IMG/VR virus record: IMGVR_UViG_2778261688_000006
Strand: one strand, 5' to 3'
Origin: a virus
Taxonomy: Duplodnaviria > Heunggongvirae > Uroviricota > Caudoviricetes
DNA: 8,820 nt
Shown here: positions 1-8,820 of the stretch, piece by piece
How the letters are laid out: the number at the start of each line of letters is the position of its first letter
How positions within the stretch are numbered: position 1 is the first letter of the stretch
The notes under the pieces: generated by a model
Databases searched by the model: none
What the model was told of the DNA's origin: nothing
Seen by the model: the letters and a program-made list of their open reading frames with translations, nothing else
Made by a program: the position numbers and the translations under genes

Positions 1-318
1 AACGAATGAGTAAAGAGCGCCGCGCGTTGTTTCCGGTATATCGACTTTGATGTACGGGTTAATTTGTCTGGCGACAGTGGCAAGGTCTTTATTCAAGAGT
101 GCTTTGCATTCTGCTTTGGTATACGTTTTACCGAGCATGATGTCTTTTCCGGTGTGTCCGTGACATACAGTCCATACGCCAACGATATCTTTGTATGGTA
201 CGTAGCTGACACCTTCCAGACCATCGTTACCACTTGGGCCAGTAATTAACACTGATGCTATAGCAATTGCTCCGCCACCAATAGCAGCAGCAACGGCTTT
301 TCGTAATGATGGAGGCAT
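1..318 (-). CDS. rrrD: SAR endolysin (phage 21 R21 / DLP12 RrrD-like lysozyme), partial: N-terminal 106 codons, C-terminus lies beyond the window start
   Basis: Reverse-strand translation from ATG at 318..316 gives [64 protein letters not shown]..., i.e. a Gly/Ala-rich signal-anchor-release helix followed by a T4-lysozyme-like E..D..T catalytic region. The ATG overlaps the pinholin stop (TAATG). Not in the ORF track because it runs off the window. Confidence 0.88.
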
Positions 319-533
319 TATTCACCTCTCGCAGCCTTGCGCTTATCTTCTTTAATCTTGAAATAAAGGTTTGTCAGGTACGTCAGCAGGCCAAATACCA
401 GGCTACCCAGCACACCTATTGCTGCCCACTGTGAGGGCGTGACTTTATCGAGCAGCTGTAAAAACCAGTAACCGGCACTACCTGCTGAGGTGCCATAGGC
501 GACACCCGTTGTTAACTTATCCATGGATTTCAT
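318..533 (-). CDS. essD: Class II holin / pinholin (phage 21 S21, DLP12 EssD-like), 71 aa, with dual-start motif MKSMDK
   Basis: The ORF-track 318..578 frame contains [71 protein letters not shown]: two TM helices and a charged C-terminus. I chose ATG at 533 (the track's upstream extension is probably not translated); GAGGTGG Shine-Dalgarno lies upstream; a second in-frame ATG at 524 fits the holin/antiholin dual start. Confidence 0.88.
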
Positions 534-661
534 AACCCCACCTCGCAGACAAAGCGGGTGTAAATTGAGGGAATACAACGTATCGCAAAAAAGCAGAAAC
601 GTAACAGACTCGGAGTCAGTGAATAACTCAGGTATTGGGTTATCAGCTAATATCGAGACTC

Positions 662-694
662 AAAAAATGGAAAAACCCGCTCGACGGCGGGTTT
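662..694 (-). terminator. Candidate intrinsic terminator oriented on the minus strand, about 130 nt upstream of the pinholin start
   Basis: 8-bp GC-rich stem AAACCCGC (673-680) / GCGGGTTT (687-694) with loop TCGACG; on the minus strand the stem is followed by TTCCATTTTTT (reverse complement of 662-672). The plus-strand tail is weaker (TTTAAG). Confidence 0.45.
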
Positions 695-1038
695 AAGCTG
701 TGTGACGAAGTAACCACTCTTAACAGCATAACCAATTTTTTACGTACGTAAACCACTAAATGATATTTGCGAGAATGCTACCGAGTATTGAAAACACCAC
801 TACAAATACATAAGCAAATCTCAACAAATAACCAACAAATAATTTCCAGCGTTATTTTTAGCTGGTTTAAATTGAATCTTCAAATTATAGAGCACTTATA
901 AATAACAGCCATTAATATAAATTGGCTAATAGATTTATTTTTATTCAGCCAAGAGCCATGAATAGGATTCGATAGAAAAAGTTCAGATAAAAATAGAGAT
1001 CTACTTCACAAATCAAATGAGAAACCAAAACTTACATC

Positions 1039-1067
1039 TTGAAATAATCACATTGATTAGATGAATA
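1039..1067 (+). promoter_or_regulatory. Candidate sigma70 promoter for the porin gene (weak)
   Basis: TTGAAA (1039-1044), 17-nt spacer, TGAATA (1062-1067), about 55 nt upstream of the porin ATG in an AT-rich region. Picked by eye only. Confidence 0.2.
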
Positions 1068-1120
1068 TTTATCGCGCAGTGACATCATTTTTTAATAATA
1101 GTTCAAAAAAAGGGCTCACG

Positions 1121-2203
1121 ATGAAAAAATTAACAGTGGCAATTTCTGCTGTAGCTGCATCAGTACTGATGGCGATGTCTGCTCAGGCAGCTGAAATTTA
1201 TAATAAAGACAGTAACAAGCTGGATCTGTACGGGAAAGTTAATGCTAAGCACTACTTCTCCTCTAATGATGCAGATGATGGTGATACTACTTATGCCCGT
1301 CTTGGCTTCAAAGGTGAAACCCAAATCAACGATCAACTGACTGGTTTCGGTCAGTGGGAATATGAATTCAAAGGCAACCGCGCTGAATCTCAAGGTTCCT
1401 CCAAAGATAAAACCCGTCTTGCCTTCGCTGGCCTGAAATTCGGTGACTACGGCTCCATCGATTATGGCCGTAACTACGGTGTAGCATACGATATTGGTGC
1501 ATGGACCGACGTTCTGCCAGAATTCGGTGGCGATACCTGGACCCAAACAGATGTATTCATGACTGGTCGCACCACAGGTGTTGCAACTTATCGTAACAAT
1601 GACTTCTTTGGTCTGGTTGATGGTCTGAACTTTGCTGCTCAGTATCAGGGTAAAAATGACCGCACTGACGTAACTGAAGCTAATGGTGATGGTTTCGGTT
1701 TCTCCACTACTTATGAGTATGAAGGATTCGGTGTAGGTGCAACCTATGCTAAATCTGACCGCACTAATAATCAGGTTATCTACGGTAACAACAGCCTGAA
1801 TGCATCTGGTCAAAATGCTGAAGTATGGGCAGCTGGTCTGAAATATGATGCGAACAACATCTATCTGGCCACCACCTATTCTGAAACCCAGAACATGACT
1901 GTTTTTGGTAATAACCATATTGCCAACAAAGCACAAAACTTCGAAGCTGTTGCACAATATCAGTTCGACTTCGGCCTGCGTCCATCCGTTGCTTACCTGC
2001 ATTCTAAAGGAAAAGACTTGGGTGTTTGGGGTGATCAGGACCTGGTTGAATATGTTGATGTAGGTGCAACCTATTACTTCAACAAAAATATGTCCACTTT
2101 TGTTGACTACAAAATCAACCTGATTGATAAGAGCGATTTCACGAAAGCATCTGGCGTTGCTACCGATGATATCGTTGCTGTAGGTATGGTTTACCAGTTC
2201 TAA
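1121..2203 (+). CDS. nmpC: OmpC/OmpF-family general porin (NmpC / Lc / OmpD-like), 360-aa precursor; prophage-encoded lysogenic-conversion moron
   Basis: ORF track 1061..2203; true start taken as ATG 1121 ([23 protein letters not shown]|AEIYNKD signal peptide with AQA-A cleavage site). Has the porin hallmarks of aromatic/Gly-rich beta-strands and a C-terminal ...VGMVYQF ending in Phe. It sits between Q and the lysis genes on the opposite strand, as nmpC does in DLP12 and lc in PA-2. Confidence 0.93.
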
Positions 2204-2227
2204 TTTGATTACTAAAAGATATGTTGT

Positions 2228-2298
2228 GGGAGGCTTTGCCTCCCCAACATATAAGTGGCTCCCTCAAGCCACTTCCTTTAGAAGCACAACCTTGCTTC
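2228..2298. repeat. Cluster of three short GC-rich hairpins between the porin stop and the Q stop
   Basis: GGGAGGC-TTT-GCCTCCC (2228-2244); AAGTGGCT-CCCTCA-AGCCACTT (2253-2274); GAAGCA-CAACCT-TGCTTC (2281-2298). None has a clean U-tract; possibly a structured leader RNA or terminator-like elements. Confidence 0.3.
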
Positions 2299-2340
2299 TA
2301 ACTATATAAACCTTCTGTTATATATTACCCTTTATTTTTG

Positions 2341-2366
2341 GGGGCGTTTCAACGCCCCATTTTTAA
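2341..2366 (+). terminator. Candidate rho-independent terminator for the porin transcript
   Basis: GGGGCG-TTTCAA-CGCCCC stem-loop (2341-2358) followed by ATTTTTAATAACTTTT on the plus strand; the minus-strand side is A-rich, so it is unidirectional. Confidence 0.5.
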
Positions 2367-2391
2367 TAACTTTTAGTAAATAATTGGCGTA

Positions 2392-2775
2392 TTAATTAGA
2401 GTTATTAACAACGATATCCATCTCTAACCGGATATCTAATGCCATTAACATCCCTTCAATTATGCCCTCAGCCTTTTGTAACCTTTTCCCGATATAACCA
2501 TCAGAGCAGCAATGCTTACCTGCCAGTGACATGAATGTCATACCGACTATATAATAATCTACTAATAAATCGTGCAAATCGCTGTTGTTCTTTTTCAGAC
2601 GGGCCATGCACCCGCAAATGATCATCGCGTCATCGTCACAACATTGCGGGCGAGATTTTACTTTTGAAGGAATTAATCCCTTAAAACCGGCGGCAATGGA
2701 CGACCAGGTCACATCTTCATGATTATTAGCCGCCCACGCTCCCCAACGCTCAAGAACCATCTGAATATCACGCAT
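2392..2775 (-). CDS. quuD: Late-gene antitermination protein Q (DLP12 QuuD-like / phage 21-82 type), 127 aa
   Basis: ORF track 2392..2790 starts at a TTG; I chose ATG at 2775 ([22 protein letters not shown]...), which is preceded by GGAG. Cys-rich region [16 protein letters not shown]...KHCCSDGY fits the Q-family zinc-binding fold. Gene order Q - porin - S - R matches DLP12. Confidence 0.88.
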
Positions 2776-2860
2776 CAACTTACTCCACAAAAATCAGACC
2801 AAAACGCCAATTACAAGCAAAAATCAACAAAACAGTATTAGTTGATTGTTATCTCTGACT

Positions 2861-2998
2861 TCATACTCCTGCTCCTGTCAGGGTTTTGGCGTAACTCTTC
2901 AGTATTCGGTAATCGGTCAAAACAGAACCGGGGAAACGATATAAGCGCAGGCGCACCCAGCGGCGGCGAAGACGTTCTGCCATATAAGACTCAAACAT
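2861..2998 (-). CDS. ylcG: Small basic ORF between rusA and Q (YlcG-like position), about 45 aa
   Basis: Frame [45 protein letters not shown]; its ATG overlaps the rusA stop (TGATG), suggesting translational coupling. An alternative start is ATG 2983 (40 aa). Too short for the ORF track; identity is from position and size only. Confidence 0.4.
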   Translation of the reverse strand: MFESYMAERLRRRWVRLRLYRFPGSVLTDYRILKSYAKTLTGAGV

Positions 2999-3360
2999 CA
3001 TTCATCTCCCAGTTCAGTGATGGTCAGTTCCAGCCTCCCACCTTTGGTAACAGGCATCTTCACAACGCGGTAATCAACGACCTGAGCATCATCCAGCCAG
3101 AAACCTGCTTTGGTGAGTGCGTCAAAAGCGGCCTTTTGCAGATTATCCAGGTCACGGCGACGGCGATCCGGCATGTGGCACTCAATGCGGATTTTCACAG
3201 GCATAGCCAGGCCGATATCCAGCATTGCGTTTTTAATGATTCGGGCGACGTTATCGCGGTATGCCTGCCCCTCTGCGCTGATGTGCGTGCGCCCGCGATT
3301 ATGGCGGTAATAGCGATTATTGCTCGGAGGCCAGGGTAATGTGATGCTGTAGGTATTCAC
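2998..3360 (-). CDS. rusA: Holliday-junction resolvase RusA, 120 aa
   Basis: [26 protein letters not shown]...[10 protein letters not shown]...[11 protein letters not shown] is recognisably RusA. The first codon is GTG (reverse complement of 3358-3360), preceded by a GAGGGGGG Shine-Dalgarno. Confidence 0.93.
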
Positions 3361-3380
3361 GCCTTAATAACCCCCCTCTT

Positions 3381-3575
3381 TCAGCCAGATAACCTGTGTT
3401 CTCGCCATACCTTCCAGCGCGCATTCTTTTGCATATGCAGCATCGACTTGCTTGGCATGCCCTTTACCGGCAATCTTCTGTATGCGCTAAACCTAGATAG
3501 AATCCACTCTGTGCACATTGAAGCCCGCTCTATGCTTCCTTTCAGGTATTGAAGGGATTGAGATGGGCTAAGCAT
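3381..3575 (-). CDS. Small nin-region ORF with a NinF-like N-terminus; possibly a frameshifted or chimeric pseudogene
   Basis: ORF track 64 aa, [19 protein letters not shown]...; the first ~19 residues resemble lambda NinF (from memory) but the expected CxxC...CxxC zinc ribbon is absent. An alternative frame over 3364-3486 encodes ...[27 protein letters not shown] with no start codon, ending 3 nt before rusA. Confidence 0.3.
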
Positions 3576-3915
3576 TATTGGCCTCCTGCATCAGGAGAAA
3601 GACAATCATGGCGGCGCGGAGAGGTCTGGTATCAAATATTGGGCTTACGCCTTTTGCATCCACACACCATTCAGTTAACTGGTCTAAGATAGAAATCCTG
3701 TATTTCTCAATAATCGGCCATGAAGCGCTCGGATCATTGCAGTAGTCAGGCAAATGATTTAATGGCTCAAAAGTTGTATCAGCATTTCCGTAATACCATT
3801 TGTTGGTGTTATTCCCTGATGTTTCCGGTTTACTTGCCCAAAGGCCTTTAAAAATTATGTCTCCTACCATTCTGTTAATTTCAAAATCACTTAACTGTGA
3901 ATAATCCATTGTCAT
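3568..3915 (-). CDS. Hypothetical nin-region protein, 115 aa, function unknown
   Basis: ORF track 3568..3951; I chose ATG at 3915 ([24 protein letters not shown]...) because it overlaps the ninE stop as ATGA, implying coupling. No motif I can assign. Confidence 0.55.
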
Positions 3916-4088
3916 TTCCTCGCACGATATCTTAGCCACCGGATATCCCACAGGTGAGCCGTGTAATTGAAGGTTTTTACGTCAGATTCTTTTGGGATTG
4001 GCTTGCGTTTATTTCTGGAGCGTTTCGTTGGAAGGTATTTGCAGTTTTCGCAGATGATGTCGGTGATACTTCGTCGCTGTCGTCTCAT
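3912..4088 (-). CDS. ninE: NinE-like protein, 58 aa
   Basis: [58 protein letters not shown] sits inside ORF-track 3912..4178; ATG 4088 is preceded by AGGAGG and overlaps the methyltransferase stop (ATGA). Confidence 0.8.
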
Positions 4089-4612
4089 TCGTACCTCCTG
4101 ACGCCCTGCCCGATCGCCATCAATGCCGCTTTGGATACAGTAGTAAACATCCGTCGAGGACTGATGAACGGTCGCCAAATCAGCAGCATGGAGCCTTTGC
4201 TGTTTCCCTTCTTCTCCAGCCCCGTCGATGGTTCGATAAAATTAATCCGTCCATCAGTGATAATGCGAACTTCGTCGACACTCTCCAGAGCCTTGCTGAA
4301 CCATCCGACTGACATATCCTCTGGCACAAGCATCACTACCGTCTGTCGCTGTTGTATGCACTGCTCAGCGGCTTTTTCCACCCACGGCCTGATATTGCTG
4401 TACGGTGGGTTATTCCAGATTGCACCGTGGCTTACCCACTCAGAATTGAGCGCGTCGTCGGCCTCAGTTAGCCAGTGAGCACACAGAGCATTTTTGTCGC
4501 TCGCTGCCGAATCCAGCCAGAATCCAAACTCAATATCCAGTGCATCAAAAAGCCAAAGCGGCGTTTGCCAGCAGTCCTTGTCGTGTGCTGGCGTATTTGA
4601 TTTGATAGTCAT
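4085..4612 (-). CDS. Phage Dam-like DNA N6-adenine methyltransferase (orphan, no adjacent restriction enzyme), about 175 aa
   Basis: ORF track 4085..4672; likely start ATG 4612 ([38 protein letters not shown]...), which overlaps the ninB-fragment stop (ATGA). Contains the amino-methyltransferase catalytic motif NPPY ([11 protein letters not shown]). An alternative start is ATG 4630. Confidence 0.82.
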
Positions 4613-4731
4613 GCAGCCCGATCTCCCCATCTCGCTTTCCACTCCAGAGCCAGTCTCGCTTCGTCTGACCACTTAACGCCACGCTCTGTACCGAATGCCT
4701 GTATAAGCTCTAATAGCTCCGCAAATTCGCC
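4609..4731 (-). pseudogene. ninB: NinB 3' fragment (C-terminal ~40 codons only); 5' end removed at the junction
   Basis: Minus-strand frame ends ...[40 protein letters not shown], which I recognise as the lambda NinB C-terminus. Upstream of 4731 the same frame runs antisense through N with no NinB-like sequence, so the ORF-track 4609..4863 ORF is an artefact. Confidence 0.75.
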
Positions 4732-4957
4732 TAACCGCCCTATTCTCTCGCTGAATCGCAAACCGAAATCACGAGTAGAAAGCGCACTAAATCCGATAGA
4801 CCTTACAGTGCTGGCTGAATACCACAAACAGATTGAAAGCAACCTGCAACGTATTGAGCGCAAGAATCAGCGCACATGGTACAGCAAGCCTGGCGAACGC
4901 GGCATAACATGCAGTGGACGCCAGAAAATTAAGGGAAAATCGATTCCTCTTACCTAG
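4732..4957 (+). pseudogene. N: Antiterminator N, 3' fragment (about codons 34-107); no start codon, arginine-rich boxB-binding N-terminus missing
   Basis: Plus frame 4733..4957 translates NRPILSLNRKPKSRVESALNPIDLTVLAEYHKQIESNLQRIERKNQRTWYSKPGERGITCSGRQKIKGKSIPLT* (lambda N C-terminal part). Upstream in-frame sequence back to the TGA at 4598 has no ATG/GTG/TTG and no N-like residues. Confidence 0.85.
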
Positions 4958-5509
4958 TTACTTAGATATTGGCCTTGGCTTTATCTCAATATTATATGGA
5001 TCATAGCTGGCAACTAATTCAGTCCAGTAAATATCCTCAATAGGGAATAATATATGCTTCCCGTTCCATCGGGAAAAAGTTTTGTTCAACACACCAAGCT
5101 CAATCAACTCACTAATGTATGGGAATTGTTTTGATGTAACCACATACTTCCTGCCTTCATTAAGGGCTGCGCACAAAACCATAGATTGCTCTTCTGTAAG
5201 GTTTTGAATTACTGATCGCACTTTATCGTTTTGCATCTTAATGCGTTTTCTTAGCTTAAATCGCTTATATCTGGCGCTGGCAATAGCTGATAATCGATGC
5301 ACATTAATTGCTAGCGAAAATGCAAGAGCAAAGACGAAAACATGCCACACATGAGGAATACCGATTCTCTCATTAACATATTCAGGCCAGTTATCTGGGC
5401 TTAAAAGCAGAAGTCCAACCCAGATAACGATCATATACATGGTTCTCTCCAGAGGTTCATTACTGAACACTCGTCCGAGAATAACGAGTGGATCCATTTC
5501 TATACTCAT
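4958..5509 (-). CDS. sieB: Superinfection exclusion protein SieB, 183 aa
   Basis: ORF track 4958..5512 begins at a TTG; ATG at 5509. Hydrophobic N-terminal segments (MYMIVIWVGLLLL..., VFVFALAFSLAI) fit a membrane protein. Position and orientation match lambda sieB, antisense within the pL operon and convergent with N (adjacent stop codons). Confidence 0.88.
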   Translation of the reverse strand: MSIEMDPLVILGRVFSNEPLERTMYMIVIWVGLLLLSPDNWPEYVNERIGIPHVWHVFVFALAFSLAINVHRLSAIASARYKRFKLRKRIKMQNDKVRSVIQNLTEEQSMVLCAALNEGRKYVVTSKQFPYISELIELGVLNKTFSRWNGKHILFPIEDIYWTELVASYDPYNIEIKPRPISK

Positions 5510-5636
5510 CAAACTGTAGGGGTTGTAATAGTTTATCCGATTTCTCGCTGTAGGGGTACACGAGAACCACCGAGCCTGATGTGGTTAAAAGACAGGCACA
5601 ATCTTTACTACCGCAATCCACTATTTAAGGTGATAT

Positions 5637-5723
5637 ATGGAAGAAGAATTTGAAGAGTTCGAAGAGCATCCTCAGGATGTGATGGAACAATACCAGGACT
5701 ATCCGTATGACTACGACTATTGA
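5637..5723 (+). CDS. Lambda orf28-like small acidic ORF, 28 aa
   Basis: ATG 5637: MEEEFEEFEEHPQDVMEQYQDYPYDYDY*, overlapping the ral start. Position corresponds to lambda orf28. Too short for the ORF track. Confidence 0.4.
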   Translation: MEEEFEEFEEHPQDVMEQYQDYPYDYDY

Positions 5724-5907
5724 TAAAAATCAATGGTGTGGACAATTCAAGCGATGCAATGGATGCAAGCTGCAATCGGAATGCATGGTTAAGCCTGAAG
5801 AAATGTTTCCTGTAATGGAAGATGGGAAATATGTCGATAAATGGGCAATACGAACGACGGCAATGATTGCCAGAGAACTTGGTAAACAGAACAACAAAGC
5901 TGCCTGA
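5707..5907 (+). CDS. ral: Ral, restriction alleviation protein (modulates type I R-M), 66 aa
   Basis: MTTTIDKNQWCGQFKRCNGCKLQSECMVKPEEMFPVMEDGKYVDKWAIRTTAMIARELGKQNNKAA matches lambda Ral as I remember it. Confidence 0.93.
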   Translation: MTTTIDKNQWCGQFKRCNGCKLQSECMVKPEEMFPVMEDGKYVDKWAIRTTAMIARELGKQNNKAA

Positions 5908-5953
5908 TAGTGGCCTTTATTTTTGGCATAAATAACAGAATAAACACTGCACT

Positions 5954-5981
5954 GTGTATTCATTCCAACGAGTGAATACAC
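5954..5981. repeat. Perfect 9-bp inverted repeat with 10-nt spacer in the ral-ea10 intergenic region
   Basis: GTGTATTCA (5954-5962) ... TGAATACAC (5973-5981); no U-tract follows, so it looks more like a protein-binding palindrome or RNA-processing hairpin than a terminator. Confidence 0.4.
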
Positions 5982-6043
5982 GGAGCAATGTCGCTCGTAA
6001 CTAAACAGGGGCCGACTTGTTCTGATTATTGGAAATCTTCTTT

Positions 6044-6069
6044 GCCCTCCAGTGTGAGGGCGATTTTTT
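6044..6069 (+). terminator. Candidate rho-independent terminator inside the pL operon (tL2-like), just upstream of ea10
   Basis: GCCCTC-CAGTGT-GAGGGC stem-loop (6044-6061) followed by GATTTTTTA. Confidence 0.6.
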
Positions 6070-6089
6070 ATCTATGAGGATATGAATAG

Positions 6090-6458
6090 ATGTCAAACAT
6101 CAAAAAATACATCATTGATTACGACTGGAAAGCATCAATAGAAATTGAAATCGACCATGACGTAATGACAGAGGAAAAACTTCACCAGATTAATAATTTC
6201 TGGTCAGACTCTGAATACCGACTCAATAAACACGGCTCTGTATTAAATGCTGTATTAATCATGCTGGCGCAACATGCTCTGCTTATAGCAATTTCAAGCG
6301 ACTTAAATGCATATGGTGTTGTGTGTGAGTTCGACTGGAATGATGGAAATGGTCAGGAAGGATGGCCTCCAATGGATGGTAGCGAAGGAATAAGAATTAC
6401 CGATATCGATACATCAGGAATATTTGATCCAGATGATATGACTATCAAAGCCGCCTGA
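6090..6458 (+). CDS. ea10: Lambda early protein Ea10, 122 aa
   Basis: ORF track 6090..6458, MSNIKKYIIDYDWKASIEIEIDHDVMTEEK...; 183-bp spacing from ral, as in lambda. Confidence 0.88.
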   Translation: MSNIKKYIIDYDWKASIEIEIDHDVMTEEKLHQINNFWSDSEYRLNKHGSVLNAVLIMLAQHALLIAISSDLNAYGVVCEFDWNDGNGQEGWPPMDGSEGIRITDIDTSGIFDPDDMTIKAA

Positions 6459-6483
6459 GCGCGGCGTTACCGCATACCAATTA

Positions 6484-6504
6484 CGCTTCACTCGAGGCGT
6501 TTTT
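6484..6504 (+). terminator. Candidate hairpin plus U-tract upstream of cIII (terminator or cIII mRNA regulatory structure)
   Basis: CGCTTC-ACTC-GAGGCG (one G-U pair) followed by TTTTTCGTT, about 25 nt before the cIII Shine-Dalgarno (AAGGAG). Confidence 0.35.
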
Positions 6505-6530
6505 CGTTATGTATAAATAAGGAGCACACC

Positions 6531-6695
6531 ATGCAATATGCCATTGCAGGGTGGCCTGTTGCTGGCTGCCCTTCCGAATCTTTACTTGAACGAATCACCC
6601 GTAAATTACGTGACGGATGGAAACGCCTTATCGACATACTTAATCAGCCAGGAGTCCCAAAAAATGGATCAAACAATTATGGCTATCCAGACTAA
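6531..6695 (+). CDS. cIII: CIII, FtsH/HflB protease inhibitor stabilising CII, 54 aa
   Basis: Hand translation from ATG 6531: [54 protein letters not shown]; AAGGAG Shine-Dalgarno upstream. Too short for the ORF track. Confidence 0.9.
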   Translation: MQYAIAGWPVAGCPSESLLERITRKLRDGWKRLIDILNQPGVPKNGSNNYGYPD

Positions 6696-6807
6696 ATTCA
6701 CTATCGCCACTTTTATTGGCGATGAAAAGATGTTTCGTGAGGCCGTCGACGCTTATAAAAAATGGATATTAATACTGAAACTGAGATCAAGCAAAAGCAT
6801 TCACTAA
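6664..6807 (+). CDS. kil: Kil, host cell-division (FtsZ) inhibitor, 47 aa
   Basis: C-terminal 47 codons of ORF-track 6538..6807: [47 protein letters not shown]. The upstream part of that ORF is an out-of-frame overlap with cIII and is not counted. Confidence 0.88.
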
Positions 6808-6882
6808 CCCCCTTTCCTGTTTTCCTAATCAGCTTGGCATTTCGCGGGCGATATTTTCACAGCCATTTTCAGGAGTTCAGCC

Positions 6883-7179
6883 ATGAACGCTTATTACATT
6901 CAGGATCGTCTTGAGGCTCAGAGCTGGGCGCGTCACTACCAGCAGATCGCCCGTGAAGAGAAAGAGGCAGAACTGGCAGACGACATGGAAAAAGGCCTGC
7001 CCCAGCACCTGTTTGAATCGCTATGCATCGATCATTTGCAACGCCACGGGGCCAGCAAAAAAGCCATTACCCGTGCGTTTGATGACGATGTTGAGTTTCA
7101 GGAGCGCATGGCAGAACACATCCGGTACATGGTTGAAACCATTGCTCACCACCAGGTTGATATTGATTCAGAGGTATAA
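6883..7179 (+). CDS. gam: Gam (short GamS form), RecBCD nuclease inhibitor, 98 aa; the long-form N-terminal extension is frameshifted
   Basis: ORF track 6883..7179, [60 protein letters not shown].... The GamL start ATG at 6762 ([24 protein letters not shown]...) is in a different frame and hits a stop after 49 codons. Confidence 0.93.
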
Positions 7180-7184
7180 AACGG

Positions 7185-7970
7185 ATGAGTACAGCACTCG
7201 CAACGCTGGCTGGGAAGCTGGCTGAACGTGTCGGCATGGATTCTGTCGACCCACAGGAACTGATCACCACTCTTCGCCAGACGGCATTTAAAGGTGATGC
7301 CAGCGATGCGCAGTTCATCGCATTACTGATCGTTGCCAACCAGTACGGCCTTAATCCGTGGACGAAAGAAATTTACGCCTTTCCTGATAAGCAGAATGGC
7401 ATCGTTCCGGTGGTGGGCGTTGATGGCTGGTCCCGCATCATCAATGAAAACCAGCAGTTTGATGGCATGGACTTTGAGCAGGACAATGAATCCTGTACAT
7501 GCCGGATTTACCGCAAGGACCGTAATCATCCGATCTGCGTTACCGAGTGGATGGATGAATGCCGCCGCGAACCATTCAAAACCCGCGAAGGCAGAGAAAT
7601 TACGGGGCCGTGGCAGTCGCATCCCAAACGGATGTTACGGCATAAAGCCATGATTCAGTGTGCCCGTCTGGCCTTCGGATTTGCGGGTATCTATGACAAG
7701 GATGAAGCCGAGCGCATTGTCGAAAATACCGCATACACTGCAGAACGTCAGCCGGAACGCGACATCACTCCGGTTAACGATGAAACCATGCAGGAGATTA
7801 ACACTCTGCTGATTGCCCTGGACAAAACATGGGATGACGACTTATTGCCGCTCTGTTCCCAGATATTTCGCCGCGACATTCGCGCATCGTCAGAACTGAC
7901 ACAGGCCGAAGCAGTGAAAGCTCTTGGATTCCTGAAACAGAAAGCCTCTGAACAGAAGGTGGCTGCATGA
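7185..7970 (+). CDS. bet: Bet (Red beta) single-strand annealing protein, 261 aa
   Basis: ORF track 7185..7970, [66 protein letters not shown]...; its stop overlaps the exo start (ATGA). Confidence 0.97.
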
Positions 7971-8647
7971 CACCGGACATTATCCTGCAGCGTACCGGGA
8001 TCGACGTGAGAGCTGTCGAACAGGGGGATGATGCGTGGCACAAATTACGGCTCGGCGTCATCACCGCTTCAGAAGTTCACAATGTGATAGCAAAACCCCG
8101 CTCCGGAAAGAAATGGCCTGACATGAAAATGTCCTACTTCCACACCCTGCTTGCCGAGGTTTGCACCGGTGTGGCTCCGGAAGTTAACGCTAAGGCGCTG
8201 GCCTGGGGAAAACAGTACGAGAACGACGCCAGAGCCCTCTTTGAGTTCACTTCCGGCGTGAATGTTACTGAATCCCCGATCATCTATCGCGACGAAAGTA
8301 TGCGCACCGCCTGCTCTCCCGATGGTTTATGCAGTGACGGCAACGGCCTTGAACTGAAATGCCCGTTTACCTCCCGGGATTTCATGAAATTCCGGCTCGG
8401 TGGTTTCGAGGCCATAAAGTCGGCTTACATGGCCCAGGTGCAGTACAGCATGTGGGTGACGCGAAAAGATGCCTGGTACTTTGCCAACTATGACCCACGA
8501 ATGAAGCGTGAAGGCCTGCATTATGTCGTGGTTGAGCGGGATGAAAATTACATGGCGAGTTTTGACGAGATGGTGCAGGAGTTCATCGAAAAAATGGACG
8601 AGGCACTGGCTGAAATTGGTTTTGTATTTGGGGAGCAATGGCGATGA
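7967..8647 (+). CDS. exo: Lambda exonuclease (Red alpha), 5'-3' dsDNA exonuclease, 226 aa
   Basis: ORF track 7967..8647, [65 protein letters not shown].... Confidence 0.97.
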
Positions 8648-8820
8648 AGCATCCTCACGATAATATCCGGGTAGGTGCGATCACTTTCGTCTACTCCGTT
8701 ACAAAGCGAGGCTGGGTATTTCCCGGCCTTTCTGTTATCCAAAATCCACTGAAAGCCCAGCGGCTGGCTGAGGAGATAAATAATAAACGAGGGGCTGTAC
8801 CGGAACCAGATTGGCGATAA
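8638..8820 (+). CDS. Lambda orf60a-like protein, 60 aa
   Basis: ORF track 8638..8820, [50 protein letters not shown]...; overlaps the exo 3' end, as orf60a does in lambda. Confidence 0.75.

Follow-up and report, generated by a model that had tools for sequence, protein, structure and literature searches.

The nmpC/Lc porin gene is a long-known cargo of lambda-like E. coli prophages, in which it lies between the late-gene activator Q and the lysis genes. This placement raises the question of where Q-dependent late transcription begins, and of whether it has to cross an antisense porin gene to reach the lysis genes. The question was investigated in a stretch of 8,820 nucleotides from a virus of the Caudoviricetes (IMG/VR record IMGVR_UViG_2778261688_000006), referred to here as the window, on which an earlier note had been written. 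With considerable confidence, we read the locus as a DLP12/PA-2-type lambdoid late-control region in which the nmpC/lc porin cargo splits Q from its own target promoter, with a predicted transcription start at ~718.

Gene Content and Relatives of the Locus

The region (Table 1) was matched at 100% by an E. coli chromosome that carries the annotation rrrD-essD-porin-quuD. Of 5,426 complete E. coli genomes, 2,337 had the same gene layout, which was also present in many isolated phages. In the phage collection, 36 records had one matching place at a query coverage of at least 80%, with PA-2 (J02580, 84% coverage) and 434B among the matches listed. The porin lies between Q and S and is antisense to both, and synteny agreed in the 100%-identical genome, K-12, and PA-2. 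The order R-S, antisense porin, Q is shared with PA-2 lc (J02580) and with nmpC of K-12, which belongs to the cryptic prophage DLP12 (qsr').

Table 1. Features of the late-control region, in window coordinates.
Feature	Positions	Strand	Remarks
rrrD/R21-type lysozyme, endolysin 5' part	1–318	−	gene cut by window edge; Pfam Phage_lysozyme 4.7e-20; annotated rrrD in the 100%-identical genome
essD, S21-type pinholin	318–533	−	Pfam Phage_holin_2_1 2e-35; annotation of relatives; start codons ATG 533 and ATG 524
Late-operon leader (essD 5'UTR), predicted	534–718	−	inferred start A718, via alignment to the mapped Sakai Sp5 PR'
Leader hairpin 694–673 and U-run 672–662, candidate tR'	662–694	−	about +25 to +57
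Conserved block TAAGAGTGGTTAC	710–722	−	covers predicted start site and first transcribed bases
Candidate late promoter pR'	725–752	−	−35 TTTACG 752–747, −10 TATGCT 730–725
Palindrome TTTACGTACGTAAA, putative Q-binding element	752–739	−	part of candidate pR'
Porin regulatory region with PnmpC, AT-rich	761–1120	+	29% G+C; ~98% identity with the DNA upstream of K-12 nmpC
Porin gene (nmpC/lc allele, 360 aa)	1121–2203	+	signal peptide 1121–1189
Porin mRNA 3'UTR, ipeX RNA region	2204–2366	+	ends in intrinsic terminator 2341–2366
quuD, Q antiterminator, 127 aa	2392–2775	−	Pfam PF06530 1.1e-53

The Q protein of the window was 78% identical to the Q of Stx phages and distantly matched the Q21 structures 6P18/6JNX (E = 1e-7 over residues 8–87, ~35 bits). 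An initial assumption that it belonged to the phage 82 family was dropped, the Q21 structures being its sole solved relatives. The relationship to the Q21 antitermination system is distant and significant, and the logic is the same, in that Q is loaded close to the late promoter. In the alignment, DNA homology with the Q gene of Sp5 stopped near codon 120, and the last ~7 codons of quuD (2392–2415) extend past the end of the homology with Stx-phage Q.

The Porin as a Self-Contained Cargo Unit

The porin open reading frame spans 1061–2203, with the real start codon at ATG 1121, as annotated for PA-2 lc and, in RefSeq, for the 100%-identical genome. Its product matched Pfam Porin_1 (PF00267, E = 1e-152), residues 29–360 falling on profile positions 1–337 of 337, and its best solved relatives in the PDB comparison were OmpK37, OmpC, and PhoE (~1e-134 to 1e-136). 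Alignment with the sig_peptide feature of PA-2 indicated a signal peptide of 23 residues cleaved before AEIYNK, and the translation shows the PEFGG loop-3 motif and a terminal YQF, which ends in the C-terminal aromatic residue. The earlier note had described an intact, signal-peptide-bearing OmpC-family porin on the plus strand between Q and S-R, and this was confirmed. It had also described the gene as uninterrupted; there was no break in the reading frame, and the window copy lacks the IS5 of K-12 nmpC. The protein was 91% identical to PA-2 Lc, with differences grouped at residues 181–235 and 262–266, and its length of 360 aa compares with 365 aa for Lc. The upstream region, the 3'UTR, and the late leader were 97–100% identical to those of K-12 and PA-2.

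Promoter activity for this gene is known from a close homologue. The region upstream of the porin aligned at ~98% identity with that of K-12 nmpC, where the sigma-70 promoter PnmpC was mapped by 5'RACE within −199 to −1 of the ATG and is CRP-activated (PMC11677980). A CRP-like site at 992–1012 is annotated in PA-2, and its counterpart in the alignment with P7 is a perfect CRP site. A −35-like TTGAAA lies at 1039–1044, and the predicted porin transcript likely starts near 1074–1076. A consensus promoter scan of the window missed both the porin promoter and the late promoter, and a weight-matrix scan of the AT-rich region returned many weak candidates without singling out PnmpC.

The AT-richness was only in part as proposed. 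The earlier note had treated 580–1060 as an AT-rich spacer typical of H-NS-targeted cargo. The description holds for 761–1120 (29% G+C) and fails for 580–760, since G+C there is 41–44% (534–662, 44%; 663–760, 41%), near that of the neighbouring genes (43–48%). The segment 580–760 is therefore the late-operon promoter and leader, not a porin-associated spacer. Within the porin unit, low G+C was confined to the control region; the coding region, at 44%, was similar to its neighbours. In NCM3722, in which the K-12 nmpC allele is intact, NmpC accounts for ~2% of the proteome, and carbon limitation induces it (PMC8144880). By analogy, such high expression would argue against complete H-NS silencing.

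At the other end of the unit, the plus-oriented terminator proposed to follow the porin was found as a stem at 2341–2358 with seven pairs (six G-C), followed by ATTTTTAA up to 2366. On the other strand, CAAAAATAAAGGG comes after the stem, and because it contains no U-run, the hairpin is expected to terminate transcription in one direction only. The scan returned 16 terminator-like sites where shuffled sequences gave 8.0 ± 3.2, and the 2341–2366 and 694–662 hairpins ranked among the four sites with the most G-C pairs (6 and 5, respectively). With the terminator found and the promoter assigned by near-identity to K-12, the proposal that the porin is a self-contained cargo unit (moron), antisense to Q and the lysis genes, was upheld.

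The 3'UTR between the porin stop codon and this terminator was ~98% identical to that of K-12 nmpC and near-identical to that of PA-2 lc, with nearly all alignment columns invariant. It was predicted to fold at −61.5 kcal/mol (z = −8.3). Comparison with P7 revealed one compensatory change in hairpin 2, and hairpin 1 has a few substitutions relative to the IpeX of K-12 and PA-2. The ipeX RNA, the 3'UTR RNA of nmpC/lc, is 167 nt long and reported to lower OmpC/OmpF synthesis, according to PMC12197685 and PMC5069750; the location of the window segment and its size of 163 nt fit that RNA. This regulatory 3'UTR was missing from the earlier note. A search of all Rfam families at E values up to 1 gave no match in 580–2391, ipeX and the late leader being without a curated family. 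The sole Rfam match in the window was the lambda cIII thermoregulator, at 6518–6576.

A Probable Late Promoter on the Lysis-Gene Side of the Porin

On the minus strand, 752–662 showed homology with both the late promoter and the leader in Stx phages, and 671–753 matched the DNA directly after their Q. Upstream of the late promoter, homology with Sp5 broke just before the −35. The candidate pR' is homologous to TTTACG-N16-TATCAT of Sakai Sp5, for which the PR' start site was mapped by dRNA-seq, with an RNase E site at +173 and a 3' end at +258 (PMC7547250). These published coordinates, shifted by +142, fit the sequence: the start falls 7 nt after TATCAT, the RNase E site on a GT|ATT, and the 3' end where the U-run of a hairpin finishes. 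The candidate was missed by the consensus scan, which picked up its Sp5 homologue. The −10 fits TAnnnT in most of the leader variants inspected. Alignments showed that promoter, start region, and hairpin are conserved in K-12 DLP12, PA-2, SfII, and Sakai Sp5. The block TAAGAGTGGTTAC has one exact copy in the window and is conserved independently in K-12, PA-2, SfII, and Sp5. From the alignment to Sp5, late transcripts probably start near 718. A literature search gave no usable start-site data for the DNA ahead of K-12 essD.

Within the window, homology to a late promoter of this Q family was confined to 752–718 (minus strand), a segment flanked by the porin and S. The late promoter is therefore most likely located to the lysis-gene side of the porin. 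It and the porin promoter would be divergent, back to back and ~360 bp apart, and Q-dependent transcription would not need to cross the porin gene. The earlier note had concluded the opposite, namely that it must read antisense through the porin; with the family-type promoter found only at 752–718, that conclusion was not upheld. It presupposed a late promoter directly after Q, as in lambda, with transcription running across ipeX, the porin, the spacer, and the hairpin. Such a promoter would have precedent, as lambda and those Stx phages whose Q belongs to this family have pR' next to the end of Q or overlapping it, and terminator 2341–2366 would be no block to minus-strand transcription arriving from Q. 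There are also weak minus-strand hexamers after Q, at 2352–2322 (TTGAAA-N19-TAATAT or N17-GGTAAT); however, these are poorly spaced and sit within the terminator hairpin. The minus strand of 2391–2204 yielded no homologous promoter, no second copy of TAAGAGTGGTTAC, and only weak consensus matches: nothing there resembled a late promoter of this Q family, and the DNA is the conserved ipeX 3'UTR. The palindrome specific to the Q clade, the start block, and the hairpin are all found within 752–662.

The leader hairpin has a stem of eight pairs (five G-C) at 694–673 that encloses a 6-nt loop, and after it TTCCATTTTTT extends to 662. The minus-oriented, terminator-like hairpin with a U-run that had been placed between porin and pinholin was thus recovered by the scan. 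It lies in the leader downstream of the predicted start, in keeping with the proposal that Q-modified polymerase must pass it before S and R. A second terminator, equivalent to the Stx-phage tR' at +258, was sought by scan and alignment, and none was found between 662 and the start of S. A C.U mismatch is present in the stem of PA-2 and of 29 of 76 related contigs; with it, the 58-nt leader is predicted to fold less stably (−8.4 instead of −13.9 kcal/mol). Two alleles of the hairpin, GCGGG and GCTGG, occur. The homologous hairpin of Sp5 (+24 to +52) lets some transcription through, as leader RNA was mapped to the second terminator at +258 (PMC7547250).

Compared with Stx phages (933W, Sakai Sp5), the window has a homologous promoter, start block, and first hairpin. 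In those phages, the promoter overlaps the end of Q, whereas 1.65 kb of porin cargo lies between the two in the window. The window also lacks the +60 to +258 segment (StxS and the second terminator), as well as the tRNA and stx genes; in the alignment, no homology to StxS was seen past about +60 of the window leader.

Co-Variation of the Palindrome with Q Clade

We surveyed 119 phage contigs retrieved with a leader pattern of which TAAGAGTGGTTAC was the fixed part, so that this block is present in them by construction. A PF06530-type Q was found in 97 of these, always upstream and on the same strand. The gap from Q to the promoter cassette was −16 nt, 12–26 nt, or 0.6–2.4 kb of mostly antisense cargo. 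Among QuuD-type contigs, the cassette lay 1,668–1,687 nt after Q in 76 of 80, and in one more, interrupted by IS1, it lay at 2,446 nt. A full-length antisense porin reading frame (360/365 aa, or 380/385 aa if counted from the upstream ATG) was present in 75 of the 76 cassette contigs, the other having a frame of 344 aa. A terminator-like hairpin at about +25 to +46 was predicted in 54 of 60 unique leaders, against 7% of shuffles, and was sometimes unrelated in sequence.

The palindrome at about −37 to −24 varied with the Q clade and not with the gap length; the Stx-type palindrome is TTTACGATCGTAAA. The same Q clades occurred with the cassette 12–26 nt from Q and 0.6–2.4 kb away, which also speaks against a promoter fixed directly behind Q in the window, and we consider that arrangement very improbable. 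Because it co-varies with the Q clade, we infer that the palindrome is a putative Q target.

The co-variation bears on another reading of 752–662, in which this segment chiefly serves as an independent gene for a small RNA comparable to lambda 6S RNA or StxS. Its promoter would be constitutive, with a terminator soon after it, and the lysis genes would depend for the most part on another promoter, for example a sigma-E-dependent one. Stx-phage PR' does yield the regulatory RNA StxS in lysogeny (PMC7547250), and PMC7918800 cites RpoE control of the DLP12 lysis cassette. However, the StxS part of Sp5 (+174 to +258) has no counterpart in the window, and the palindrome's co-variation with Q clade suggests a Q target; the same paper also reports, by citation, that the DLP12 lysis operon is controlled by its own Q. 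A chiefly small-RNA role is thus unlikely in our judgment, and such a role could coexist with that of a Q target.

Proposed Course of Transcription

In the arrangement that we favour, rightward transcription of the porin unit (~760–2415) would begin at a CRP-activated sigma-70 promoter of its own, located within the ~200 bp that precede ATG 1121. The transcript would encode the porin precursor and carry the structured 163-nt 3'UTR (ipeX region), and transcription would stop at the one-directional terminator 2341–2366, 25 nt before the converging Q gene. The late operon would be read leftward from the candidate promoter at 752–725, its transcript meeting the hairpin and U-run at +25 to +57 (694–662), where most polymerases should halt without Q. 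Q, expressed from 2392–2775, would bind the palindrome at 752–739, load near the start, and carry polymerase past the hairpin into essD-rrrD-rz.

A further source of antisense transcription was considered alongside this scheme. In lambda, pR transcripts read through past Q. Lytic, N-antiterminated pR transcripts might likewise pass Q here and run antisense over the porin, damping porin and ipeX expression and adding to late expression. The scan found no minus-strand terminator between Q and 694, and hairpin 2341–2358 has no U-run on the minus strand, both of which would leave the way clear. Against it, untranslated antisense RNA is a typical target of Rho termination, and in the window itself the route cannot work, as pR, pL, and part of N are deleted. 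We regard this additional route as possible but doubtful.

A Possible Cargo Slot between Q and the Late Promoter

Like the lambdoid morons bor, lom, and stx, the porin unit has its own promoter and terminator and an AT-rich control region, and it is inserted between elements that are adjacent in relatives. Its flanks, Q and the late-promoter cassette, overlap there (−16) or lie 12–26 nt apart. The stx cargo is located downstream of pR'/tR' and co-transcribed with the late genes, whereas the porin cargo is upstream of pR', antisense, and Q-independent. For phages with a PF06530-type Q, we lean toward the view that the junction between Q and promoter is a recurrent cargo slot and that the palindrome at ~−37 to −24 is the Q-binding element. 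Unrelated units of 0.6–2.4 kb, mostly antisense and AT-rich, appear to have been inserted there repeatedly without disturbing late control. Among these units are the nmpC/lc porin, candidate anti-phage systems, and two-gene modules of unknown function.

Implications for Prophage Biology

The porin cargo is textbook material for the way in which a phage alters the outer membrane of its host while dormant, with NmpC/Lc replacing OmpC. With the cargo placed upstream of the late promoter and divergent from it, porin expression would be uncoupled from prophage induction and late control left intact. In contrast, Shiga toxin genes follow a promoter of this kind on its downstream side, and phage induction switches them on as well. 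The wider survey of contigs suggests that the Q-to-promoter junction is a place to seek more prophage cargo, including candidate defence genes. The palindrome is, moreover, a candidate Q-binding element for the Q family that controls Shiga toxin expression, hence its medical relevance.

Gene Content and Identity of the Locus

Over its left 2.9 kb, the window was 100% identical to a prophage in the E. coli isolate AJ1 (NZ_OZ547217.1), for which RefSeq gives the labels rrrD, essD, porin, quuD, and ylcG, and profile searches of the window concurred. Both lines of evidence confirmed the earlier note's observation of an intact porin lying between Q (quuD) and the S-R lysis genes (essD and rrrD), antisense to both. 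The solved structures nearest to the porin were OmpK37, OmpC, and PhoE, while the sole solved relative of Q was the distant Q21 (E = 1e-7). The R-S-porin-Q layout was present at ≥80% query coverage in 2,337 of 5,426 complete E. coli genomes, and 36 records in the phage collection had a single matching place covering ≥80% of the query. Among the phage matches listed were PA-2 (J02580, 84% coverage), whose record annotates the gene as lc together with a signal peptide and CRP sites, and 434B, whose allele is K-12 nmpC::IS5. The window porin was 91% identical to Lc, with the differences clustered at residues 181–235 and 262–266. The cryptic K-12 prophage DLP12 carries quuD, nmpC (split by IS5), essD, and rrrD in relative orientations matching those of the window. 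The porin locus is the well-known nmpC/lc locus; the interpretation first put on it needs substantive correction on one point, where the late promoter lies, and lacks one element, ipeX.

Features of the locus in window coordinates, with strand and basis of assignment
Feature	Position	Strand	Basis or remark
Phage lysozyme	1–318	−	Profile search
S21-type pinholin	318–533	−	Profile search
Leader hairpin	694–673	−	Alignments
Conserved start block TAAGAGTGGTTAC	722–710	−	Alignments
Candidate late promoter TTTACG-N16-TATGCT	752–725	−	Alignments
Palindrome	752–739	−	Overlaps −35 region
General porin, full-length	1121–2203	+	Porin_1, E = 1e-152
Q antiterminator, Pfam PF06530	2392–2775	−	Profile search

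Probable Position of the Late Promoter

The claim that Q-dependent transcription must cross the porin gene failed, as the late-promoter homology lies between the porin and S. A sensitive DNA search with 534–1125 matched 671–753 to the DNA directly 3′ of Q in Shiga-toxin phages. The promoter, start block, and leader hairpin (together, the cassette) were identical in DLP12, nearly so in PA-2, and still recognizable in Shigella phage SfII as well as in Sp5, the Stx2a prophage of strain Sakai. The window Q shares 78% identity with that of Stx phages and should therefore use a similar kind of site. The start block occurs in a single copy in the window, and a scan of the minus strand 3′ of Q for promoters returned no credible one. 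Homology of the Q-gene DNA to Sp5 ends at codon ~120 (window ~2416) and picks up again just 5′ of the −35 (~755–760), so that the porin unit of ~1.65 kb replaces 60 bp of Sp5, which code for the C-terminal end of Q and run into the promoter.

According to Sy et al. (PMC7547250), the start of the Sp5 late promoter was mapped by dRNA-seq, and its leader is cleaved by RNase E at +173 and has its 3′ end at +258. The coordinates in that report fit the current RefSeq record after a shift of +142, which places the start 7 nt past TATCAT, the cut between GT and ATT, and the 3′ end on the final T of the T-run that follows a hairpin. Since these three independent landmarks agree, the coordinate transfer is safe. 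By homology with Sp5, we infer that the late start in the window is A718.

Terminators and Base Composition

The two terminators named in the earlier note were real and ranked among the best of the window in a terminator scan. The first is a plus-strand hairpin at 2341–2358 followed by a T-run; the opposite strand has no T-run, making it one-directional. The second is the minus-strand leader hairpin, whose T-run reaches 662. The pair does bracket the porin, as proposed, but the left terminator belongs to the late leader. The AT-richness attributed to 580–1060 held from 761 onward (29% G+C in 761–1120) but not for 580–760 (41–44% G+C).

Porin Promoter and the ipeX Region

The 375 bp 5′ of the porin start codon were ~98% identical to K-12, where nmpC has a sigma-70 promoter ≤199 bp from the ATG, mapped by 5′RACE and described as activated by CRP and repressed by OmpR, IHF, and MprA (PMC11677980). 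In NCM3722, a K-12 strain with intact nmpC, NmpC makes up ~2% of the proteome and increases when carbon is limiting; the OmpC level is lower than that of MG1655 by a factor of more than ten (PMC8144880). With the promoter mapped and the protein measured on near-identical K-12 DNA, the expression checks proposed earlier have already been done there.

The 163 nt from the porin stop codon to the end of the terminator (2204–2366) were almost identical to the 3′UTRs of K-12 nmpC and PA-2 lc. This is the ipeX region, a feature that had been overlooked. Published accounts describe ipeX as a 167-nt RNA that is part of the porin transcript and reportedly lowers OmpC and OmpF synthesis (PMC12197685, PMC5069750, PMC3333887). 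Its predicted fold comprises four hairpins and the terminator (−61.5 kcal/mol, z = −8.3), an arrangement shared by the nmpC 3′UTR of phage P7, where hairpin 2 shows a single compensatory change. The P1-like phages P7, JL22, and phi456 carry an nmpC homologue ~75% identical. In P7, 1201–2511 matched window 1059–2333, a match spanning the promoter-proximal 60 bp and the ipeX-like 3′UTR, and a perfect CRP site (TGTGATTTTGATCACA) aligned with the weaker site of the window at 992–1012. The porin and its 3′UTR thus seem to be transferred as one unit.

Palindrome and Leader Hairpin across Relatives

Across 19 Q clusters, the palindrome at about −37 to −24 tracked Q clade, not gap length: TTTACGTACGTAAA in the window's clade, TTTACGATCGTAAA in Stx phages, AACGCGTACGCAAA in the SfII type, and GCGGTCCGC, TGGAATTCCA, and TTCGTTACGAA in further clades. 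Such co-variation is as expected of a Q-binding element, for which the palindrome is a candidate. In most leader variants inspected, the −10 fitted TAnnnT at a constant distance from the start block.

Of 60 distinct leaders, 54 had a terminator-like hairpin near +25 to +46, compared to 7% of shuffled controls, and several of these hairpins were unrelated in sequence. The hairpin of the window's type has two common alleles, GCGGG with a perfect stem and GCTGG with a mid-stem C·U mismatch. The predicted fold of the 58-nt leader was −8.4 kcal/mol for GCTGG versus −13.9 kcal/mol for GCGGG. Of 76 contigs, 29 had GCTGG, as did PA-2; no instance of it came from a phage lacking the porin. The Sp5 counterpart (869–897 of that locus, +24 to +52 of the PR′ transcript) looks like a canonical terminator, with a hairpin and a U7 run, and is apparently not discussed in the StxS-leader paper (PMC7547250). 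This homologous hairpin clearly lets part of transcription pass, because the mapped leader RNA reaches +258.

Proposed Transcription of the Locus

The porin unit would be transcribed rightward from its own promoter and stop at 2366, 25 nt short of the converging Q, which would thereby be shielded from antisense transcription. The late promoter, divergent from the porin and ~360 bp left of its start, would fire at ~718, and the polymerase would run into the hairpin and U-run at +25 to +57. Once made, Q would bind the palindrome, load on the polymerase close to the start site, and take it onward into essD-rrrD-rz. The lysis operon of DLP12 has been reported to be under Q control (as cited in PMC7918800). 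Late transcription most likely proceeds without passage through the porin. In an intact phage, pR transcripts through Q could enter the porin unit antisense, as the minus strand has no intrinsic terminator there.

Cargo between Q and the Late Promoter

Two surveys of IMG/VR contigs were carried out. In the first, 80 contigs with a Q ≥98% identical to that of the window were searched for the cassette, which lay 1,668–1,687 nt past Q in 76 and was found nowhere in three. Antisense porin ORFs of full length were present in 75 of the 76, with 360 or 365 aa (380 or 385 aa if an upstream ATG is taken as the start), and the porin-slot ORF of the other was 344 aa. One further contig had the cassette 2,446 nt from Q, with an insert between the −35 and −10 of the late promoter whose end, …GTAAGTTGGCAGCATCACC, we take to be the terminus of IS1. 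An IS1 at this position would cut the lysis genes off from Q.

The second survey comprised 119 contigs retrieved with the conserved start block as the pattern. A PF06530-type Q was detectable in 97, always 5′ of the cassette and on the same strand. The Q-to-cassette distance was −16 nt (an overlap) in the Stx type and 12–26 nt in other contigs, the remainder having 0.6–2.4 kb of inserted DNA, mostly antisense ORFs of 31–45% G+C. Some inserted ORFs matched the candidate anti-phage families PDC-S20, PDC-M68A, and PDC-S42. The cargo included a KAP-type NTPase (PADLOC PDC-S20), an HNH protein (PDC-M68A), the PDC-S42 match, an esterase-like protein, and several two-gene modules including a membrane protein. 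In SfII (2772–4386 of its locus), where Q is shortened to 103 aa, the slot between Q and the cassette holds a pair of antisense ORFs (340 and 194 aa) with no known function. Cargo between Q and the promoter as a general pattern and the clade-specific palindrome are the sole parts of this analysis that may go beyond published work.

State of the Prophage

The window matched the AJ1 prophage save for two differences. One is an exact 3,708-bp deletion at 4731–4733 with a 2-nt (TA) microhomology, which joins a truncated ninB to a truncated N lacking its 5′ part and takes out ren, P, cII, the cro-like and cI-like genes, pL, and pR. Its junction was absent from all complete E. coli genomes in the collection. 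The other is a breakpoint at 8799/8800, 21 nt short of the window's right edge. At 6518–6576 on the plus strand, where cIII begins, the window matched the lambda cIII thermoregulator RNA element over its full length (Rfam RF01804, 88.5 bits, E = 4e-21). If the window represents an actual genome, Q would be without its normal promoter and the phage would neither replicate nor be inducible; the porin unit, with its own promoter, would be unaffected.

Follow-up and report, generated by a model that had tools for sequence, protein, structure and literature searches.

A deletion junction between truncated N and ninB genes in a cryptic lambdoid prophage of Escherichia coli, and the reuse of one TA dinucleotide within N

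Results

The stretch of DNA analysed here, called the window in the following, is DNA of 8,820 nt from the Caudoviricetes record IMGVR_UViG_2778261688_000006, and it is part of a lambdoid prophage. The gene names are those of the PGAP annotation of a 100% identical sequence in the E. coli isolate AJ1, complemented by Pfam scans and by the gene calls in L195, a contig of an E. coli draft genome (GCA_002227175.1). According to the AJ1 annotation and the L195 gene calls, the left part of the window (318–4088) is a late/nin region of the DLP12 type. It carries, on the minus strand, the genes for the EssD holin (essD, 318–533), quuD (2392–2775), ylcG (2861–3001), rusA (2998–3360), ninX (3568–3909) and ninE (3912–4088), and, on the plus strand, the gene of an OmpC-like porin (1121–2203). 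The lysozyme and Rz genes lie just to the left of the window and are intact in L195.

The central part holds the first of two junctions. Its left neighbour, on the minus strand, is an intact gene for a phage Dam-like N6-adenine methyltransferase (4085–4612; Pfam Dam E 6e-65, and AJ1 annotation), which is followed by ninB', a minus-strand remnant with the last 40 codons and the stop of the recombination protein NinB/Orf (4609–4731; 100% identity to the 3' end of AJ1 ninB, L002 19609–19733). A TA dinucleotide at 4732–4733 marks the crossover of a 3,708-bp deletion, here called junction 1, as given by the overlap of two 100% identical blocks (see below). On its other side, on the plus strand, lies N', that is, codons 34–107 and the stop of the antiterminator gene N (4733–4957), which matches lambda N at 99.2–100% from lambda position 35262 onwards. 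The superinfection exclusion gene sieB (4958–5440, minus strand; AJ1 annotation, Pfam SieB E 1e-29) is intact and convergent with N'.

To the right, the plus strand carries the rest of the pL operon without its promoter (5707–8647). Here, ral (5707–5907), a DUF2528 gene (6090–6458), cIII (6531–6695), kil (6664–6807), gam (6883–7179), bet (7185–7970) and exo (7967–8647) are all intact according to PGAP on AJ1 and to gene calls with Pfam in L195. The window ends with orf60a (DUF1317; 8644–8820, plus strand), which at 8799|8800, where the AJ1 match ends, is fused out of frame to the 3' end of a lambda-family integrase gene. Judged from the AJ1 annotation, Pfam in L195 and the lambda matches, the lambdoid order is present: the early-left genes N, sieB, ral, cIII, kil, gam, bet and exo are collinear and are accompanied by the nin/Q/lysis region. 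An earlier note on this DNA, made from the letters alone, had described the Red, anti-restriction and lysis genes as intact, and they are indeed annotated so on the identical AJ1 sequence, as are quuD and rusA, with lysozyme and Rz found in L195.

We now turn to the geometry of junction 1. Among phage records, window positions 4400–4733 match methyltransferase/NinB DNA at 100% and positions 4732–5100 match lambda N/sieB at 99.2–100%, and no phage record was found that spans both sides. The best E. coli match is isolate AJ1 (NZ_OZ547217.1, locus L002), in which window 1–4733 corresponds to L002 15001–19733 and window 4732–8799 to L002 23440–27507, in both cases gapless and with 100% identity. 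The parental span in AJ1 is 12,507 bp as compared to 8,799 bp in the window, which means that 3,708 bp are missing. The two blocks overlap by 2 bp, the TA at 4732–4733, within which the exact crossover is ambiguous. The parental flanks read cgccTAcacg on the ninB side and cagtTAaccg on the N side, and the product in the window is cgccTAaccg. The single breakpoint between two collinear blocks that had been predicted for this position is thus confirmed, and the microhomology for which a search had been suggested amounts to these 2 bp (TA).

The interval that is deleted relative to AJ1 contains N codons 1–33, a hypothetical gene, a LexA-family repressor gene, a cro-like gene, cII, an O'-P fusion, ren and NinB codons 1–105. 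On the lambda map, the two breakpoints fall at 35262 and ~40958, that is, ~5.7 kb apart as the earlier note had estimated, and the interval between them holds nutL, oL/pL, rexBA, cI, oR/pR, cro, nutR, cII, O with ori, P and ren. The gap is only 3,708 bp in AJ1, the nearest intact relative, because AJ1 lacks rexAB and most of O. The proposed absence of the repressor, the replication genes and N antitermination from the element also holds, since their counterparts lie in the interval deleted relative to AJ1.

It is important to point out that the AJ1 relative is itself already defective. According to its annotation, it has no head genes and carries the O'-P fusion, a 260-residue 'P' protein that begins at the expected O start. 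Outside the deleted interval it is 100% identical to window 1–8799, and over the further left arm the identity is 99.98%. The AJ1 prophage differs from the window element in that N and ninB are still full-length and the repressor, cro, cII, O'-P, ren, xis and int are still present. The AJ1 prophage is a sister of the window element and not its literal ancestor, because it resides at att-lambda between ybhB and ybhC, while the window element adjoins mdtA and has a different int remnant.

Concerning the two gene remnants at junction 1, the kept part of N begins with the last base of codon 33, with AAC (codon 34) at 4733–4735 and the stop at 4955–4957. The N frame is open upstream to 4601 (44 codons), where it reads antisense ninB/methyltransferase sequence. 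This open frame has no arginine-rich motif upstream of the junction and no ATG, GTG or TTG before 4808, and the Pfam N36 domain is absent from N'. The ORFs and translations agree, then, with the claim that N is truncated at about codon 34 and has neither a start nor an arginine-rich N-terminus; no N-like N-terminus lies upstream of 4733. N' thus comes without a start codon and without the boxB-binding N-terminus (residues 1–22), and both nutL and nutR are within the deleted interval. The stretch 4609–4731 is derived from NinB, of which 40 of 146 residues are kept, in line with the ~40 codons read earlier. The remnant matches only positions 110–131 of the 131 in Pfam NinB (PF05772), with a score of 20.3 bits, under the 23.8-bit cut-off, while the intact AJ1 NinB matches positions 2–131 with 183 bits.

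At the right end of the window, the final 21 nt after 8799 belong to the C-terminal part of a lambda-family int gene. At this second junction (8799|8800), GGGGCTG^TATGCAC is joined to GAGGCTA^TACCGGAA, again at TA, and orf60a becomes fused to the last ~40 int codons, with the loss of xis and most of int. The earlier note had suggested that the flanks be checked for int; the gene beside the element is present as a remnant only (~40 codons of the 3' end). In L195 and other carriers, this remnant continues past its stop straight into the sequence upstream of mdtA; mdtB, mdtC, mdtD and baeS come next. Records of the 58-residue orf60a' fusion protein exist for 22 contigs. The element has therefore undergone two internal deletions at least.

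The entire window is 100% identical over its 8,820 bases to L195 1358–10177, a contig in which it is embedded between late genes of the DLP12 type and the chromosomal mdtABCD. A 34-mer across junction 1 is also found in GCA_021472325.1, in GCA_961210755.1 and in the Logan run SRR12645874, with 0–3 differences over the shared length; over 8.8 kb the carriers differ by 0–3 SNPs. A search for the exact 34-mer in 5,426 complete E. coli genomes, the GTDB species representatives, the JGI metagenome contigs and IMG/VR gave no match. On this sequence evidence, the element is natural and lineage-specific, residing in a wild E. coli lineage. As to the question raised in the earlier note, whether the junction is specific to a strain or belongs to a construct, the former is what the search supports, in the form of a lineage, while the four natural assemblies and runs speak against the latter.

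Deletions that are anchored in N are not restricted to this element. Comparable independent cases in other genomes extend into O (L005), the cro region (L054), ninB (L001), the holin region (L129, L201) and P22-type structural genes (L003, L004, L130, L203). Among such events, at least eight independent junctions, the window included, retain N from exactly TAACCGCCC onwards, and no two of them have the same left partner. In these eight, the kept N sequence begins at TAACCGCCCTATTCTC, and the four bases that precede it differ in each. The reused dinucleotide is the TA at N nt 99–100, within GTTAAC. In the window it is preceded by CGCC and the left partner is ninB codon 105, while in L001 (also L006, L125 and L126) it is preceded by GCTG from ninB codon 22. 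In the remaining junctions the four bases and the partners are CGGT and P22 gp26 (L003), GCAT and a gp16-type gene (L004), TGGT and a position upstream of a holin (L129), CTGA and a position next to a holin gene (L201), CCGG and the region near a Q-like antiterminator gene (L202), and CGAC and the P22 scaffold gene (L203).

For the junctions whose undeleted partner could be located, the microhomologies are TA, TA, TA, TTA, GTTA and GTTAAC, each of them with TA at the crossover. L202 has zero microhomology and its N still starts at T99, which places the N-side break 5' of T99 (GT^TAAC). There is also a reciprocal event, L207, in which N codons 1–33 are kept and GTTA is joined to ^TACCGTGC of a gene on the Ea22 side, and the protein P0172 (D|NRP) is probably a further case of a break at nt 99. 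Large junctions elsewhere in the 5' half of N number five, at nt ~66 (L005), ~72 (L130), 83 (L054 and L205) and ~110 (P0168). In the first 140 bases of N, TA occurs at nt 83, 99 and 108; L054 and L205 are both at G^TAAGC, and nt 83 is the only other TAA.

Three N alleles are involved in the nt 99 junctions, which disfavours a common origin in one event. Of 119 IMG/VR loci with a match to the 33-mer, none has a mosaic boundary at the N site: the intact N genes run through it, and the sole junction is L006, a deletion of the L001 type. Since the intact N genes of these loci show no homology break, the N site is not a module boundary of viable phages. Of the events found without reference to the junction sequence, 6 of 11 fall in one 3-base bin, which by our own calculation from the counts has a probability of ~1e-9 under even spacing over ~220 bases, a figure that is to be read with a small event sample in mind, in which L003 was noticed through a flank resembling that of the window and endpoints deep in N are harder to detect. 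The excess at nt 99 is strong even among nine TA sites.

Discussion

We consider junction 1 to be the scar of a spontaneous deletion by illegitimate recombination in a lambdoid prophage carried by a natural lineage of E. coli, with a probability of roughly 0.9. Two TAs located 3.7 kb apart, one at N codons 33/34 and the other at ninB codon 105, would have been joined. With this single step, the prophage would have lost the N start and nutL, the operator-promoters pL and pR, the repressor, cro and cII, the already crippled O'-P, ren and most of ninB. Induction of a non-excising prophage is expected to kill its host by replication in situ, by Kil and by lysis. A deletion of nothing but the repressor should consequently be lethal, and viable deletions should be those that take pL and pR along. 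Deletions from within N to beyond P would thus be of the kind that survives and spreads, because the repressor and both early promoters go together.

After the deletion, Red, kil, cIII and ral are without pL and nutL, and the nin/Q/lysis genes are without pR and nutR. A simple scan for sigma-70-like promoters in window 4000–6200 found 0, with 4.0 expected. Red, kil, cIII, ral, Q and the lysis genes are intact but presumably silent, since they are cut off from pL, pR, nutL and nutR. What an inducible prophage would need, namely a repressor with its operators, the early promoters, replication genes, integrase and excisionase, lies in the two deleted intervals. These results describe a stepwise decay and disarmament into a grounded cryptic prophage, stepwise because the sister in AJ1 is already defective in both replication and morphogenesis. 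Such 'grounded' prophages have been described to decay subsequently by deletion (PMC6379469).

The earlier note had left open whether the pattern is that of a domesticated cryptic prophage or of an engineered deletion, and of these two the cryptic prophage stands, as far as decay and disarmament are concerned. An engineered origin, for example as a recombineering or expression construct that keeps Red, might be suggested by the retention of the Red genes with loss of the immunity and replication genes, and by the position of the N breakpoint inside a GTTAAC (HpaI) site. The HpaI site in N has been used for cloning in pL vectors. However, a blunt GTT|AAC cut does not account for the kept T99, neither a vector nor a selection marker nor a scar is present, and pL, which such constructs need in order to drive Red, is deleted, with no promoter-like site found. 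In addition, the full window is 100% identical to a contig of a natural isolate, in which it sits between late genes and mdtABCD; three more assemblies carry the junction, from several unrelated sequencing projects, and the element is chromosomal in natural isolates and SRA runs. We therefore regard an engineered deletion as practically negligible. The same applies to an assembly chimera, in which two lambdoid prophages of one genome would have been misjoined. Repeats common to lambdoid prophages do confuse short-read assemblers, but only 2 bp are common to both sides here, which leaves no repeat to collapse; the identical junction occurs in four independent assemblies made with different pipelines, and comparable junctions occur in closed genomes.

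Another option is that junction 1 creates a new functional gene, either an 84-codon ORF on the minus strand (4609–4863) or an N(34–107) product that titrates NusA/RNA polymerase. It is true that the minus-strand ORF crosses the junction and joins antisense-N sequence with the C-terminus of NinB, that the 44 codons ahead of the junction are open in the N frame, and that N' forms in-frame fusions with upstream ORFs possessing start codons in other genomes. Against this, in the window no start codon lies ahead of N' before 4808 and no promoter-like site is nearby, only 40 of the 146 NinB residues are left, and neither ORF is on record as a called gene. Look-ups of the 49-aa N' ORF, the 84-aa fusion ORF and the 60-aa form of orf60a' returned no records. 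A new gene is thus very improbable, although a shade less so than the two artefactual origins.

The element belongs with the cryptic lambdoid prophages of E. coli, i.e. DLP12, Rac and Qin. DLP12, like Rac and Qin, is a remnant that cannot be induced and owes its present form to internal deletions, by which fragments of unrelated genes became fused. The late/nin gene set and order of DLP12 in E. coli K-12 are those of the window, with essD, a porin gene (nmpC/ompC-like), quuD, ylcG, rusA and ninE. However, the window element keeps a complete Red/kil/cIII/ral/sieB block, it adjoins mdtA while DLP12 is at argU, and it has lost its immunity region by the N'-ninB' fusion, which is absent from K-12.

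The closest parallel to junction 1 is found in L001 (E. coli O9:H10 Res13-Lact-PEB20-37-A) and its relatives. As in the window, an N'-ninB' deletion with N endpoint TAACCGCCC and TA microhomology has removed the immunity and replication region and left Red in place. The ninB endpoint is at codon 22 instead of codon 105, though, the N allele has 94% identity, the site is argU, and an IS1 lies downstream in L001. Lambda remnants that do not excise and keep gam-bet-exo are also present in recombineering strains (of the lambda cI857 delta(cro-bioA) type), in which the prophage keeps pL, N and cI857 and loses everything right of cro. The window element is different, in that it has lost pL, the N start and the repressor and has kept the nin/Q/lysis side.

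Junction 1 adds one more case to a known class of events, and the locus itself is ordinary. As a single locus, it offers a clean example of prophage decay, since the sister keeps the undeleted state base for base, and it illustrates the constraint that a repressor is safely lost only together with both early promoters. Apart from the recurrent N endpoint, nothing in it calls for further study. On the N side the endpoint is not randomly placed, and spontaneous random illegitimate recombination is therefore only part of the mechanism. Literature searches gave no description of a hot spot in N, and to that extent the repeated use of one TA in this gene is undescribed.

A break or strand exchange with a preference for GT^TAAC may set the N endpoint, and we lean moderately towards this view, which refines the deletion scenario given above and does not exclude it. 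It is favoured by the eight junctions with identical N endpoint and different left partners, by L202, which still starts at T99 with zero microhomology, by the reciprocal L207, which breaks at the same TA, and by the involvement of three N alleles. Furthermore, there are only five large junctions elsewhere in the N 5' half, two of them at nt 83, and no mosaic boundary at the site among the 119 IMG/VR loci. On the other hand, no enzyme or structure could be matched to the site, and the sample is small and was in part found via similarity to the window (L003), with endpoints deep in N being harder to detect. As to a product of site-specific recombination or transposition, none of the joints holds an IS element. 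The N side does not vary, the partners have only TA in common, with a possible loose TA(A)CC motif, and one partner is without TA.

A number of candidate mechanisms for the N endpoint were considered, and each of them was rejected. A mosaic boundary is contradicted by the intact N genes of the 119 IMG/VR loci that run through the site. A hairpin or cruciform is not borne out by the single-strand DNA folds, in which the site is unpaired and the z-scores (−1.7 and −1.3) are unremarkable. An HpaI-type blunt cut does not fit the kept T99 or the zero-microhomology L202, and gene conversion from an L001-type prophage does not fit the different ninB endpoints. The other candidates were compared with the junctions by eye. 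The IS5 target YTAR fits only 5 of 8 junctions, a Hin/Gin pseudo-site has one half-site only with the cut one base off, a cosN-like 9/12 match has its predicted nick three bases away, and a DnaG CTG primase start is two bases away. The integron GTT core, the TopA rule of C at −4 and inverted repeats at the ends of the deleted segment do not fit all junctions. That the HpaI-type cut, YTAR, Hin/Gin-type sites, cosN likeness and the primase start each fail on some junctions counts against a site preference.

The partner sites read, 3' of the cut, TAACC, TACCC (twice), TACCG (twice), TAACG, TACGG, TACAC, TACTG, TATGC and CATCC, which hints, post hoc, at a preference for a loose ^TA(A)CC. A more far-reaching proposal is that the TA at N nt 99–100 is a true hot spot at which the DNA of lambdoid prophages breaks or exchanges strands, with use from both sides and often with ^TA(A)CC partners. 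It would imply a host or phage activity, such as a TA-staggered nuclease or a topoisomerase-like or transposase-like enzyme, that repeatedly generates the disarming deletions of E. coli prophages, and both TA junctions of the window would be its products. We put this forward tentatively, as a possibility with somewhat less than even odds. If the reuse of the N dinucleotide across different prophage types holds, prophage disarmament would be channelled in part by a specific molecular activity and would not be a matter of random deletion.

In the literature on lambda Spi− assays of illegitimate recombination in E. coli, the joints share few bases and no long homology, and the short homologies are varied (PMC11372144). 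The junctions described here are alike in sharing few bases, but in the present case one dinucleotide in N is reused by many independent events.

The N endpoint of the deletion that joins N to ninB in the window is a recurrent one. At least eight deletions that arose independently, each with another partner, end at the TA at N nt 99–100, which lies inside a GTTAAC sequence; the loci in question are the window itself (4732–4733) and L001, L003, L004, L129, L201, L202 and L203. One reciprocal event (L207) also ends at this TA, and a second, weaker endpoint site is located at N nt 83 (loci L054 and L205).

Other truncations and deletions of N were also observed. A large clade of E. coli O157 genomes (hits H146–H159) retains only nt 1–61 of N, fused to a site-specific integrase gene; compared to the truncation in the window, this one has the opposite direction and lies at a different point. 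In the N-family protein record P0105, there is an in-frame internal deletion (AKP|KSRV), bounded by two short direct repeats, CGCAAAACC and CGCAAACC, that flank the hot-spot site. The region concerned is the one that corresponds, in the N of intact relatives, to window 4714–4775.

A second deletion junction is present at 8799|8800, within the ORF at 8644–8820. Here, orf60a/DUF1317 is joined at about codon 53, out of frame, to the last ca 40 codons of a lambda-family integrase, and this junction also displays TA microhomology (GGGGCTG^TATGCAC x GAGGCTA^TACCGGAA). The element is thus missing xis and most of int, and in the source genomes it is adjoined by mdtA.

The same prophage sequence occurs in L195 (1–10177), the E. 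coli contig that includes the window, and in L002 (13644–27507), the sister prophage of E. coli AJ1, with one mismatch in 6 kb in the left arm and none in the right arm. In AJ1 it is located at att-lambda, while in the lineage of the window it lies beside mdtA and the int remnant is different, which implies that either the int module was swapped or two prophage sites were rearranged with each other. In one IMG/VR contig (L171, 6848–7411), an integrase of the type found as a remnant at the window end has an ORF with leucine-rich repeats after it, which resembles effectors of the IpaH/SspH type.

The AJ1 sister prophage also lacks head genes, and it has no separate O gene. Its 260-residue "replication protein P" (L002 20410–21192) begins 33 nt past cII, and since this is the position at which O normally starts, an in-frame O′–P fusion is suggested, by which ori would have been removed.

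Between 4000 and 6200 of the window, a simple sigma-70 scan returned no promoter-like sites (shuffled sequences give 4.0 ± 2.1), and four terminator-like hairpins were found versus 1.7 expected. In the gam region (6762–7179), the annotated Gam is the 98-residue form, with its start at 6883. Upstream of it, a 50-codon ORF begins with an ATG at 6762 in a different frame and is similar to the N-terminus of the long form of lambda Gam; gam may therefore carry a frameshift relative to lambda.

What the first reader, a model, noticed from the sequence alone, without database searches (positions are those of the whole stretch)
4732..8820. Intact Red/anti-restriction operon stranded without its promoter or antiterminator
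ral, ea10, cIII, kil, gam, bet and exo are all full-length with no internal stops, but pL and nutL are deleted, N is a fragment, and candidate intrinsic terminators remain in the operon (6044-6069, 6484-6504). Their only upstream transcription would be read-through antisense to the methyltransferase and ninB fragment. Either the ORFs are kept for another reason (recent deletion, or expression from a cryptic promoter) or the module is silent cargo. Kil is toxic, so silent-but-intact is plausible.
Basis: inference. Interest (0 to 1): 0.55.

Follow-up and report, generated by a model that had tools for sequence, protein, structure and literature searches.

The report
Promoterless Red operon in deleted prophage
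This is a lambda-like prophage that recently lost its repressor, early promoters and replication genes in one deletion, leaving intact but probably silent recombination genes; this is ordinary, except that the deletion ends at a base in gene N where dozens of unrelated prophages also break.

Summary
Window 4733-8799 is the lambda pL operon from N codon 34 to orf60a. orf28, ral, ea10, cIII, kil, bet and exo are full length, and gam keeps its 98-aa form. pL, nutL and N residues 1-33 are absent, and three terminator hairpins remain.

Both arms of the window are 100% identical to a prophage in E. coli AJ1. That prophage still holds the missing 3,708 bp: ninB 5' part, ren, P, cII, cro-like gene, repressor, nutL and N 5' part. 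The ORFs are therefore intact because the deletion is recent, not because selection kept them.

No credible plus-strand promoter lies near the operon, so it is most likely silent cargo, like recET in the Rac prophage. A second deletion fuses orf60a to the 3' end of an integrase gene.

One result was unexpected. The N-side endpoint (GTTA|ACC, Val33/Asn34) is shared to the base by at least seven independent natural deletions running leftward and many running rightward. A second cluster lies 16 nt upstream (GGTA|AGC). The cause is unknown.

As stated, the finding is a new member of a known kind. The hotspot deserves follow-up.

The parts
4609..4733 (-). 3' fragment of ninB (last 125 nt), left arm of deletion 1
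   Evidence: Window 1-4733 equals AJ1 locus L001 3001-7733 at 100%. ninB is annotated at L001 7609-8049.
4732..4733 (.). Deletion-1 junction: a TA dinucleotide shared by both parents; 3,708 bp are missing relative to AJ1
   Evidence: BLAST arms overlap by 2 nt and the flanks were printed. The junction is absent from 5,426 complete E. coli genomes, the GTDB species representatives, IMG/VR and the JGI metagenomes.
4733..4957 (+). N fragment: codons 34-107 plus stop, with no start codon and no arginine-rich (ARM) RNA-binding part
   Evidence: Alignment to lambda and AJ1 N. No Pfam hit. The first in-frame start is a GTG at 4808.
4958..5512 (-). sieB (superinfection exclusion), on the strand opposite to the pL operon
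   Evidence: Pfam SieB, E 1e-29. RefSeq annotation of the identical AJ1 gene.
5637..5723 (+). orf28, intact
   Evidence: Read from the sequence. Lambda annotation places orf28 at 34271-34357.
5707..5907 (+). ral (restriction alleviation), 66 aa, identical to lambda
6042..6070 (+). Intrinsic-terminator-like hairpin plus T6 between ral and ea10 (position of lambda tL1, from memory)
6090..6458 (+). ea10 (DUF2528), 122 aa
6483..6505 (+). Intrinsic-terminator-like hairpin plus T5 upstream of cIII (position of lambda tL2a, from memory)
6518..6576 (+). cIII mRNA thermoregulator element
   Evidence: Rfam RF01804, 88.5 bits.
6531..6695 (+). cIII, 54 aa
6664..6807 (+). kil, 47 aa
6883..7179 (+). gam, 98-aa form intact; the 138-aa frame starting at 6762 is broken by a 1-bp insertion at 6866
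7185..7970 (+). bet (RecT-family annealase), 261 aa
7967..8647 (+). exo (YqaJ-type exonuclease), 226 aa
8638..8799 (+). orf60a, truncated after 54 of its called codons; contains a terminator-like hairpin at 8708-8730 (position of lambda tL3, from memory)
8793..8820 (+). Deletion-2 junction (7-nt microhomology GGCTGTA, 8793-8799) joining orf60a to the 3' part of a lambda-family integrase gene of the type found next to torS
   Evidence: The last 21 nt lie in an integrase remnant next to torS in E. whittamii. Many E. coli genomes align from window 8793 onward. The sequence is not in the AJ1 loci examined.
2526..2555 (+). Only consensus-like plus-strand promoter upstream (GTGACA-18-TATAAT), antisense inside quuD
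   Evidence: 12.5 bits in the position-weight-matrix scan.
2341..2365 (+). Strong terminator after the porin gene; expected to block read-through from the porin promoter
   Evidence: -13.9 kcal/mol, z -3.7.

Best explanation
The window is part of a lambdoid prophage that has just been disarmed by deletion.

Deletion 1 removed 3,708 bp between a TA in ninB and a TA at N codons 33/34. It took out the ninB 5' part, ren, P, cII, the cro-like gene, the repressor, both early promoters, nutR, nutL and the RNA-binding part of N. Deletion 2, at a 7-nt microhomology, fused orf60a to the 3' end of the integrase gene.

The genes orf28, ral, ea10, cIII, kil, gam, bet and exo now have no promoter and no nut site. 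At least three intrinsic terminators remain, so these genes are most likely transcriptionally silent. They are intact simply because too little time has passed for mutations to accumulate.

A deletion that removes the repressor is survivable only if it also removes or disables pL, N and pR. This explains why the endpoints bracket the whole immunity region.

Shown: the anatomy, the identity to an undeleted relative, the absence of promoter and nut signals, and the recurrence of such deletions. Inferred: silence, recency in years, and the survivorship argument.
For: - Identity: both arms are 100.000% identical (4,733 and 4,068 nt) to the E. coli AJ1 prophage, where the 3,708-bp segment is present and annotated.
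- nut sites: nutL and nutR boxB lie in the AJ1 segment, and none is in the window.
- Promoters: no plus-strand promoter-like site occurs in 3800-8820, and the best position-weight-matrix score in 4085-4730 is 7.6 bits against 11.9 for lambda pL.
- Terminators: hairpins at 6042, 6483 and 8708, and the porin terminator at 2341.
- Junction type: 2-nt and 7-nt microhomologies, typical of illegitimate recombination.
- Natural analogues: independent deletions with the same architecture and intact recombination genes occur in L002 and two further complete genomes, L133 and AST198.
- Toxicity: derepressing the pL operon kills cells through kil (PMC3961180).
- Literature: loss of N in defective E. coli prophages has been noted (PMC6379469).
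Against: No expression data exist. The consensus scans are crude and cannot exclude a weak or non-sigma-70 promoter. A near-consensus plus-strand promoter at 2526-2555 could send antisense transcripts toward the operon. The junction is found in no public collection searched, so its age, and whether it really exists in a living strain, rest on this window alone. AJ1 carries its prophage at att-lambda, whereas the window ends in a different integrase, so AJ1 is a close relative and not the literal parent.
Confidence: 0.8

Rival explanations
1. The operon is still expressed at a useful level from a cryptic promoter, for example read-through from the quuD-antisense site at 2526-2555 or a weak internal promoter. 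The host keeps it for recombination, anti-restriction or RecBCD inhibition.
For: There is an 11/12 consensus site at 2526-2555 on the plus strand, downstream of the porin terminator. gam, bet and exo are also intact in other natural deletion derivatives.
Against: That site is 2.2 kb from the junction and 3.1 kb from ral, across untranslated antisense RNA that Rho would be expected to terminate (inference). Hairpin terminators at 6042 and 6483 lie before kil, gam, bet and exo, and no nut site is present. Zero substitutions relative to AJ1 means retention needs no selection. The other derivatives are also young or rare, at 1-5 contigs each.
Confidence: 0.1
2. The junctions are artefacts (mis-assembly, chimeric read or in-silico splice), and the real genome carries an intact immunity region.
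For: Neither junction, nor either chimeric ORF, occurs in any collection searched. The second junction lies only 21 nt from the window end.
Against: De Bruijn mis-joins need a shared k-mer, but the overlaps here are 2 and 7 nt. The N-side endpoint coincides to the base with junctions present in long-read complete genomes and several independent assemblies. An arbitrary splice would hit that base about once in hundreds of tries.
Confidence: 0.06
3. The module is kept as a reservoir. It is silent in the host but is rescued by recombination into infecting lambdoid phages, so it persists through phage-level rather than host-level selection.
For: Lambda acquires DNA from defective prophages at measurable rates, largely through Red (PMC3945230). 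The window has 98.5% identity to lambda over 4 kb.
Against: This does not explain integrity here, because the identity to AJ1 already does. It cannot be tested with sequence alone.
Confidence: 0.12

Closest known systems
Rac cryptic prophage recE/recT of E. coli K-12 (activated by sbcA mutations)
   Same: An exonuclease/annealase recombination pair sits intact in a defective lambdoid prophage and is not expressed. It becomes active only through promoter-creating mutations or capture by a phage (PMC3945230).
   Different: Rac keeps its repressor and its early-left promoter, and silence there is by repression. Here the promoter, the operators and the repressor gene are physically deleted. The genes are lambda exo/bet/gam, not recE/recT.
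DLP12-type cryptic lambdoid prophages
   Same: The same right-arm module (ninE, rusA, ylcG, quuD, nmpC/ompC-like porin, essD) and the same mode of decay by internal deletions (PMC6379469). One natural analogue (L002) sits at the DLP12 site argU.
   Different: From my own knowledge, K-12 DLP12 retains only a truncated exo. This element keeps the whole Red region. It ends in an integrase of the type found at torS, which differs from the one at argU.
Wild-type lambda pL operon
   Same: Gene order, near-identical proteins, the cIII thermosensor and the terminator hairpins.
   Different: It lacks pL/oL, nutL and N residues 1-33, so the defining N-antitermination control circuit is gone.
Engineered defective lambda prophages for recombineering (DY330 type)
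   Same: A non-excisable, non-replicating lambda remnant carrying gam, bet and exo (strain list in PMC3961180).
   Different: Those strains deliberately keep cI857, pL and N so that Red can be induced. This natural remnant lost exactly those parts. One natural relative (L140) places N(1-33) directly before a gam fragment, bet and exo, downstream of the repressor region, which is closer to the engineered layout.

Membership tests
Lambda Red recombination module (Exo/Bet/Gam) | YqaJ-type 5'-3' exonuclease gene, full length | tested here: met
   Window 7967-8647, 226 aa, 220/226 identical to lambda Exo; Pfam YqaJ E 1.4e-30.
Lambda Red recombination module (Exo/Bet/Gam) | RecT-family single-strand annealing protein immediately upstream and overlapping exo | tested here: met
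   Window 7185-7970, 261 aa, 260/261 identical to lambda Bet; Pfam RecT E 2.7e-33.
Lambda Red recombination module (Exo/Bet/Gam) | Gam RecBCD inhibitor | tested here: met
   The 98-aa form at 6883-7179 matches Pfam Gam over 1-98 of 98 positions, E 3.4e-65. The long 138-aa frame is broken at 6866.
N-antiterminated lambda pL operon | pL promoter with oL operators upstream of N | tested here: not met
   The window joins ninB directly to N codon 34. No plus-strand promoter-like site lies nearby.
N-antiterminated lambda pL operon | nutL (boxA/boxB) in the transcript | tested here: not met
   No boxB match within 3 mismatches anywhere in the window. It is present in AJ1 at L001 11169-11183, inside the deleted segment.
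N-antiterminated lambda pL operon | N protein with its N-terminal arginine-rich RNA-binding motif | tested here: not met
   Only codons 34-107 remain, with no start codon and no Pfam N36 hit.
N-antiterminated lambda pL operon | Intrinsic terminators within the operon that require antitermination | tested here: met
   Hairpin plus T-run at 6042-6070, 6483-6505 and 8708-8740. Their function as terminators was not tested.
Cryptic (defective) lambdoid prophage | Loss of the immunity and replication modules | tested here: met
   3,708 bp are missing relative to AJ1: repressor, cro-like gene, cII, P, ren.
Cryptic (defective) lambdoid prophage | Loss of excision functions | tested here: inconclusive
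   orf60a is fused to the last part of an integrase gene, which implies loss of xis and most of int. However, only 21-28 nt lie inside the window.
Silent recombination cargo of the Rac recET / sbcA type | No expression in the resident state; activation by promoter fusion | not testable with these tools
   This needs RNA or phenotype data. Sequence only shows the absence of promoter and nut signals.

The most novel reading that the evidence does not exclude
Two positions 16 nt apart in lambda-type N genes, GGTA|AGCGC at Val28/Ser29 and GTTA|ACCGC at Val33/Asn34, may be targets of a site-specific DNA break or recombination activity. Candidates include a homing-type endonuclease leaving 2-nt TA ends, or a TA-specific transposase. 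Such an activity would repeatedly generate the deletions that disarm lambdoid prophages. The window would be one product of that process rather than of random illegitimate recombination followed by selection.
Probability: 0.3. Interest if true: 0.75.

Novelty: new member of a known kind. Interest (0 to 1): 0.4.

Why it matters
As stated, the finding is a textbook step in prophage decay. It shows one deletion that turns a dangerous prophage into harmless cargo while leaving a complete, lambda-grade recombination and anti-restriction cassette that incoming phages could recapture.

What may matter more is that the endpoint is not random. If base-precise breakage in N is a general route by which E. 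coli disarms lambdoid prophages, it would provide a mechanistic handle on how cryptic prophages arise. That question is usually treated as random decay plus selection. It would also predict which prophages, including Shiga-toxin phages with lambda-type N, are prone to becoming non-inducible.

Tried and rejected
- Exact-match scans for the junction found nothing. The 40-mer and 27-mer were scanned in the GTDB species genomes, IMG/VR and the JGI metagenomes, and a 301-nt probe was run on 5,426 complete E. coli genomes. Look-ups of the two chimeric ORFs also found nothing.
- An IS element at the hotspot (IS-promoted adjacent deletions) is not supported. The IS copies in close relatives lie in ylcG and between ral and ea10, not in N. 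No N allele interrupted by an IS at the site was seen in IMG/VR.
- A hairpin or cruciform at the site is not supported. DNA folds of both strands are no better than shuffles.
- Longer patchy homology guiding the joints gave only marginal results, at about the 2% tail and chosen after the fact.
- The motif GKTAASCGC as a sufficient target was tested. A third copy lies in the cro-like gene at L001 9689, but no junctions at it were found in IMG/VR. The power of this test is unknown, so the result is inconclusive.
- The apparent age of the L002-type deletion was checked. The 2% divergence of metagenome contig L128 is clustered more than 1.6 kb from the junction, so it reflects recombination, not age.
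- A literature search for published tL1/tL2/tL3 coordinates and for a known N-gene deletion hotspot found nothing usable. The terminator names are therefore from memory.
- dN/dS against lambda was computed (0.11) and judged uninformative for the period after the deletion.
- The AJ1 torS-torT interval was examined and is empty, so AJ1 is not the literal parent.
Full report
**What is in the window**

The left 4.7 kb carries, on the minus strand, the right arm of a lambdoid prophage. It holds essD, a porin gene on the plus strand, quuD, ylcG, rusA, a DUF1364 fragment, ninX, ninE, an N6-adenine methyltransferase gene and the last 125 nt of ninB.

From 4732 the plus strand is lambda 35262 to 31196 at 98.5% identity, with a single 1-bp indel. 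It runs N codons 34-107 (4733-4957), sieB on the opposite strand (4958-5512), orf28, ral, ea10, cIII, kil, gam, bet, exo and most of orf60a.

Protein comparison with lambda shows every one of these genes full length and nearly identical. Pfam and Rfam agree. One correction is needed: only the 98-aa Gam is intact, because a 1-bp insertion at 6866 breaks the 138-aa frame annotated in lambda.

**Where it comes from**

Among 5,426 complete E. coli genomes the best match is isolate AJ1 (NZ_OZ547217.1). Window 1-4733 and 4732-8799 are each 100.000% identical to its prophage. In AJ1, however, 3,708 bp separate the two arms.

That segment is annotated as the 5' part of ninB, ren, replication protein P, cII, a cro-like HTH gene, a LexA-family repressor, a 103-aa hypothetical gene and the 5' part of N. 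It also holds the nutR and nutL boxB sequences. The two arms overlap by a TA dinucleotide.

AJ1's own prophage already lacks 813 bp spanning the O/P boundary relative to strain LD22-1.

The last 21 nt of the window are not in the AJ1 loci examined. They lie inside the 3' part of a lambda-family integrase gene that sits next to torS in E. whittamii and in many E. coli. Homology to that integrase starts at 8793, while homology to orf60a ends at 8799. This gives a 7-nt microhomology, GGCTGTA.

The element has therefore suffered at least two deletions. One removes immunity and replication. The other apparently removes orf63 through most of int. AJ1 has an empty torS-torT interval and carries its copy at att-lambda, so AJ1 is a very close relative, not the literal parent.

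Neither junction, nor either chimeric ORF, occurs in any collection I could search.

**Transcription signals**

A consensus scan finds no plus-strand promoter-like site in 3800-8820. A position-weight-matrix scan calibrated on lambda pL (11.9 bits) gives at most 7.6 bits in 4085-4730. The window as a whole has fewer sites of at least 8 bits (7) than shuffled sequence (about 19).

The porin gene, which points toward the operon, is followed by a strong terminator at 2341-2358. The only pL-grade plus-strand site is GTGACA-18-TATAAT at 2526-2555, antisense inside quuD and 2.2 kb from the junction.

Hairpin-plus-T-run terminators stand at 6042, 6483 and 8708. By position these correspond to lambda tL1, tL2a and tL3. 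I recall those names and could not verify them in the literature held here.

There is no boxB anywhere in the window.

**Why the ORFs are intact**

Zero differences from AJ1 in 8.8 kb means the deletion is very young. At commonly cited E. coli clock rates this is at most centuries, which is a rough inference of mine.

dN/dS against lambda is about 0.11 (bet 0.02, exo 0.13). All of that divergence is shared with the undeleted AJ1 copy, so it predates the deletion. 'Recent deletion, silent cargo' is therefore sufficient.

Derepressing the pL operon kills cells through kil (PMC3961180). It follows that a deletion removing the repressor can survive only if it also removes pL and pR or disables N. 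This explains endpoints in N and ninB.

The closest precedent is recET of the Rac prophage, which is completely silent in K-12 unless activated by sbcA mutations or captured by lambda (PMC3945230). Loss of N from defective E. coli prophages has also been remarked on (PMC6379469).

**An unexpected regularity**

Three complete genomes (H56-58, for example O9:H10 Res13-Lact-PEB20-37-A) carry a cryptic prophage at argU with an independent ninB-to-N deletion and intact ea10, cIII, kil, gam, bet and exo. Its left endpoint differs from the window's (AJ1 L001 7988 against 7733). Its right endpoint is identical to the base.

Following this up gave seven DNA-verified junctions of the form '...x|AACCGCCCTATTCTC' with unrelated left partners:

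| Junction | Left partner |
|---|---|
| window | ninB 3' part |
| L002 type | ninB 5' part; also in IMG/VR and two JGI contigs |
| L072 | beside a late (morphogenesis) gene of a tailed phage |
| L132 | about 100 nt upstream of a holin gene |
| L133 | about 125 nt upstream of essD, with the whole Red operon intact |
| L136-138 | beside a phosphatase gene and Q |
| AST198 (complete genome) | a P22-like prophage whose erf and anti-RecBCD genes are stranded in the same way |

The N alleles differ among these (149-158 of 158 nt identical). The events are therefore independent.

The site also works in the other direction. A search with N residues 1-33 returned dozens of distinct chimeric ORFs that keep '...VSAKPV' and then run into fragments of ral, gam, kil, orf63, orf60a and other sequences. 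Of the 25 chimeras whose foreign part begins directly after V33, 24 start with a codon beginning with A (my count from the sequences). DNA of three of them (L135, L140, L141) shows the left block ending in exactly ...CCAGTTA.

A second cluster ends at Val28. Five DNA-verified cases (L143-L147) all end in ...TTGGGGTA.

In a tally of 177 protein clusters, I counted downstream-replaced chimeras within N residues 1-50. About 29 end at residues 33-36 (positions beyond 33 arise from chance matches), about 12 end at 28-30, and about 11 end elsewhere.

The two sites read GGTA|AGCGC and GTTA|ACCGC. Every partner site whose parent sequence is known also has TA at the joint (and my reading of ral, orf60a and orf63). 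Each variant is rare, at 1-5 contigs, which suggests many short-lived events.

In complete genomes, 883 carry a lambda-type N region and 637 of those match at least 80% of a 300-nt probe spanning the site.

**What the hotspot might be**

Selection for inactivating N explains why deletions ending in N are seen at all. It cannot give single-base precision, and it cannot explain use of the site in both directions.

Retention of TA on whichever side is kept fits one of two things. The first is a break leaving 2-nt TA ends. The second is TA-microhomology joining at a position that breaks unusually often.

I found no IS at the site and no DNA hairpin. Longer guiding homology was only marginal. A third copy of the shared motif in the cro-like gene showed no junctions in IMG/VR, with unknown power. 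Site 1 is the HpaI site (GTTAAC) of N, but site 2 is not a GTTAAC site. The mechanism remains open, and I found no description of it in the literature available here.

**Verdict**

The finding as written is correct and ordinary. It describes a freshly crippled lambdoid prophage whose Red and anti-restriction genes are promoterless, nut-less and most likely silent, and are intact because the deletion is recent. That makes it a new member of a known kind. The base-precise recurrence of its N-side endpoint is the part that merits further work.

Noticed in passing
window 4732-4733; loci L002, L072, L132, L133, L136, L139 (leftward), L135, L140, L141 (rightward), L143-L147 (second site): The N-side deletion endpoint (GTTA|ACC, Val33/Asn34) recurs to the base in many independent prophage deletions running in both directions. 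A second cluster lies 16 nt upstream (GGTA|AGC). The mechanism is unknown.
   Followed up: partly
window 8793-8820: A second novel junction fuses orf60a, through a 7-nt microhomology (GGCTGTA), to the 3' part of an integrase gene of the type found next to torS. This implies loss of xis and most of int. Only 21-28 nt are visible.
   Followed up: partly
window 6762-6914 (insertion at 6866): The 138-aa Gam reading frame annotated in lambda is frameshifted by a 1-bp insertion, and only the 98-aa form is open. RefSeq annotates this 98-aa form for the identical AJ1 gene and for other E. coli prophages.
   Followed up: partly
window 2526-2555 (+): A near-consensus sigma-70 site (GTGACA-18-TATAAT, 11/12) lies antisense inside the Q-type antiterminator gene quuD. 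Its position recalls lambda's antisense promoter paQ.
   Followed up: no
window 4560-5512 (-): The deletion places the ninB fragment, the methyltransferase gene, ninE, ninX, rusA and quuD directly downstream of sieB on the same strand. No intrinsic terminator is predicted between them, and a chimeric 84-aa ORF (4609-4863) spans the junction. No convincing sieB promoter was predicted either.
   Followed up: partly
L001 8410-9192 (E. coli AJ1): The undeleted relative lacks 813 bp spanning the 3' end of O and the 5' end of P compared with strain LD22-1. This leaves a 783-bp fused 'replication protein P', so that prophage is probably already replication-defective.
   Followed up: partly
L140 5001-6678 (NCBI GCA_015139035.1): A natural prophage in which N(1-33) is fused in frame to the C-terminal part of Gam, directly followed by bet and exo, downstream of the repressor region. 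N, sieB, ral, ea10, cIII, kil and the tL1/tL2-like terminators are removed, much like engineered recombineering constructs.
   Followed up: no
window 1061-2203 (+) and 2341-2358: An intact OmpC/NmpC-like porin gene with its own strong terminator sits between Q and the lysis genes. It is a self-contained conversion gene that should stay expressed in the remnant.
   Followed up: no
L001 9689-9697: A third copy of the motif shared by the two N hotspots (CAGTTAAGCGCC, 11/12 identical to site 1) lies in the cro-like gene. No deletion junctions at it were found in IMG/VR.
   Followed up: partly
E. coli O157:H7 genomes (H171-H184): This lineage has a different N truncation. Only the first 112 nt of the 300-nt probe match, ending around N codon 20, and the match is annotated as part of a site-specific integrase gene.
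   Followed up: no

Follow-up and report, generated by a model that had tools for sequence, protein, structure and literature searches.

In the stretch of DNA analysed here (8820 nt, IMG/VR record IMGVR_UViG_2778261688_000006, Caudoviricetes; hereafter the window), it is very probable that gam is an ordinary and intact gene, that the CATTTT just upstream of it is the common, majority and apparently ancestral state, and that the corresponding TATTT of phage lambda is a derived state that created the long isoform of Gam, GamL. The change would have consisted of a 1-nt deletion and a C-to-T substitution in the lambda lineage, turning CATTTT into TATTT; the deletion would have brought an ATG that lies inside kil into the gam frame, giving rise to the 138-aa reading frame of GamL. 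The gam gene of the window would then be translated as the short isoform, GamS, alone, from its own ribosome-binding site. The features on which this reading depends are the following (AJ1 is the Escherichia coli genome NZ_OZ547217, whose prophage is 100% identical to the window across the region).

6664–6807, + strand: kil, 47 aa, lambda-type Kil (phrog_3924, 'Kil protein', E=8.8e-36 over its full length; AJ1 annotation)
6762–6914, + strand: 50-aa ORF from the ATG that is the GamL start in lambda, overlapping the 3' end of kil and the first 32 nt of gamS
6808–6882, + strand: kil–gam intergenic leader, 75 nt, which travels with gam and not with kil
6864–6869, + strand: polymorphic site, CATTTT in the window and TATTT in lambda (aligned to NC_001416 and AJ1)
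6871–6875, + strand: AGGAG, Shine–Dalgarno sequence of gamS, with a 7-nt spacer to the ATG
6883–7179, + strand: gam (GamS, 98 aa, RecBCD inhibitor; Pfam, PHROG and PDB matches, PGAP)
7185–7970, + strand: bet (261 aa), the next Red-operon gene 3' of gam (ORF list, AJ1 annotation)
7967–8647, + strand: exo (226 aa; ORF list, AJ1 annotation)

The two isoforms of Gam

Early purifications of Gam reportedly gave subunits of about 16.5 kDa. Two forms of the lambda protein are recognized, presumably arising from two start sites (PMC11610958). GamS is the form that has been crystallized and visualized on RecBCD, where it acts as a DNA mimic that sterically blocks the DNA-binding site, and quinolones are potentiated both by GamS and by cloned GamL (PMC5218532).

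The GamS gene of the window is intact

The product of the window gene matches the Gam family PF06064 over positions 1–98 of 98 (E=3.4e-65; 216.8 bits, against a cut-off of 25), phrog_259 likewise over positions 1–98 of 98 (E=1.2e-60), and the GamS chains 5MBV_A and 2UUZ_A of the PDB over residues 1–98 (E about 2.5e-61 to 1e-61); a search of NCBIfam, which has no Gam model, gave no match. Both the Pfam and the PHROG profile have 98 positions, the length of GamS, and lambda GamL matches them solely over its residues 41–138. The genes follow each other in the order kil-gam-bet-exo among the window ORFs, as annotated at the identical AJ1 locus, and PGAP there records a 297-nt gene for a Gam family protein (WP_000995439.1), an allele already well annotated. 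PGAP also calls a 98-aa product in an O157:H7 genome that has the lambda allele.

With its 98-aa core, Shine–Dalgarno sequence and ATG all undamaged, the window gam has none of the marks of a pseudogene or of a gene in decay, and the first-pass annotation, made from the sequence by itself, was right to describe GamS as intact from 6883. Its mention of scattered L-to-I and S-to-A changes in Gam corresponds to L22I and S61A, the two differences between the window protein and lambda GamS (98% identity). Among the loci compared (the IMG/VR matches listed, with lambda and the window), I22 and A61 in fact prevail (104 of 109 loci, with the L and S of lambda in three); of the 111 in which the gene is covered, 109 have the complete 98-aa ORF, and the window protein is the commonest variant (46/109). 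Because it is 98% identical to lambda GamS, for which the complex with RecBCD has been solved (PMC5218532), the window product probably inhibits RecBCD. Two damaged genes in IMG/VR illustrate what true decay of gam looks like, rare as they are: locus L084 is interrupted by a nonsense codon at GamS residue 41, and in L048 the 3' half has been swapped for unrelated sequence.

A single base separates the window from the GamL frame

Pairwise alignment with NC_001416 sets GCCATTTTCAGG in the window against GCTATTTCAGG in lambda. The window has exactly one surplus T, its run being TTTT at 6866–6869 and that of lambda TTT, and there are substitutions nearby at 6864 (T in lambda, C in the window) and 6834–6835 (CC in lambda, TT in the window). 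The first-pass annotation had recognized the two halves of a GamL leader in two frames meeting at a T-run that exceeds lambda's by one base, and the alignment agrees with this; the extra T does fall in the run, at the coordinates just given and not at 6867–6870 as first stated. Equal runs in the two phages, named beforehand as the outcome that would count against that observation, are not what alignment with the lambda gam 5' region gives; neither that outcome nor the other one named, TTT on resequencing, provided for a change on the lambda side. The suggestion that the DNA comes from a relative of lambda and not from lambda itself is borne out. The difference from lambda is real, neither an artefact nor a private mutation, because AJ1 carries the identical sequence and an exact 52-mer centred on the T-run is found in 1984 complete E. 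coli records.

What does the extra base do to the reading frame? Residues 1–36 of the ORF from 6762 are those of the lambda GamL leader save for P25L and Y35H, and the two diverge after ...FHSHF. A gene able to encode GamL has an in-frame ATG 120 nt 5' of the GamS ATG, with no stop between them; in the window, 121 nt separate the ATG at 6762 from that at 6883, placing the former one base off the gamS register. The gam frame, which is also that of kil, is closed upstream by a TAA at 6826–6828 (−57 from the GamS ATG), and there is no ATG, GTG or TTG in the gam frame of the window sequence between this TAA and the ATG at 6883. The upstream ATG being out of frame, and with the TAA followed by no other start, GamL therefore cannot be made from the window by standard decoding.

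Both alleles are widespread

The exact lambda-allele 51-mer is found in 761 complete E. coli records, against the 1984 that have the window 52-mer. A pattern scan of IMG/VR in which the polymorphic stretch was left free gave at least 119 loci; among the 119 matches listed, 84 have CATTTT and 35 TATTT, and no third allele (CATTT or TATTTT) occurs among them, so in these loci the C/T substitution and the indel are perfectly linked. Phages deposited in GenBank divide evenly, 86 having the window allele and 86 the lambda allele, the latter count including lambda itself and lambda-named records. Viable Stx phages are among the carriers of the window allele.

Near-identical lambda gam was also found in assemblies under other labels, among them Shewanella, Pseudomonas, Kitasatospora, Neobacillus, Oceanobacillus and Leeuwenhoekiella (examples are the contigs L132, L134, L135, L139 and L140). 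Of the contigs concerned, three are about 48.4–48.5 kb long, and the names of several include a coverage value near 1; contamination with lambda used as a control or spike-in is the likeliest explanation of lambda gam in such assemblies.

The leader belongs to gam, and the GamL start codon to kil

The gene upstream of gam is of two types. Besides the lambda-type kil, a 96-aa PHROG 294 protein, also labelled Kil, precedes gam in about 43% of the sampled loci (for example L108, 3547–3837, − strand). The boundary of the mosaic lies at the kil stop codon (window 6805–6810), with the same leader and gam after either type of kil. Since homology resumes at the stop of the upstream gene, the 75-nt leader is part of the gam module, outside which the GamL start codon lies. 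The ATG at 6762, being within kil, is accordingly missing from the roughly 43% of related loci (among the IMG/VR matches listed) that bear the other type.

This arrangement was surveyed for coding potential in 121 loci (the 119 IMG/VR matches listed, lambda and the window). An in-frame ATG at −120 is present in 32 of them, every one with TATTT and a lambda-type kil, and TATTT is nearly confined to the lambda-type kil. Among the same matches, CATTTT accompanies the lambda-type kil in 32 loci and the phrog_294 type in about 51, and in none of these CATTTT loci, with either kil type, does the gam frame offer a start codon upstream of GamS.

The leader itself varies in sequence and in length: 120 of the sampled loci yielded 37 haplotypes of 79 to 82 nt, with 1-nt polymorphism at two homopolymer runs. 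One is the T-run; the other hotspot is the C-run after the kil stop (window 6808–6814), which is C4, C5 or C6 among relatives. Such single-base length variation is the behaviour of non-coding DNA. Counts by codon position and of synonymous and non-synonymous changes (8/11 for the leader read in the GamL frame, 32/48 for the GamS body) did not separate leader from body and favour neither reading.

Direction of the change

To judge the direction of the change, outgroup Gam genes were drawn from a phage collection and from contigs representing one genome per species, at 70–76% protein identity or more distant. Nine have a clear start: those of phages CobraSix (Enterobacter) and SEN34 (Salmonella), two from Citrobacter, and one each from Klebsiella grimontii, Raoultella, Pseudescherichia, Escherichia sp. 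ESNIH1 and an Enterobacteriaceae genome; an 83%-identical E. coli/Shigella gam type (a pair of loci) was left out, its start being unclear. A GGAG-type Shine–Dalgarno sequence precedes the GamS-equivalent methionine (M[NA]AY..QDRIE) in eight of the nine, and the Citrobacter gene at L149 has AGGAA. None of the nine has an upstream in-frame ATG, and their upstream in-frame stops are scattered from −6 to −117.

CobraSix and SEN34, whose gam regions are about 76–83% identical to that of the window, contain TTCAGGAGTTCAGCCATGAACGC exactly as in the window. From GGCATT to CAGGAG the CobraSix sequence aligns with the window without a gap, whereas lambda requires a gap of 1 nt, and at the substituted base CobraSix has CCA like the window, against CTA in lambda. 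Among the remaining outgroups the length varies at this point, CACA and CAGG being 15 to 17 nt apart. As the spacing of CobraSix is that of the window and other outgroups exceed it by a further base, lambda has the shortest spacing of all.

CATTTT is likely to be the ancestral state, because CobraSix shares both its length and its C, no outgroup has a GamL-like ATG, and CATTTT is found with both types of upstream gene. The TATTT of lambda would accordingly be a derived 1-nt deletion, a direction suggested by one cleanly aligning outgroup, CobraSix, and parsimony on the direction of an indel is weakened by recombination among lambdoid phages. It is on this point that we depart from the first-pass annotation, in which an existing GamL had been split by a frameshift: TTTT predominates both in complete E. 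coli records and among the IMG/VR matches listed, it occurs with two kil gene types, and its length and its C recur in CobraSix, in a set of outgroups with no GamL-like ATG.

Other explanations of the extra base

The reading closest to that earlier view is that the prophage descends from a GamL-encoding ancestor and, in the course of its decay as a defective element, lost the long isoform through a +1 insertion in the T-run. The prophage is indeed defective (it has lost 3.7 kb of the immunity/replication region by comparison with AJ1), which makes decay generally plausible, and the GamL leader in its lambda frame can still be recognized in the window. Nevertheless, we consider this improbable, as the same allele is present in the 1984 complete E. 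coli records and in the 86 deposited phages that include viable Stx phages, is the majority among the IMG/VR matches listed, and shares its length and base with the outgroup CobraSix, while a GamL-type start is absent from the outgroups. The probability that the extra T is an error of sequencing or assembly is negligible. The difference does sit in a homopolymer run, where indel errors typically arise, but the run is merely four T, the flanking C/T varies strictly together with the indel in all 119 IMG/VR matches listed, and AJ1 is 100% identical; error is excluded in practice because thousands of independent assemblies agree on the identical sequence.

Might the ORF from 6762 nevertheless be expressed, either fused to gam or in its own right? 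Programmed +1 ribosomal frameshifting at CAU UUU C (6864–6870) could yield a GamL-like product, since a +1 shift is what the frames need (6883 − 6762 = 121) and tRNA-Phe could slip from UUU onto the UUC that begins a base further on. However, the next codon in the zero frame is CAG, neither a stop nor rare; no Shine–Dalgarno-like stimulator lies upstream, the AGGAG being downstream of the site; local structure is not significant (z=0.02); in the outgroups both frames are interrupted by stops, the positions of which vary; and the loci with the other kil type (about 43% of the IMG/VR matches listed) have no ATG corresponding to 6762. Frameshifting therefore strikes us as exceedingly improbable, and four T are far too few for transcriptional slippage. 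Scarcely more credible is an independent small gene at 6762–6914, overprinted on the 3' end of kil and the 5' end of gamS. Fifty codons are open from the ATG, but profile searches against Pfam and PHROG gave zero matches for the ORF, no Shine–Dalgarno-like motif precedes the ATG in the window sequence, the start is missing where the other kil type is present, and the C-terminal part shifts frame in the 28–50% of relatives that have TATTT, as well as with indels in the C-run. Being without a Shine–Dalgarno sequence, a family match or conservation, the ORF from 6762 most likely gives rise to no separate protein and is not a gene. The reading we prefer thus remains that of an intact GamS gene with the commoner, apparently older leader.

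A hairpin in the leader

A pattern scan of the leader revealed a structure that resembles a terminator:

6832–6859, + strand: terminator-like hairpin, GCTTG, loop GCATTTCG, CGGGC, then GATATTTTCA

The hairpin pattern matches at 6832–6849 and is followed by the U-tract GATATTTTCA. All five pairs, counting G-U, can form in 108 of 120 sampled related loci, and one rare type is compensatory (U-A). Variation between C and T in the 5' arm, which in the GamL frame gives Pro or Leu, turns G-C pairs of the hairpin into G-U. Folding of the 101-nt region revealed no stability beyond that of shuffled sequence for the window (the z of 0.02 given above); for lambda the signal was weak (z=−1.57). Neither NC_001416 nor J02459 has a terminator annotated at the site, and a search of the literature on tL2 found nothing relevant. 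The lambda tL2 terminator cluster is located between bet and ral, and this hairpin and a second terminator-like hairpin with a U-tract, at 6483–6500 (+ strand) of the window between ea10 and cIII, may be members of it. A putative role of the leader hairpin would offer a non-coding reason for conservation of the leader.

The prophage around gam

The element is a DLP12-like defective lambdoid prophage, in which the genes of the pL operon (ral, ea10, cIII, kil, gam, bet, exo) follow one another along the + strand of the window. By comparison with AJ1 it is without 3706 bp from mid-ninB to mid-N (L001, which is AJ1, 6233–9940; junction at window 4732–4733, with a 2-nt overlap). In AJ1 these carry ren, P, cII, cro, a cI-like repressor and the 5' end of N, and by lambda gene order we take them to include pL and nutL also. 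Because of this loss, the Red operon of the window is most likely without its normal promoter, and expression of gam-bet-exo there seems doubtful with either allele.

The exact ninB/N junction of the window is in no complete E. coli genome. Three E. coli genomes have independent deletions joining ninB to a truncated N at other breakpoints (L125, 4477–5080, NZ_CP062853; H112; H113), and loss of the immunity region therefore looks recurrent in the DLP12-like prophage family, as these cases suggest. At the other end, the last 21 bases of the window (8800–8820, ccggaaccagattggcgataa) depart from AJ1, all E. coli matches ending at or before 8799, and they give the DUF1317/orf60a homologue an altered C-terminus (...GAVPEPDWR*); this divergence points to a mosaic or deletion junction truncated by the end of the window. 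The left part (1061–2203, + strand; 2392–2790 and 2998–3360, both − strand) is DLP12-like, with an NmpC-type prophage porin, annotated ompC, adjoining quuD (the Q antiterminator), ylcG and rusA. In AJ1 the lysis genes essD, rrrD and rzpD are just beyond the limit of the window.

What the dimorphism may mean

For the window itself little changes: the odd one out is reference lambda. A frameshift relative to lambda at this site gives no ground for calling either pseudogenization or assembly error, and the 138-aa 'full-length' Gam of lambda, cloned as GamL in several studies, is the product of a minority allele. Since GamL is lacking from most natural relatives and from every distant Gam examined, GamS is the conserved biological unit. 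This does not make the GamL-bearing allele meaningless, because two isoforms have been reported from lambda and GamL shows activity when cloned (PMC5218532), and the loss of GamL could in principle matter.

It is conceivable, if on present evidence rather unlikely, that GamL is a young, lineage-specific invention, overprinting the 3' end of kil and the hairpin, and that the two alleles form a stable natural dimorphism with a possible function. If so, some quarter to half of lambdoid phages would make GamL and GamS and the rest GamS only, and the dimorphism need not be neutral drift: it could reflect potency, stability or the interaction with host defences that Gam blocks or that sense it.

Comparison with known Gam systems

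The name GamL is also used in phage phi80, for a protein that has only the name and the RecBCD target in common with the long isoform of lambda and is of an unrelated sequence type (PMC12315714). The 93-aa Gam of CobraSix carries the note 'putative host nuclease inhibitor GamL', a confusion with the phi80 name. With lambda GamL (138 aa, NP_040618, NC_001416) the comparison is closer, as the DNA for its 40-residue N-terminal extension is present in the window at 96–97% identity; the T-run of the window, one base longer, leaves the ATG at 6762 outside the gam frame.

Closest of all are the Stx-converting and lambdoid phages and prophages exemplified by Escherichia phage Chlobot, PA28 and Stx1 phage AU5Stx1, in which the kil-gam DNA is 99–100% identical to that of the window. 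Their gam group (WP_000995439.1) has the TTTT allele and is annotated, as in the window, with a product of 98 aa, and the window is a member of it. The protein itself is colinear from end to end with lambda GamS (98 aa; PDB 2UUZ, 2UV1 and 5MBV; PF06064), with which it shares the Shine–Dalgarno sequence, the start codon and the kil-gam-bet-exo order, and from which it differs only at residues 22 and 61.
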